From contig JBGARZ010000019.1 of the NCBI GenBank assembly GCA_044229975.1, positions 1 through 64,000 of the forward strand: a stretch of 64,000 bases of DNA, given 5' to 3'. Below the pieces are notes generated by a model, which was given only the letters and a program-made list of their open reading frames with translations, did no database searches and had not been told where the DNA came from. Source of the DNA: Polyangiales bacterium. Its GTDB lineage: Bacteria > Myxococcota_A > Polyangia > Polyangiales > Ga0077539. The translations under genes were made by a program, and so were the position numbers. Shown here piece by piece: positions 1-64,000 of the stretch (the stretch's first letter is position 1; every line of letters begins with the position of its first letter).

Positions 1-36
1 CGCAAGAACACCCGCCGGAAGAAGACCGCGGGCTGA
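1..36 (+). CDS. 3' end of an unidentified gene (RKNTRRKKTAG*), truncated by the window edge
   Basis: Frame 1 is open to TGA at 34-36 and is followed immediately by a perfect hairpin. Confidence 0.4.
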   Translation, partial: RKNTRRKKTAG

Positions 37-55
37 CCCCGCAACGGGGTCAGCC
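31..55 (+). terminator. Terminator-like hairpin
   Basis: GGCTGACCCCG-CAA-CGGGGTCAGCC, perfect 11-bp stem; no U-tract. Confidence 0.5.
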
Positions 56-254
56 GACGGCGCGGCGGCGGGTCACGGCGCCGCCCGCCGCCCGCCGTCG
101 GGACCCATCAGAATTCTCCGCTTCCCCACGGTCACCAACAGCCTGATTGATCATGCTGGGTGATGTTCCAAACGAAACCCCCTCGGCGAGCTTGATCAGC
201 ACGATCCGAGGGGGTCCCCTCCGTTCAGCCCTGGCAGGCGAAAGGAGGGACCCA

Positions 255-848
255 CTGTCCCACGGATTGCTGGCCGACCCCAGGCTCTACGACGCCTTGT
301 TTGGCTTCGACGACGACCTCGCCACCGACGCCCGGGAGGGCGGCTGCGTGGGGTGCGGCGGGCGACTGCATCGCGCCAACTACCCGCGCAAGCCGCGGGG
401 CAGCCCCGCCGCGCTCGGCCCCGACTACGGCCGGCGCTTCAGCTTCTGCTGTGACCGCGACGCGTGCCGCAAGCGCACCACGCCGCCCTCGGTGCGCTTC
501 CTCGGCCGACACGTCTACCTCGCCGCGGTGTTCGTCCTGGTCTCGGCGATGCGCCACGGCGTCACCCCCGAGCGCGCCGCGAAGCTCACCGCGTGGTTCG
601 GCGTCAGCCGACGCACCCTCGGGCGCTGGCGGCGGTGGTGGCTCCAGACCTTCGTCGCGAGCGAGGTCTGGAAGCGCGTGTGCGGACGGTTCCTCCCCGC
701 GCCCGACGTCGCGACGCTGCCCGCGTCGTGGCTCGACGCGATGGGCGCGATGCCCGAGGTCGAGCGGGTGCAATGGATCCTGGCGGGCCTGCTCCCGTTG
801 AGCACCACCTCGCCGGGGAAGGGATCACGCATCGTGATGGGGTTCTAA
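255..848 (+). CDS. Transposon-associated zinc-finger + HTH protein
   Basis: CxxC (CVGC)...CC..C (FCCDRDAC) and HTH-like FGVSRRTLGRWRRWW. AAGGAGG at 242-248 points to an in-frame CTG start at 255 (ORF track starts at 147). Confidence 0.7.
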   Translation: MSHGLLADPRLYDALFGFDDDLATDAREGGCVGCGGRLHRANYPRKPRGSPAALGPDYGRRFSFCCDRDACRKRTTPPSVRFLGRHVYLAAVFVLVSAMRHGVTPERAAKLTAWFGVSRRTLGRWRRWWLQTFVASEVWKRVCGRFLPAPDVATLPASWLDAMGAMPEVERVQWILAGLLPLSTTSPGKGSRIVMGF

Positions 849-928
849 CGCCCGCAGAGCACGCCCGACGACGCCCGCGGACCCGACGAATAGGGTCCCG
901 CCAGGGTCCGACGAAGGGAGCAAAACGG

Positions 929-2461
929 GTGAGTGACGAGCACGGTACGAGGGTTCCTGATGAGTGGGCGCGGATGCGATTCGCGGTCGTGGGTCAGCTG
1001 TTGGCCGCGCCGCCGACGGTGCGCGGTGGTGTGCGTCGCGCGCTCGTCGCGCTCGCCGCGCAGACCTGGCAGCACCCCATCACCGCGGCGCCCGTGACGT
1101 TCAGCGTCTCGACGATCGAGCGGTGGCTGTACGCCGCGAAGGGAGAGCGCGTCGATCCGGTGAACGCGCTGCGTCGGCAGGTGCGCGCCGACCGCGGCAC
1201 GCAGCCGGCGGTGTCCGCGCGCATGGGCATCGCCCTGGCCGAGCAGCACCAGCGGCACCCGGGGTGGTCGTTCCAGTTGCACGCCGACAACCTCGACACG
1301 CTCGTGCGCGAGGACCCCACGCTCGGCGTGATGCCCTCGTACGCGACGGTGCGGCGCTACCTCCGTCGCCACGGGCTCACGCGCCAGCCGAGGCTCCACG
1401 AGGTCGCGCGCCCGGGTGAGGTGCGCGCCGCGGTGGCGCGGACGCAGCGGGAGACGCGCAGCTACGAGGCCACGCACGTCCACGGGCTGTGGCACCTCGA
1501 CTTCCACGTCGGCTCGCGCAAGGTGCTCTTGCCCGACGGGCAGTGGGTGTCGCCGCGGATGCTCGGCGTGATCGACGACCACTCGCGCCTCCTCTGCCAC
1601 GGCCAGTGGTACGCCGGCGAGACCGCCGCCGATCTGGTGCATGGGCTCTCGCAGGCGATCCAGAAGCGCGGGTTGCCGAGGCACCTGCTGACCGACAACG
1701 GGAGTGCGATGGTCGCCGCCGAGACCGTCGAGGGACTCGCCGCGCTGGGCATCGTCGGGGACACCACGCGCGCCTACTCCCCGGAGCAGAATGCGAAGAT
1801 GGAAGTCTTCTGGGCCCAGGTCGAGGGTCGCCTGATGGCGATGCTCGAAGGCCACCCGGAGTTGACCCTCGCGCTGCTCAACGAGGCGACGCAGGCGTGG
1901 CTCGAAGGGGAGTATCACCACAAGGTCCATCGCGAGACCGGCGCGACGCCCTTCCACCGCTTCCTGCACGCGCCCTCGGTGGGTCGCCCGAGCCCTTCGA
2001 GCGACGCGCTGCGACGGGCGTTTCGGATGAAGGCCGAGCGACGACAGCGCAAGAGCGACGGCACCTTCACGCTCGACGGCGTGCGCTTCGAGGTGCCCTC
2101 GCGCTACCGGCAAGTGACCACGCTCTCGGTGCGCTACGCGCGCTGGGACTTGTCGTGCGTGGACCTCTACGACGAGCGCCACGGCACGCGGCTGTGCGTC
2201 GTCCTGCCACTCGACAAAGCCGCCAACGCCGACCGTCGGCGCCGTGTGCACGAGGCGTCAGCGCCCGTCGGGGACGCGAGCACGCCGAGACCCGAGCCCG
2301 AGCCTGAAGCGATCGCGCCGCGCCTGCGCGAGCTGATGGCGCAGTACGCCGCCACGGGGCTGCCGCCCGCGTACGTGCCCCGCGCGGCGGCTCCGACCGA
2401 CGCGAGGCCGGAGGGCGACGCGCTCCCAGGGCTCGACGACGCGCAGGAGGCGTCACGATGA
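929..2461 (+). CDS. DDE-type integrase/transposase with Mu-transposase-like C-terminal domain (TnsB/TniA-like)
   Basis: WHLDFH, VIDDHSR, LTDNGS, NAKMEVFW (rve core); N-terminal HTH SVSTIERW; C-terminal KSDGTFTLDGVRFEV; GTG start after GAAGGGAG. Confidence 0.9.
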   Translation: MSDEHGTRVPDEWARMRFAVVGQLLAAPPTVRGGVRRALVALAAQTWQHPITAAPVTFSVSTIERWLYAAKGERVDPVNALRRQVRADRGTQPAVSARMGIALAEQHQRHPGWSFQLHADNLDTLVREDPTLGVMPSYATVRRYLRRHGLTRQPRLHEVARPGEVRAAVARTQRETRSYEATHVHGLWHLDFHVGSRKVLLPDGQWVSPRMLGVIDDHSRLLCHGQWYAGETAADLVHGLSQAIQKRGLPRHLLTDNGSAMVAAETVEGLAALGIVGDTTRAYSPEQNAKMEVFWAQVEGRLMAMLEGHPELTLALLNEATQAWLEGEYHHKVHRETGATPFHRFLHAPSVGRPSPSSDALRRAFRMKAERRQRKSDGTFTLDGVRFEVPSRYRQVTTLSVRYARWDLSCVDLYDERHGTRLCVVLPLDKAANADRRRRVHEASAPVGDASTPRPEPEPEAIAPRLRELMAQYAATGLPPAYVPRAAAPTDARPEGDALPGLDDAQEASR

Positions 2462-3309
2462 GCGCGAGGACATGGTCGGCGCTGGGTCTCAAGTACAACC
2501 CCTTCTCGCCCGACGTCCCGGTCGAGGCGCTGTGGGTCTCGCCGAGGACCGAGCACTTCTGTTGGCGGGTCAACCACCAGGTGAGCGAGGGAGGCTTCGC
2601 GCTCATCAGCGGCGACGTCGGCACGGGCAAGTCGGTGACGCTGCGCGTGCTCGCCGAGCGCCTGGGGGGCTTGCGCGACGTCACCGTCGGCACGCTCACG
2701 CACCCGCGCAGCCGCGTCGCGGACTTCTACCGCGAGCTCGGCGAACTCTTCGGAACGACCTGCACCGCGAGCAACCGCTGGGGCGGCTTCAAGGCGCTGC
2801 GCGAGAAGTGGCACGCGCACATCGAGGCGACCCTGATGCGCCCGGTGCTGCTCATCGATGAGGCGCAGGAGATGTACCCGGAGGTGCTCTCGGAGCTGCG
2901 CGTGCTGACCAGTACATGCTTCGACTCGCGGGCGATCCTGACGGTGGTGCTCGCCGGAGACGCGCGGCTGCCGGAGATGTTTCGGCGCGAGGAGCTGGTG
3001 CCGCTCGGCAGCCGGATGCGCGTGCGGATGACGCACGAGTACGCGACGCGCGAGGAGCTGCGCGGCTGCCTCGTGCACCGGCTCACGCAGGCCGGCAACG
3101 CGACGCTCGCGACGCCGCAGCTGATCGACACGCTGTGCGAACACGCCGCCGGCAACTACCGCGTGATGCTCACGATGGCCGCCGAGCTGCTCGACGCCGC
3201 CGTCGCCCGGGAGCAGACGACGCTCGACGAGAAACTGTACCTGGAGGTCTTCGCGCCGACGGCGGCGCGACGAACGACGGCGCCGACGGGGAAGGCGGCG
3301 CGGCGATGA
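2458..3309 (+). CDS. ExeA/TniB/TnsC-like AAA+ ATPase (transposition helper)
   Basis: Walker A GDVGTGKS, Walker B LLIDEAQ, VLAG motif, N-terminal LKYNPF; overlaps the transposase stop. Confidence 0.9.
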   Translation: MSARTWSALGLKYNPFSPDVPVEALWVSPRTEHFCWRVNHQVSEGGFALISGDVGTGKSVTLRVLAERLGGLRDVTVGTLTHPRSRVADFYRELGELFGTTCTASNRWGGFKALREKWHAHIEATLMRPVLLIDEAQEMYPEVLSELRVLTSTCFDSRAILTVVLAGDARLPEMFRREELVPLGSRMRVRMTHEYATREELRGCLVHRLTQAGNATLATPQLIDTLCEHAAGNYRVMLTMAAELLDAAVAREQTTLDEKLYLEVFAPTAARRTTAPTGKAARR

Positions 3310-3629
3310 CCCGCCCGCGTGATCGGGTCGACGTCGAGACACGGCTGACCCCGGAGATGATCGCCGAGACGCCCGAGCGGGCCACCGTGGAGGCCCTGCG
3401 GGCCGTGCTCGACCTCACCTGCCTCGCGCTGATCGCGGCCAACCCTGCGCTGCTCCACGACGGCTGGCCCTCGATGCCCGCACACGGGTACCTCGCGGGC
3501 GTCCGTGTCGCGGACCGGATCCTCAAGCACGGGCACGCGCTGCGACGAGAATTGGTGCGGTACGCCCACCACCTCGATCGACAGCGCGAGCGTGCGACCG
3601 AGCGGCTGGAAGACGAACTCCCTTTCTGA
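3306..3629 (+). CDS. Small helical hypothetical protein (107 aa) ending in EDELPF
   Basis: ATG overlaps the ATPase stop (ATGA); lies inside the end repeats. Confidence 0.75.
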   Translation: MTRPRDRVDVETRLTPEMIAETPERATVEALRAVLDLTCLALIAANPALLHDGWPSMPAHGYLAGVRVADRILKHGHALRRELVRYAHHLDRQRERATERLEDELPF

Positions 3630-3719
3630 TGACCGCCAGGTGACGACGGGCCACGAGCTCACGGACCGGACGGCGACTCGCCGCCGTCAGGCGCCGCGCT
3701 CCTGCACTCACTGCGATCC

Positions 3720-3761
3720 CATCAAAGAGCGTGATCAGATCACCATCAAGAAGCGTGACCA
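3720..3761. repeat. Tandem imperfect 18-bp repeats, putative transposase binding sites
   Basis: CATCAAAGAGCGTGATCA and CATCAAGAAGCGTGACCA, 24-bp period. Confidence 0.65.
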
Positions 3762-3767
3762 CGCTCA

Positions 3768-3935
3768 CCCGCGCCCAAGCGAGGCGATCCATCGGCGAGT
3801 ACATCGATGACTTCTACAACAGCGAGAGGCGCCACTCGTTCAACGACTACGTCAACCCGATCGAACACGAATTACGTTGCCAGGTAAAAGCCCTGGCCCC
3901 ATAAGATGACTGTCCACGAAACCGGGGGAACCTCA
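3768..3935 (+). pseudogene. IS3-family remnant: transposase OrfB C-terminus plus right inverted repeat
   Basis: TRAQARRSIGEYIDDFYNSERRHSFNDYVNP...* (TAA 3902-3904) fits the IS3 EYI.FYN..RRHS...Y..P motif; followed by CTGTCCACGAAACCGGGGGAACCTCA ending in CA. Confidence 0.8.
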
Positions 3936-4072
3936 TCCCCATGCACGGTGTCCATCGTCGCTCCGCGCGCCACCCGGTTACAGTCGTCGCGCGCTCATCG
4001 CATCCGCGGCACCGTTGGTCGACACCCCGAGATGTTCCAGACGCGCGGAGAGGCGCATGGCCTAGTCCTGAC

Positions 4073-4774
4073 TCAGCGCACCGCTCGCCCGAGCGCGATG
4101 TGCGTACGGAAGTCGATGCGGGTGTCGAGCCCGTACCAGCCGTACGCCGTCGGGTCTCCGCCCGGCGTCTCCACGAACAACGTCAGCGTCCCGTAGCCGA
4201 AACCGCTCTGGTGCTGGCGAGGTCGCGTGTCGTCGCCGTGCGGGATGGACGTCGCGTCGGCGATGCGCACCGACCACCGTCGACCGTCACGGTCGAGCCG
4301 TCGCGGCGCTTCCTGCACGAAGGCCACATGACCGGTGTTGCGTGAGGCCACCGTCGGCGGTCGGCGCCACGCGATGACGTCGCCCGCGCGGAGGTCCTGC
4401 ATGCGCGTGAGGCGGAGCCATCCGTCGCGAGGATGGTCGACGGGCGACGCCGCGATGACGTCGTGGAAGTCGCGGGCCACCGGACGCCCGCGACCGTTGC
4501 GCCGCAGCACGGCGGCATGAGCGCGGGGCGCGGCGTGGGAGAGCACGAGGCTCGCCATCGCCGAGCAGTCGAAGTCGTAGCGACCAGCGCGCTCGTCGAC
4601 GCGCGTGGCGTGCACGTAGTGGGTGCTGCGAACGTTGGCCCGGATGCGCTCGATCTCGGACGCGACGGGCGACCGGGCGACCGCGGGCTGCACCGCACGC
4701 ACGGCACGCGGCGCATGCTGGGCCGCCGCGGTGGTGGTGAGCGAGAGGGCGACGAGGACGGCGCGCAGGTTCAT
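4073..4774 (-). CDS. Secreted NlpC/P60-like (papain-fold) cysteine hydrolase
   Basis: Signal peptide; YDFDCSA, LRAGDVIAW, TGHVAFV. Confidence 0.65.
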   Translation of the reverse strand: MNLRAVLVALSLTTTAAAQHAPRAVRAVQPAVARSPVASEIERIRANVRSTHYVHATRVDERAGRYDFDCSAMASLVLSHAAPRAHAAVLRRNGRGRPVARDFHDVIAASPVDHPRDGWLRLTRMQDLRAGDVIAWRRPPTVASRNTGHVAFVQEAPRRLDRDGRRWSVRIADATSIPHGDDTRPRQHQSGFGYGTLTLFVETPGGDPTAYGWYGLDTRIDFRTHIALGRAVR

Positions 4775-5101
4775 GGTCGCGACGGTAGCGAGGGCGCTGG
4801 AGTGGGGCGTCATTTTGGGCAGCGGCCATCGGCACAACCTCGCGTGGTGGCAGTCCCGGGGGGCCTACGCTGCGGCGTAAACACTGGGGCTGCCACCGCC
4901 AGACATCGCACCACAAAGGCTTCGATTGAAGGCCCTCCCAACCGACATGACTCTCGTCAAGAAGGTGACGAGTCGTCACGTTTCCGATGGTCAACCTTCC
5001 CGATGACGCTTAGCGTCGAGACAGTGGATCATCGCGTGACCCCACGAAATCTTGAGTTCGTCCCCGTCAAGGTGGGGCGAGCGACCATCAGCGACGGCCC
5101 G

Positions 5102-6442
5102 ATGAAGCTCGGGCGCTACACGCTCCGTTACCGCATTGCGCAGGGGGCCATGGCCTCGGTCTACCTCGCGCAACTGGAGGGCTCCGCGGGCTTCCACAAG
5201 TGGGTCGCGGTGAAGGTCATCCACCCCGACGTCGCGGCCAACCCCCGCTTCGTCGGCATGTTCGCGGACGAGGCGCGGCTCGCGGCGCAGATCGAACACC
5301 CCAACGTCTGCTCGCTCTTCGACTTCGGCGAGGTCAACGGGTCGTGGTTCATCGCGATGGAGTACCTCGCCGGGGAGACCCTCGGCGTCGTCGCGCGAAC
5401 GGGCTGGAGCACCGGTCGCCCACCCGCCCACGCGATGGTCGCGCGCATCGTGGCCGACGCCGCGCGGGGCCTGCACGCCGCCCACGAGACGCGCCTCTCG
5501 TCGGGCGAACACGCGGGCGTCGTGCACCGCGACGTGTCGCCCGACAACGTCTTCGTCACCTACGCCGGCACCACGAAGATCGTCGACTTCGGGGTCGCGC
5601 GCTGGAAGGAGCAGACCGCGGGGCCCACGGCCGTCGGTGAGCTCAAGGGCAAGCCCGCGTACATGAGCCCGGAGCAGCTCCGCGAGGAGCCCATCGATCG
5701 TCGCTCGGACATCTGGTCGCTGGGCGTGGTGCTCTGGGAGGTCAGCATCGGGCGACGGCTCTTCAGCCGGAAGACCGACGCGGAGACCATCGAGGCCGTG
5801 CTGGAGCAGCGCATTCCGCACCCGCGACGATTCCGCGCGGAGTACCCAGTCGAGCTCGCCGCCATCGTGTGCAAGGCGCTGGAGCGTGACCCCGATCGCC
5901 GCTACCAGACGGCCCTGGAGTTCGCCCGCGAGCTGGAGCAATGGGTCGCCCGCTCGGGCGAGATCGCCGGCAGCGCCGAGGTCGGCGAGTACATGCAGGT
6001 GGCCTTCGCGTCGCAGATCGCGCAGCGCGAGCCGTTGATGCGCGAGCCGCCGCGCGACGCGCCCCGCGGTCTGCCGGCGAGGGAGATCTCCAATGTTCGT
6101 CGGATGACGCCCATCGACCCGGAGGAGTTCGACAACTCGCCGCTGGAGTTCATCCCGGACATGACGGCGCCGAGCGACAACGACATGGGCGAGGAGCTCA
6201 CCCGCCTGCGCCCGCTGGGCCCGAGCCCCGCGTCCGATGGGCCGCCGCCCATGAGCCTTCCGCCCGTCACCTGGTCCCCGCTCGAACGACCGCCCGTCAA
6301 CGTGGTCGTCCTGGAGCGCGCGAGCCTGCCGGCGTGGCGTCGTCGCGGCGTGCCGAGCTTCGTCGGCGCGCTGCTGTTGATCGTCGCGAGCCTCGCGGTC
6401 ATCGCGTGGTGGCTCTCGTTGGGCCACGTGCGGGCGTCGTGA
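5102..6442 (+). CDS. Membrane-anchored Ser/Thr protein kinase
   Basis: VAVK, HRDVSPDN, DFG, YMSPEQ, DIWSLG; C-terminal TM; start could be 5003. Confidence 0.92.
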   Translation: MKLGRYTLRYRIAQGAMASVYLAQLEGSAGFHKWVAVKVIHPDVAANPRFVGMFADEARLAAQIEHPNVCSLFDFGEVNGSWFIAMEYLAGETLGVVARTGWSTGRPPAHAMVARIVADAARGLHAAHETRLSSGEHAGVVHRDVSPDNVFVTYAGTTKIVDFGVARWKEQTAGPTAVGELKGKPAYMSPEQLREEPIDRRSDIWSLGVVLWEVSIGRRLFSRKTDAETIEAVLEQRIPHPRRFRAEYPVELAAIVCKALERDPDRRYQTALEFARELEQWVARSGEIAGSAEVGEYMQVAFASQIAQREPLMREPPRDAPRGLPAREISNVRRMTPIDPEEFDNSPLEFIPDMTAPSDNDMGEELTRLRPLGPSPASDGPPPMSLPPVTWSPLERPPVNVVVLERASLPAWRRRGVPSFVGALLLIVASLAVIAWWLSLGHVRAS

Positions 6443-6445
6443 CCC

Positions 6446-7546
6446 TCAGCGCGCGACGCCGCTGATCTCCGCCGGGATGCCGCACCACGCGGGCGCGCCC
6501 GGCGGGAGTCCCGCGTCGAGGTACGGCGAGCTCGCGGGCGCGAGCCCGTAGGGGTGATCGAGGAAGAAGCGCCACACGAAGGCCGAGCGCGGCTCATCGG
6601 GCGCGGGCGCCATGAGCGGCGGCAGGGCGTGGCCGCGGTCGTGGGTGCACGCAATGACGAAGTGGCCGTCGTCGATGAGCGCGTCGCGGAGGCGCCGCGA
6701 GGCGTCGTCGAAGTTGACGATGAGCCGGTCGGTGGGTCCGCCCCACACCACGATGGTGGGCAGCTTGTTGGGCTGCGGCGTGTACTCCAGGCGCACCACG
6801 TTGGGCACGTAGCCGAGGCCACCGGAGAGAATCGCCGCCGACGCAAAGCGCTGCGCGTACGGGGTGCTGAGCAGCGACGTCAGCCACAGCGCGCCCGCGC
6901 TCACGCCCATCGCGTGGATGCGCGCGGGGTCGACGCGATACTGCGTGGTGACGCACGCGAGCAGGTCGTCGAGGAAGAGCCGCTCGGCCTCCGGGCGGCT
7001 GGAGAGGATGAACGGCCACGTGAAGTAGTTGGTCGCGCGCCCGTCGGCCTCGCGCTGCTGGTCGGGCACCGCGACGATGATGCGGTAGCGCGCGGCGGCT
7101 GCCTCGATGTCGGCCTCGCGCACCATCTGGTTGCTGTCGCCAGCGAGCCAGTGCCACGCCACGAGCAGTGGCCAGCGATCGGTCCCCGCCGCGTCGTAGT
7201 TGCTGGGGACGATCAGCCTGAACTGCCGCTGCGCCATCCCCGTCGGGAAGGCCGCGTTGAGCCCCGCCGCCGAGTCGGCCCCACCGCGCAGCGTCGGACA
7301 CGCGCCGCGCGAGTACGTCGGCAACGGCGGCGGCGTCCGCGGCCACGTCGTCGCCACCACCCGCACCCGGTCGGGCGCAACGTCTTCGTTCACGCCCGCG
7401 TCGACGCTCTCACCCGCGTCCATCGCCTCGCCCGCGTCGACGACTGCAACGTCCGCGAGGTCCGTCGATGGAGCGTCTGGCGCGACGGTGGTCGCTGCCT
7501 CGGTGCAACCCAGCGCGAGCGCGCTCGCGACGAGGAGACGCCTCAT
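6446..7546 (-). CDS. Alpha/beta-hydrolase lipoprotein (esterase/PHB-depolymerase-like)
   Basis: Lipobox LALGC; VDPARIHAMGVSAGA (GxSxG); C-terminal GH. Confidence 0.75.
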   Translation of the reverse strand: MRRLLVASALALGCTEAATTVAPDAPSTDLADVAVVDAGEAMDAGESVDAGVNEDVAPDRVRVVATTWPRTPPPLPTYSRGACPTLRGGADSAAGLNAAFPTGMAQRQFRLIVPSNYDAAGTDRWPLLVAWHWLAGDSNQMVREADIEAAAARYRIIVAVPDQQREADGRATNYFTWPFILSSRPEAERLFLDDLLACVTTQYRVDPARIHAMGVSAGALWLTSLLSTPYAQRFASAAILSGGLGYVPNVVRLEYTPQPNKLPTIVVWGGPTDRLIVNFDDASRRLRDALIDDGHFVIACTHDRGHALPPLMAPAPDEPRSAFVWRFFLDHPYGLAPASSPYLDAGLPPGAPAWCGIPAEISGVAR

Positions 7547-8637
7547 CCCTCGCCGAGCGTCACGTCGTGGCGGGCACCGCAGTAGTCGCACGTGAGGTAC
7601 GTCTGGCCCTTCACGGGCGGCTGCATGCCGGCGCCGCAGTTCTCACACTTCTCGGGCCACTTCACCGGTACGCCCACGCGGCTCCCGGCGGGCATCGGGC
7701 CGGTGTAGCGACCGCGCTCCAGGTCGCCCGAACGCACCTGTTCGAGCACCGCGTCGACCTCACCCGCATTGTCCTCGTCGAGCTCCAGCGTGACGGTGGC
7801 GGGCGAGCCCGACTGCGGGTTGAAGCGCAGGGTGAGCACCTGGTCCTTGATGAGCATGCCGCGCTCGCTGGCCTCGGCGCCGGTGAGGTGACCGACGAGC
7901 GCGTCGAGCAGCAGCTTCCGGCGCTTCTCGGTCTTCGACGCGAAGAACACGAACGATCGCTCCAGCACCACCTCCTCCTGGTACTCGAAGCGAACGCGGT
8001 GCGCGGTCACCATCAGCAAGCCTTCGACCTTGCCGCTCGGGTGATCTTCCCAGGTCGCCTTGGAGGCGAAGAGGGGGTTCTCCTCGGGCTGCATCTTGAA
8101 GCTCGCGCCCTCGAACTGATCGAGCGTCCAATGGATGCGCTTGAGCCGCGTGGTGAGACCGTCCACCGCCGCGATGAACTGCGCCGCGCCCGCGAGCACG
8201 CGCGCCTTCTCCGCGTTGATGGCCTCATCGAGCCCGCGCGCCTGCGCCGCCACGCTGTTGATGAGTCCCTCGTTGCGCAGCACATCACCCGACGCCGCCC
8301 TCCGCACGTCGCGCTCCAGCGCGCTGACCTGCCCGCGCAGCCCCGCGCCCACCCTCGTCGCCTCGGCCCGCGCGCCCTCGAAGGCCGCCGCCGCCCGCGC
8401 GTGCGCCTCGCGCCCGATCTGCTCCAGGTCGGCCCCCCACGCGTAGCCCCGCGCCCTCGCGCGCGACGCCGACTCGCCCAGCTGCGGAATCGCCGACACC
8501 CGCTGGTTGATCTCGTTGAGCGCGTCGTCGAAGGCCAGCCGCGCCGCGGCGCTGCTCGCGATGGACTGCGCGTAGGCGAGCTCGCCCGCCAGGGTCATCC
8601 GTCGAAGGTCTCGGTCTGCGTTTCCGTAAGAGGCCAT
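7543..8637 (-). CDS. Hypothetical protein: coiled coil + beta-rich (PH-like) domain + C-terminal zinc ribbon
   Basis: CENCGA...CDYCGA at the C-terminus; GLLMVTAHRVRF resembles bacterial PH domains. Confidence 0.65.
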   Translation of the reverse strand: MASYGNADRDLRRMTLAGELAYAQSIASSAAARLAFDDALNEINQRVSAIPQLGESASRARARGYAWGADLEQIGREAHARAAAAFEGARAEATRVGAGLRGQVSALERDVRRAASGDVLRNEGLINSVAAQARGLDEAINAEKARVLAGAAQFIAAVDGLTTRLKRIHWTLDQFEGASFKMQPEENPLFASKATWEDHPSGKVEGLLMVTAHRVRFEYQEEVVLERSFVFFASKTEKRRKLLLDALVGHLTGAEASERGMLIKDQVLTLRFNPQSGSPATVTLELDEDNAGEVDAVLEQVRSGDLERGRYTGPMPAGSRVGVPVKWPEKCENCGAGMQPPVKGQTYLTCDYCGARHDVTLGEG

Positions 8638-8650
8638 CACCGCACTCCGT

Positions 8651-9367
8651 CTACTCGGGTTCTTCGACGCGCCAGCGCCCGTCTTCTCGCACCAGCCGCG
8701 CCAGCCGCTCGCCGCCGCGACCATAGGCCATGGTGGCCCGATCGCCCGCCACCTCGATGAGCCTGCCGCGCTCCAGGGCCTCGCGCAGCCGCGTGACCAC
8801 GCCCTGCACCCGCGCCGCCTCCGCGCCGCCAAACGCCCGCTGGAGCTGCTGCTCCGGGGTCTCGTGCGCCGCCGTCGCCGCCTGGGTCATCGCCTCGGCT
8901 ACGGCCCGCGGTGCGAGGCGCAACAGCACGTCCCAGCGACCGCGCTCCAGCGCCCGCGCGTACGAGCGCAGCGTCTGGGCCGGCGTGTGCTGCCCGTAGA
9001 AGTCGACCGCGCTCGGATCGAGCCGCCAGCGGCCGCCCTCCTCGACGAGGGTGAGAGCCTCGCCGCTCGACAGCTCCAGGCGCGCTGTCACAGGAGCCTC
9101 GGGCTGGAGTTCGCCGTAGGTGCGGATGGCGTCGGCGAGCTCTTCGGGGTGCTCGCGCGCGGTGGCCTCGAAGCGCTCGAAGGGCATCGAGGTCCGCGCG
9201 GCCGTGGAGAGCAGGCCCCAGGCGTCGCGCATGCGACCGTCGCGCAGCGCCTCGGCGTAGGACTGGAGCGCGTCGACCGGACCTGTGGGTCGAGCCGCGC
9301 AGCCCATGAGCATCTCGCTGCCCGCGAGCGTCCCCAGGAGCAGCAGCGTGCGGGCGGTGGGCTTCAA
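8651..9367 (-). CDS. Hypothetical lipoprotein with two repeated alpha/beta modules
   Basis: Lipobox LMGC; LVEEGGRWRL and LVREDGRWRV repeats. Confidence 0.65.
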   Translation of the reverse strand: MKPTARTLLLLGTLAGSEMLMGCAARPTGPVDALQSYAEALRDGRMRDAWGLLSTAARTSMPFERFEATAREHPEELADAIRTYGELQPEAPVTARLELSSGEALTLVEEGGRWRLDPSAVDFYGQHTPAQTLRSYARALERGRWDVLLRLAPRAVAEAMTQAATAAHETPEQQLQRAFGGAEAARVQGVVTRLREALERGRLIEVAGDRATMAYGRGGERLARLVREDGRWRVEEPE

Positions 9368-9506
9368 GGCGACGCGAAGGTAGTGCAGGCCCCGTCGTCA
9401 AACAACGGGCTCGCTCGTGCGGTGGTTGGCCCGCGCCGCGAGGGGCACCAAAAAATCTGGGAAGTTTTTTTGCGGGGAGCTCTGCCGCTCTGATAACGGC
9501 CGCTCC

Positions 9507-11036
9507 ATGGCTACCTCGACGCGCGCGTTCGCTCACAGTCCGCGCATCTCCACCCCCCCGCCGTCGCTGCGCCCCCCGCAGGCGCCGTCCGTGGTCGGTC
9601 CCTTCGATCTGGTCACCCGCATCGGCGGCGGAACCATGGCGTCGGTCCACCTCGCGCGGCACCGACAGCTCCCGGAGATCGTCGTGGCCCTCCGCCGCAT
9701 GCACCCGCACCTCGCGGTCGACGACGGCTTCGCGCCGATGTTCATCGACGAGGCCAACATCATGACGGCCCTGCGGCACCCCAACGCCGTGTCGCTCTTC
9801 GAGGGCGCCACCGAGGGCGCCGAGCTGTACACCGCGATGGAGTACATCCAGGGGGACTCGCTCGCGGCCGTGCAGCAGACCGCCACCGCGCTGCGCCGCG
9901 TGCTCCCCACGAGCATCGTGCTGCGCGCCGTCTGCGACGCGCTCGAAGGTCTCCACGCCGCGCACGAGCTGCTCACCGACAAGGGTCTCCCGATGTCGCT
10001 GGTGCACCGCGACGTGTCGCCGCAGCACATCCTCATCGGCGTCGACGGCATCGCGCGCATCTCGGGCTTCGGCAGCGCCCGCGCGGAGGGGCGCCTCGCG
10101 TTCACGTCGCCGGGGATGCTCAAGGGCAAGCTCGCGTACATGGCCCCGGAGGTCCTCCAGGCGCAGCGCTACGACCGTCGCGCCGACGTGTTCAGCGCGG
10201 GCGTGGTGCTCTGGGAGGCGCTCACCCTCCAGCGGCTCTTCCCGTACCGCACGGGCTTCAGCGAGGCCCGCCTGCGCGCCCGCGAAGAGGCGCTCTCGCT
10301 CTCGGCCGTGCGCGGCGACCTGCCCGAAGAGCTGTGCTCCGTGGTGATGCGCGCCCTCTCGGTCAGCCCGACCGAGCGCTTCGCGACGGCCACGGAATTC
10401 GCCGAGGCGCTGCGGGCTGCGGCTCCGTCGCGGCTGGCTTCCAACGACGAGCTCGGCGCCTTCATGGAGTCCGTGGCGCGCACCCGCATCGCGCGCGAGC
10501 GGTCGGCGCTGCGGGCGACGGAGCCCTCGGTCGCCCGCGAGACCCTGGAGGTGATGGCGCCGTCGGTGCCGCCATCCCCCAACGAGCCCGCGGCCGAGTC
10601 GCTGCGCCCCGAGATGGCGGGACGGAGCGCGCTCGCGAGCGACTCCGGCGTGCGCGAGGTGAAGCGCAAGAGCGTGCTGCGGGGGCCGACGCTGCCGGCG
10701 CGCGGGTTTCGCGGGTTCTGCGAGCCGCAGGTGTCGCCCGACGCGGTCGTCCCGCAGGGGTGGCGCGCGCAGGACCTCCCGGAGATCGTGGTGCCCGAAG
10801 GCCCCGCGAAGAAGGACGCTGCGCTGGTCATGGACCCGTCCGAGCGGCTCGAACTGCCGGAGCCCAGCGAGCTGCCCACGCGCAAGTGGACGGCGCTCTC
10901 CACGCCGCCTCCGGCCGTGCCCGTCGCGGCGACGGCGCGCGTCACCCGCTGGGCGCTCTGGGTCGCTGCCGCCGCGCTGGCCCTGGCCATTGGTGTGGCC
11001 GCGGGTAGCGCGTTCGGCGAGATGCTCGCCCGCTGA
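9507..11036 (+). CDS. Ser/Thr kinase-like protein, probable pseudokinase, with C-terminal TM
   Basis: Kinase fold, but VALRR replaces VAxK, HRDVSPQH replaces ..PxN and GFG replaces DFG. Confidence 0.85.
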   Translation: MATSTRAFAHSPRISTPPPSLRPPQAPSVVGPFDLVTRIGGGTMASVHLARHRQLPEIVVALRRMHPHLAVDDGFAPMFIDEANIMTALRHPNAVSLFEGATEGAELYTAMEYIQGDSLAAVQQTATALRRVLPTSIVLRAVCDALEGLHAAHELLTDKGLPMSLVHRDVSPQHILIGVDGIARISGFGSARAEGRLAFTSPGMLKGKLAYMAPEVLQAQRYDRRADVFSAGVVLWEALTLQRLFPYRTGFSEARLRAREEALSLSAVRGDLPEELCSVVMRALSVSPTERFATATEFAEALRAAAPSRLASNDELGAFMESVARTRIARERSALRATEPSVARETLEVMAPSVPPSPNEPAAESLRPEMAGRSALASDSGVREVKRKSVLRGPTLPARGFRGFCEPQVSPDAVVPQGWRAQDLPEIVVPEGPAKKDAALVMDPSERLELPEPSELPTRKWTALSTPPPAVPVAATARVTRWALWVAAAALALAIGVAAGSAFGEMLAR

Positions 11037-11039
11037 GCG

Positions 11040-12071
11040 TCAGTCCTTCTCGGCGAGCAGGAAGCGATTCGAGATGGCCTTGAACGAGAGCCTGCCCCGC
11101 AGGGTCTCGCTGAAGGCTTCGTCGCGCGGCCGGATGACGATGCCCTCGCGCGGGTTCTTCGTCCCCGGGTAGAGCCCGTCGGCGAGCGCCAGCAGGCTCG
11201 CCTGATCGTGCGCGAAGGACTCCCCCTCCTCGACGATGCTCACCGGTTCGAGCTCCATCTCGGCGGCGACGGCGCGCATCTCGCGGTCGGCGAGGTAGCG
11301 GTGCTCCGTCGTGTCGTAGACGTTGAACACGAAGAGCTGCACCTGCGCGAGGCCGAGGAGGTTCTTCTGCACCTTGGGGCCGCAGATCTCTCCCTGGATG
11401 ATGTAGCGCCCGCCGCGCGCGCGGAGCTTCTCCTCGATGCCGTAGCGTCGCGCGACCGCCCAGTAGACGTTGTTGCCGTCGACGACCGACCAGTTGCGGC
11501 CGCAGGCGTGGAAGGTCCCGTCGGTGTGGTCGATGGCGAAGGTGGCGCTGGTGCCGTCGCACTTCAGGGTCGCGACGTACGGCCGCCCGCGCATCTCTTC
11601 GAGCACGCGCTGACACGACTGGATGCGCTCCTCGTCGGTCTTCGGCACGGGCGGGAAGAACCCACGCAGCTCGGCGGAGTCCATCGGCACCACGGGCTCG
11701 TACTTGCCGACGCCGAGGCGCTCGGTGACGTCTTCGCCGTCGGGCAGATCACTTGGCAGTCCCGCCTCGGCGAGCGAGAGCAGGAGCCCCTGCGAGAGAC
11801 AGCCGCGGAGCTTCTTGGTGCGGATGCGGAAGCTCGCCGGCCGCGTCCCCTCGGCGGGGTCGGCGCCCTTCGCCGTCCACAGGAAGCGGTACGCCCCGGT
11901 GTCCGGCGGGATCGCGTCGATCTCGAAGAACACACCGCGATCGCCGACCGCGAACGCGCCCTTCTTCACGACGCACTGCCAGCCGTTGATCTGCACGGCC
12001 TCGATGGCATCGGCCCCTTCGATGGGAACGATCTTCAACACACGCTGAACCGACGCGAGCTTCCGCTTCAT
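11040..12071 (-). CDS. ATP-dependent RNA ligase, DRB0094 (DraRnl/Rnl5) family
   Basis: N-terminal RKLASVQRV..IEGADAIE..INGWQCVVKKG; motif I KCDGTS; QGEICG, FVFNV, EGIV, FKAIS. Confidence 0.88.
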   Translation of the reverse strand: MKRKLASVQRVLKIVPIEGADAIEAVQINGWQCVVKKGAFAVGDRGVFFEIDAIPPDTGAYRFLWTAKGADPAEGTRPASFRIRTKKLRGCLSQGLLLSLAEAGLPSDLPDGEDVTERLGVGKYEPVVPMDSAELRGFFPPVPKTDEERIQSCQRVLEEMRGRPYVATLKCDGTSATFAIDHTDGTFHACGRNWSVVDGNNVYWAVARRYGIEEKLRARGGRYIIQGEICGPKVQKNLLGLAQVQLFVFNVYDTTEHRYLADREMRAVAAEMELEPVSIVEEGESFAHDQASLLALADGLYPGTKNPREGIVIRPRDEAFSETLRGRLSFKAISNRFLLAEKD

Positions 12072-12111
12072 GGCGCGGAGGAGATAGCAGTGACCCGAAT
12101 GTCGTCCAGCG

Positions 12112-13131
12112 TCAGTAGGGCACGATTCGTCGGAGGGCGTGGGCGATGACCACCGGGTAGAGCGCGAGGTTGCGCGCCATCGCCAGCGCCGGGCTGTACC
12201 GCGCCGTCGCGACTCGTCCGCCCTTCACCCCGGCAAGATCATCCGCCAGCGCCCGCAGGTGCGTCGGACCAAATGGCCCGTCGTTGATCCGCGCGACGAG
12301 CTCACCGGGCAGTCCTGCTTCGCCGCCGAGCGCTCCGCACCAGGCGCCCACGATCGCCGCGATGGAGTCGGTGTCACCACCCGCGCGAATCACCGCCGTG
12401 ACCGCCGCCATCGCATCGCCGCCCCATCGCGCAAACGCATACGCCGCGAACGGAACCGTATGCACCACGAACCCCGTGGTGCCGAGCTCACGCGCCGCCG
12501 CGTCGAGCTCGGCGCCCTCGGTCGCCATGGCCACGGCCCGATCGAGCGCCCTCCCGAGCGATGCCTCGGTCACCACCGCCCGCGCCTCTCGCACCACCGC
12601 CATCGGATCGTCCCTGGTGGTCGCGAGGGCCGCGACCTCCGCCACGAAGCGGGCGCCCTCCACGGCTCGCGCGTCGGTGTGCGTCACGGTCGCGAGCGCA
12701 TCGGCCATCGCCCGCCGGGCCTCCGGGTCGTCGCGCAGAAACACGCCCACGATGGCCGTGCGCATCGCCGCCCCGTTGCCCGCCGTCGCGACCCCGGAGC
12801 GCCGCAGGCCGAGCGCGATGCGCGTGCAGGCGCGCAGCGTTCCGAGGCCGATGCCCCACGGCAATCGCAAGAACCACCCGAGCAGCGAACGGCGAAACGC
12901 CCGCACGCACCCCGCGAGATCGCCCGGGTGCCGCGCGAGGCTCTGCGCGACGAGGGCTGACTGCTCGGTGTCGTCGGACACGAAGCCCATGCGACCGAGG
13001 AGATGGAAGCGGTCGAGTGCTCGAAAGCGCCGCGCGATGACCTTCGCGGAGAGCATCTCCATGGGGAGCCCGAGCGCGTCCCCGAGCGCCGTCCCGAGGA
13101 GCGTGCCCACGAGCCGATCACGGAGGTCCAT
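12112..13131 (-). CDS. ADP-ribosylglycohydrolase (DraG/ARH family)
   Basis: GTALGDALG, SDDTEQ, GNGAAMR, GGDTDSIAAIVG. Confidence 0.9.
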   Translation of the reverse strand: MDLRDRLVGTLLGTALGDALGLPMEMLSAKVIARRFRALDRFHLLGRMGFVSDDTEQSALVAQSLARHPGDLAGCVRAFRRSLLGWFLRLPWGIGLGTLRACTRIALGLRRSGVATAGNGAAMRTAIVGVFLRDDPEARRAMADALATVTHTDARAVEGARFVAEVAALATTRDDPMAVVREARAVVTEASLGRALDRAVAMATEGAELDAAARELGTTGFVVHTVPFAAYAFARWGGDAMAAVTAVIRAGGDTDSIAAIVGAWCGALGGEAGLPGELVARINDGPFGPTHLRALADDLAGVKGGRVATARYSPALAMARNLALYPVVIAHALRRIVPY

Positions 13132-13251
13132 CGATCGGGGCGACGAGACGACGGGCAGGCTGATTCCCGGCATACCCGAGACGGTACACCGCCCGCTTGA
13201 GCGCGGGTCCTGCTCCGACGCGACGGGCTGTGTACTGTACGCTGCGGCGCC

Positions 13252-14931
13252 ATGGGCCGCCGCGTTGTTCCGCTCGCCATCTGTCTCACCCTCGCCGCCT
13301 GCAACCCCACCAGCGTGGGGTCGACCTTCGACGGCTCGCTCGCCAGCGACGTCGCGGCGCTCGCGGAGACCGCCACGACCGACGCCTCGACGGACGACGC
13401 GGGCCTCTCCGTCGACGTGTCCGTCGCAGACGTGTTCGTCGTGGATGCGCCCGTCATCGACGTGCCTCTCGCCGACGTCCCTGCGCTCGATGCTCCTCCC
13501 GCGGTCGACGTCGTCGTTGCGACCGATGTTCCTGCCGCGGATGTGCCGCCCGCGGACGTCCTGCGTCCCTCCGACGTCGCGGCCGCCGATGGTTCCACTT
13601 CGTGTCGTTCGTCGCGCGAGTGCAGCGCACTGTCGCTCGTCTGCGACCCCGTCCGCATGCTCTGCGTCGAGTGCCTCAGCGACGTCGACTGTCCCACCAC
13701 CCAGCTCTGCAACGCCGACGCCGTGTGCCGCCCCCCGCGCTGCACCGCCGGTCCCAGCGAGTGCGCCTCCGAGACCAGCGTGCGCATGTGCGACCCCCGC
13801 ACTGGGGTCGTCGTGATGGGCTGTCCCGCCGGGTCGACCTGCGCCGCCGGTCGCTGCTCGGCGCGCGTGTGCACCCCCAACGCCGTCGAGTGCGCCTCCG
13901 CCACCGAGCGCCGCGTCTGCAACACCGACGGATCGGCCTGGATCACCACCGCCTGCCCCTCCGCACCGCGTGCCGCGGGTCGCTGCGTCTCGGCGACCTG
14001 CACCACCACCTGCGACGTCGGCTTCGCCGATTGCAACGGCGTCGCGTCCGACGGATGTGAAGCCGACACCGCCACCGACCTCGCCAACTGCGGCGCGTGT
14101 CGCACGGCGTGCACCCCGGGCCTCGCGTGCAACGCGGGCGTGTGCGGCTGCCCGAGCACCATCCCGACGGTCTGCGCTGGCATGTGCGTCAACACGCAGA
14201 ACAACGCGGCCCACTGCGGTGCGTGCGGCGTCGCCTGCCCCACTGGATCGACCTGCTCCGGCGGCGCCTGCACCAGCGTCGGATGCGGCTCCCTCACCAA
14301 CTGCGGCGGTAGCTGCGTCGACACGCGCACCAGCCTCGCCCACTGCGGCGGCTGCGGCCTCTCGTGCGCCACGTCGGGCTCGTCCACCGCGAGCATCGCG
14401 TGCCTCTCCAGCGCGTGCACGATGACCTGCAACGGGATCAACTACGACGTCGACGGCGCGACGACCAACGGCTGTGAGGCCGTCGACGAGGACATCAGCG
14501 GGCACACGCAGTCGACGGCGAGGTCGCGTGGCTCGCAGGGCTGCTCGGACACCACGACCGGAACCGCCAGCGGACGCATCGTCTCGGACGCGCGCACCCA
14601 CTCGCCCGTGCCGGAGGGCTTCTCCACGAGCTCGGGCTCGGCGCCGGACTGGTTCTACGTGCGCGCCACGAGCGGGGCCCTCTGCGCCAACAACTACGGC
14701 GTCACCGTCGTCACCGCGGGCGGCAGCGCCACGGGCAACTGCTACCAGGTGACCATCATCACCGACCGAACCACCGCCTCCATGAGCGTGAGCGGTTCTG
14801 GCAGCAACACCATGTCCTCGGGCGCCTTCAGCCTCTACACCGAGAACTCCCTCGTCTATCTGCGCGTCGAGAAGGTCTGCTCGACCGCGACGCGGGAGAA
14901 CGTCACCTACTCGCTGTCGTTCCACCTGTGA
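13252..14931 (+). CDS. Cysteine-rich repeat lipoprotein
   Basis: Lipobox LAAC; Asp/Val/Pro linker; repeated DxxxDxxNCGACGxxC units. Confidence 0.85.
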   Translation: MGRRVVPLAICLTLAACNPTSVGSTFDGSLASDVAALAETATTDASTDDAGLSVDVSVADVFVVDAPVIDVPLADVPALDAPPAVDVVVATDVPAADVPPADVLRPSDVAAADGSTSCRSSRECSALSLVCDPVRMLCVECLSDVDCPTTQLCNADAVCRPPRCTAGPSECASETSVRMCDPRTGVVVMGCPAGSTCAAGRCSARVCTPNAVECASATERRVCNTDGSAWITTACPSAPRAAGRCVSATCTTTCDVGFADCNGVASDGCEADTATDLANCGACRTACTPGLACNAGVCGCPSTIPTVCAGMCVNTQNNAAHCGACGVACPTGSTCSGGACTSVGCGSLTNCGGSCVDTRTSLAHCGGCGLSCATSGSSTASIACLSSACTMTCNGINYDVDGATTNGCEAVDEDISGHTQSTARSRGSQGCSDTTTGTASGRIVSDARTHSPVPEGFSTSSGSAPDWFYVRATSGALCANNYGVTVVTAGGSATGNCYQVTIITDRTTASMSVSGSGSNTMSSGAFSLYTENSLVYLRVEKVCSTATRENVTYSLSFHL

Positions 14932-14938
14932 GCGCGCT

Positions 14939-15862
14939 TCAGCGCGGGAGCATCTCGATCTCCATCACGTTCTCGGGCGCGTAGGTCCACGCGCGAATCT
15001 GGGCGTCGCGCAGGCCGAGCTGCGGGAGAGACGCCGTGCGCGCGAGCCAGAACTCCGCGCGCTGCCACACCGTGCGGATCAGCTCGACGTGCGCCGGGTC
15101 GCCGATGATCTCGGCGTAGTCGTCGGCGTGCTGGGTGCGCGCGATCTTCAGGTAGAGCTCGACGTAGTACATCATGGTCAGGATGCCGTCGCGCGCGCTG
15201 ATGCGGATGCCCGACTGCAGTCCGTCGCGCGTGCAGTACCGCGACGCGAGCGAATGGGTGTACGCGACGTACTCGTCGAGCAGGGTGTTGAAGCCCTGCG
15301 CGCCGGACTGCCCGCGGAGGTAGACCTCGTCGTAGGAGTCCATGTCGGGGTTGGCGTGCAGCGTGAGGATCTCGCTGCGGTTGAAGTTGGACAGCCGTCG
15401 CGGCCGGATGATGAGGTCCTCGCGCAGGCGGTACGGCCAGTCGGCGCGGATCATGGTGAGGTCCCAGATGTGTCCGCCCTCGTGCACGGCGACCTCGAAG
15501 CCGTTGAGGATGTCCGCGAAGGTGTTGCGCGAGCGAAACCACCCCATGAGCTGCGTGTCGCTCTGCACATCGACGAACGCCACCCCGATGGGGTACCGCC
15601 GCTCGGCGATGCCGCGCGTGGCGGCGCGGAGACCCGCCGGGGTGTTCTCGTAGGCGGCCGCGAGGTCGGAGAGGTCGGCGGTGTCGTCGCAGACGGTCTC
15701 CGTGTACGTGGCCGGTGAGCCCGCCTCGGGACTGGCTGCCTGGACATCGCCCGTGGGCACCGCCGCATCACCGTCGGCGGCGGTGTTGTTGACCGCCGAG
15801 CCGCAGCCCGCGAGCGTGAGACCAAACGCGGACACAAGGGACAACCAGCTTCGACGCGCCAT
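14939..15862 (-). CDS. Lipoprotein, putative zinc metallopeptidase
   Basis: Lipobox LAGC; HEGGH with a downstream DE(Y) as possible third ligand. Confidence 0.65.
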   Translation of the reverse strand: MARRSWLSLVSAFGLTLAGCGSAVNNTAADGDAAVPTGDVQAASPEAGSPATYTETVCDDTADLSDLAAAYENTPAGLRAATRGIAERRYPIGVAFVDVQSDTQLMGWFRSRNTFADILNGFEVAVHEGGHIWDLTMIRADWPYRLREDLIIRPRRLSNFNRSEILTLHANPDMDSYDEVYLRGQSGAQGFNTLLDEYVAYTHSLASRYCTRDGLQSGIRISARDGILTMMYYVELYLKIARTQHADDYAEIIGDPAHVELIRTVWQRAEFWLARTASLPQLGLRDAQIRAWTYAPENVMEIEMLPR

Positions 15863-15895
15863 CGTGAGAGCTCCTCGGCGCGCGATGATACGCGG

Positions 15896-16552
15896 TCAAC
15901 GTCCGTTCGCAGAGAAGTGCTGATAGTCGCGCGGCATCCGCCAGTGGCCGCCCCATCGCCAGCCGGCGTGGGCGAAGGCGCGCACCACCGGGCCGTCGTC
16001 GATCACCAGACCGGGCACCCGACGCGTTCGGTTGGCGAACGCGCGGCCCGCGGGAGGCGACACCCAGCCGCGGTCGACGTAGGGGTTCTGCACGGGGTTG
16101 AGGTCGATGGCGAGGCCGTAGGCGTGCTGCGACCAGACGCCGGGCCGCCCCGCCACCTCGCGACAGTTGAACGCCGACGTGTTGTTGGCCGCCATGGAGC
16201 GGTGATCGTCGGAGCCGTAGGCGTCGACGGGCTCCATGCGCTCGATGGCGAAGCGCTGCGCGAAGAGCTCGCGAAACACCCCGACGAGCGCGACGGCATG
16301 GTCGCGGTGCACGACGAGTCGACCGACGTGAACCGTGCGATCGAAGCCCCAGTGGTCGACAGTGAGCACCCGCAGGTCGTCGAGCGCGACGGGACAGCCC
16401 AGGTGCCAGGAGCCGGTCCCCCGCGCCGACATGGTCGCGCGCATCGCGGCGTCGAGGGGACGCGCGGTGCCATGGAAGCGGGGTTGCGCGAGCGCGTCCG
16501 ACGCGAGCCCGACGAAGAGCGCCGCGGTCAGAGTGAGAGGTCGACGGCCCAT
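15896..16552 (-). CDS. M15 family peptidoglycan metallopeptidase
   Basis: NNTSAFNCR, SQHAYGLAIDLNP, WGGHW...DYQHF. Confidence 0.9.
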   Translation of the reverse strand: MGRRPLTLTAALFVGLASDALAQPRFHGTARPLDAAMRATMSARGTGSWHLGCPVALDDLRVLTVDHWGFDRTVHVGRLVVHRDHAVALVGVFRELFAQRFAIERMEPVDAYGSDDHRSMAANNTSAFNCREVAGRPGVWSQHAYGLAIDLNPVQNPYVDRGWVSPPAGRAFANRTRRVPGLVIDDGPVVRAFAHAGWRWGGHWRMPRDYQHFSANGR

Positions 16553-17688
16553 TCGCCGGACTCGGTGAAGTCGCTGACCGTCACACGCGATCCGCGCCAG
16601 GTCACCCGCGGATCGCCGCCGTGGTCGGTCGTGTTCTCGTCGAGCGCGGCGATCGGGTGGCCGTCGCGCACCTCGCAGGTGAGGTAGCCCCCCTCACGCG
16701 CACCGTAGAGCCAGGTGGTTCCACAGCGCAGGGCGATGCGGCAACTCTCGGGGTACTCCCACACAGGCCGCACAGCGAACGAACACCGCGCCCCGCGCGC
16801 GACGGGCGCCTGCCCTCGTGTCGCCATCACCCGTGCGGGCCGGTCGATCACGTCCGCGAACGCGGGCTGGCGCACGACCCGCGACGTCGGCAGGTGCAGT
16901 GCGCTGCCCTCGTGGGGCTCGCTCACATCGCGCACGGAGAGGGTCACCCGCATGGCCTCGGCGCCCTCGCGCCGAAGCACCGCTTCGTGCCGCGTGGTTG
17001 AGATCGTCGCGCAGGTCGCCCCGGCGCACTCGGCCTCGTCGCCGAAGCTGAGCAGGTATTGGTGGCTCTGGGTTCCGAACACCGGACCCTCGCGCAGTCC
17101 GACGGTCGCGGTGGTCATCATGCGGTCAGAGGCCAGTTGATAGACTCTCCGCGCCCCGCAATCGACGACCAGCATTCGAGCTTGCGCGGAGGCGCCGACC
17201 CGCACGAAAGCACCGTTGACGGTGCAGGGCGTGCCCGCGGCGAGGTCGATGCCCGTCGCTTCGATCACGGTGGCCGGCCAGCGTGCGACGACCACCGGAG
17301 ACCCCGGCTCGACCAGCACCCCCCGTCGCGCCATCTCCTGGGCGTGTGCCCTCGCAGCCGCCTGCTCGGCGTTGGTGCGTTGCTCCGCCTCCCTCCGCGC
17401 ATCCAGCACCGCCCTCAAGCGTTGGTTCTCACGCTCCTCTGCACGGTGGCGCGCCACAAGGGCCTCTGCCTCCGCCCGCTCCGCTCGGACTCGCGACAGG
17501 CTCGCGTAGAACCAGCCTCCTGCACCCAGAAGCATCGTCGCCGTGAGGACGCCCATCACCCACCGCAACCCGCTGCCCTTAGGCGGCGGGCGTTGGTGGG
17601 TGGCGTTCTGTTGTTTGAGTTGGTCGAGCTCTGCCTGGAGCGCGTCGGCCCGACGGTGGGCGGCTTCTCGGTCGTCGCGGAAGGACAT
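16528..17688 (-). CDS. Hypothetical bitopic membrane protein with coiled coil and Cys-containing exported domains
   Basis: One TM near the N-terminus, heptad-rich segment, coding-like GC3. Confidence 0.6.
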   Translation of the reverse strand: MSFRDDREAAHRRADALQAELDQLKQQNATHQRPPPKGSGLRWVMGVLTATMLLGAGGWFYASLSRVRAERAEAEALVARHRAEERENQRLRAVLDARREAEQRTNAEQAAARAHAQEMARRGVLVEPGSPVVVARWPATVIEATGIDLAAGTPCTVNGAFVRVGASAQARMLVVDCGARRVYQLASDRMMTTATVGLREGPVFGTQSHQYLLSFGDEAECAGATCATISTTRHEAVLRREGAEAMRVTLSVRDVSEPHEGSALHLPTSRVVRQPAFADVIDRPARVMATRGQAPVARGARCSFAVRPVWEYPESCRIALRCGTTWLYGAREGGYLTCEVRDGHPIAALDENTTDHGGDPRVTWRGSRVTVSDFTESGEWAVDLSL

Positions 17689-17724
17689 CGGGGCGGTACC
17701 TCCGCCCCGGACGTTACGCCCGTC

Positions 17725-18225
17725 TCACGGAGGGGGCATCGGGATGATCTTGATCCTGCGCTCTTCGCCTTCGCCTTCGCTCTCGGTGGCGACGCCGGCG
17801 AACTTCGCGAGGGCCATGTGCACGGTGCGTCGCTCGCGCGGCGGCAGCGGGTCCATGAAGATCACCTTGCCCTCCTGCACGCACTTCTCGCCGAGCTCGT
17901 GGGCCATGGTGGTGAGCGTGCGCTCGCGCCGCGCGCGGTAGCCGTCGGCGTCGACCACGAGGCTGGCGCGGTCGCCGCCCACGGTCTTGGTCGCCACGCG
18001 GTTGGAGAGGAGCTGGAGCGCGTCGATGGTCGCGCCCTTCTTGCCGACGAGGTGCTTCGCGTCGGGGCCGCTCAGCTCCAGCACGGTGTCGCCGCCCTCT
18101 TCGCGGACGTTGACGTCGGCGTCGAGGCCCATGGCGATGACGGTGTCCTTGAGGAAGGCGCTCGCCGCGTCGATGGCGCGGGGGTCGAGCGGGCGTCGGA
18201 CGGAGGGATCGTTTGTTTCAACCAC
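17725..18225 (-). CDS. jag: Jag/EloR (KhpB) RNA-binding protein, KH + R3H
   Basis: LVGKKGATIDALQ (KH), ERRTVHMAL (R3H); follows yidC. Confidence 0.9.
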   Translation of the reverse strand: MVETNDPSVRRPLDPRAIDAASAFLKDTVIAMGLDADVNVREEGGDTVLELSGPDAKHLVGKKGATIDALQLLSNRVATKTVGGDRASLVVDADGYRARRERTLTTMAHELGEKCVQEGKVIFMDPLPPRERRTVHMALAKFAGVATESEGEGEERRIKIIPMPPP

Positions 18226-19924
18226 GGGTGCTGGCTCCGGTCAGTGACTTCACCTGGATCGCGTCGCCGCCACCGGTGCCGGTGCCGGACTTGTACTGGT
18301 CCATCTGCTTCTTCGTGTACCACTGCTGGAGGATGCCGAGGCACGAGTTTACGAGCATGTAGAGCGCGAGACCGGCCGGCAGAAACAGCGAGATGCCCGT
18401 CAGGAAGATGGGGAAGAAGTAGGTCATCATCTTGGCCTGCACCGGGTCCATCCCCTGCGGCGGCATCAGCTTCTGCTGGAGGAACATGATCGCCCCCAGG
18501 ATGAGCGGCAGCACATAGTAGGGGTCCGGCGCCGAGAGGTCGCGCCACCACAGGAAGAACGGCGCGTGGAACAGCTCCACCGACGTCTGGAGCGTGGTGT
18601 AGAGCGCCCACCAGATGGGGAGCTGCGCGAGCTGCGGGAAGCAGCCGCTCAGCGGGTTGACGCTGTTCTTGCGGTACAGCTCCATCGTCGCGAGGGTCTT
18701 CGCCTCGGGGTTGTCGGCGAGTCGCTGGTTGATCTCGTCGAGCTCGGGCTTGAGCTTCGCCATCATCGCCATGGACTTCATGGACTTGGCGAGCAGCGGC
18801 AGCAGCGCCGTGCGGATGGAGAGCGTGAGCAGGATGATCGCGACGCCCCAGTTGCCCACCACGCTGTGGAGGAAGGCGAGGTAGCGCATGAGCTGCCGCG
18901 CGATGAACGAGAAGAACCCGAGGTTGACGGTCTCCTTCAAGCGCCCGTCGGGGGTGACCGCCGCGAGCAGCGCGGGCTCCTTGGGGCCCATGTACACGGT
19001 CGCGCGGAAGGTCTGCGTCGACCCGGTGGGGAGCGGCGTCGCGGCCCAGCCGACGGAGGCGCCGAACACGCTACCCAGCGGGTCTTGCCCTGCGGCGACG
19101 ATGCGGTCTTCGGCGAAGAGGCGGCAGCGGGCGTCCTCGTTGCCCCGCGGCACGACCGCCATCGCGAAGTAGGTGTTGTCGAGCGCGGCGAAGGTTGCGG
19201 CGCCGGGCAGCGCGTCCTCGGGCCGACGCTCGAGCAGCTTGTCACGACCCTCGCGATAGAGCTCCGTGCCGTGCCGACAGAGACCCTCGGCGACCTGCCA
19301 CGGGCGCTGGAAGAACTTCCCCTCCTCATCGGCGCGCAGCACCCACTGATACACGGGCACCCGCGCCTCGACCGTCGCGTCGGGACCGCGGTTGGTCACG
19401 CGCGTCTCGACCTCCATCGTGAAGGGGCGGGTCGAGCGGAAGCTGCGCACCACGTCGACGTCTCCGCCGCTCCAGGTGAGCTCGACCTCGTGCTCGTCGA
19501 CCTGCCGCCCGGCGTAGTCCTGGTACGGGGGGATCACCGCCGCGCCGTTGCGTCGGACGTTGAGCTCCGTGCGGAGCGAGAGCAGGTCTTCGTTGGAGGT
19601 GGAGGCGAGGTTGATGCGCCGGTCACCGAGACGCCCGGTGGCCGGGTCGACGGACCCGCCGGGGGCCGCGAACTGCGAGCCGTTGAGGCGCAACGAGCGC
19701 AGGCCCGCCGAGCGGGTGGTGAGCTCGGCGTCGAAGCCCGAGCGCGCGGCCGTGAGGGGCGAGCGCACGTGGAAGGTCTGCTCGGGCGGGCGACCGGTGG
19801 CCGCGGGGGGCGGCGCCACGTTGCGGAGCGACGGCGTCGAGGTCGTGCTTTTGTGCGTCGTAAACCACCAGACCGCGAGACCTCCAAGGAGGAGGAAGGC
19901 GAAGGTGCGCAGGGAGTCTTTCAT
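18218..19924 (-). CDS. yidC: Membrane protein insertase YidC
   Basis: [40 protein letters not shown]. Confidence 0.96.
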
Positions 19925-20181
19925 CGACGACCGTCCGGCGACGCGTGGACGTCGCAGTGGCAGGGGAGTTGCGGCGGGGGATCATAGCCGCCGGGGTGAA
20001 ACGGGTGGCACTTGAGCAGTCGCTGCGCCGCGAGCCAGGAGCCGCGCGCGGCCCCGAAGCGCTCGACGCACGCCGTGGCGTAGCGCGAACACGACGGCTC
20101 GAAACGGCAGACGTTGCCGAGCAGGGGCGACAGCGTCGCGCGGTATACACGAAGGAGGAAAAGAAGCACGGAGGCGATCAC
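19921..20181 (-). CDS. yidD: Membrane protein insertion efficiency factor YidD
   Basis: [22 protein letters not shown]. Confidence 0.95.
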
Positions 20182-20585
20182 CGGGGAGGACCTCCCGTCG
20201 CGGACGGGGTGGAGGGCGTCGGTGGTCGCGGCGCGCGGTCCCCGCCCCGGCGCCGGGCGAAGGCCGCGCGAATCTCCGCACGCGCTTCAGCAAATGCAAG
20301 CGCGGGACACGATTCCCTCGCGATGATCACCACCTCGCACCCGACGGGGAACATCTCCGGGTGCAGCCGGAAGACCTCGCGCACCACGCGCCGGATGCGG
20401 TTTCGTCGCACGGCGTTGCCGGCCTTGCGGCTGGTGACGAGGCCGAGTCTCGGGGGAGCGTCGTCACCGCGCTCGTGCACGATGACGACGAGGTGGGGGG
20501 CGTGGAGACGACGACCGGCCTTCTGCGCGGAGACGAAATCTCCGCGTCGGAGGATGCGCTGGGACTTGTCGAAGCCCGCGCTCAT
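20178..20585 (-). CDS. rnpA: Ribonuclease P protein component
   Basis: [21 protein letters not shown] (RNR motif). Confidence 0.95.
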
Positions 20586-20667
20586 GGGACGGTCGTCGGA
20601 CAGCTTCAGAGGGGAGTGGGGGAGGGGCGTGCGTGGAGGGCGGCTGCGGCCCTCCGACGGTGGGCGC

Positions 20668-20817
20668 CTACTTCTTGTAGGTGGTGACGGAGAGCCGGGC
20701 GCGGCCCTTGGAGCGGCGGTTCTTGATGACGGCGCGACCGCCCGCGGACTTCATGCGGGCGCGAAACCCGTGGGTGCGGATGCGGTGGACGCGGCTGGGT
20801 TGGTACGTACGCTTCAC
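20668..20817 (-). CDS. rpmH: 50S ribosomal protein L34
   Basis: [25 protein letters not shown] start after GAGGAGG. Confidence 0.97.
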
Positions 20818-20916
20818 GGTAAAAATCCTCCTCGAACGGGCGGCGGAAACAACCACAGGGGTCGGTGGGGTGTCAAGGCGCGCGGGCCACCCTTCTCTCC
20901 GCCGCCGACCGGAGGG

Positions 20917-21672
20917 TCAGAACCACTCGTACCCGAGGTGGATGTCGAGGAACTGGAACACGCCCGTTCCGATGAAGCTGGTGTGGCTGCTCAAGCCGAT
21001 GCGAAAGCCGTAGCGCCGGGTGTCCATGCCGGCGGACGCGGCGACGATGGTGAGGTTGAGGCGCGCTTGGATGCCGAAGTAGGCGCCGGCGCCGCCGATA
21101 CCCGTCCTGGAGTCGCAGCTCGACACCGCGTCGGGGCACACGAGACCCGCGGCGTAGTCGATGGACGGGCCGAGCGCGGCGCTGAAGAGGTCGCTGAAGT
21201 GCCACTCGCCCATGATGCCGCTGCCGTAGACGATGGCGGCGCCCGAGTACTCGACGCCGTTGATGGTGCCGCCCGCGATGCCGATGGGCAGGGTGCCCTG
21301 GTAGTAGATCGCGAGCTGGTCGTTGATCTGCCCACCGAGACGAAACGACCCGACGATGGACGCGCCGCGGAGGCCGCCGGCGAACATGTACCCGCCACCG
21401 AGGTCGAAGCCGTAGCGCACCCGGCCGACGCGCACCGGCCGCTGCGGCTGGACGTAGACGGTCTGCTGCTGGGGCTGCTGCTGGACGTAGACCGTCTGGG
21501 GCTGCTGTTGCTGAACGTAGACGGGCTGGGGCTGCGCGTAGACCGGCTGCGGCTGCGCCTGCACGCCCACCTGAACGCCGCCGTAGAACTGCGCGCTCGC
21601 GTCGCTGGCGTGGAGGGAGAGGGCGACCGCGGCGGCGCCGGCGAGGAGGAGAGAGCTTGTTCGGGTGGTCAT
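20917..21672 (-). CDS. Putative outer-membrane beta-barrel protein with N-terminal Q/P repeats
   Basis: Signal peptide, amphipathic Gly/aromatic strands, C-terminal HLGYEWF. Confidence 0.65.
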   Translation of the reverse strand: MTTRTSSLLLAGAAAVALSLHASDASAQFYGGVQVGVQAQPQPVYAQPQPVYVQQQQPQTVYVQQQPQQQTVYVQPQRPVRVGRVRYGFDLGGGYMFAGGLRGASIVGSFRLGGQINDQLAIYYQGTLPIGIAGGTINGVEYSGAAIVYGSGIMGEWHFSDLFSAALGPSIDYAAGLVCPDAVSSCDSRTGIGGAGAYFGIQARLNLTIVAASAGMDTRRYGFRIGLSSHTSFIGTGVFQFLDIHLGYEWF

Positions 21673-21807
21673 AGAGGTTTCAGGACTCCTGAGGGTGGTC
21701 GTTGCGGGGATTGGGTAGTCGGCGCGCGGACGATGCCCGTCGGGGTCCCGCGCGGGTCGATGGTACGCACAGTTGGGGTGGAGGCTTCGGCGGATTATTC
21801 CCGCGCG

Positions 21808-22500
21808 TCAACCGACGGCCTTCAACAGCCCTGCGTCCAGGAAGGAAAACGCCCCGTCGCGCCCGAGAATCACGTGGTCGAGCAGTGGGAGCTCGATGGC
21901 CGCGCCGGCCTCCGCGACGCGGCGCGTGAACTCGGCGTCCTCCGGGCTCGGCGTCGGATCGCCCGACGGGTGGTTGTGCACCAGCACCATCGACGCGCCG
22001 CCTTCGCGCAGGGCGAGCGCGAACACCTCGCGCACCCCGAGGGCGACGCCGGCGGGTGTCCCGTGGGCGAGCACTCGCTCGGCGATGAGTCGCTGCTTCA
22101 CGTCGAGCACGAGCGCCAGCACGCACTCGTCGGGCATGTCGACCATGCGCGCCGACCAGCAGCGCACCACATCGCGGCTCGACGTAAACGCCATGCGCCG
22201 CGGCGGAGCGATGCGACGGGCGCGCTGAACGAGCTCCCACGACGCGATGAGTCGGGCGGCACGGTGCTCTCCGAGGTCGAGCGCGAGCGGGCCGAGGGCG
22301 GTGCGAACGAGCCCTCGAACGCCGTCATGGCTCGCGAGCAGGTGTCGACCGAGGGCGTCAGCCGTGAGACCGCCGCGACCGCGACCGAGCGCGAGCCGTA
22401 GCACCTCGGCATCGCTCAAGGTGTCGAGTGGGACGCGTCGGTGCCGCGGCAGCGGGCGTGGGGGGAGGGACTGGTTGTCGTTGGCGGGTCGGGTCGGCAT
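21808..22500 (-). CDS. radC: RadC-like JAB/MPN domain protein
   Basis: LSDAEVL, VHNHPSGDPTPSPED, LLDHVILG. Confidence 0.9.
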   Translation of the reverse strand: MPTRPANDNQSLPPRPLPRHRRVPLDTLSDAEVLRLALGRGRGGLTADALGRHLLASHDGVRGLVRTALGPLALDLGEHRAARLIASWELVQRARRIAPPRRMAFTSSRDVVRCWSARMVDMPDECVLALVLDVKQRLIAERVLAHGTPAGVALGVREVFALALREGGASMVLVHNHPSGDPTPSPEDAEFTRRVAEAGAAIELPLLDHVILGRDGAFSFLDAGLLKAVG

Positions 22501-22605
22501 GGTGATGCCCGACCAAACCAAGCGGCGTGCCGCGCGAAAATGCCTCGAAACGAAGGCGCGAAGGACTGGCGGCGGGTGGCGGCGGGGTGGCGGCGGGGGT
22601 GGCGG

Positions 22606-23007
22606 TTACTCTCCGCCGTTCTGGTTCTGCATCATGTCGCGGATGCGCGCGCGGGCCCCACGGGCCTGGCTCTGCATGCCTGCGACCTGGGCCTGGGTCT
22701 GACGGAGTTCCATCTGGGTGGTGGCCTGCTGCTGTTGGAGGGCCGCAATCTGCTGCTGCTGTTGGGAGACCTGTTGCTCCAGGGTCGCCGTGCGCTGCTC
22801 CACCATCGACAACCGCTGCTGGAGCGCCGTCAGGTCGGGGTTGGGCGCCGCGACCGGGGCCATCGGTTGAGGTTGCATCACGGGCGCGGTGGGGAGCGGC
22901 TGCGCCACGGGCGCCGGAGTGGCGGTCGCGGGCGCCTCGTCCTCGCTCGCGCGACGGGTGCAGGCAACGACCAGGAGCACGGAGACCATGGCGCGAAGGG
23001 GCAGCAT
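22606..23007 (-). CDS. Small Gln-rich coiled-coil lipoprotein
   Basis: LLVVAC lipobox-like, Pro linker, heptad repeats. Confidence 0.6.
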   Translation of the reverse strand: MLPLRAMVSVLLVVACTRRASEDEAPATATPAPVAQPLPTAPVMQPQPMAPVAAPNPDLTALQQRLSMVEQRTATLEQQVSQQQQQIAALQQQQATTQMELRQTQAQVAGMQSQARGARARIRDMMQNQNGGE

Positions 23008-23068
23008 CGGGGATGTCGAGAGCCGTATCGGGTTCGCCCGCGACGCGCAATGGGCGCCCCGGAGGGGA

Positions 23069-24670
23069 CTACGGCGCGCGCAGCAGGTTGCTCCTTGTGC
23101 GCAGCTCGAAGTTGGCGCGGGTGCCGTTGCCGCCGTCGCGCACGTACACGTAATAGAAGCCCGGATCGAGCAGGCGGCCGAGGGTCTCGCGCGCTTCGGT
23201 CCCGCGGGCGGCGGTGATGAGGTCGCCGCGGTGATCGCGCAGCTCGACGTCGATGTCCGTGTGGTCGGCCGGTCGCCCGCTGCCCTCGATGGTGAGCTCA
23301 AGGTGCAGCCAGCCGCGCGCGGTCATCTGCACGCGGTACACCCTCAGCGCGTCGAAACCGTTCTGCGGGCGAGCGTGTCCGCCCGACGGTGCAGGCTCGG
23401 TGCGCCCATCGATCTTGCCCCCGACCACACCCGGAACCGCCAGGTTGGTCGGCCAGTCCTCGCTGTCATCGCGCGGAACCATCGCCACCGGCTCATGCGT
23501 CGCTCGCAACATCGCGAGCAAGGCATCGCGCTGCACCACGGGTGCATCCCCCGACGAGATCAGTCGCAGGAAGGTCCCCAGCGCCGGGTACGCGGACGGC
23601 TGGTCGTGCCACGTCATCATTGCGCGCATGAGCACCGCGGGGCTCACCGCGACGCCGTCGTGGTCGTCATCGACGTATCCCTCGCTGCCGTCGATGAGGT
23701 CCCACAGCACATCCGAGACGCTCATCTCGTTGCCGATGCCGCGCGGGCCGGGCGCTGAGTGTTCGAGGTCGTGGTCGACGCGCAGGCTGCCGCCTGGTTC
23801 GAGCCCGATGGTGTCCTGGTAGTGCGGGTCGTGGCGCACCGCGCTGGAGAACCACGTCGCGCGCCCTTCCTCCCACGCGAGCCCTGGGTCGATGAGGAAG
23901 CCCGACGGGTGCGATCCGCCGGTGGAGGAGTTCGATGAGAGCCGGTCGAAGACGAAGTGCCCGAGCTCGTGGAGGATGATTCCCTCGTCGTGCTCGTCCG
24001 TGTCCGTCGAACGTTGCTGGCCGGGTGATCCGCCGAGGAGTTCGAGGCAGAAGCGCCCCGAGTGCGCCGGTCGCTCGCCCCGGTAGAAGCTCCACTCGGT
24101 GGTGACTCCGCGGCCCCAGTAGACCATCAACGGCGGCAGCGTTTGACCCGTCCACGCGTGCGACGCGTCGAGCCCGGCGAGGATGGTGTCCGCGATATGA
24201 AACGCCCCCGCGATGCCATCGGGCGTGGCGTCGGCGGCCGTGAGATCAAGCGGGTGGCTCGCGTCCGGGCGCGCGATGCGTAGCGCGTGGGTGACCGATC
24301 CATCGGCCTGCGCCGAGACGCGGACGTCCTGTCCGTCGCGGGTGGCGTGGGCGTACACCGCGATCGCGGGGGCACGGCCGGGCGCCTGCAGCGAGAAGCG
24401 TCCCTCAGCATCGGTGAGCGTGCGCGAGAGCTCCCGATGATCGGCGTCTTCAGCGACGACTTCGACGAAGCGGGCGGGCCGTCGTTCGAGCGATTCCGAG
24501 GCACCGTGGGCCGTGGGTCGGCGGGCTTCGTAGTGGACGATTCCCGCGAAGGTCACGGCCGGGCCGAGGTCGACGGGCGCGGTGCTGACGCGTGCTGCGG
24601 GGCGGGTGGTGGTGCAGGCCGCGAGCACGACGGACGTCAGGAGGGCGCGGTGTAGCATCGTGCGCGGCAC
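23069..24670 (-). CDS. Lipoprotein zinc metalloprotease with C-terminal PPC-like domain
   Basis: [23 protein letters not shown]...[10 protein letters not shown]. Confidence 0.75.
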
Positions 24671-24733
24671 GGTAGCATCGGCTCCGCGGGCCTCGGAGGT
24701 TCTGGTAGGGTCCGCGCTGATTCGCGCGCCGCC

Positions 24734-27700
24734 ATGAAGATCCGCAAGCTGGAGCTACAGGGATTCAAGTCCTTCGTCGACCGCACGGTGCTCACCTTCG
24801 AGCACGACGTGACGGCGGTGGTGGGTCCCAACGGCTGCGGCAAGAGCAACACCGTCGACGCCATCCGCTGGTGCATGGGCGAGCAGAGCGCTCGTCACCT
24901 GCGCGGCAAGTCGATGGACGACGTGATCTTCAACGGGTCCGACAGTCGGCCGCCGCACCCCTTCGCGGAGGTGACGCTCACCTTCGACAACCGCGACGGG
25001 CTCGCGCCGGCAGAGTTCGCGGCGTACCCGGAAATCGCCGTCACGCGAAAGCTCACCCGCGACGGCAACAGCGAGTACCTCATCAACAAGACGCCCGTGC
25101 GTCTGATGGATGTGACCAACCTGTTCCTGGGGTCGGGCGCGGGCACCAAGGCGTACTCCATCGTCGAGCAGGGCCGCGTCGGTCTCATCGTCACCTCAAA
25201 GCCCGAAGACCGGCGCGCGCTGTTGGAAGAGGCCGCGGGCATCACCCGCTTCAAGGCGCGGAAGAAGCTCGCCGAGCGCCGCCTCGAGCTCACCAAGCAG
25301 AACCTCCTGCGCGTGAGCGACCTCCTCGGCGAGATCGAGAAGGGCCTCGGCACGCTCAAGCGCCAGGCGCAGAAGGCCGAGCGCTACAAGCAGCTCAAGA
25401 CCGAGCAGCGCGAGCTCGACCTCTTCCTCGCGAGCCACCGCTTCACGACGCTCACGGCGCAGGGCGAGGCGACCCGCGCGGCCCACCTCGTGTCGAGCGC
25501 GAAGCTCGAAGGAACACAGTCGGCGCTGCTCCGCGTCGAGGCTGAGGGTGAGGGTCTGCGCGGCCAGGTGTTCACGGCGGAGACGGCGCTGGAGCGCGCG
25601 CAGAAGGACGCGTTCACGGCCGACAACGAGGTGCGCCGGGTCGAGGCCGAGCTCCAGCGGGTGCGAGATCAGCGGGCGGCCGGGCAGCGGCGCGAGGTCG
25701 ACGCGAAGAGAGAGCTCCTGGAGGTCGAGGCGAGCAACAGCACCCTGGCGACCGAGCGTGACGCGCTGGCCAGGGAGCTCGACGCCGTGGCCGCGTCGGA
25801 GGCCGAGGAGATCGAGCGCCTCGCCATCGCCGAAGAGCGGCTGCGTGAGGTGCGCGAACACCTCGCTGCGGTGGACGCCGAGCTGCGTGGACACCGCGAG
25901 GCGGCGCTGCAATCGGAGAAGGCCCTCGCGACGGCCGAGGCGACGCGAGCGGGCGTGGCGCGTCGGCTGCGCGAGGCGGAGGAGCGATCGGCGCGGCTGC
26001 GCGGCGAGTCGCGGAGCATCGAGCGGCGCATCGCGGAGATCGAGCGCGAGGGGGCGACGGCCAACGAGACGCGCGATCGGCTGAAGGCTGAGCGTGAGGC
26101 GATGGCGGCGCGGAAGGCGGCACTGGAGGCCGAGCAGGGCCCGGCGAGGGTGGCGCGCGACGGGGCCGAGCAGGCGCTGTCGGAGACGCGACGCGAGCGC
26201 GAGCGGGTGGCCGCGCGACTGACGGCGCTGCGCGAAGTGGCGAAGCGACACGAGGGCGTGGGGCAGGGGGTTCGCGCGCTGCTCGACGGCAAGGACGCGG
26301 CGGTGCGGGGCCTGGCGGCGGACCACATCGCGGCCGACGAGCGGTGGTCCAAGGCGCTGGCCGCGGCGCTGGCCGATCGTTGGCAGGACGTGCTGGTGGC
26401 GACCGTCGACGACGGGCTGCGCCTGCTCGAGTCGCTCAAGAACACCAAGAAGGGCCGCGCCGCCGTGGTGCCCGCGTCGGCCGAGCACGCGGTCACCGAG
26501 ACGGCTCTTGGGGTCACGCCGCGCGGCGACGGTGTGATCGGGCTCCTCCTCGACCAGGTGAACGACCCCGACGTGTTGCCCGACGCGGTGCGCTCGGCGC
26601 TACGCGGCGTGGTCGTCGTCGACTCGCTCGCGACAGGGCTGCGGTGCGCGCGTGAGACGCCGGGCGCGTGGCGTTACGTGACGGCGACGGGCGAGCTGTT
26701 GGAGCCGGGCGGTCGCATCGTGGGCGGCGTCCCCGAGGCGGCGGGCGCGGGCCTGCTCGCGACGATGGCGGAGGTGCGGACGCTGGAGCCGCGGGTCGAG
26801 GCGCTCGACGAACAGGTGGCCGAGCGCACCGAGGCGTTGGACATCGCACGCACGCGGGTCCGAACGGCGGCCGAGGCCCTGGAGGCGGCGAAGGCCGACC
26901 TGCACGCGCAAGAGCTCTCCTTGGTGATGGCCGAGCGCGACGCGAAGGCGCACGAGGCCGAGCTCGCGCAGGGGCGTCTGCGGTTGAGCGCGCTCGCGAC
27001 GGAGCTGGAGTCCTGCGACAAGGCCGTGGCCGACGCGCTGCAGGAGGACGTGACGCTCGACCGGTCCATCGGCGAGGCGACGGCGCGGCGCGACCGGGCG
27101 CGCGAGGGCTTGATGTCGGGCGAGGCCGAGGGCACCGCGTGGCGCTCGGAGGTCGACCGCGCGACGTCGCGAGCGACGGACGCCAAGGTGGTCGCGGCGC
27201 GGGCGCGCGAGCGGGCCAACGCGGCGCGCAACGCGGTGCATCGGCTGGAGCGATCGGTGGAGGAGCTCCGCACGCGCGGCGAGCGCCTGCGCACCGAGCT
27301 GGAGTCGTTGGGCGAGGCCGAGCGATCGGCGGAGGCGCGCGAGGCGGGCCTCGTCACGGCGTCGACGCTGGCGGCGAGCGAGGCGTCGCGGCTGCGCGAC
27401 GCGGCGCAGGTGGCGCGACAGGGCTACGAGGCGGGGCGCGAGGCGCTGGCGCAGATCGAGGGGCGTCTGCGGGAGATTCGCGCGAAGAAGGAGTCGCTCG
27501 GCCGCGAGGCGACGGCGCTGGAGATGCGGGCGCGCGAAGAGGCGCTCGCGATGGAGCACCTCGTCACGACGGTGGCCGAGAAGCACCAGGTGGCGCTGCC
27601 GTCGGAGGTGGCGCGCTTCGCCGACCGCGAGGCCCCGACGGACGCTGATCGTGCGCGGCAGACGGAGCTCGCGCGCTCGGTGGAGCGGCTGGGCGACGTC

Positions 27701-28321
27701 AACCTGACTGCGATCGAGGAGTACGCGGCGCAGGAGAAGCGGCAGACCTTCTTCAGCGAGCAGAAGGCCGACATCGACCGCGCGGTGGCCCAGCTCGAAG
27801 AGGCCATCGGGGCGATGAACAAGGAGTCGCGTCGCCGCTTCCGCGAGACCTTCGACGCCGTCAACGAGCACTTCCAGCAGCTCTTCCCGCGCCTGTTTCG
27901 CGGCGGCAAGGGGATGCTCCAGCTCACCGACGAGAGCGACCTGCTGGAGACCGGCGTCGAGATCGTCGCGCAGCCTCCGGGCAAGAAGCTCATCAACCTG
28001 GAGTCGATGTCGGGCGGCGAGAAGACGCTCACGGCCGTGACGCTGCTCTTCGCGCTCTTCCTCCACCGGCCGTCGCCGTTCTGCCTGCTGGACGAGGTCG
28101 AGGCCGCGCTCGATGAGGCCAACGTCATCCGCCTCGTCGACCTCGTGCGCGACCTCACCAACCAGTCGCAGTTCATCCTCATCACCCACAACAAGCGCAC
28201 CATGTCGATGGCCGACGTGCTCTACGGGGTGACGATGCAGGAGCCCGGCGTCTCGAAGCTGGTGAGCGTGAAGCTTCGCAAGGAAGACACGCTTCCGGTG
28301 CCTTCTCCCGCCGTCGCCTGA
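24734..28321 (+). CDS. smc: Chromosome segregation protein SMC
   Basis: [14 protein letters not shown], long coiled coils and hinge, [16 protein letters not shown]. Confidence 0.97.
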
Positions 28322-28328
28322 GCGACCG

Positions 28329-29726
28329 CTACCGCAGGTACCAGGCTGCCGCGAGCAGCGCGATGGCGCCGATGGCGAGCGCCATCCAACGTCGCCCGAG
28401 CGGAACCTTCGGCGGCGCGGTGAGCGGGGCGTAGCGAGCGGACACCGGGTCGACCTCGGGCATCGGCTCCGGGGGCGGCTCGGTCGTCGGCATCGGCGCG
28501 ACGGGCTGCGCGAACAGCAGCAATGGCGGCGCGTTGGACGCGGGAATCTCGAACTCGAGGTCGGCCTCGGCCTCGACCGCGGCGGGTGGGACGGTGGGTG
28601 CGGGCTCATCGTCAGCGACCGGGTCATCGAAGAAGGCCGAGAGAGCTTCGGAGGGCAGCGGCTCTTCGACGAAGGGGCGCGCGGTACGCGTGGCGCTGAG
28701 GAAGCGCGATCGGATGTTGGCGATGGGCTCGATGCGTGTGACCTCGTCGGAGAGTTGCATGGGGAGGTTGGGCGCGAGGGGCTTCATCGAGTGCTGCCGG
28801 GTCACGGCGACGCGCTCGATGAGCTCGACGACCTCGGCCTCGGGCGGCACCCCCTGCGCGAACATGAACTCCGACAGCGCTTCGGAGAAGGCGCGCGCGG
28901 TCTGGTAGCGCTGCGCCGGGTCGGCCTGGAGCCCGCGTCGGATGATGGCGACGAAGGCCGCCGGCAGCTCGGGACGCAGGCGCGCGGGGTCTTCGATGAC
29001 GGCGCGGCTCACGCGCTCCAACAGGATCGGCAGCGGCGCATCGGGGAAGGGCCCGACGCCGACTGCCAGCTCATAGAGCACGGCGGCTGCGGCGAAGACG
29101 TCGCTGCGGGCGTCGACGGCGAGGCCGCGCACCTGCTCGGGCGAGAGGTACGAGTACTTGCCCTTGATGACGCCGGCCTGCGTGGAGGACGGTCGGTCGG
29201 TCGCGCGGGCGAGGCCGAAGTCGGCGAGCTTCACCTCGCCGTCGTAGGAGACGAGCACGTTGGGCGGCGAGACGTCGCGATGAACGATGCGGAGCGGCTG
29301 ATCGTCGGCGTCCGTCGCCCGGTGCGCGTGTTCGAGGCCCTCGCAGACCTCGCGGGTGATGAAGGCCGCGACGATGGGCGAGGGGAGCGCGCCGATGGGC
29401 TTGAGGCGTTCGAGGAGGCGGCCGAGGTCGAGGCCGTCGACGTACTCCATCGCGATGTAGTGGCGACCTTCGACCTCGCCGAGGTCGATGACCTGCACGA
29501 TGTTGCGGTGGCGCAGCCGTGAAGTGAGCCGGGCCTCTTCGATGAGTCGCCGGGTCGCCTCGGGGTCACGGCTGTTTCGCGCGTGCACCATCTTGAGCGC
29601 GACGTGCTTCTCGAAGCCCGCGACCGAGCGGGCCCGCGCGAGGAAGACCTCCGCCGCGCCGCCTCCGGCGATCCGTCGCACGATTTCGTAGGGGCCGAAC
29701 GTTCGGGGGAGATCGCGGTCGCTCAC
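28329..29726 (-). CDS. Ser/Thr protein kinase with C-terminal TM
   Basis: VALK, HRDVSPPN, DFG, YLSPEQ. Confidence 0.92.
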   Translation of the reverse strand: MSDRDLPRTFGPYEIVRRIAGGGAAEVFLARARSVAGFEKHVALKMVHARNSRDPEATRRLIEEARLTSRLRHRNIVQVIDLGEVEGRHYIAMEYVDGLDLGRLLERLKPIGALPSPIVAAFITREVCEGLEHAHRATDADDQPLRIVHRDVSPPNVLVSYDGEVKLADFGLARATDRPSSTQAGVIKGKYSYLSPEQVRGLAVDARSDVFAAAAVLYELAVGVGPFPDAPLPILLERVSRAVIEDPARLRPELPAAFVAIIRRGLQADPAQRYQTARAFSEALSEFMFAQGVPPEAEVVELIERVAVTRQHSMKPLAPNLPMQLSDEVTRIEPIANIRSRFLSATRTARPFVEEPLPSEALSAFFDDPVADDEPAPTVPPAAVEAEADLEFEIPASNAPPLLLFAQPVAPMPTTEPPPEPMPEVDPVSARYAPLTAPPKVPLGRRWMALAIGAIALLAAAWYLR

Positions 29727-29796
29727 CTCACCTCGGCCGCGGATTGTATCGGAGTGGCCGTCGCGCGGGACGTCCGTGTTGATCTAGACTTGGCCC

Positions 29797-30306
29797 GTGG
29801 CAGACACCGTGACCCCGAGGCCGCTCGTGCGGCGTGAGCAGCTCCGCGACATCGGTCTTTTTGGGGGACTCGACGACGAGTCCCTGGAGACGCTGACGCG
29901 CGAGCTGCGCGCCGCCCTCTACGACCCGGGTGCGATGGTGATGCAGGAGGGCGATCACGCGCGGGAGATGTTCGTCGTGCTCTCGGGCGAGCTGGAGGTG
30001 GTGCGCCACTCGCACGCCGGGGGCGAAGGGCGCATCGCGCTCCTGGGCCCGGGCAATTGGGTGGGCGAGATGTCCATCATCGACCCGCAGCCGCGGTCGG
30101 CGTCGGTGCGCGCGCTGGCGCCGTCGGTGCTGCTCGTCGTGAGCACGGAAGACCTCGACCGGCTCTACCGCCGGGACATGAAGTCCTACCTGCTGGTGGT
30201 GTTGAACATCGCGCGCGAGATGGCGCGTCGGCTGCGGGTGGCGGACGGGATGATCGCCGGGTTCATGTCGTCGGTGATCGACCAGAACCTCGGCTACCGG
30301 CGCTGA
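29797..30306 (+). CDS. Stand-alone cyclic nucleotide-binding domain protein
   Basis: EGD..EMFVVLSGELEV, GEMSIID..PRSASVRA; no HTH. Confidence 0.9.
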   Translation: MADTVTPRPLVRREQLRDIGLFGGLDDESLETLTRELRAALYDPGAMVMQEGDHAREMFVVLSGELEVVRHSHAGGEGRIALLGPGNWVGEMSIIDPQPRSASVRALAPSVLLVVSTEDLDRLYRRDMKSYLLVVLNIAREMARRLRVADGMIAGFMSSVIDQNLGYRR

Positions 30307-30307
30307 C

Positions 30308-30427
30308 TCAGTCGAGCACCATGATGTGCTTGAAGCGCTTGGTGGCCTTGCGCTTGATCTTCGCGCGGTAGCGGGCCGTCTTGTTGCGAACCTTGTGCTG
30401 CTTGATCTTCTTGCTGGCGAGGTACAT
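30308..30427 (-). CDS. 39-aa highly basic small protein
   Basis: MYLASKKIKQHKVRNKTARYRAKIKRKATKRFKHIMVLD; strong GC3 codon bias, purine-rich RBS, upstream promoter. Confidence 0.7.
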   Translation of the reverse strand: MYLASKKIKQHKVRNKTARYRAKIKRKATKRFKHIMVLD

Positions 30428-30488
30428 CGCGACACTCTCTCGACAAAGCGCCCCCTGTGATTGGGGACGCGGAGTTACAGGGCGGCGG

Positions 30489-30518
30489 AACCTATCCGCG
30501 CACACCCTGGAGTGTCAA
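30489..30518 (-). promoter_or_regulatory. Sigma70-type promoter for the small basic protein gene
   Basis: TTGACA-N18-TAGGTT. Confidence 0.55.
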
Positions 30519-30541
30519 CGTGCAGCCGCCGTAGAGTTGTC

Positions 30542-30571
30542 TTGACCCTTGAGGCGACGGTTCCCTAGACT
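30542..30571 (+). promoter_or_regulatory. Sigma70-type promoter for the FHA gene
   Basis: TTGACC-N18-TAGACT. Confidence 0.55.
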
Positions 30572-30588
30572 GCGAAGAGGCCCCAGCG

Positions 30589-31533
30589 ATGCCCCCTCCC
30601 GACGCCTCGAAGAAGCAGTACCTGCTGAAGTTCATCTCGGGGAAGTATCAGGGTGGAGAGTTTCCGGTGGCCTCCGACCGGGAGATCGTCATCGGCCGCG
30701 CCAACGAGCTCGACGTGGTGCTGGTGGAGGACATGGTCTCGCGCCGCCACGCGAAGATCAGCTCGACGCAAGACTCGCTCTCCATCGAAGACCTGGGCAG
30801 CACCAACGGCACCTTCGTCAACGGCGAGAAGATCAAGCGGGCGAAGCTGAAGGAGGGCGACCGCGTCCTCATCGGCACGAGCATCGTGCGCGTCGCGGTC
30901 ACCGACGCGCTGGCGGGTTCGGGCGAGTCGCGCGAGGCCGAGGCGAGGGCGCGGATGCAGTCCGCGGCGCAGCGCACGTCCACGGTGAAGACCATGAGCG
31001 GCACCATCGACGAGGTGCCTCTGGTCGACCTGCTCCAGCTCTTCGCGACGAGCAAGAAGAGCGGCGTGCTGGTCATCACGCGCGACCCCTACGTGGGCAA
31101 GGTGTTCCTGCGAAAGGGGCAGCTCGCGTACGCGACCATCAACGACAGCGCGGAGATTGGGCCGCTCAAGGCCGTCTATCGCATGCTGGCGTGGGAGACC
31201 GGGTTCTTCGAGCTGCAACCGCCCGACGAGCGCGAGTTCGACAAGGAGATCGACCTCTCCACCGAGGGCATCCTCATGGAGGGCATGCGTCAGCTCGACG
31301 AGACGCGGCGCTTCCTGGGCACGCTCCCGTCGCCCAACGCTCGGCTGTCGCTTGCGGTGCCGCTTCAGCCGCCGCTCAAAGACCTCGATGAGCGCGAGCT
31401 CACGGTGCTCCAGGCGATGATCAACACGGGGCGCGTGGAGGCCACGCTCGACCGGGTGTCGTACACCGACCTCGAGGTCTGCGAGATCCTCTCCAAGCTG
31501 GTGACCCGACAGTATCTGCGCGTCGAGGCGTAG
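30589..31533 (+). CDS. FHA domain + DUF4388 protein
   Basis: IGR, VSRRHA, DLGSTNGTFVNG; MSGTIDEVPLVDLLQL...WETGFFE. Confidence 0.88.
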   Translation: MPPPDASKKQYLLKFISGKYQGGEFPVASDREIVIGRANELDVVLVEDMVSRRHAKISSTQDSLSIEDLGSTNGTFVNGEKIKRAKLKEGDRVLIGTSIVRVAVTDALAGSGESREAEARARMQSAAQRTSTVKTMSGTIDEVPLVDLLQLFATSKKSGVLVITRDPYVGKVFLRKGQLAYATINDSAEIGPLKAVYRMLAWETGFFELQPPDEREFDKEIDLSTEGILMEGMRQLDETRRFLGTLPSPNARLSLAVPLQPPLKDLDERELTVLQAMINTGRVEATLDRVSYTDLEVCEILSKLVTRQYLRVEA

Positions 31534-31540
31534 GCGGCGT

Positions 31541-31984
31541 CTACGCGCGTCGGTCCTGGTGTGCGAGCAGCGCCAGGTAGGCATCGACGAGCGAGGTCAC
31601 GAGGGCGACGGCGGACGCGTGCTGCTCCGTGTCGCCGACGTAGCGGTCGGGGTGGTACTGCCGCAGCATCGCGCGAAACGCCCGCTGCACCTCGGTGCGG
31701 GACGAGCCCACCGGGAGCTCTAGCAACGCGTAGCAACGGGCGATGGAGCGCTCGCGCATGCGGTCGCGACGGGCTTGTCCCATCGCGGTGAGCTCGTCAT
31801 CCGCGGCCGGTCGACCGTGTGCGGGCCGGCCGCGCGCGCGGCGGCGTCGCTCGAGCTCAGCACGCAGCGCCTCGTCGGAGAGGGCACGCAGGCTGAGTCG
31901 ATCGGAGAGAGGTCCGCCGACCGCTCCCGCGGGCCGATCGAGGGCCGTGCGAACGCCATCGCTCAATCGATCCCAGAGGCTCAC
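31541..31984 (-). CDS. Small protein with C-terminal J domain
   Basis: CYALLEL...EVQRAFRAMLRQYHPDR. Confidence 0.8.
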   Translation of the reverse strand: MSLWDRLSDGVRTALDRPAGAVGGPLSDRLSLRALSDEALRAELERRRRARGRPAHGRPAADDELTAMGQARRDRMRERSIARCYALLELPVGSSRTEVQRAFRAMLRQYHPDRYVGDTEQHASAVALVTSLVDAYLALLAHQDRRA

Positions 31985-32310
31985 TACGCACCTCGTCGGT
32001 CGCGTTGGGCGAGCAGTCGATCGAGGACGGCGCGCGAGGCGGGGCTGAGCTCGGAGAAGATCACCCCGACGCCCGGCGGGTCATCCTGCACGCGCACCAC
32101 CTCGCCGACCCCTTCGATGAACTCCATCTCGTCGTGCAGCACGGTGAACCGGAGGTTGACCTTGGTGCCCACCGTCAGCGGCGTGCGCGTCTTCAGAAAC
32201 GCTCCGGTGCGCGACAGGTTGGTGACGTACTCCTCGATGAAGGCGTCGAAGGACTCGAACTCCTGGTTGATGGTGACGCGGTCGTCGCTGCGCCGGTGGT
32301 CATCGCTCAT
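31984..32310 (-). CDS. Stand-alone PilZ domain protein
   Basis: RRSDDR, NLSRTGAF, GEVVR, GVGVIF. Confidence 0.88.
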   Translation of the reverse strand: MSDDHRRSDDRVTINQEFESFDAFIEEYVTNLSRTGAFLKTRTPLTVGTKVNLRFTVLHDEMEFIEGVGEVVRVQDDPPGVGVIFSELSPASRAVLDRLLAQRDRRGA

Positions 32311-32331
32311 GGAGAACTCCGCGTCGCCCGC

Positions 32332-33939
32332 TCACGCCCCGGCGAGGTCGAACTGCTCGATGTGATACTCGGGGCGCCCCTGCAAGACGATCTGACGCAT
32401 GTAGCGCCGCTGGGCCTCTTCGAGGTCTTCGCGTGCCTCGTGCTTGAGACAGTCAACCACCGCGGGGTGCGCGTTGATGGTGACGGAGTAGCCCCTGAGC
32501 TCGGCGCGCTCTCGACGAATCTGCCGGAGGATCTCGTACGCCACGGTGACCTTCGAAAAGGTGTGTCCCTTGCCGTCGCAATAGAAACACGCCTCGAAGA
32601 GCGTGCGACCGAGCGACTCGCGGGTGCGCTTGCGGGTCATCTCGACGAGGCCGAGCTCGGAGATGCGCACGGTGGTGGTCTTGGCCTTGTCGTTCTTGAG
32701 GGCCTCGACCAGTGCGCGCTCGACCCGCTCGCGGTTCTGCATCCGGTCCATGTCGATGAAGTCGATGACGATGAGGCCGCCGAGGTTGCGCAGCCGGAGC
32801 TGGTACGCGATCTCTGCCACCGCCTCGATGTTGGTCGCGGTGACGGTCTCCTCGACGTCCTTCTTCCCGACGAAGCGACCAGTGTTCACGTCGACGGCGC
32901 AGAGCGCCTCGGTCTGATCGATGATGAGGTACCCACCCGACTTCAGCGGCACCTTCCGCGCGAGCGCGCGGCCGATCTCGTCTTCGATGCCGTAGGCGTC
33001 GAACACGGGCTCGTCGCCCGCGTAGTGCTCCACGTCGTCTTTGCGGTCGGGCATGAACTGCTCGACGAAGCGCACGAGGCGACCGTGCGTGTCCTTGTCG
33101 TCGACGACGATCTTGTCGACCTCGGGGCCGAACACGTCGCGCACCGTACGCAAATGCACGTCGAGCTCGGAGTACAGCAGCGTCGGGCCCTTGCTGGTCT
33201 CGCGCTTGTGACAGATGTCCGCCCAGAGATGCGCAAGGTACGCGACGTCGGTCTTGAGCTGCTTCTTGGTGAGGCCCTCGGAGAGTGTCCGCACGATGAG
33301 GCCGCCCTTCTCGGGCTTCATCGACTCGATCACCTCACGCAGGCGTCGACGCTCCTTCTCGTTGCCAATGCGCTTGGAGACGCCGATGTGCTCGACCGTC
33401 GGCATGTACACGACGTAGCGGCCGGGCAGAGAGACATGGGAGGTGACCCGCGCCCCTTTGGTGCTGATGGGCCCCTTCGAGACCTGAACGACGATCTCCT
33501 GCCCCTCCTTGAGCACCTCGCGAATGCCCTTGGTGACGCGGGGCGCGCGCTGCGGACGCGAGTCGCGACGACGCCCACCACCCGTCGGCTTTCCCGCGGG
33601 TCGATCTTCCTCCGGGGCGCCCTCCGCGGTGGCGACGCCGTCGTCGCCGTGGGACTCGTCGTCGTCGTCGTCGTCGTCGTCGCCCGGCATGAGCGTCTTG
33701 AACTCCGACTCGGAGAGGGCGTCGTCGACGTGCAGGAAGGCGGCGCGCTCGAGACCGATGTCGACGAACGCGGCGTTCATCCCCGGGAGCACCCGGGTCA
33801 CCTTGCCGAGGTAGACGTCGCCGACGACATTGCGCTCGCCGCGTCGCTCGATGTGAAGCTCAGAGACGATGCCGCCCTCGATCAGGGCGACCCGGGTTTC
33901 GCCGATGTCGACGTTGATGACGATCTTGTTACCGACCAT
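32332..33939 (-). CDS. rng: Ribonuclease E/G family (RNase G-sized)
   Basis: VGDVYLGKVTRVLPGMNAAFVDIG, AVDVNTG, LRNLGGLIVIDFIDM, CFYCDGKG. Confidence 0.93.
   Translation of the reverse strand: MVGNKIVINVDIGETRVALIEGGIVSELHIERRGERNVVGDVYLGKVTRVLPGMNAAFVDIGLERAAFLHVDDALSESEFKTLMPGDDDDDDDDESHGDDGVATAEGAPEEDRPAGKPTGGGRRRDSRPQRAPRVTKGIREVLKEGQEIVVQVSKGPISTKGARVTSHVSLPGRYVVYMPTVEHIGVSKRIGNEKERRRLREVIESMKPEKGGLIVRTLSEGLTKKQLKTDVAYLAHLWADICHKRETSKGPTLLYSELDVHLRTVRDVFGPEVDKIVVDDKDTHGRLVRFVEQFMPDRKDDVEHYAGDEPVFDAYGIEDEIGRALARKVPLKSGGYLIIDQTEALCAVDVNTGRFVGKKDVEETVTATNIEAVAEIAYQLRLRNLGGLIVIDFIDMDRMQNRERVERALVEALKNDKAKTTTVRISELGLVEMTRKRTRESLGRTLFEACFYCDGKGHTFSKVTVAYEILRQIRRERAELRGYSVTINAHPAVVDCLKHEAREDLEEAQRRYMRQIVLQGRPEYHIEQFDLAGA
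33656..33681. repeat. (GAC)n trinucleotide run encoding poly-Asp in the S1 insertion of Rng
   Basis: Eight consecutive Asp codons. Confidence 0.7.
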
Positions 33940-34061
33940 GGATTGCGAACCAGACGCTATGCGCGCAGCGCCCGAATGCGCCGCGGCGAGCGGGGAGGGT
34001 ACTCCGAAGAGCGTTGGATGGAAGGGCGAATGAGCGCCTCGGGCTACAACAGCCCGTCGGC

Positions 34062-34571
34062 TCAGTTGGTGGTGAAGATGGCTTCGATTTCCTCGCGCAC
34101 CGAGTCTTCGGTGCGGTCGAGGGCGATGGCCAGCTCCTTCACGACGAGGCCCCGCGCGTTTTCGAGCATGCGCTTCTCGCCGAAGGAGAGGGACTTCTCG
34201 GTCTTGAGCCGGTAGAGGTCGCGGAGGACCTCGGCGACGTCGTAGATGCTGCCGGTCTTGATCTTGTCCATGAAGCCGCGATACCGGCGGTTCCAGGTCT
34301 GGTTGTCGTAGGCGACGGTGCGCTCGCGGAGGATCTCGAAGATCTCGCGGATCTCGGCCTCACAGATGACGTTGCGGAGGCCGACGACGTCGGCGTTCTT
34401 CACCGGCACCATGATGCGGCGCTCGGAGTCGAGGATGCGGAGAACGTAGAAGCGCTGCCTCGATCCGGCGATTTCGCGCTCCTCGATGCTGATCACCTCT
34501 GCCACGCCCTGGGCTGGATACACGGCCTTGTCACCGACCTTGAACTCCGAGCTGGTCCGCGCCTCTTGCAT
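34062..34571 (-). CDS. cdnL: CarD/CdnL family RNA polymerase-binding factor
   Basis: FKVGDKAVYPAQGVAEV, QTWNRRYR, LSFGEKRML; no C-terminal DNA-binding tail. Confidence 0.9.
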   Translation of the reverse strand: MQEARTSSEFKVGDKAVYPAQGVAEVISIEEREIAGSRQRFYVLRILDSERRIMVPVKNADVVGLRNVICEAEIREIFEILRERTVAYDNQTWNRRYRGFMDKIKTGSIYDVAEVLRDLYRLKTEKSLSFGEKRMLENARGLVVKELAIALDRTEDSVREEIEAIFTTN

Positions 34572-34770
34572 CGTCACTCCTCTGCACTTGAAACAAACGG
34601 GTTCGGCCCGTCACCGCGTGCGCCGGAACTCCGCAGAGTCCCGATCTCATCCAAGCAATTGCTGAGAGCGTCACCGATGTTTTGGTGACACACGAGCCTC
34701 ACACGCAAAGCGTCATCGCTGTCCGAGCGCTTGAGCTGCGGAGCGAGCAGGCAATGCGTGAGGCGGCCGG

Positions 34771-34799
34771 ACAATACGGGAATGACGCGCTCGCGTCAA
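34771..34799 (-). promoter_or_regulatory. Sigma70-type promoter upstream of cdnL
   Basis: TTGACG-N17-TATTGT. Confidence 0.55.
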
Positions 34800-34844
34800 C
34801 CCCTCCCCGGGATGTTGATGGAGGCGAAGGGGGACGAAGGGGAG

Positions 34845-35711
34845 TCAGCGCGCAGGAGCGGGCGCGACCGGAGGAGTCGAGGGCGGCACGGTGGGCGCCG
34901 CGTTGTCGAGCGAGGAGAGGTCGGGCAACTCCTCGATGTTGGGCATGAGCACGATCTCGACGCGGCGGTTCTGCGCGCGGTTTTCGTCGGTGTCGTTGGG
35001 TCTCGCGGGCTGAAACTCTGCGTAGCCTGCGCCGCCGAGGTGCACAGCGGCCACGTTGTTGGACGAAAGAAATCTCACCACGTTGAGAGCCCTGCCCGCC
35101 GAGAGCTCCCAGTTGTCGGCGAAGCGTCCTCCGCGCCCGAGCTGGACGTTGTCGGTGTGACCCGCCACGAGGAAGTCGCGGTCGCGGATCTGGGCGAGCA
35201 CCACGGCCACCTGGCGGAGCACCTGCTGGCCCTCGGCGCGAAGCTCGGCTCGACCGGAGTCGAACAGGATGCCCGCGGGGAGCTCGATGACCATGCGGCC
35301 GCGCACCGTGCGCACGCGAAGCTGGCCCGCCGAGATCATCGACTGAAACTGCGCGACCATGTTGCGGTAGGTGCTGAGCCGCGCCTCGGCCGCCTGCTGC
35401 CGACGCCGCAGCTCGGCCTCGCGCTGCTGCGCCTCGGTCAGCGCCGTCGCCTGCTGGGCACCCTGCGCTTGGAGCTGGGAGACGTTTTGCCCCAGCTCTT
35501 CGAGGCGGTGGGCCATCGTCGCGTTGGACGCCTGCATCCCCTCGAACTGCTCGCGCAGGTGGTCCCGCTCGCCCGTCAGCTCGCGGAGCTGCCCCTGTAA
35601 GGTGGTGATCTCCCGGAGCTTGCCCTGCCACTCGGCCTCGCCGTGACCGCAGCCCGTTGCGAGACCCGCTACCAACGACCACCCGAGCAGCGCCTGTTTC
35701 ACGTTCGACAT
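34845..35711 (-). CDS. OmpA/MotB-family peptidoglycan-binding lipoprotein with coiled coil
   Basis: ILFDSGRAEL, VAGHTDN, NWELSAGRA, NRRVEI. Confidence 0.9.
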   Translation of the reverse strand: MSNVKQALLGWSLVAGLATGCGHGEAEWQGKLREITTLQGQLRELTGERDHLREQFEGMQASNATMAHRLEELGQNVSQLQAQGAQQATALTEAQQREAELRRRQQAAEARLSTYRNMVAQFQSMISAGQLRVRTVRGRMVIELPAGILFDSGRAELRAEGQQVLRQVAVVLAQIRDRDFLVAGHTDNVQLGRGGRFADNWELSAGRALNVVRFLSSNNVAAVHLGGAGYAEFQPARPNDTDENRAQNRRVEIVLMPNIEELPDLSSLDNAAPTVPPSTPPVAPAPAR

Positions 35712-35819
35712 GCCTCCAAAGCCCTGGAAAACGCGGCGGACGCTAGACAGAGCTCCTGGGAATTGTCAACGAAAGTGACGCCTCTGCACCCCGACGTACT
35801 TCGCCATGCGCTGACATGC

Positions 35820-35847
35820 TTGACACCAGCCCAAGAGACGATACATT
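35820..35847 (+). promoter_or_regulatory. Promoter for the histone-like gene
   Basis: TTGACA-N16-TACATT in an AT-richer intergenic; GGAGGT RBS at 35871. Confidence 0.45.
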
Positions 35848-35884
35848 ACCTAACAGTCAACCTCATCACTGGAGGTAAGGTTCA

Positions 35885-36241
35885 ATGGCAACTGCAAAGA
35901 AGAAGGCGGCCCCCAAGGCCAAGAAGCCGGCGGCGAAGAAGCCCGCGGCGAAGAAGCCCGCAGCCAAGAAGGCGGCGGCCAAGCCCGCAGCCAAGAAGGC
36001 AGCGGCCAAGAAGCCGGCAGCCAAGAAGGCTGCTCCGGCCAAGAAGGCAGCGGCCAAGAAGCCGGCAGCCAAGAAGGCAGCGGCCAAGAAGCCGGCCGCC
36101 AAGAAGGCCGCTCCCGCCAAGAAGGCGGCGGCCAAGAAGCCGGCCGCCAAGAAGGCCGCTCCCGCCAAGAAGAAGGCAGCCCCCAAGAAGGCTGCTGCCC
36201 CCGCGGCGCCCGTCGCCAGCGGCGGTGGCGAGGAAGAGTAG
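35885..36241 (+). CDS. Histone H1-like Lys/Ala/Pro-repeat DNA-binding protein
   Basis: ([16 protein letters not shown])n; strong RBS. Confidence 0.85.
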
Positions 36242-36278
36242 ACCTCTCCTCGTCCAACGGGCCGCTCCCAAGGGTCCG

Positions 36279-36321
36279 TGGTTGAAGGCGCGCATGGTTT
36301 TCCATGTCGCGCCTTCAACCA
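36279..36321 (+). terminator. Long hairpin after the histone-like gene
   Basis: TGGTTGAAGGCGCGCATGG-TTTT-CCATG(T)CGCGCCTTCAACCA followed by TTT. Confidence 0.7.
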
Positions 36322-36376
36322 TTTGGAGGGCTGACCGTCGCGACCATGCGGCTATGGTGGCCGCCGGAGGTCGCTC

Positions 36377-37342
36377 ATGCGCTTCGCCTTTCTCATGGAT
36401 CCGATCGAGCACGTGCTCGTCGACAAGGACACCACCTTCGCACTGATGCTCGAAGCCCAGCGCCGCGGGCACGAGGTCTTCACCATCGGCTCGGCTGATC
36501 TGGTTGCGACGCCGGACGGCCTCTTCGCCCACGGCCATCGCACGCGTGTGATGCGGGCCGACGCACCGGCCCACTTCCAACGCGACGCGCCCGCCGAGCG
36601 GGTGGATGTGGCGTCGCTCGACGCGGTGTTCATCCGCACGGACCCGCCCTTCGACGCGCAGTACCTCTACAACACTCTGCTGCTCGAACAGGTTCGCGGA
36701 AGGGTGCTGATCGTCAACGATCCGCGCGGCATCCGCGACGCCAACGAGAAGCTCTACGCGATGCACTTCCCCGAGGTCACGCCGCGCACCATCGTTACAG
36801 CGCGCGAAGCCGATGTACGCGCGTTTCTGGAAGAGATCCGCGGCCCGGGCGTGATGAAGCCGCTCGATGGCGCGGGCGGTCGCGGGATCATGGTCGTCGA
36901 CCTCAACGACAAGAACTTCCGCTCCATCGTCGAGACGCTGACCTTGGAGGGGAAGCGGTTTGCGATGGTGCAGGAGTTTCTTCCCGCCGTGCGCGAGGGC
37001 GACAAGCGGGTGCTGCTGCTCGACGGTGAGCCGCTGGGGGCGATCTTGCGGGTGCCGCGGGCCGACGAGTCGCGGAGCAACATCCACGTTGGCGGGACCG
37101 TGCAGCCGGTCGATCTCGATGCGCACGACCTCGCCATCGTCGCGGCCGTGGCCGATCGACTGCGGAGGGATGGGCTGTACTTCGTCGGGCTCGACGTCAT
37201 CGGCGGTCGGCTCACCGAGGTCAACGTGACCTCGCCCACCGGCATCCAGGAGCTGTCTCGCTTCACGGGCTCGGAGCCCGAGGCGAAGGTCATCGCGTGG
37301 GCCGAAACCCGCGCGAAGGCGATCAAGTCTTCCACCCGTTGA
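36377..37342 (+). CDS. gshB: Glutathione synthetase
   Basis: [43 protein letters not shown]. Confidence 0.95.
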
Positions 37343-37366
37343 ATGACCATTCAGTGACGGCGCGGG

Positions 37367-37396
37367 TTGACACGCCGCGGCGGAAGCCCCTACACC
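37367..37396 (+). promoter_or_regulatory. Promoter for etfBA
   Basis: TTGACA-N18-TACACC. Confidence 0.45.
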
Positions 37397-37475
37397 ACCG
37401 CGGCGCCGCGCACCCTTCCGGCCGAACGGCCACGCGCGACGTCCACCGAACCACCGTCAGCGAGGAGACGGCATC

Positions 37476-38312
37476 GTGAAGATCCTGGTTCCACTGAAGC
37501 GCACTGCAGACCCCGACAACGCCAACAAGATCAAGATCGGAGCGGGCGGCGCGAAGATCGAGACCACGGGGCTCGAACCGAAGGCCAACCCCTTCGACGA
37601 GTACGCCGTCGAGGCGTCGCTCCGGCTCATCGAAAACGGCCAGACCAAGGCGCGTAACGCGGGCGACAAGCTCACGGTCGTGTCCTTCGGCGCGAAGGAG
37701 GCTTCGGCCAACATCCGCCAGGCCCTCGCGATGGGCGGCGACGACGGGCTCCTCTACATCGCCGACGACGAGGCGCTCGACGGCGATCTCGTCGCGCGCG
37801 CGTTGGCCAAGGTGGTCGAGGCGCAGAAGCCCGACCTCGTGGTGCTCGGCAAGCAGGCCGTGGACGGCGACAGCAACCAGGTGGGCCAGGTGCTCGCCGA
37901 GCTGCTCCAGTGGCCGAGCGCGACCTTCGCCATGAGCATCGAGCTCAGCGCCGACAAGAAGACCGCCATCGTGGGTCGCGAGGTTGACGGCGGCGTCATC
38001 AAGCTGAAGCTCACGCTCCCCGCCGTCATCACGGTCGACCTCCGCATCGTCGCGCCGAAGAGCGTCACCAACCACGTGACTCCGGCGACGTTCTCGTACC
38101 CCGAGGGCGCGCGCTTCACGCCGCTCCCGATGATCATCAAGGCGAAGACGAAGCCCATCGTCGAGGCGCCCATCGCGTCGCTCGGCGTCGACGCCGCGTT
38201 GAAGTCCAAGTACGTGAGCTTCGCGCTGCCCCCGGCACGTAAGGGCGGCGTCAAGGTCAAGGACGTCCCCGAGCTGGTGCAGAAGCTGCGCGTCGAAGCC
38301 AAGGTCCTCTGA
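37476..38312 (+). CDS. etfB: Electron transfer flavoprotein beta subunit
   Basis: NPFDEYAVE, GKQAVDGDSNQVG, REVDGG. Confidence 0.95.
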   Translation: MKILVPLKRTADPDNANKIKIGAGGAKIETTGLEPKANPFDEYAVEASLRLIENGQTKARNAGDKLTVVSFGAKEASANIRQALAMGGDDGLLYIADDEALDGDLVARALAKVVEAQKPDLVVLGKQAVDGDSNQVGQVLAELLQWPSATFAMSIELSADKKTAIVGREVDGGVIKLKLTLPAVITVDLRIVAPKSVTNHVTPATFSYPEGARFTPLPMIIKAKTKPIVEAPIASLGVDAALKSKYVSFALPPARKGGVKVKDVPELVQKLRVEAKVL

Positions 38313-38327
38313 GCGGAGTGATGTGAG

Positions 38328-39296
38328 ATGAGCAAGATCCTCGTGGTTGCAGAGGTCTCTGGCGGTAAGCTGAAGAAGACCACCCACAGCGCGATCACCT
38401 TCGCGCGTCAGGCGGGCCTCCCCTTCGACATCCTCGTGCTCGGGCACGACGTCGGCGCTGCGGCGGAAGAGCTGCGGGCGTACGGCGCCGGCGCGGTCAA
38501 GGTCGCCGACGACGCGACCCTCAAGAACTACGTCGGCGAGGCGTTTACGCCCACCGTCGCCGAGGCGGCCAAGGGTTACTCGGTCGTTGCAGTCACCGCG
38601 AGCTCCTTTGGCAAGGACCTCGCGCCTCGTGTCGCCGCGCGCCTCGGCGCCGGCCTCGCGAGCGACATCGCGGGCGTCGACGCCTCGGGCGGCGCGCTCA
38701 CCTACCAGCGTCCGATGTATGCGGGCAACGCGCTCGGCACCATGCAGATCACCACGGCCGTGCAGGTCGTGAGCACCCGTCAGTCGGAGTTCGAGGCGGC
38801 CGCGCCGAGCGGCGGATCGTCTCCCGTGGAGAAGGTCGCGGCCGTCGCGGCGCCTCTCGCGGCTCGCGTGGAGTTCTTGAGTTTCGACGAGGTGAAGTCG
38901 GCGCGGCCTGAGCTCACCGAGGCGAAGGTCGTCGTGTCGGGCGGGCGCTCGCTGAAGTCCGCCGAGGGCTTCAAGACCGTGCTCGAACCGCTCGTCGACG
39001 TGATGGGCGCGGCCATGGGCGCCAGCCGCGCGGCGGTCGATGCTGGGTACGTACCCAACGACCTCCAGGTCGGGCAGACCGGCAAGGTCGTCGCGCCGAA
39101 GCTGTACATCGCCGTCGGCATCTCCGGCGCGATCCAGCACATCGCAGGCATGAAGAACAGCAAGGTCATCGTGGCCATCAACAAGGACCCCGAGGCCCCC
39201 ATCTTCCAGCTCGCCGACTACGGGCTCGTGGCCGACCTCTACAAGGCCGTGCCCGAGCTCACCGACGCGGTGAAGAAGATCCGCGCCGAAGGCTGA
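38328..39296 (+). CDS. etfA: Electron transfer flavoprotein alpha subunit
   Basis: [25 protein letters not shown]. Confidence 0.96.
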
Positions 39297-39381
39297 TCCG
39301 TCCGCTCGCCGCGGTTTCCTACCCGGCGCCCCGCGTGGATGTGGTCAAAGTCCGCGTGCCTCGTTAGTGTCCTCCCTCCGC

Positions 39382-40827
39382 ATGCGTCGTCTCTCCATCG
39401 TCGTGACCCTGGTCGCGGTCGCCTCGCTGCTCTCTCGTAAGAGCGCCGCGCAGGACCTCAGCGGCTCGTGGCGCAGCACTCGCGACGACGTCGATGTCAC
39501 GGTGCGCGAGTGGGGCACCAGCTGCGGGCCGCGTCCGTCATCGCGCCACAACGGCGTCGGACGCGAAGCCACCGTGCGCGCGGTCGGAACGGGTGTGAGC
39601 GTCGACGTGGGCGGGCGCACGCTGCGATCGGATCGGTGCTGGAGCGACAATCGCGATGTCTCCGTCAGGACGTCGTCGCACCCGTCGGCCACACGATGGG
39701 TCACCACGTGCAGCACGCCCGACGGCGCCGCGCTCGCGGAGCGCGGGACATACACGACCTCGGCGGAGGGTGACCGCCGCCTCGTGCTCCGTGACGAGAC
39801 CGAGTACCAGTGGAACCTCGAAGGCTCGGTCTGTCGCGCCAGCTCCGTGATGGTGCGCGAGTACGACCGCGTCGGTGACGCGCCCGCGCCAACGCCAACG
39901 CCCACGCCAACGCCAGCGCCGACACCCGCTCCTGCTCCCACGCCCGCTCCGACGCCTGCTCCGCGTCGTTGTGTGACCGTCGGTGCGCCAGCTTCGCTGG
40001 TGATCAGCCCGGCGCGGCGCAGCATTCCGGTTGGTGGCCGAGGGTGCTTTCGCGCGAGGGTCGTCGACGCCGCGCGCTGCGATGTCGAGGGAGCCGCCGT
40101 CGAGTGGCGCGCCCGCTCCACAGGTGGCCCGGCGGAGGTTGCCGTCGAGCGCGGTTGCGTGACGTCGACGCGCGGGGAGGGCAGCGTCGAAGTGGTCGCG
40201 ACCGCGGGCGCGCTGAGCGCGAGGGCGGTCGTCACGGTGGTGAGCGAAGATCAGTTCCGCTCGCTCGCCGCAGCGCACATCGAGGAAGAGGACGCGTCGG
40301 TCGAGAGCGTCGCGCCCGGTGGGGGACAGTCGCTCGGCGTGTCCGTGAGCGCCGAACCGTCGGTCGCGCATCGCCCGTGGGGCTTGGCCCTGGTCGGAGT
40401 CGGCGGAGTGCTGCTGCTCCTCGTCGTCGTGGCGCTGCTCGTCCGGCGCGGTCGCGTCAAGACGCCGCCTCGGTGGAGTGATCCGCCGGTCCCCCCGAGA
40501 CACGACGAGCCGGCGTCGGAGCCGGTCGCTCCTCCAACGGTGGTGGTCCCGCCGCAGGTCAGCGCGCCCCGGCCCGAGCCGACGGTAGGACCGGTCGCGT
40601 TCACACGGCGCTGCCCGGCTTGCGGAAAGCTGTTCGGGGACACCTCGGACTTCTGCACCGAAGACGGCTCGCGTCTCGCCTCGCTCGCGGGACAGGCGCC
40701 GCTCGCTCCCCCCACCGCCCCGGCCGTTGTGCCGCTGCGGGTACGCGTCTGCCCCAGGTGTGCGCGCCGCTACGAACCGCCCATGGACTTCTGCGTCGAC
40801 GACGGCGAGAGGCTGCGGGACGGGTGA
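39382..40827 (+). CDS. Type I membrane protein with PT/PA linker and two C-terminal zinc ribbons
   Basis: Signal peptide, (PT/PA)n at ~39880-39963, TM, CPACGK..FCTEDG and CPRCAR..FCVDDG. Confidence 0.7.
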   Translation: MRRLSIVVTLVAVASLLSRKSAAQDLSGSWRSTRDDVDVTVREWGTSCGPRPSSRHNGVGREATVRAVGTGVSVDVGGRTLRSDRCWSDNRDVSVRTSSHPSATRWVTTCSTPDGAALAERGTYTTSAEGDRRLVLRDETEYQWNLEGSVCRASSVMVREYDRVGDAPAPTPTPTPTPAPTPAPAPTPAPTPAPRRCVTVGAPASLVISPARRSIPVGGRGCFRARVVDAARCDVEGAAVEWRARSTGGPAEVAVERGCVTSTRGEGSVEVVATAGALSARAVVTVVSEDQFRSLAAAHIEEEDASVESVAPGGGQSLGVSVSAEPSVAHRPWGLALVGVGGVLLLLVVVALLVRRGRVKTPPRWSDPPVPPRHDEPASEPVAPPTVVVPPQVSAPRPEPTVGPVAFTRRCPACGKLFGDTSDFCTEDGSRLASLAGQAPLAPPTAPAVVPLRVRVCPRCARRYEPPMDFCVDDGERLRDG

Positions 40828-40893
40828 GAGACCTCGAAGCCAAAGGGCAGGGGGCCGTTCGTATCGAAGCCACAGCGAGCGCGAACACCACGC

Positions 40894-40923
40894 TTGACCC
40901 CGGATTCCGCGGATCTCTAGAAT
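40894..40923 (+). promoter_or_regulatory. Promoter for the GltJ-like gene
   Basis: TTGACC-N18-TAGAAT. Confidence 0.6.
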
Positions 40924-41034
40924 GCGCGACCGCAGCGGTAGGCGGCGCGGCGTGACACGCGCCTCGGCACTCCGCAAGACCCGCGTCCATCCATCACCCA
41001 GACCACGCCAGGGCCTCGCACGGGACAGAGCCAC

Positions 41035-42837
41035 ATGAAGATCGAATGCCAGAGCTGCGGAGCGGCCTACAAGATCGCGGACGAGAAGGTCCAGGGTAAG
41101 AAGGTCTTCAAGATCAAGTGCAAGAAGTGCTCGTCGGACATCATCGTCCGCGGCACCGACTACGCCGCGGAGGTGCAGCGTCCTGTCGAGGACGAGGCGA
41201 CGCGCGCGATGTCGACGGACGTCGGCGGCGACGTCATCTGGCATGTGGTGCTCAACGGTGAGCAGCAGGGGCCGTTCAGCGTGGCGCAGGTCGCCGAGAT
41301 GCTCGCCCAGGGCAACATCGACGCGGAGACCTATGTCTGGCGCGATGGCTTCGACGGGTGGCTGCCGCTCCAGGAGGTCGGCGAGCTTGCGTCGGTCTTC
41401 GGCGCGCCGCCGTCGCAGGAGCCCGAGGCGCCCTTCATGGGCAACGACCTGTTCGCATCCATCGCGCCGCCCGCGGCGGAGATGCCGATCGCCGCCCCGG
41501 CGCCTGCCCCAGCTCCCGCCCCGGCACCGCAGGCCGCGAGCGATTTCTACGCAGCGCCCGAGCAGTCGAAGAGCAGCAGCCGACCGGTCAGCGCCGAGCC
41601 CGTGAAGGCGCGCGCGAAGGTCGGCGGCGGCGATCTCTTCGCGACCGAAGCGCGCGCGCAAGAGGCGTCCAAGCCCCTGTTCTCCAACGACGAAGCCACG
41701 GTCACGACCACGGGTAGCGGCGGTGGTGGTGGCGGTGGCGACAGCATGACCGGGCAGCGCAACGAGAACTCGGTGCTCTTCTCCCTCGCGACCCTCCAGC
41801 AGCTCTCCGGCCCCAAGGAGACGCCCGCGGCGTCGAGCTCCGCGGGCGGTGACTCCAGCGGTCTCATCGACATCAACAAGCTCGCCGGCGCCCTCAACGC
41901 GGGCCCGGGGTCGAAGTCGAAGAGCTCCGTGGACGACATCCTCACGGTGGGCGCGTCGGGTGGGCTCAGCTCTCCGCTCGCGGCACCCGTGCTCGCGCCG
42001 GTCGCGGTTCCGGTCGCGGCCATGGTGGCGCCGGTCGCTCCGCCGCCGCAGGCCGCGGGGTCCAAGAGCATGACCGGGGCGATCATCGCCGCGGCGCTCA
42101 TCGTCGTCGCCGGTGGCCTCGGCGCGATGGCCCTCTACTTGAGCCGCAGCGAGCCGCCGGCGCCAGTGGTCGCGGCCAACACCAACACCAACACGCCCCC
42201 GCCGGCTTCGACGACTCCTGAACCGACGCCGACCGCGCAGCCCGAGAGCGCGCCGACGCCTCCGCCGACGACGGCTCCCACGCCCGCTCCGGCGGTGGCG
42301 CCGACGGCGGCGGCGAGCCCTGCGCCCGAGGCGCGCGATCGTGAGCGAAGCCGCGAGCGCGAGCGTGATCGCGGGTCGAACTCCGCCGCCCACGCGCCGA
42401 CGACCGCGCCTACGCCGACGCCTTCCCCGGCGCCATCGGCGCCCGCCGCTCCTGCGGCGCGTCCCCGTCCGGCCACCACGGGTGGCAGCCTCGAACAGCT
42501 CATGAACCAGGTCGGCGGTGGTGGCCCGACTCCCGCCCGACCCGCGGCCGCGGCGGCCCCGGCGGCGGGCGTCCCCGATCTGCCTGGGCGTCCAGACGTG
42601 GCGGCAGCGATGCGTGGCGTTGGTCCGGCGGTGCGCGCGTGTGGTACCGGGCAGGGCGGCACCGCGACCGTCACGGTGGTCTTCAACAGCCAGGGCAGCG
42701 TCAACACCGCCAACGTCGCGCCTCCCGCCGCGGGCACCCCGGTCGGGAGCTGCGTCGCTCGCGCGGTTCGCGGCGCGCACATCCCGCCCTTTGGTCGTCC
42801 GACCTTCTCCGTCACCTACCCCTTCCCCCTCAACTGA
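41035..42837 (+). CDS. GltJ/AgmX-like protein: zinc ribbon + GYF_2 + TM + Pro-rich linker + TonB_C-like domain
   Basis: CQSC..YKIADEKV...CKKC; WHV..GEQQGPF...YVWRDGFDGW; RNENSVLFSL; C-terminal VTYPF. Confidence 0.8.
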   Translation: MKIECQSCGAAYKIADEKVQGKKVFKIKCKKCSSDIIVRGTDYAAEVQRPVEDEATRAMSTDVGGDVIWHVVLNGEQQGPFSVAQVAEMLAQGNIDAETYVWRDGFDGWLPLQEVGELASVFGAPPSQEPEAPFMGNDLFASIAPPAAEMPIAAPAPAPAPAPAPQAASDFYAAPEQSKSSSRPVSAEPVKARAKVGGGDLFATEARAQEASKPLFSNDEATVTTTGSGGGGGGGDSMTGQRNENSVLFSLATLQQLSGPKETPAASSSAGGDSSGLIDINKLAGALNAGPGSKSKSSVDDILTVGASGGLSSPLAAPVLAPVAVPVAAMVAPVAPPPQAAGSKSMTGAIIAAALIVVAGGLGAMALYLSRSEPPAPVVAANTNTNTPPPASTTPEPTPTAQPESAPTPPPTTAPTPAPAVAPTAAASPAPEARDRERSRERERDRGSNSAAHAPTTAPTPTPSPAPSAPAAPAARPRPATTGGSLEQLMNQVGGGGPTPARPAAAAAPAAGVPDLPGRPDVAAAMRGVGPAVRACGTGQGGTATVTVVFNSQGSVNTANVAPPAAGTPVGSCVARAVRGAHIPPFGRPTFSVTYPFPLN

Positions 42838-42889
42838 CCTGTCGCCGTCGCGGTTGACCCCGCGCGTCGTCCGCCGCGATGCTCCGCGC

Positions 42890-43159
42890 GTGGACCTCGC
42901 TCGCACGGTCTCGCTCGTCCAGCACGCGCTCGTCCTCGCGCTCTCCGTCGCTGGTCCAGCGCTGCTCGCTTCGGCGCTCGTCGGCCTCGTGGTGGCCGTC
43001 GTCGGCGCGCCGCTGCGCCTCACCGACCCGTCGCTCGTCGCCGTCCCGCGGCTCGTCGCCGTCGCGGCCGTGCTCGGACTCTCCGCCGCGTGGGGCGCCA
43101 GCGCGGTCGCGCAGTTCGCGCGCTACGTCTGGACCTCCATGCCCGCCTGGGTCGCGTGA
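42890..43159 (+). CDS. FliQ/SctS-like type III export-gate protein (divergent)
   Basis: 89 aa, two hydrophobic segments, ALVL...P.LL...VGLVV....T.DPSL..VPRL pattern. Confidence 0.7.
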   Translation: MDLARTVSLVQHALVLALSVAGPALLASALVGLVVAVVGAPLRLTDPSLVAVPRLVAVAAVLGLSAAWGASAVAQFARYVWTSMPAWVA

Positions 43160-43863
43160 CCCTCCTTGCGCTCGCGCTGCTCGGGCTCACGGTGCTCGCG
43201 CTGCGGGTGGTTCCGTTGCTCTGGCTCGCGACCCGCGCGCTCTCTCCGCTGCGCTCGGGCCTGCTCGTCGCTGTCGCCATCTCGCTCGTCGTCGGGATGC
43301 GCGCGGGCGTCGGTGCGCTCCCCCTCGACGCGTGGCTGATCGTCACCGCGCTTCGTGAGCTCGCGCTCGGCGTCGCCCTCGCGCTGGTGCTCGGTGCGCC
43401 GCTCGTCGCGGTGAGCGTCGCGGGGCAGTGGGTCGATCGGCCCTGGTCCAACGGTGACGGTCCCTTCGCGCGGCTGCTGTCCCTCGTCGCCGCGATGACG
43501 CTGCTCGCGTCGGGCGCGCACCGCGGGGTGACGCGCGCGCTCGCGGCGACCTACGACGTGCTGCCCATCACCGCGCGAGAGTGGTCGGTGTCGACGTCGT
43601 GGTCCGCGGCGACGGGCGCGGTCGCGGCGGGTCTGTCGGCCGCCTCGACGCTCGCGGCGTCGGTGCTGCTCGCGGTGCTCGCCATGGAGCTCACCGTGGC
43701 GTTCGCGGGTCGCGTCGGCGCGCCGTGGGAGCGAGCGGAGGTCAGGGTACCCGCGAGGGAGGTCGCGCTGCTCGGGGCGGTGGCCATCTCGCTCGGCGCC
43801 TGGACGGGGGCGGTGCGCTCCCTGGCGGCCACGGCGTTGGAGGCGGTCGCGACGTTGAGGTGA
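43156..43863 (+). CDS. FliR/SctT-like type III export-gate protein (divergent)
   Basis: Very hydrophobic; RELALGVAL...AGQWVD, GAH...ALAATYDVLP, MELTVAFAGRVGAP; GTGA overlap with the FliQ-like gene. Confidence 0.65.
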   Translation: MTLLALALLGLTVLALRVVPLLWLATRALSPLRSGLLVAVAISLVVGMRAGVGALPLDAWLIVTALRELALGVALALVLGAPLVAVSVAGQWVDRPWSNGDGPFARLLSLVAAMTLLASGAHRGVTRALAATYDVLPITAREWSVSTSWSAATGAVAAGLSAASTLAASVLLAVLAMELTVAFAGRVGAPWERAEVRVPAREVALLGAVAISLGAWTGAVRSLAATALEAVATLR

Positions 43864-43958
43864 CAAGCGATGCTTCGCGCCGTCGCGAAGTAGGCCCGCG
43901 CACGGGGCGTCGTGATAAGGGCAGTGGGCGTCGTCGAACCGCATCCCGGAGAACGGAC

Positions 43959-44480
43959 ATGAAGAAGCTCAAGGTGCTGCTGGATGAAGAGACCCTCGCC
44001 AAGCGCGTGAAGGAGCTGGGTGAGCAGATCACCCGCGACTACGCCGATGCCGAGCACCTCGTCGTGGTGCCCATCATGAAGGGCAGCTTCCTCTTCGCGG
44101 CTGACCTCATCCGGCACATCGATCGGGAGCTGTCGGTGGAGTTCCTGGGGCTGCGCTCGTACGGCAGCGGAACCGAATCGTCGGGCGTCGTGCAGATCAC
44201 CTACGACCTCACGCAGTCGGTCACCCACCAGCACGTGCTCGTGGTGGAGGACATCGTCGATACCGGGCTCTCCATGCGCTACCTGCTGGAGAACCTCGGC
44301 ACCCGGCAGCCCAAGTCGCTCAAGCTCTGCTCGCTGCTGCACAAGCCCGCGCGCACCCGCGTGAAGGTGCCCATCGACTACCTCGGCTTCACCATCGACG
44401 ACCACTTCGTCGTCGGGTACGGGCTCGACTACGCGGAGAAGTTCCGCAACCTGCCGTACATCGGCGTCATCGAAAACTGA
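43959..44480 (+). CDS. hpt: Hypoxanthine phosphoribosyltransferase
   Basis: VLVVEDIVDTGLS, FVVGYGLDY, RNLPYIG. Confidence 0.96.
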   Translation: MKKLKVLLDEETLAKRVKELGEQITRDYADAEHLVVVPIMKGSFLFAADLIRHIDRELSVEFLGLRSYGSGTESSGVVQITYDLTQSVTHQHVLVVEDIVDTGLSMRYLLENLGTRQPKSLKLCSLLHKPARTRVKVPIDYLGFTIDDHFVVGYGLDYAEKFRNLPYIGVIEN

Positions 44481-44496
44481 CCCGGAGGAGCGCGCG

Positions 44497-44811
44497 ATGC
44501 CCACCCGCCTCGAAGCCCTGGAGATGATGGTCTCCAAGGAGCCCAACGACCCCTTCCCCTACTACGGCCTCGCCCTCGAATACCGCAGCGCCGGGCGGCT
44601 CGCCGACTGCCTCGCGGGCTTCGCGAAGCTCCAGGCGAAGTTCCCGGATTACGTTCCCATGTATCTGATGGCCGCCCAGGTGAGCCAGGAGCTGGCGCTC
44701 ACCGCCGATGCCCGCCGCTGGTGCACCGACGGCATCGCCGCGGCGCAGCGCAAGCGCGACGGACACGCCCTGGGCGAGCTGGAGTCGCTCCTCGGGAGCC
44801 TGCCGGAGTGA
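44497..44811 (+). CDS. Small TPR protein
   Basis: PNDPFPYYGLALEY, FPDYVPMY. Confidence 0.8.
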   Translation: MPTRLEALEMMVSKEPNDPFPYYGLALEYRSAGRLADCLAGFAKLQAKFPDYVPMYLMAAQVSQELALTADARRWCTDGIAAAQRKRDGHALGELESLLGSLPE

Positions 44812-45656
44812 CCGTCTCGTTCAGCTTCGAGGGCGACGCGCCGACGCCGCGCGACGCCGCCACGGTGCTCGTCGTGCGTGACTCACCCAACGGCCCCGAG
44901 GTGTTCTTCGTGAAGCGCGCGGCGGGTGTGCGCTTCATGGGCGGCGCGTACGTCTTCCCTGGCGGGCGGCTCGACCCCGAAGACGCCGACCCCGCGGTGG
45001 CGTGCGATCTCGACGCGGCGACCTGCGCGCAACGCCTGGGCGACGACGACCCCGCGCGGGCGAGGGCGCTGCACGTCGCGGCGCTGCGCGAGTGCCTCGA
45101 AGAGTCGGGGCTGCTGCTGTCGGCCGCACCCGTCGACGCGGATGTCGTCGATGCGCTGCGCAGTGCGCTCGTCCCGAGGGAGCGGCCGACGCTCGCGGCG
45201 CTGTTGCAGACCCACGGGGTGACGCTGTCGTGCGCGGCGCTCATCCCGTGGTCGCGGTGGGTCACGCCGCGGCAGGAGACCAAGCGCTTCGACGCGAGGT
45301 TCTTCGTGGCGCGCGCGCCGTCGGATGTCAGCCGCGCGCAGCACGACGGCGGAGAGACCGTCGCGAGCGGGTGGCTCACCCCGGCCGATGCCATCGCGAA
45401 GGCGCGCGCCGGGGAGATCGTGCTCGCGCCGCCCACCTGGCGAACGCTCGCCGAGATCGCCGACGCGCCCGACGTCGCGGCGCTGCTCAACGTCGCGCAC
45501 TCGCCGTCCGTCGCGTGGGAGCCGTCGGTGCTCGCCGTCGACGACACGTTTGCAGTGCTGCTCCCGGACGACCCCGATCACCCCGAGGCGCTGAGCACAC
45601 CTCGCCCCGGCCTGCCCACCCGCTTCACGTATCGCGATGGAACCTGGGAGACCTGA
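44808..45656 (+). CDS. NUDIX hydrolase (Nudt19-like)
   Basis: PRDAATV, YVFPGGRLD, AALRECLEESG, WVTP..KRFDARFF. Confidence 0.88.
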   Translation: MTVSFSFEGDAPTPRDAATVLVVRDSPNGPEVFFVKRAAGVRFMGGAYVFPGGRLDPEDADPAVACDLDAATCAQRLGDDDPARARALHVAALRECLEESGLLLSAAPVDADVVDALRSALVPRERPTLAALLQTHGVTLSCAALIPWSRWVTPRQETKRFDARFFVARAPSDVSRAQHDGGETVASGWLTPADAIAKARAGEIVLAPPTWRTLAEIADAPDVAALLNVAHSPSVAWEPSVLAVDDTFAVLLPDDPDHPEALSTPRPGLPTRFTYRDGTWET

Positions 45657-45716
45657 CGCAGGTCGCCGCAGCAGGAGGGGTTTCCGTGGCGAAATGGTCG
45701 CGGTACCGTCAGAGTC

Positions 45717-47051
45717 ATGACAGATGCTCCAAGACGAACTGGGGGGTCCAGTGTCCAGCAGTCGACGCCGCGATCGAGCGGGACGCGGCCGCGCGCCGCG
45801 AACGTGGAGCCCGTCTATCTGGCGTCGCAGCTCGCGTCGATCTGTGATGTCGATCTGAAGACGATCCACAACTGGTGTCACCGCCTCGACGAGCGCTCGT
45901 CCGAGGCAGCGCTGGAGTCGTTTCGTACGACGGGTGGGCACCTGCGATTTCGCCAGTCGTCGGTGCTGAAGTTCCTGGAGCGCTGGGGCTACCCGACGCC
46001 CGACGCGCTGCTGCGCGACCGCCCGCATGTGCTGGTGGTGGAGAGCGATCGAGAGGCGCGTCGCGCGATGATCGCCTCCATGGCCATGACGCGCCTGGGT
46101 GACGATCCGTCGGTGGTTCCCAATGCGGGAGACGGGACGGGTCGCTGGGTCAGCGCGGAGGCGTACCTGCACGTGTGGGGCGACCCGTACGACGCGCTCG
46201 TCGGCCTCGGCGAACGAGCGGGCGCAGCGGCGGCGCCGGATGCCGTGGTGCTCGGTGAGGGGCTGGGTGACAGCCTCCCGCGCTGGGTCGCGGCGGCGCG
46301 CGGACGCATCGACGAGAGCCTCCGCGTGGTCGTGCTCGACGGGCGCGCGGCGGGGTCCGTCGAGGGCGTGATCCGCGGACCGCACGGGGCGTTGCGGGGA
46401 TTGCTGGCCGAGGCGCTCACGGCGACGAAGGCGGCGCCCGCGCGCAAGCGGTCGACGTCGACGCGGCGGGTGCCCATCGCGCCGCGCGAGCCCATCTTCG
46501 TGGCGTCGCAGGTGGCGAGCCTCTGGGGCGTCGACCTCAAGACGGTGCACGGCTGGGTGGAGAGCGGCGACGTCGAGGCGTTTCGCACGCCGGGTGGACA
46601 CCTGCGCTTCCGGCGACGCGCGCTGCTCGACCTCTTGCGGCGCTTCCACATGCCCATCCCGATGAGCCTCGGGCCGCGGAGGCCGATGGTGCTCGCGGTG
46701 GTTCCTGATGCGGACGTCGTCGCGAAGCTCGCGATGTCGCTCGGCGACACCTTCGACATCATCTCTCGCGCCGACCCGATGGAGGGCCTCGCCGAGATCG
46801 GGACCCTCTGCGCCGGCACCGGCATGCTCGACGCCATCGTGGTGTCGCTCCCGTCGCCGGGCGTCGACGCGCAGCGGTGGATTCGCGCGGTGCGCTCGCA
46901 CCCCGACACCCGCTACGGTCGGCTGGTGGTGCTCGGCGGCAGCCCCGACGAGCAGCGCGCCTGGCAGGCGCTCGGCGTCAGCGCGACGCTCGACCTCGCG
47001 AGCGTGGGCCTCGTGCGAACCGTGCTCGAGCGGGCGCTCGGCCTCGCCTGA
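45717..47051 (+). CDS. Tandem excisionase-type HTH + degenerate receiver domain protein
   Basis: Two copies of VDLKT.H.W...FRT.GGHLRFR, each followed by a CheY-like segment. Confidence 0.75.
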   Translation: MTDAPRRTGGSSVQQSTPRSSGTRPRAANVEPVYLASQLASICDVDLKTIHNWCHRLDERSSEAALESFRTTGGHLRFRQSSVLKFLERWGYPTPDALLRDRPHVLVVESDREARRAMIASMAMTRLGDDPSVVPNAGDGTGRWVSAEAYLHVWGDPYDALVGLGERAGAAAAPDAVVLGEGLGDSLPRWVAAARGRIDESLRVVVLDGRAAGSVEGVIRGPHGALRGLLAEALTATKAAPARKRSTSTRRVPIAPREPIFVASQVASLWGVDLKTVHGWVESGDVEAFRTPGGHLRFRRRALLDLLRRFHMPIPMSLGPRRPMVLAVVPDADVVAKLAMSLGDTFDIISRADPMEGLAEIGTLCAGTGMLDAIVVSLPSPGVDAQRWIRAVRSHPDTRYGRLVVLGGSPDEQRAWQALGVSATLDLASVGLVRTVLERALGLA

Positions 47052-47085
47052 CGGGCCCGCGCCGTGATACGTCGGGGGCCCTTCC

Positions 47086-48054
47086 ATGGCGACCCCCGAG
47101 CCTTCGTCCAAGCGCAGCGGACCACTGAAAACCGCTGAGTTCGAGCCCCCGTCCGAGGCGTCGAAGTACCTCCCCTATGTCGCCGTCGCGGGCGTGCTGG
47201 GCGGGCTCGTGGTCACCGTCGCGAAGTCACCGCACTACGCCGTCTACGCCGCGACCGTCCTCGTCGGGCTCGCGATGCTGGGCCTCGCCTACGTCGCGTG
47301 GGACCACACCACCACGCTCCCCGACGGCGATCGGCTGCGCCCCGGCGCGCGCGCCGTGACCATCGCGGTGCTGCTCGCGAGCTTCGCGCCGACGGCGATC
47401 TCCCTCTTTCCTCCGCCGCCGCAGTCGGTGGTGCGCTTGACCCGACCGGGCGACCGCGTCGACGTCACCGTGCGCGGCGCGGCGGCGGCGGTGGTGCTCG
47501 AAGCCGAAGGGGCGTTCATGCCCGAGGTAGGCGCCGAGGCGCGGGCGCAGTTCGAGCTCACGGTGTCGCGCGGATCGACCACGGAAAACGTCCAGGGGTT
47601 GTTTCAGCGCGTGACCGAGGAGGGCGGCGCGTCGACCCGCGGGGCGCGTCAGGTCGAGGCGACCATGGCCTCGCGACACGTGCTCACGAGCATCCGCGGC
47701 CCCGGCGCGCTCACGGTGATGCTCGACCGGCTGCCCGAGTCGGTGCAACCGCCGCTGCGGGTGATGGTGCGCGCGGAGCCCTTCTCGCAGACCATGCTGG
47801 CGGTGCTGTTCGGGCTGCTGGTGGTCGCGGCGCTGTGGGTCGACGTGAAGCTCTCGCGGCGGAAGATCGAGACGGCCTTCGCGGCGGCGCTCGGGGTCGT
47901 GCTCGCGGCGACGTTCTATCTGCACGGTCACTTCACGCGCGCGTCGCTGCCGTCCGACCTGCTGGCCGCCGCGCTGGTGGGCGTGCTCGGCGGCGGCGTG
48001 GGCGGTGAGATCCTGGCGAGAATCGCGCGGGCCGTGGCGCCCGGTCAGTCGTAG
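47086..48054 (+). CDS. Hypothetical integral membrane protein
   Basis: Three N-terminal and three C-terminal TM segments around a soluble domain. Confidence 0.65.
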   Translation: MATPEPSSKRSGPLKTAEFEPPSEASKYLPYVAVAGVLGGLVVTVAKSPHYAVYAATVLVGLAMLGLAYVAWDHTTTLPDGDRLRPGARAVTIAVLLASFAPTAISLFPPPPQSVVRLTRPGDRVDVTVRGAAAAVVLEAEGAFMPEVGAEARAQFELTVSRGSTTENVQGLFQRVTEEGGASTRGARQVEATMASRHVLTSIRGPGALTVMLDRLPESVQPPLRVMVRAEPFSQTMLAVLFGLLVVAALWVDVKLSRRKIETAFAAALGVVLAATFYLHGHFTRASLPSDLLAAALVGVLGGGVGGEILARIARAVAPGQS

Positions 48055-48077
48055 TCCACACGAGAGGGAGAGCGAAG

Positions 48078-49649
48078 ATGCCGACGATGCGAGAGCGGGT
48101 GGCGGCGCTGGAGGCCCGGCGCGCCAAGGTCGAGGAGATGGGCGGGGCCGACAAGGTCGCCCGCCAGCACGAGCGCGGAAAGCTCACGGCGCGCGAGCGC
48201 TTCGCCCTCTTCTTCGACGGCGGAACCTTCTTCGAAGTAGGCGCCCACGGCACGCAGATGGGCATCGCGGCGGGCGCCGACGGCAGCGACAAGCCCGCGG
48301 CCGACGCCGTGGTGTGCGGCTTCGGCAAGGTCGACGGGCGCGTGGTCTGCGCAGCGGCGTACGACTTCACCGTGAAGGGCGGGTCCATCGGTGAGGTGGG
48401 CGAGGTGAAGGTCACCCGCATGCGGGAGATGGCGTTGAAGGGCCGTCACCCGATGGTGTGGTTCATCGACTCGGCGGGGGCGCGCATCGAGCCGGGGCGC
48501 GGGAGCGAGGACGAGATCTCGCGCTTCGCCGGCAGCGGGCATCTCTTCCGCGAAGAGGTCTTGATGAGCGGCGTCGTCCCGCAGGTGGCCGCCATGGTGG
48601 GCCCCGGCGCGGCGGGCACGGCGTACATCCCGGGCCTCTCGGACTTCGTCCCGATGGTGAAGAACATCGGCTCCATGGCCCTCGCCGGCCCGCCGCTCGT
48701 GAAGGCCGTCACGGGCGAGGAGGTGGAGGAGCAGGCGCTCGGCGGGTCGAAGGTTCACTGCGAGGTGAGCGGCGTCGGCGACGGCGAGTACCCCGACGAC
48801 GCGAGCTGCATCGCGGCGGTGCGCACATACCTCTCGTACTTCCCGTCGCACTGCGAAGAAGCGCCTCCCGTGCTGCCCTGCACCGACCCCGTCGACCGTC
48901 GGGAGGAGTCCCTGCTCGACCTGGTGCCCGACTCACCGCGGCGCGCGTTCGACATGTACAAGGTCATCCGCGCGGTGGTCGACGTGGGGAGCGTCTTCGA
49001 CATCAAGCCACGCTTCGCGCGCAACCTCATCACCTGCCTCGCGCGCATCAACGGACGCTCGGTGGGTGTCGTCGCCAACAACCCGATGCAGCTCGGCGGC
49101 GTGCTCGACATCGACGCCGCCGACAAGGGCGCGCACTTCATCCAGCTCTGTGATGCGTTCAACATCCCGCTGGTGTTCTTCCAGGACACGCCGGGCTTCA
49201 TGGTGGGCACCAAGGTCGAGCACGCGGGCATCATCCGGCACGGCGCCAAGATGATGCACGCCATGAGCGCGGCGACGGTTCCGAAGCTCACGGTGGTCAC
49301 GCGCAAGGCGTACGGCGCGGGGTACTTCGTGATGTGCGGCCGGGCCTACGAGCCCGACCTGCTGGTGGCCTGGCCCGGCGCGGAGATCTCCGTGATGGGC
49401 GCCGAGGGGATGGTCGGCATCGCGGGGCGAAAGCTCTTCCGCGGTGAGGCGATGCCCCCGGAGATCAAGCAGCAGATGGTGGAGATGATCCAGGGGTACA
49501 TCGACGTGTACAAGGTCGCGGGCTGGGGGCTCGTCGACGACGTCATCGACCCGCGCGACACGCGCCGCGTGCTGGCGATGGGCCTCGAGCTCGCCGCCCA
49601 CAAGAAGGTCGAGCGCCCGTACCGCAAGCGCGGCGTCATCCCGGTCTGA
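48078..49649 (+). CDS. Acyl-CoA carboxylase carboxyltransferase (beta) subunit
   Basis: GKLTARER, DSAGARI, DTPGFMVG, RKAYGAG, IDPRDTR. Confidence 0.93.
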   Translation: MPTMRERVAALEARRAKVEEMGGADKVARQHERGKLTARERFALFFDGGTFFEVGAHGTQMGIAAGADGSDKPAADAVVCGFGKVDGRVVCAAAYDFTVKGGSIGEVGEVKVTRMREMALKGRHPMVWFIDSAGARIEPGRGSEDEISRFAGSGHLFREEVLMSGVVPQVAAMVGPGAAGTAYIPGLSDFVPMVKNIGSMALAGPPLVKAVTGEEVEEQALGGSKVHCEVSGVGDGEYPDDASCIAAVRTYLSYFPSHCEEAPPVLPCTDPVDRREESLLDLVPDSPRRAFDMYKVIRAVVDVGSVFDIKPRFARNLITCLARINGRSVGVVANNPMQLGGVLDIDAADKGAHFIQLCDAFNIPLVFFQDTPGFMVGTKVEHAGIIRHGAKMMHAMSAATVPKLTVVTRKAYGAGYFVMCGRAYEPDLLVAWPGAEISVMGAEGMVGIAGRKLFRGEAMPPEIKQQMVEMIQGYIDVYKVAGWGLVDDVIDPRDTRRVLAMGLELAAHKKVERPYRKRGVIPV

Positions 49650-49657
49650 CCCGTCTC

Positions 49658-50842
49658 CTACGAAGCGCTCTCGGCGTCGCGCCACCCACGCACCCACGCA
49701 CCCAGGTCGGCCCAGGCCAGTGGGCGCGCGAAGTAGTACCCCTGCCCGAGGTCTGCCCCCGCGGCGGTGATGAGGTCGGCCACGCGCTCGGTCTCGATGC
49801 CTTCGGCCACGATGGCGATGCCGAGGTCCTTCGCGAGCGACACCGAGCTCGCGACGATGGCGCGCGCGGCCGGGTCGCGGTCCATCACGCGCACGAACTG
49901 GAGGTCGATCTTCATCTCGTCGAAGGGAACGCGGTGGAGCATCTCCAGCGACGCGTGCCCGGTGCCGAAGTCGTCGAGCGTGAGGCCGAAGCCCTTCAGC
50001 CGTAGCCGCGTGAGGATGTCGAGCGCGATCACGGCGCTGTCGGCGACGGAGGTCTCGGTCACCTCGAAGCGCAGGCCGTCGGCGCGGCGGCCGGCGTCGC
50101 GGACGCGGCGCATCACCTGATCGGGAAACCCGCGGTCGACGAGCGCGGCGGGCGGCAGGTTGATGGAGAGCGGGACGGCGCCGTGGTGGCCGAAGGTCGC
50201 CGGGTTGAACTCCCGCAGCGCGACGTCGATCACCTCGTGGGTGAGCGCGAGGGCGAGCCCGTTGCGCTCGGCGAGCGCGATGAAGGTCGCGGGCGAGAGG
50301 AGCCCGCGCTCGGGGTGGCGCCACCGGACGAGGGCCTCGACGCCCACCCAGCGACGCGTGCGGAGGTGAATGAGCGGCTGGTAGTGCACCTCGAGCTCGT
50401 GGCGCGCGAGGGCGCGGCGAAGCTCGTCGAGCGGGGGAATGGCCGCGTCGGTTCTCTCCGTCGTCGGGGCCGGGCGTCGCGCGCGGAGCTGCTCCCGGAT
50501 GGCCTCGATGCGGAGCGGCTTCTCCAGCAGGCCGACGACGCTGAGGCCGAGCTGCGTGGCGAGCGCCGAGGTCGAGTGGAGCACCCGGCGGCTCATGCCG
50601 CTCATCAGCACGATGTCGGTGCGGCAGTCGGCCTCGGCGAGCAGGCGGAGCACCTCGACGCCGTCGAGCTGCGGCATCGCGAGGTCGAGCACGATGAGGC
50701 TCGGCTTGCGGTGTAGCGCATCCAGCAGCAGGGCGGGGTCGCTGAACTCGACGGCGTCGAGGCCCAGCGAACGCGCGACGCGGGCGACGAGTCCGCTGAT
50801 GAGCGGCTCGTCGTCGAGGACGAGTAGGAGAGGCGTAGTCAC
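49658..50842 (-). CDS. Response regulator with EAL (c-di-GMP phosphodiesterase) domain
   Basis: REC VLDD..LDLAMP..KP; YQP, EALVRW, EVTE, DDFGTG, AEGIET, QGYYF. Confidence 0.92.
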   Translation of the reverse strand: MTTPLLLVLDDEPLISGLVARVARSLGLDAVEFSDPALLLDALHRKPSLIVLDLAMPQLDGVEVLRLLAEADCRTDIVLMSGMSRRVLHSTSALATQLGLSVVGLLEKPLRIEAIREQLRARRPAPTTERTDAAIPPLDELRRALARHELEVHYQPLIHLRTRRWVGVEALVRWRHPERGLLSPATFIALAERNGLALALTHEVIDVALREFNPATFGHHGAVPLSINLPPAALVDRGFPDQVMRRVRDAGRRADGLRFEVTETSVADSAVIALDILTRLRLKGFGLTLDDFGTGHASLEMLHRVPFDEMKIDLQFVRVMDRDPAARAIVASSVSLAKDLGIAIVAEGIETERVADLITAAGADLGQGYYFARPLAWADLGAWVRGWRDAESAS

Positions 50843-50963
50843 AGGGAGACCGGTGCCTCCAGGGGTGTCGGTTGTTGAGAGCCGTGAGAGCTCCGATAGC
50901 TCTATCGGCCTATCTCCGATCTCCTTGAGGAGGGCGGGGGCGGAATTGACCCTTGAGGGGCGA

Positions 50964-52523
50964 TTACTGAAACGACTTGGTCGGCGCCATGGCCTCGGCG
51001 CCGTCGACCTTCACCTCGCAGCCGAACACCTCTTCCATGAGGTCGGCCTTGCGGAGGGCGGTCCAGCGTTCGAGGGCGAGGTCCTTCTCGCCCGCGGTGC
51101 GCGGGTTGGGCGTCGCCCGCAGCGCGATGCGACCGGGCGTGATGCGAACGGCGAGGTCGAGCACCTTTCCCTGATGTTCGCGGTCGAAGGCGTCGGCCAC
51201 GCGCAGCAGCGCCGCGAGCTTGCGCACGACCGTCCGCAGGCGCCGATCGAGCTTGCGAAAGCCCGGGTGCGACAGGTCAGGCAACGACTTGCGGTGGTAG
51301 CGCGCGACGTTGGCGACGACCTCCTTCTGCTCGGGCGTGAGGCCCATGAGATCGGAGTGCGTGATGAGGTAGTAGGTGTGCTTGTGGTGCGCGTCGAAGC
51401 CCACGAAGTCGCCCGCGTCGTGCAGGAGGGCGGCGAGCTTGAGCAGCGAGCGCTCCTCGGGGCCGAGGTGGTGCAGGTCGGCGCACTGGTCGAAGAGCGA
51501 CAGCGCCATGGCGGCGACGTGCTGCGCGTGCGCCTCGTCGAAGCGGTACTTGCGACCGAGCGCGAGGGCCTGCGCCTCGACCTCGGCGGCCTCGCCCGGC
51601 ACGTCCCACACCCGAAACGCGCGGTCGACCAGCTCGGCGAGGATGCCGTCCTTCAGGCCGACGCCCGGCGTGACCACGGCCCGCGCGCCCACGGCTTCAG
51701 CCACCGCCGACAGCACGAAGAGCGCAGGAACGATCACGTCGGCGCGGTCGCCCCGGAGGCCGTAGCGCTCGCGGCGCGCCTTCGGGGGGAGGGCGGCCAT
51801 CTCGTCGCGCAGGGTGAGCATGGCGGCGACGTCGATGCCGATGCCGTCGTCGGTGGCGAAGGGGCAGAGCGCGGCGATGGCCTCGGCGTTGCCGCCCGTC
51901 GCGACCACGAGGTCGGGCTTCGCGCCGGGGAGAAACTCGGCCTCGGTGAGCGATCGCTCGATGTACTCGACGAGCAGCGTGCGGCGCTCGACGGAGACGG
52001 CGGCGTCGTGTTCGAGGAAGGCCTCGTGGAGGCGCACGGTGCCCATCGGGAGCGACACCGACGCGTGGGGCGCCTGGTCGGCGAGGAGGGTGAGCTCGAC
52101 GCTGCCGCCGCCGATGTCGACGAGCAGCGCGCGGCGCCCCTTGAGGTCGACGGCGTGGCGCACCGCGACGAGGACGAGGCGGGCCTCCTCGACGCCTTCG
52201 ATGACGTCGAGCTTGATGCCGGCTTCGCGCTCGGCGCGCTCGACGAGGAGGTCGGCGTTTTGTGCTTCGCGCACGGCGCTGGTGGCCACGGCGCGATACC
52301 CGTCGACGCCCGCCTCGCGCATCACGTCGCGGAAGGCCTTGAGCGCGTCGACGGCTTCGAGCGCGGCGGATGGCGCGAGGCGTCCGGTGAGGAAGACATC
52401 GTGCCCGAGGCGGACGGGCGCCCGCTCGGCGGCGACCTCGCGCACCTGATCAGGGGAGGTCGCCTCGACCACCCGGAGGCGCATGGCGTTGGAACCGACG
52501 TCGATGGCGGCGAAGCGCGGCAT
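50964..52523 (-). CDS. ppx: Ppx/GppA exopolyphosphatase with HD domain
   Basis: AAIDVGSN, ATSAVREA, DIGGGSVE, LLHDAG, ARYHRK. Confidence 0.92.
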   Translation of the reverse strand: MPRFAAIDVGSNAMRLRVVEATSPDQVREVAAERAPVRLGHDVFLTGRLAPSAALEAVDALKAFRDVMREAGVDGYRAVATSAVREAQNADLLVERAEREAGIKLDVIEGVEEARLVLVAVRHAVDLKGRRALLVDIGGGSVELTLLADQAPHASVSLPMGTVRLHEAFLEHDAAVSVERRTLLVEYIERSLTEAEFLPGAKPDLVVATGGNAEAIAALCPFATDDGIGIDVAAMLTLRDEMAALPPKARRERYGLRGDRADVIVPALFVLSAVAEAVGARAVVTPGVGLKDGILAELVDRAFRVWDVPGEAAEVEAQALALGRKYRFDEAHAQHVAAMALSLFDQCADLHHLGPEERSLLKLAALLHDAGDFVGFDAHHKHTYYLITHSDLMGLTPEQKEVVANVARYHRKSLPDLSHPGFRKLDRRLRTVVRKLAALLRVADAFDREHQGKVLDLAVRITPGRIALRATPNPRTAGEKDLALERWTALRKADLMEEVFGCEVKVDGAEAMAPTKSFQ

Positions 52524-52591
52524 GAGGGTGGCCGTTCACTTACGACAGAACGGGGCGCGGGTGCAGGGCAGTATCGGTGACGAGGGGGCGT

Positions 52592-54190
52592 TCAGCGCGG
52601 GATGACCATGACGACACGCTCGTCCTGGCCGGGGGCGAGGGTCACTCGGCGGGAGATGCTGCGGCCGCCGCGCTGGGAGGCGACGAGGGTGTGCGGTCCG
52701 GGAGCGACGGTGGCGCGCCGGGTGGGGAGCGGGCGCCCGTCGAGGGTGACGTCGCCCCACGGCTGCACGGTGACGGTGAGCGTCGCGGGTTGCACGATGG
52801 TCGGAGGTGGCGCAGCGACGACGACGGGCGGATGGGTTGGCGGCGGCGTCACGGGTGGCGGTGTCACGGGTGGCGGCGTCACGGATGGCGGCTGCGGCGG
52901 CGGGGTGTGGACGACGGCGGGCGGTGGCGCCTGGTCGGCGGGCGTCCCGCGCGTGGCGAACAGCGCGACACCGACGAGCGCCAGGAGGACGAGCGCCGGG
53001 ACGGCCGCGCGGCGCACGAACGAACGCGGGGTGGGCGTGGCCACGGGCGCGCTCGGTGTGGTGGCGGCGAAGGGCAGGCTGGTGGAGGTGGGCTCCGGCG
53101 ACGCGATGGGCGCGACGATCGGCGGCGGCACCGGCGTGAACACGGGCGGCGGGGTGATGGCTGTCTCTTCGCCGCTGGAGGCGTCGTAGACGGCGGTGGG
53201 TTCGGCGAGGGCGCGGCTGGGGCGGGTGGACTCCAGCACGAAGGGCTTCGGCGCGGCCCCGATGGCAGGCGTCACGACCGACGCCTGGTCGGGATAGAAC
53301 TCCGCGAGCAGCGTCGTCAGCGAGCGCCCGCCGGTCGCGAAGGGGATCGTCTGGAGCGCATCGAGGGCGGCCGCCGCCGTGGGGAAGCGCTGCTGCATGT
53401 CGAGCTTGAGCAGCGTGTCGACCCACTTCTCGACGGCGGGAGGGACGTCGGGGCGGAGCGTTCGGAGCGCCGCGCGCTCGCCGCGGAGCATGGTGGAGAT
53501 GACCTCGCGGTCCTTGCCCTGGAAGGGTCGCTGACCCGCGATGAGCTCGTAGGCGCAGATGCCGAGCGCGAAGAGGTCGGTGCGACCGTCGAGGGTTTTT
53601 CCCGTGGCCTGCTCGGGGGCCATGTACGAGAGCTTGCCCTTCACGAGGTCGCCCTGCGTGTGGTGCAGGCGCGAGGTGGCCTTGGCGATGCCGAAGTCCG
53701 AGAGCTTCACCTCGCCCGCGTAGCTGACGAGCACGTTGTGGGGCGTGACGTCGCGGTGGACGATGTCGAGGGCGACGCCGTTGTCGTGCTTGCCGTGGGC
53801 GTACTCCAGGCCGCGCAGCACCTCCGACAGGATGAACAGCGCCGCGTCGATGGGGATGCGCCGCCCCTCGGCGACGAGACGCTTGCCGAGGCGGGCGACG
53901 TCGATGCCGTGCACCCACTCCATGCAGATGTAGAGCTGCCCGTCGGTGCTGCCGAAGTCGTCGATGGCGACGATGTTGCTGTGACGCAGCCGCGAGCAGA
54001 TGCGCGCCTCGTCGATGAACATCTGCACGAAGGACGAGTCGCCGCTGAGGTTGGGGCGGATGCGCTTGATGCAGACCTCGCGGCGGAAATCCATGGCGCC
54101 GCGGCGCTCGCCGAAGAAGATCTCGGCCATGCCCCCCTGGGCGATCTTCTCGCGCAGCACATAGGGCCCGAATCGTTCGCCCTCGTACAT
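52592..54190 (-). CDS. Ser/Thr protein kinase with TM and PEGA-like C-terminus
   Basis: VCIK, HRDVTPHN, DFG, YMAPEQ; VQPWGDVTLDG. Confidence 0.92.
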   Translation of the reverse strand: MYEGERFGPYVLREKIAQGGMAEIFFGERRGAMDFRREVCIKRIRPNLSGDSSFVQMFIDEARICSRLRHSNIVAIDDFGSTDGQLYICMEWVHGIDVARLGKRLVAEGRRIPIDAALFILSEVLRGLEYAHGKHDNGVALDIVHRDVTPHNVLVSYAGEVKLSDFGIAKATSRLHHTQGDLVKGKLSYMAPEQATGKTLDGRTDLFALGICAYELIAGQRPFQGKDREVISTMLRGERAALRTLRPDVPPAVEKWVDTLLKLDMQQRFPTAAAALDALQTIPFATGGRSLTTLLAEFYPDQASVVTPAIGAAPKPFVLESTRPSRALAEPTAVYDASSGEETAITPPPVFTPVPPPIVAPIASPEPTSTSLPFAATTPSAPVATPTPRSFVRRAAVPALVLLALVGVALFATRGTPADQAPPPAVVHTPPPQPPSVTPPPVTPPPVTPPPTHPPVVVAAPPPTIVQPATLTVTVQPWGDVTLDGRPLPTRRATVAPGPHTLVASQRGGRSISRRVTLAPGQDERVVMVIPR

Positions 54191-54305
54191 TCGAGCGAGC
54201 GTAGAGGGGCGGTGCACAAAGGCCAAGGGGGATGTTGGGGGCGTCCGTGTAGGCGGGCGTTCGGCAGCGGCGGGGGGAGCGGCGGTGAGGTACGGTCGCG
54301 CCGCC

Positions 54306-56168
54306 ATGACGACGACCACCACCGCCTCGCTGGACTCCACCCTGCGCGCGCTCAAGGACGACTTCCTCCGGCTGCACACCACCAAGGAAGACCTCTTCTG
54401 GTCCGCGAAGATGGGCCTCGCCGACGACCCCGACGCCGCCCAGAAGGCGCTCTCGGTCGCCGAGGTCGCCATGAACCGCTTCCTCCAGGACCCCGCCGCC
54501 CTCGGTCGTCTGCGCTCTCTGCGCGCCACCGACGAAGGCACCGCCGCGCAGCGCCACGTACTCGACGGCTGGATCGCCCTCTTCGCCGCCAACAGCATCG
54601 AGAGCCCCGAGGCGCGCGCCCTCTCCGAGGAGATCGTCCACCTCGAAGGCGAGGTGCAGCGCGCTCGCGGTCAGATGAAGCTCGGGTTCATCGACCCGGC
54701 GACGGGGGAGTTCGAGGCAGCGGGCAGCAACAAGCTCTCGCTCATGTTGCGCAACGACCCCGACCCCAAGCGTCGGCGCGCCGCGTACGAGGGCCTGCGC
54801 TCCATCGAGACCTTCGTGCTGGAGAAGGGCTTCCTCGACGTGGTGAAGAAGCGCAACGCCCTCGGGCGCATGCTCGGCCACTCGGACTACTACGCGTGGA
54901 GGGTTCACACCGTCGAGCGCATGACGAAGGCCGAGCTCTTCGGCGCCCTCGACGACCTCGCCGCCCGCACCGCCGACCGCGCCCGCACGGAGCTCGCGGC
55001 CTTCGAGAAGCAGCACGGCCCCGGCTCCCTCGACCCCTGGAACTTCCTCTTCCTCCGCGCAGGCAAGCTCGCCGCCGCGCTCGATCCGTACTTCGGCTTC
55101 GGCCCGGCGGTGCGCCGCTGGGGGCGCTCGTTCGCGGCGCTGGGCGTCCGCTTCCGCGGGGCGACGCTGACGCTCGACCTCGTCGACCGCGCGGGCAAGT
55201 ACGAAAACGGCTTCATGCACGGCCCCGGCATCGGCTTCTCCGACGACGGCGTGTGGCGCCCGGCGCGCATCAACTTCACCGCCAACGCCGTGCGCGGTGC
55301 GGTGGGCAGCGGGCTGCGTGCGAGCGAGACGCTCTTCCATGAAGGCGGCCACGCGGCGCACTTCAGCAACATCGACGGCGACGCGCCGTGCTTCGCGCAG
55401 GAGTTCGCGCCGACCTCGGTGGCCTACGCCGAGACGCAGTCGATGTTCATGGACTCGATGCTGGAGGACGCGGACTGGCGCGCGCGCTACCTCACCGACG
55501 CCGCGGGCAACCCCATCCCGACGGCGCTCATCGAGGAGGCCATCGCCGAGTCGCAGCCGATGAAGCCGTGGGACATCCGCGCGATGCTCACCGTCCCGAT
55601 GGCCGAGCGGCGGCTCTACGAGCTCTCCGACGACGAGCTGACGCCGGAGCGGGTGCTGAGGATGTTCCGCGAGGTGGAGGTGGAGCTTCAGGGGCTGAGC
55701 AGCGGGACGCGCCCGGTGCTGGCCGTTCCGCACCTGCTCGCGGGCGAGGCGAGCGCCTACTACCACGGCTATGTGATGGCCGAGATGGCGGTGCACCAGA
55801 CGCGCGCCTTCTTCCTCCAGCGCGACGGGCACCTCGTGGACAACCCGAAGATCGGGCCCGACCTCGCGAAGCACTACTGGTCGCCGGGCAACGCCGTGAC
55901 CTTCAACGACACGCTGCGCTCGCTCACCGGGTCAGCCCTGTCAGCGGACGCCATCGTCGCCAACTGCAACCTCACCGTCGACGAGGCCGTGGCGCAGGGT
56001 CGCGCGTCCATCGCGAAGCTGCCGGGCATCAAGGCCCACGAAGGGCCGATCGACCTCAACGTGACCGTGCGGTTGATGCACGGGCGCGAGCTCATCGGCA
56101 GCTCGGAGGGCTCGACCTTCGAGCGCGTCGCCGACGACTTCGAGGCGTGGATCGGTCGCGAGGCGTGA
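54306..56168 (+). CDS. M3 family oligopeptidase
   Basis: RAGKYENGF, TLFHEGGHAAH, AETQSMF. Confidence 0.88.
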   Translation: MTTTTTASLDSTLRALKDDFLRLHTTKEDLFWSAKMGLADDPDAAQKALSVAEVAMNRFLQDPAALGRLRSLRATDEGTAAQRHVLDGWIALFAANSIESPEARALSEEIVHLEGEVQRARGQMKLGFIDPATGEFEAAGSNKLSLMLRNDPDPKRRRAAYEGLRSIETFVLEKGFLDVVKKRNALGRMLGHSDYYAWRVHTVERMTKAELFGALDDLAARTADRARTELAAFEKQHGPGSLDPWNFLFLRAGKLAAALDPYFGFGPAVRRWGRSFAALGVRFRGATLTLDLVDRAGKYENGFMHGPGIGFSDDGVWRPARINFTANAVRGAVGSGLRASETLFHEGGHAAHFSNIDGDAPCFAQEFAPTSVAYAETQSMFMDSMLEDADWRARYLTDAAGNPIPTALIEEAIAESQPMKPWDIRAMLTVPMAERRLYELSDDELTPERVLRMFREVEVELQGLSSGTRPVLAVPHLLAGEASAYYHGYVMAEMAVHQTRAFFLQRDGHLVDNPKIGPDLAKHYWSPGNAVTFNDTLRSLTGSALSADAIVANCNLTVDEAVAQGRASIAKLPGIKAHEGPIDLNVTVRLMHGRELIGSSEGSTFERVADDFEAWIGREA

Positions 56169-57313
56169 GCGTTCCAGGTTCGCTGAGGTTCTTCGCGACG
56201 GCGGCCAAGGGCACGGAGCCGGCGCTGCGAGACGAGCTGCGCGCGATGCGCTTCTGGCACGTTCGCGCCGACCGCGGCGGGGTGCACTTCGAGGGCGCGC
56301 TCGCGGACGGGATGCGCGCGTGCCTCCACAGCCGCATCGCGATGCGGGTGCTGCTGGAGCGCGGTCGCTTCGCGGCGAAGGGCGAGCAGGCGCTCTACGA
56401 CGGCGTTCGGGCGCTCGGCTGGAACGACCAGGTCACCCCGAAGCACACCGTCGCGGTGTCGGCGACGTGCCGCAGCTCGCAGCTCACGCACTCGCAGTTC
56501 ATCGCCCTGAAGGTGAAGGACGCGATCGTCGACGAGGTGCGCGACCTGCACGGGCGGCGCCCCGACGTCGACCCGAAGACGCCCGACGTCTCGGTGGTGG
56601 TGCGGCTGGTGAAGGACGAGGCCACCGTGTACCTCGACCTCGCGGGCGAGGCGCTGCACAAGCGCGGCTACCGCGTGGCGACGGTCGAGGCCGTGATGAA
56701 GGAGAACCTCGCGGCGGCCGTGCTGCGCATGGGCGGCTGGGACGCGACGACCGACCTCATCGACCCGGTGTGCGGCGCCGGGACGCTCGCCATCGAGGCG
56801 GCGATGATGGCGTGCCGCGTGGCGCCCGGACTGCGCCGACGCTTCGGCTTCGAGCGGTGGCCGACCTTCGACCAGAGCGCCTCCAACGAGTGGGAGGCGA
56901 TGCTCGAAGCGGCCAACGCGGCGGTGCTCACCGAGTGCCCGGTGAAGATCACGGCCACGGACGTGGCACCCGAGGCCGTCGACGTGACGAAGCACAACCT
57001 CGCGGCGGCGGGCGTGGCGGGCGCCGTCACGGTGCAGCGGCGGGACGCGCGCTCGTACGCACAAGAAGACGGTCCGGCGTGGGTGGTGGCTGATCCGCCG
57101 TACGGCGGGAGGTTGGCCGCGCAGCCGTTGCAGCTCGCGGGCTTCTTCCGTCAGTGGGGCGAGTCGATGCGCGCGATGACGGGGAGCACGGTGGTGCTCA
57201 TCTCGGGCAACCCGATGGTGGAGCGCAACCTCGGGCTGAAGCCCGACCTGGAGCACACGCTCTACAACGGCGACATCGAGTGCCGGCTGCTGCGCTACCG
57301 GATTGGTGCGTAG
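56165..57313 (+). CDS. THUMP-domain SAM-dependent RNA methyltransferase (RlmL-like)
   Basis: FFATAAKGTE, LHKRGYR, KENLAAA, DPVCGAGT, DPPYG. Confidence 0.88.
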   Translation: MSVPGSLRFFATAAKGTEPALRDELRAMRFWHVRADRGGVHFEGALADGMRACLHSRIAMRVLLERGRFAAKGEQALYDGVRALGWNDQVTPKHTVAVSATCRSSQLTHSQFIALKVKDAIVDEVRDLHGRRPDVDPKTPDVSVVVRLVKDEATVYLDLAGEALHKRGYRVATVEAVMKENLAAAVLRMGGWDATTDLIDPVCGAGTLAIEAAMMACRVAPGLRRRFGFERWPTFDQSASNEWEAMLEAANAAVLTECPVKITATDVAPEAVDVTKHNLAAAGVAGAVTVQRRDARSYAQEDGPAWVVADPPYGGRLAAQPLQLAGFFRQWGESMRAMTGSTVVLISGNPMVERNLGLKPDLEHTLYNGDIECRLLRYRIGA

Positions 57314-57327
57314 GGGGGGGAGGGAAC

Positions 57328-57358
57328 CCTCGGCTGCGGTCAGGTGACGCAGCCGAGG
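57328..57358. terminator. Hairpin between convergent genes
   Basis: CCTCGGCTGCG-N9-CGCAGCCGAGG. Confidence 0.6.
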
Positions 57359-57371
57359 CGAGGGCGGCGGG

Positions 57372-59558
57372 TCACTTCACGAAGAGCAGCTCGCGGTACG
57401 ACGGGATCGGCCAGAGGTGGGCGCCGATGCGGGTCTCCAGCTCGTCACCGAGGCGGCGCAGCTCGGACATCAGCGGGACGACCTTGGTCTTCAGGTACGT
57501 AGCGTGACGGGCAGCGTCGCCGTCCTCGTGGTTGTCGGCCTCGTCGACCGCCGCGAGTGTCTGGTTGAAGCGCGTCGCGAGGTCGACGAACGCGCGGAGC
57601 TGCGCGATGGTGTCGGGGCTCTCGACGCCCGCCGCCTTGCAGGCCGCGACCGACTGGGCGAGCTCCGTCTGCTGGGCGAGCGCCGCGGCGGCGATCACCT
57701 GGCGCCCGAGGAGCACCATCGCTTCGGACTCGATGAGCAGCTCCTTTGCGTACTTCTCCTGGGCGATGTGCACGCGGCTCTCGACCTCGGTGGCGCTGAG
57801 CACGCGGTACTTCTCGAAGAGCGCGATGTTCTTCGCGGCGCCGAGGGCGGGGATGGCGGTGAGGCAGTCGCGGAGGTTGGGCAGGCCGCGGCGCTCGGCC
57901 TCGGCGTGCCACTCGGCGGAGTAGCCGTCGCCGTTGAAGATCACGCGCTTGTGCTTCTTGATGATGTCCTGGAGGAGCGTCGTGACGGCTCCGCGGACCT
58001 TGTCCTTGTCGCCGCCGCTGGCCTTCTCCAGCTCGGTGGCGACGTAGTCGAGCGACTCGGCGACGATGGTGTTGAGCACCGTCGTCGGCCACGCCACCGT
58101 CTGCCCCGAGCCCACCGCGCGAAACTCGAACTTGTTGCCCGTGAACGCGAAGGGCGAGGTGCGGTTGCGGTCGCCGGAGTCGCGCGGAATCTGCGGGAGC
58201 GAGCTCGTCCCGAGGTTGATGGCGCCGCCCTTCATGGTGCGCTCGGACACGCCGCGCTCGAGCTGCTCGATGATGTCCGTGAGCATGTCGCCGAGGAAGA
58301 TGGAGATGATCGCCGGCGGGGCCTCGTTGGCGCCGAGGCGGTGGTCGTTGGAGGCCGACGCGACGGACGAGCGCAGCAGGTCGCCGTGCAGGTCGACGGC
58401 GCGCACGACGGCGCAGAGCACCACGAGGAAGGCCGTGTTGGTGTGGGTGTCGTCGCGCGGGTCGAGGAGGTTGGTGCCGGCGTCGGTGGCGAGCGACCAG
58501 TTGAGGTGCTTGCCCGAGCCGTTGACGCCCGCGAAGGGCTTCTCGTGCAGCAGCGCCTGGAACCCGTGACCGTGCGCCACGCGGCGCAGCGTCTCCATCA
58601 CGAGCATCTGGTGGTCGCAGGCGATGTTGGCCGTCTCGAAGATCGGCGCGAGCTCGAACTGCCCCGGCGCGACTTCATTGTGGCGGGTCTTCACCGGCAC
58701 GCCGACGCGGTACAGCTCGCGCTCGACGTCGCCCATGAACGCGAGGACGCGCGGCGGGATGGCGCCGAAGTAGTGGTCTTCGAGCTGCTGCCCCTTCGGC
58801 GGCTTGGCGCCGAAGAGGGTGCGCTCGCAGGTCATGAGGTCGGGGCGCGCGGCGTAGAGGTTGCGGTCGACGAGGAAGTACTCCTGCTCGCAGCCCGCGG
58901 TGGCCACCACGCGGGAGACGCCCGCGTCGGCGCCGAGCACGCGCAGCACGCGCAGGGCGTGGTGCGAGAGCGCATCCATGGAGCGCAGGAGGGGGGTCTT
59001 CTGGTCGAGCGCGGCGCCCGTCCACGACACGAAGGCGGTCGGGATGACGAGGGTGACCTCGCCGGCGTTGCGCATGAGGAAGGCGGGGCTGGTCGCGTCC
59101 CAGGCGGTGTAGCCGCGGGCCTCGAAGGTGGCGCGCAGGCCGCCCGACGGGAAGCTCGACGCGTCGGGCTCGCTCTGCACGAGCTCCGAGCCGGAGAGGG
59201 TGAACTGCACGCTGCCGCGGCCGTCGATGCTGATGAGCGCGTCGTGCTTCTCGGCGGTGGAGCCGGTCAGCGGTTGAAACCAGTGGGTGTAGTGGGTCGC
59301 GCCGTTTTCGACGGCCCACTCCTTCATCGCGCACGCGACCGTGTCGGCGACCTGCGGGGCGAGGGGCTCGCCCTGTTCGAGGGTGCGGAGCAGCGCGCGG
59401 TAGGTGCTCTTGGGCAGGCGCCGCTGCATCTCGGCGCGCGAGAAGACGTCGGCCCCGAAGGCCTCGTCGACGGGCAGCCCCCCGGCCGGACGCGGCGGGT
59501 TCTCGGGGCGGGAAATGGCGGCGGAGATGGCCTTGTGGCGTTGGTCGGCGGTGATCAT
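57372..59558 (-). CDS. glnA: Glutamine synthetase type III
   Basis: [60 protein letters not shown]. Confidence 0.95.
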
Positions 59559-59751
59559 GACGGGTCCATCCTTGCGGCCCCCACGGTCGGGGGGGGTTGG
59601 GGTGACAGCGAGCAGGCGTCGTCGGGTGGCGTCGACCGGTGAGTTGGCGCGCGCGGGCCGGTACGCTCTCAAGGCGCTTGCCGCGGTGTCAAGCTCCTCG
59701 TTGCTGCACTGCGGCATCGACGTGCGAACCGCGGTTGATAGAGTGCGCCGC

Positions 59752-60765
59752 GTGAAGCGAGTCGCGCGTTGGTTGGCCGTCGGCGGGTTGGGGGTGCTGG
59801 TCGTAGGGTGCGGTGACGAGGCGGGCGGCACGCGGCCGACCCCCGACGCGGGCTCCCGCTGCGAGGGGCTGTGCGGCTGCGCGCAGGCGGGGCCGCCGGA
59901 CATCACCCGCGCGGGCTCCGGGATGCCCGCGGAGTCGTCCACCGACGATCAGCGGGCTGCGCTCCAGCGGGCCAACCTGTGGCGCACGTCGGCGGGTCTC
60001 GCGCCGCTCAACGCGCACGCGCTGCTGGAGCAGGCGGCGACGGCGCACTCGGAGTTCATGGTGGGCAACGCGTCGAGCTGCTGGCCAGGCGCGCACAACG
60101 AGGTGATGAGCGCGAGCTGTCGCGGGTTCACCGGCGCCGCGCCCGGTGCGCGCGCGACGGCGGCGGGGTACCGACCGGCCGCGTTGGGCGAGGTCATCAA
60201 CTGGGAGTCGACGCCCGCGGCCGCCATCGACGGCTGGATCTGGACCGTCTACCACCGCTTCCCCTTCGTGAACCCCGACTACACGGAGGTCGGCTTCGCC
60301 GCCGTGCCGGGCACCTTCAGCGGGCGGCGCACCAACTTCAACACGATGGAGTTCGCGCGGCCGTCGGGCGAGCCCACCGCGGTGCTCACCGAGCCCGCCG
60401 TGTTTCCGCCGCCGGGTCAGTCCGACGTGCCGGTGCTCTTCCGCGGCAACCTGGAGGGCCCGACCCCGCCGCTGCCCGCCACGGGTCGCTGGCCGAGCGG
60501 ACCGGTCATCACGGTGACCTTCCCGTCGACGGAGTTCGAGCTGACGGTGCACAAGATCTACGACGTGTCGTGCGCCGAGGTGCCGAGCTCGTACTTCACC
60601 GCGCGCACCAGCACGGACAGCAACGTGCGCAACCTCGCGCGGCGCATCGCGTTCTTCTACCCCGACGAGCCGCTCGCGGCGTCGAGCGAGTACACCGTCG
60701 AGGCGCGCGGAACGGTCGACGGACAGCCGTGGTCGAGGGTCTGGCGCTTCACCACCGCGAGGTGA
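59752..60765 (+). CDS. CAP (SCP) domain lipoprotein with C-terminal Ig-like domain
   Basis: VVGC; NLWR..AGL..L...L..AA.AHS.FM; W..TVYHR. Confidence 0.8.
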
Positions 60766-60776
60766 AGGCTACGGGC

Positions 60777-61718
60777 ATGACCCACTCGTTCAAGCCGGTC
60801 TCGCCGCGTGAGGTGCCGCGCTTCGCCGGCGTGTCGACCTTCCTCCGACTACCCCTGCACGACGACCCGCGCGACGTCGACGCGCTCATCATCGGCGCAC
60901 CCTTCGACGGCGGAACCACCTACCGCCCCGGCGCTCGCTTCGGGCCGCGCGGCGTTCGGCAGGCGAGCGCGCTCACTCGCGGCTTCCACCCCGACCCCGA
61001 CATCGACCTCTTCGAGACGCTGCGCTGCGCCGACGGCGGCGACGTCGCGTGCGTCCCGATGGACATGGCGCTGTCCCTCGCGCGCATCGAAGCGCGCGTC
61101 GCGGAGATCGCCGCGGCGGGTGCCGTGAGCGCGGTCATCGGCGGTGATCACACGTGTTCGCTGCCTGCGATCAGGGCGCTCGCGAAGGTGCACGGGCCGC
61201 TCGGGCTGGTGCACTTCGACGCGCACAGCGACACGTACCCGGCGGCGTGGGGCATCGACCCGCACCACGGAACGATCTTCCGCAACATGGTCGAGGAAGG
61301 CCTCGTGCGCGGCGGCGACGTGCTCCAGATCGGCATTCGGGGACCGTTCTCGACGCGCGACGATCTGGCCTTCGCGAAGGCTGCGGGCTTCACGGTGTTG
61401 AGCGCGGAGGACGTCCATCGCGACCTCGACGGCGTCATCGCGCGCATCGCGGGACTCACTCCGAACAAGCCCTACTACGTGAGCTTCGACGTCGACGCCG
61501 TGGACCCCTCGATGGCACCTGGGACGGGCACGCCGGTGCCCGGCGGGCTCTTCTCGTGGCAGGCGCTGGCCATGGTCAGGGCAACAAAATCACTTCGCGT
61601 CGTGGGCTGTGATGTCATGGAAGTGTCGCCCGATTTCGACGTCAATCAGATGACATCTCTCCTCGGGGCCAATGTTCTCGCAGAAATGTTGGCAGCCATC
61701 GCCGCCCACCGGCGCTGA
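60777..61718 (+). CDS. speB: Agmatinase / ureohydrolase
   Basis: PGARFGP, GGDH, HFDAHSD, SFDVDAVDP..APGTGTP. Confidence 0.9.
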   Translation: MTHSFKPVSPREVPRFAGVSTFLRLPLHDDPRDVDALIIGAPFDGGTTYRPGARFGPRGVRQASALTRGFHPDPDIDLFETLRCADGGDVACVPMDMALSLARIEARVAEIAAAGAVSAVIGGDHTCSLPAIRALAKVHGPLGLVHFDAHSDTYPAAWGIDPHHGTIFRNMVEEGLVRGGDVLQIGIRGPFSTRDDLAFAKAAGFTVLSAEDVHRDLDGVIARIAGLTPNKPYYVSFDVDAVDPSMAPGTGTPVPGGLFSWQALAMVRATKSLRVVGCDVMEVSPDFDVNQMTSLLGANVLAEMLAAIAAHRR

Positions 61719-61828
61719 GGCCGACCCACTGTCAAATACCTGGCAGGTTACCCCTGCCTCCACTCTCCCACGGAACGTCTCGACCCCCCCTTCAAAGCCG
61801 CTTCGAGTCGGCCGATGTGTTGAGGGCG

Positions 61829-63436
61829 ATGGGCACTCAACAAAGCATCCCGAGCTTCGGTCGCCTGGGCTTCAACTACGGCGAGCAGGACGTCGACCCG
61901 CCCGATCATCACCACGTCGGACCGTGGGCGGTGTTCCAGGCGTTCAGTCGGGAGCGCGACTTCGCCGAAGACCGCAACCGTGCGGCGCTCGCCATGCGCT
62001 ACCTGTCCGTCGACCCGGCCTCGCCGCGGGCGTACCTCCTGGCGATGGGTCGCTGCGCCCTCAACGTCACCGAGGCCGCGCGCATCAACGACGAGACCCT
62101 CGACGACGTCGACCTCTTCGTCCGCATCCTGGAGCGCGGCGCCCACCACCGCGCGCTGCTGGTCACCTCGGTGCCGCCCGTCGAGATCGAGCCTGCGACG
62201 GAGGCCGAGTTCGAGCTCAAGCAGTCGGCCGTGCGTTCGCGCCCCGCCGATGCGCCGCGCAACGAGCGCGACTTCGCCCCGCGCGACGTGCTCCTCCATC
62301 CGCTCGTCGTGGGGTCGCTCGGTGAGGCGCACCTCGCGCTGCGCCGCGAGCCCGGCGGCCGCGGCCACTGGGTGCTGGTCAAGCTGCTCGACCGCGATTT
62401 CGTCGAGTCGCCCATCGACGCCGAGCTTCGCCGCGTCGAGGCCAACCTACGCGGCCCCAACGTGTGCCCGGTGCTCGAACTCGGTCGGCGCGACGGCGTG
62501 GGCTGTCACATCTCCGAGTACCAGCACGGCCTCTCGCTCGCGCAGATCGCCCGCCAGGCGGCCCCCCTCGGAGGCATGCCGACGCACATCGCGGCGACCA
62601 TCGTCTCGCAGGCCGCGCGGGGCCTCGCGATCGCGCACGGTCACCTCGACGCGCACGGGCGGCCGCGGCCCATCGTGCACCGCGACATCTCCCCGCAGGC
62701 GCTGCTGGTGATGTTCGAGGGCGCGACGCGGGTGCTCGGCTTCGGGATGCCCCGCCCGATGGAGTCGAAGGGCGGCTTCACGCGCAAGGGAGACTTCAAG
62801 GGACGCCCGGCGTACATGGCCCCGGAGCAGCTCCGCGGCCACTCGCCCGACCCGACGATGGACGTGTGGTCGCTGGGGGTGATCCTCTGGGAGATCATCG
62901 TCGGGCGTCGGCTCTTCACCGGCGCGACGGAGGTCGACACCATCGCCGGCGTGCTCAGCGCGCCGATTCCCCGCCCGTCGTCGCTCCGCAAGGAGGTGGA
63001 CGGCGCCTTCGACGAGATGATCTTCCGGGCGCTCGATCGCGACCCCGCGCAGCGCTACCGCGACGCCGGGGAGTTTGCGCGGGCCCTGGAGGCGACGCGT
63101 GCCGCGGACACCTGGGCCGGCAACGAGGCGGTCGCGCACTACGTCCAGACGCGCTTCGCCGCAGAGCGCGACCTGCGCGAGGCGCTGCTGCAAGACCTCG
63201 GGGCGCAGGCCGCGCGGAACTTCGAGCCCGTGGCCAACGACGACGCGCGCCGCAGCGTTCCAGCCCTCTTCGACGAGGATGCTGTCACTCCGGCCATCGC
63301 GCGTCCGATGTTGGCGCCCATCGTGCCCGACTTCGGTGCGCCGCCGGCCGACCAGCCGAAGTCGGCGGTCATCTCTGGCGTCCAGGCGAAGCGCACCCCG
63401 CGGGAGAGCCCCATCGCCCGACGCCAGGTTCGCTAA
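61829..63436 (+). CDS. Ser/Thr kinase-like protein (probable pseudokinase) with unknown N-terminal domain
   Basis: HRDISPQA, GFG instead of DFG, YMAPEQ, DVWSLG. Confidence 0.82.
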   Translation: MGTQQSIPSFGRLGFNYGEQDVDPPDHHHVGPWAVFQAFSRERDFAEDRNRAALAMRYLSVDPASPRAYLLAMGRCALNVTEAARINDETLDDVDLFVRILERGAHHRALLVTSVPPVEIEPATEAEFELKQSAVRSRPADAPRNERDFAPRDVLLHPLVVGSLGEAHLALRREPGGRGHWVLVKLLDRDFVESPIDAELRRVEANLRGPNVCPVLELGRRDGVGCHISEYQHGLSLAQIARQAAPLGGMPTHIAATIVSQAARGLAIAHGHLDAHGRPRPIVHRDISPQALLVMFEGATRVLGFGMPRPMESKGGFTRKGDFKGRPAYMAPEQLRGHSPDPTMDVWSLGVILWEIIVGRRLFTGATEVDTIAGVLSAPIPRPSSLRKEVDGAFDEMIFRALDRDPAQRYRDAGEFARALEATRAADTWAGNEAVAHYVQTRFAAERDLREALLQDLGAQAARNFEPVANDDARRSVPALFDEDAVTPAIARPMLAPIVPDFGAPPADQPKSAVISGVQAKRTPRESPIARRQVR

Positions 63437-64000
63437 CGGCGGTCGGCGAGGCGTCCGAGGGTCGTGCGGGCGTGCTTGCGGCACGGCCACGCAGGACGAC
63501 CGCGGTCTTCGAGCTCGTCGACGGACAGGGTCGCGCCGTCGATCCAGTGGCCGCCGAGGCCCCGCGCGCTCACCGTCGGAACCGCTCTCACATCACTGAA
63601 CGCGACGGCACCCGAGGCGTCGCGTCCGAGGTCGAGCTCGACGAGGGCGCCAACGCGACACGCGAGCGTGGGCATGATGGTCGCGAGGTTGCCCAGCGAC
63701 CACGCGATGAGCCCGAAGCGGGGAGATCCACCGCGGCGCGCCTGGAGCGGGCACGCGGGGTCGGCGCCGTCGATGGACACCATCTCGATGGGCTGAAGCA
63801 CGTGGGGGGACGAGCCCACGATGAGGTCGAAGCCGAGCTCGATGAGGCGGAGCGCGTCGGCGCGTTGTGGGGCTGCGGGCCAGTACTCGTACTCGAAGCC
63901 CCAATGGGCCGAGAGCAGGTGGAGGTCGCGCGGGGTCGCGGCGAGGTCGGCGTAGCGGCTCCAGTCGGGCGTGTGATCCGGTGAGCCGAAGCGCTCGACG
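63433..64000 (-). CDS. CapA/PGA_cap family metallophosphoesterase-like protein, 5' part outside the window
   Basis: SAHWGFEYEYWP, GFDLIVGSSPHVLQPIE, WSLGNL. Confidence 0.8.
   Translation of the reverse strand, partial: VERFGSPDHTPDWSRYADLAATPRDLHLLSAHWGFEYEYWPAAPQRADALRLIELGFDLIVGSSPHVLQPIEMVSIDGADPACPLQARRGGSPRFGLIAWSLGNLATIMPTLACRVGALVELDLGRDASGAVAFSDVRAVPTVSARGLGGHWIDGATLSVDELEDRGRPAWPCRKHARTTLGRLADRR

Follow-up and report, generated by a model that had tools for sequence, protein, structure and literature searches.

Transposons of the Tn6049 type carry four genes in a layout that was already listed in a 2012 table, together with several of the clusters that are found in their fourth position, and the type has a name, yet it was labelled uncategorised in 2018. 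Tn6049 is present in 12 copies in Cupriavidus metallidurans CH34 and occurs also on Pseudomonas aeruginosa pHS87a, and genomic islands are described as its frequent setting. In a literature search covering mainly open journals, no paper testing the functions of Tn6049 genes was found; the core of these elements also includes a third gene, ORF1, without an assigned function. What is known of how replicative and copy-out transposons pass their branched intermediate on to the replisome of the host comes mostly from Mu and a small number of IS elements. Here, a related element at the start of the analysed DNA (the window, a stretch of 64,000 nucleotides) was compared with these systems.

Identity and boundaries of the window element

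The window element is a Tn6049-like transposon with four genes, measuring 3.66 kb without a later insertion (Table 1). The initial annotation had listed four open reading frames and a coupling of the ATPase with a 107-aa ORF; ORF1, transposase, ATPase and ORF4 were all verified on the forward strand, the last two junctions being ATGA-coupled. The gene order (Cys-rich ORF, TnpA, GspA/ExeA-like ATPase, small ORF) and size are those of Tn6049, with protein identities of 44%, 56% and 58% for genes 1, 2 and 3, respectively. Placement in the Mu/Tn7 superfamily agrees with the combination of a DDE transposase and an AAA+ ATPase whose profiles match TnsB and MuB. The proposal of a poorly described class stands as regards the description, but the class is not an unnamed one, because the element matches Tn6049 and the layout was tabulated in 2012. 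A scan of viral contigs returned no relative of the window element.

Table 1. Features of the Tn6049-like element and its flanks (window coordinates; C-numbers denote other contigs).
Feature	Position	Strand	Basis or remark
End of a different multicopy element	1..140	.	100% identical to C17:1-140; outside the transposon
Second copy of the 7-bp duplication from the insertion	141..147	+	first copy on C28
Left-arm second end-motif copy, L2	150..166	+	profile scan; 18-bp motif of the initial annotation
Third end-motif copy, L3, left arm	180..196	-	profile scan; inverted
ORF1, ~197 aa, core gene	255..848 (start ~255/258)	+	start from AGGAGG 243-248 and homologue N-termini
Internal end-motif copy upstream of tnpA	824..840	+	profile scan
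TnpA, 510-aa DDE transposase	929..2461	+	Pfam rve; invariant D191, D256, E292
AAA+ ATPase, 283 aa, ExeA/GspA-like	2458..3309	+	Pfam AAA_22; Walker A G52-K58, Walker B D134-E135
ORF4, 107 aa, optional slot-4 gene	3306..3629	+	predicted helical hairpin; acidic SSB-like C-terminal tail
Right end	3719..3767	-	motif copies 3719-3735 and 3743-3759; 14-bp terminal inverted repeat 3754-3767
6-bp target-site duplication	3768..3773	+	other copy C28:153351-153356
Target, presumably an IS3-type element, 3' part and right end	3774..3935	+	5' part at C28:~152236-153356

The right end had been placed correctly at 3767, and the left boundary was misplaced. Position 144 is rejected as the left end on the evidence of the identity of 1-140 with the start of C17, of the 7-bp duplication that 141-147 shares with the end of C28 and of the intact ends of two relatives, loci L035 and L036; the first 140 bp of the window belong to another element, and the true left terminus starts at C28:153357, lying together with the first 7-bp copy in C28:153357-153396 (40 bp including the duplication). 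The left ends of L035 and L036 agree with this terminus. The inserted element has TGTTG...CAACA ends and its copies are collapsed in the assembly. Its other end sits at the ends of contigs C28 and C12, and 7-bp duplications link C28 to C25 and C12 to C17. The insert is probably of the IS21 family, a family membership that we only infer because the IS21 at C17:8055-10438, a candidate for the left-arm insert, was not demonstrated to have ends in common with it. Since the insertion parts L1 from L2, the window copy was probably immobilised by this second insertion in its left end, and the locus by itself is probably an immobilised copy of an already named type. The target is one we take to be IS3-type from motifs and the layout of its translations rather than from a profile scan.

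The terminal repeat of the window element is a perfect one of 14 bp, its left copy lying on C28, and the same 14-bp perfect repeats with 6-bp duplications are found in L035 and L036, three different targets being hit overall. An 18-bp motif had been thought to bracket the element. The motif is real (best match 148-165 versus the reverse complement of 3720-3737, 14/18), but it pairs internal second motif copies and not the termini. The family end consensus, built from 100 distinct ends, presents asymmetric repeated sites, with the two right-end copies (R1-R2) spaced 24 bp apart, and one end profile picks up the ends of the window element as well as the right end of Tn6049. Of 48 left ends, 31 have a copy of the L2 type at about +43 and 39 an inverted copy of the L3 type at about +73; L2 is likely a transposase-binding site. 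Upstream of tnpA, a motif score above 12 was obtained in 22 of 69 loci, versus 0/69 in a control stretch inside tnpA, and the copy upstream of the window tnpA is a possible autoregulatory site. In the intact left arm of L035, no sigma-70 promoter and no terminator were found.

Conserved core genes and a variable fourth slot

Metagenome and MAG loci were picked by transposase similarity with near-duplicates included, and the following locus counts are therefore not independent. Among loci with room for the neighbouring gene, the ATPase lies downstream of the transposase in 73/73 and ORF1 lies upstream of it in 69/69, upholding the association of ORF1 with transposase homologues. Likewise, near-full-length ORF1 matches outside this genome with downstream room adjoin tnpA in 7/7 cases, and ORF1 forms about 2,700 clusters at 50% identity. 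The best PDB matches of the family profiles are distant ones, to ShCAST TnsB for the transposase (E 1.2e-7) and to MuB for the ATPase (E 3.4e-6); searches of the PDB with single sequences, and with the ORF1 family profile, gave nearly no matches. A Mu-type C-terminus had been ascribed to TnpA on what proves slender ground, as Mu-transpos_C matches 3 of 46 family members and the window TnpA is not among them.

ORF1 comprises an N-terminal helix, a Cys zinc ribbon, an HTH and a helical C-terminus. It is related to DUF6431 (hhalign 94.6% against a DUF6431-annotated protein), and the clusters returned by an Atlas search are unnamed or DUF6431. A Pfam scan gave weak HTH matches only, and fold searches gave no specific match, with weak zinc-ribbon and HTH rows only, a best Z of 4.3 and no TniQ row among those listed for ORF1 or ORF4. 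Conserved positions include five Cys, about 10 basic and only three acidic residues, and because conserved acidic residues are so few, a TnsA-like nuclease is unlikely. Its architecture and co-occurrence suggest that ORF1 is a core and likely DNA-binding partner.

The fourth position does not share this constancy. Among 86 loci, the slot holds an AAA_25 protein in 45, an ORF4-type gene in 23 (19 of which served as seeds of the profile defining the type), a Tn6049-type gene in seven and a CHC2-only protein in two; it is empty in six and unresolved in three. Pfam verifies AAA_25, DnaA_N, Bac_DnaA_C and the DnaG zinc finger among slot-4 proteins; the AAA_25 proteins are helicase-like and some carry a DnaA_N domain or a primase zinc finger. 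In all six loci with an empty slot, L062 among them (both ends present, transposase identity 84%), a right end lies nearby, and slot 4 is hence not essential. ORF4 itself had no Pfam or Atlas match and no specific match in fold searches (best Z 8.8, a generic hairpin), and between ORF4-type proteins and the fourth protein of Tn6049 there was no blastp match and no detectable kinship of the bodies (hhalign 2.9%).

The two small slot-4 types nevertheless have their C-terminus in common, as both usually end in acidic residues followed by PF, as the host SSB does. PF with at least two acids closes 17 of 24 ORF4-type and 5 of 8 Tn6049-type proteins, as compared with 3 of 6,481 proxy host genes; the motif is absent from the other 7/24 ORF4-type tails, and 0/86 ATPases end in PF. 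Of the 97,810 reading-frame pieces of the genome, only four close with D[DE][ILM]PF, and two of them are ORF4s. A second element in the same genome (C36:222497-226186), with a 7-bp duplication, also has an ORF4-type gene with this tail. ORF4 presents the features of an SSB docking motif, its free C-terminus carrying acidic residues and then hydrophobic-P-F. The tails do not fit a beta-clamp binding motif (QxxLxF type), which would place Gln at the fifth or sixth residue from the end: Gln is found in ORF4-type tails at -6 in 1/24 and at -5 in 1/24, and in 0/8 of the Tn6049 type. The partners of the SSB hexapeptide named in the accessible text of one source are DnaG, chi, PriA and ExoI (PMC5872125). 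Literature searches, mainly of open journals, yielded no precedent for an SSB-tail mimic in a transposon.

Target sites and proposed mechanism

The three insertions of the clade of the window element (that element, L035 and L036) have 6-bp duplications, and the 16 sites of Tn6049 are unrelated in sequence, with duplications of 4-7 bp. A fixed attachment site was rejected, none being found among the 16 Tn6049 sites or the three sites of the window clade, and fixed-site selection is disfavoured because the Tn6049 sites are unrelated and their duplications vary. For want of a fixed target site or duplication length, the suggestion of a TniQ/TnsD-like sequence selector likewise finds no support. 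Among 30 metagenome and MAG elements with both ends, seven have a duplication of at least 3 bp and four one of at least 4 bp (chance 0.6%), a scarcity that may be due to collapsed assemblies or rearrangement.

We give about even odds to a model in which this Tn6049-like transposon inserts at unrelated sites, with ORF1 as a core, likely DNA-binding partner and ORF4 as an optional recruiter of host replication proteins. The DDE transposase would bind several repeated sites at both ends, and the AAA+ ATPase on target DNA would assist insertion at unrelated sequences with a short duplication. As the elements have neither a TnsA-type nuclease nor a resolvase, the product of transposition would be a branched intermediate to be completed by host replication, as a cointegrate or by copy-out. 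Slot 4 would speed this step, the ORF4 types by attracting PriA, primase or other SSB partners, and the genes of sister elements by providing a DnaA domain, a primase zinc finger or a helicase-like ATPase. Neither a cointegrate nor a circle was seen directly; contigs from four runs, which drop rare forms, had no end-to-end circle junction with L035 among the joints listed.

The same tail and the replication-type slot contents could also mark ORF4, or the sister helicase, as a structure-specific target selector analogous to TnsE, directing insertion to forks or incoming mobile DNA via SSB partners, which we consider rather unlikely. TnsE insertions are biased to one orientation. In contrast, on the three plasmids that carry a pair of Tn6049 copies, the two always face opposite ways, in a small sample that selection may shape. 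The operon position of ORF4 after the ATPase, the frequent tie of Tn6049 to genomic islands and the targets seen (among them an IS3, a probable group II intron, a mer operon and a conjugation gene) would fit such a selector, but accessory DNA is also where insertions survive, and a primase zinc finger suits synthesis better than targeting. Lagging-strand forks are the predicted target of TnsE in the accessible part of one report (PMC10293859).

Slot 4 may alternatively hold a passenger or regulator, whose tail would be a decoy damping replication or repair of the host and whose gene would have no part in transposition chemistry. The slot is indeed swappable and sometimes empty, its content having changed at least 14 times on a transposase tree (a quick one of 74 rows with long branches, 13 class-sample loci being left out), and codon changes relative to L035 (synonymous versus non-synonymous, 18 versus 34 in ORF4, 40 versus 11 in the ATPase) indicate that ORF4 is evolving faster than the ATPase. 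Slot contents come from unrelated families, however, and yet keep narrowly to replication, and most of their genes overlap the ATPase gene by ATGA; neither would be expected of random cargo, and we consider a passenger quite improbable. That ORF1 is a TniQ analogue bridging the ATPase to the target, in a Tn7-like system with a new selector, is very doubtful: the protein is small, combines zinc ribbon and HTH and is strictly co-inherited, and ShCAST TnsB is the best match of the transposase profile, but Pfam TniQ matches 0/46 ORF1 members, no sequence similarity to Tn402 TniQ was found (hhalign 0.3%), the 16 Tn6049 sites and their duplications are as described above, and ORF1 lies upstream, uncoupled from the ATPase, with a gap that holds an end-motif copy between it and tnpA.

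These elements could tentatively be viewed as a very widespread family with a plug-in slot that manages host replication at its own intermediate, by SSB-tail mimics or by a helicase, primase fragment or DnaA domain of its own, and in which ORF1, without kinship to TnsA or TniQ, would be an obligatory transpososome subunit of a new kind; we rate this somewhat below even. The family amounts to a natural swap experiment, in which the same slot of one core is empty or is filled by an SSB-tail mimic, a primase zinc finger or a helicase-like ATPase, and since CH34, a standard laboratory strain, harbours 12 copies of Tn6049, the questions on slot 4 and ORF1 are directly testable.

Comparison with known systems

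IS481 supplies the best NCBIfam model for the window TnpA, and RefSeq gives the Tn6049 transposase the same label, but TnpA scores 122 against a cutoff of 224, and IS481 elements are single-gene and without an ATPase, which is present in every locus with room here. Tn7-like elements including CAST V-K, Tn402/Tn5053 and phage Mu resemble the window element in the profile matches to TnsB and MuB and in asymmetric multi-site ends; the window element differs in lacking TniQ/TnsD, TnsA, Cas and resolvase genes, and whereas a fixed 5-bp target duplication is typical of those systems, its family has a variable one. IS21 (IstA/IstB), as far as the accessible text of its description goes, likewise combines a DDE transposase with a coupled AAA+ helper, lacks a strong target sequence, and has CA ends in which two or more repeats are spaced by about 23-24 bp (PMC10122671), comparable to the R1-R2 spacing. 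However, the IS21 model gives the window TnpA a score of 45.5, where the cutoff is 160, the ATPase does not match the IstB model, and the element has slot 4 and one more core gene; both the IstA and IstB models are passed by a true IS21 at another place in the same genome. Elements with DUF6431, DDE transposase and ExeA genes (an A. caldus plasmid locus, L153, and the C36 element) share the gene order and a homologous ORF1, but identity between the transposases is only about 31%, and the C36 element has a different terminal sequence. Tn6049 has a different small protein as its fourth gene product, with the acidic-F tail as the only common feature, and its duplication length varies where the window clade has 6 bp in all three insertions, but it agrees with the window element in the four-gene order, a length of 3.5-3.7 kb, TG...CA ends recognised by one profile, short duplications and the lack of a resolvase.

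Boundaries and nesting of the element

The four-gene element at the start of contig C25 belongs to a host genome of 10 Mb and 71% GC. The four plus-strand genes of the initial annotation were confirmed, with ATGA coupling at the starts of the last two. D191, D256 and E292 are invariant in TnpA, the Walker motifs of the ATPase are intact, and family profiles return ShCAST TnsB and MuB, respectively, as the nearest solved structures. When TnpA was compared with curated IS models, none matched at cutoff (IS481 122/224, IS21 45.5/160).

Features of the element, its surroundings and other loci of the source genome (window positions unless a contig is named)
Feature	Position	Strand	Length	Remarks
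Match to start of C17	1-140			100%
ORF1	~255-848	+
TnpA	929-2461	+	510 aa	rve match
ATPase	2458-3309	+	283 aa	AAA_22 match
ORF4	3306-3629	+	107 aa
Right terminal repeat	3754-3767		14 bp	perfect inverted repeat of left terminus
Neighbour	4073-4837	-		unrelated to element
Neighbour	4433/5100-6442	+		unrelated to element
Left terminus	C28:153357			just inside contig end
Second element (L001)	C36:222497-226186			same gene order
IS21 element (partly L003)	C17:6546-11640			IstA and IstB above NCBIfam cutoffs
Isolated end-like motif	C8:12630			score 21.5
Protein with SSB-like tail	C23, from near 548933	-

The left end had been placed at position 144, which proved wrong. The stretch shared with C17 is one end of a multicopy element collapsed by assembly, the opposite end of which closes C28 and C12. 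C28 shares a 7-bp duplication with C25, as C12 does with C17, and from these duplications we infer a join of C28 to C25; the true left terminus lies on C28, and the same 6 bp are found on both outer sides of the four-gene element. The 18-bp motif thought to bracket the element is a real match (14/18), but it is the second site of each end and not the terminus. By motifs and layout the flanking DNA appears to be an IS3-type transposase gene split in two, and since the left arm also holds an insert, the locus is nested three deep, with the 3,660-bp four-gene element lying inside an IS3 element and itself interrupted between the first and the second end site of its left arm. The intact relatives L035 and L036 (93% and 90% transposase identity) both have the C28-type left end, and each is bounded by its own 6-bp duplication.

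By eye, L035 sits in an apparent group II intron, 5' of its reverse transcriptase (duplications 3174-3179 and 6804-6809). Next to the IS21 element on C17 lies a variant (89%) of the terminal sequence of the left-arm insert, and a Cys-rich and a ParB-like ORF were seen by eye 5' of the IS21 element. Of the two neighbours of the window element, the minus-strand gene encodes a secreted protein in which an NlpC/CHAP-like Cys-His pattern was seen by eye, and the plus-strand one a Ser/Thr kinase of eukaryotic type.

Conserved core genes and a variable fourth position

Within the class, 26 of the 301 genomes searched yielded a transposase match, and 80 metagenome loci were retained out of 568 confirmed. 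Wherever there was room, ORF1 lay 5' of tnpA (69/69 metagenome loci) and the ATPase 3' of it (73/73). A reciprocal search matched ORF1 in 11 of the 301 genomes; among 12 loci checked, tnpA adjoins 7 near-full-length matches, the remainder being one fragment with a truncated tnpA, one locus running off a contig end and three fragments lacking tnpA. The 100 distinct ends gathered with an iterated profile share a conserved motif of 25 bp. End sites lie at about +9, +43 and +73 (inverted) in the left arm and at +9 and +33 in the right. The isolated end-like motif on C8, where profile searches found no family genes, may be chance or a remnant. Five loci (L045-L048, L096) have 560-790 bp between left end and ORF1, which in L045-L048 hold an apparent SEC-C/TPR passenger gene in opposite orientation (by eye). 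The second, distant element of the source genome (31% transposase identity) has a weak DUF6431 match in ORF1, an ORF4-type gene with the same tail and a 7-bp duplication. It interrupts, by eye, an apparent PD-(D/E)XK nuclease gene, and its unusually long left arm may contain another small insert.

The proposed four-gene order was thus retained for the first three genes but not for ORF4, which could not be upheld as a conserved fourth gene. Across 86 loci with a complete ATPase, the position 3' of it (slot 4) holds an AAA_25 (RepA-like) ATPase in 45 (two with a DnaA_N domain, two broken, five followed by a CHC2-type zinc finger), an ORF4-type gene in 23, a Tn6049-type gene in seven and a CHC2 finger alone in two; it is empty in six, and in three the type was not assigned. 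These types group on the transposase tree, yet at least 14 changes are required on this quick tree, from which 13 loci had been dropped. DnaA domains occur in slot 4 at L114, L140 and L136: DnaA_N is fused to AAA_25 at two loci, and a Bac_DnaA_C protein stands 5' of an ORF4-type gene.

The predicted fold of ORF4 is a plain helical hairpin. A PF terminus preceded by at least two acidic residues ends 17/24 ORF4-type and 5/8 Tn6049-type proteins, compared with 3 of 6,481 proxy host genes; none of the 86 ATPases has a PF terminus. The C-terminus of the host SSB shows the motif of ORF4, and D[DE][ILM]PF terminates only 4 of 97,810 six-frame pieces: SSB, two ORF4s and the C23 protein, the sole other non-SSB case. 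PMC5872125 describes docking of DnaG, chi, PriA and ExoI on the SSB hexapeptide. A clamp motif fits the ORF4 tail poorly, with Gln at -6 in 1/24. Profile comparison detected no relation between ORF4-type and Tn6049-type bodies (2.9%), and their common tail therefore looks selected, not merely inherited, remote kinship being possible.

TnpA would likely nick at the CA ends while the ATPase presents target DNA, as in IstA/IstB and MuA/MuB (parallels described in PMC10122671 and PMC10293859). Because a second nuclease and a resolvase are absent, replication would have to finish transposition, and slot 4 could assist by recruiting or supplying replication proteins. We give this model as a whole roughly even chances. 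Slot 4 might instead serve fork-directed targeting, which we consider unlikely, or hold a passenger or decoy, which we rate lower still. No end-to-end circle junction appeared among the joints listed for contigs of four runs, a form of data that drops rare forms.

ORF1 and target sites

One search returned 1,524 ORF1 homologues, and 2,693 ORF1 clusters were counted at 50% identity. The predicted structure (pLDDT 79) comprises a helix, a zinc ribbon, an HTH and a helical tail, and gave no specific match in a structural search; five Cys, many Arg/Lys and three acidic residues are conserved, and profile comparison shows homology of ORF1 to a protein annotated as DUF6431 (94.6%). ORF1 would be a DNA-binding partner within the core, and a role at the left arm of its own element or in expression of the element is more likely than one as nuclease or selector.

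Insertion sites bear on the selector role first envisaged. From 23 plasmid and chromid loci (four duplicates, one without a right end and one other element set aside), 17 distinct insertions of Tn6049, a named transposon of Cupriavidus metallidurans CH34, were obtained. Sixteen have duplications of 4 bp (6), 5 bp (5), 6 bp (3) or 7 bp (2), and because these lie at unrelated sequences they argue against a fixed-site selector in Tn6049, and against ORF1 as one. The 17th shares its left junction with another insertion but differs from it in the right flank, an apparent adjacent deletion (L147 versus L151). A duplication of at least 3 bp was found in only 7 of 30 metagenome or MAG elements with both ends, which may reflect assembly collapse or rearrangement. 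That ORF1 is a TniQ analogue is the least probable alternative, given no homology to Tn402 TniQ (0.3%) and no Pfam TniQ match among 46 members.

Comparison with Tn6049

A plasmid protein search returned 45 records, Cupriavidus foremost. The 12-bp ends of Tn6049 printed in PMC4739549 delimit a 3,517-bp element in the CH34 and plasmid pHS87a copies, with the same four-gene layout as the window element; genes 1-3 are 44, 56 and 58% identical to those of the window, whereas gene 4 does not match ORF4. The window element is almost certainly of Tn6049 type. According to PMC2864759, Tn6049 encodes a gspA-like ATPase and is present in 12 copies, which frequently lie on genomic islands; in the account of PMC6210171 its module could not be assigned to a category, and beta-, gamma- and delta-proteobacterial relatives are tabulated in Table S5 of PMC3414803 under the columns Mob prot, TnpA, ATPase and UF. 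The present analysis adds the corrected nested structure, the series of 4-7-bp duplications and the test of the SSB tail against the clamp motif. The suggestion of a poorly described transposon class thus holds in that the kind is uncharacterised, but it already has a name, Tn6049.
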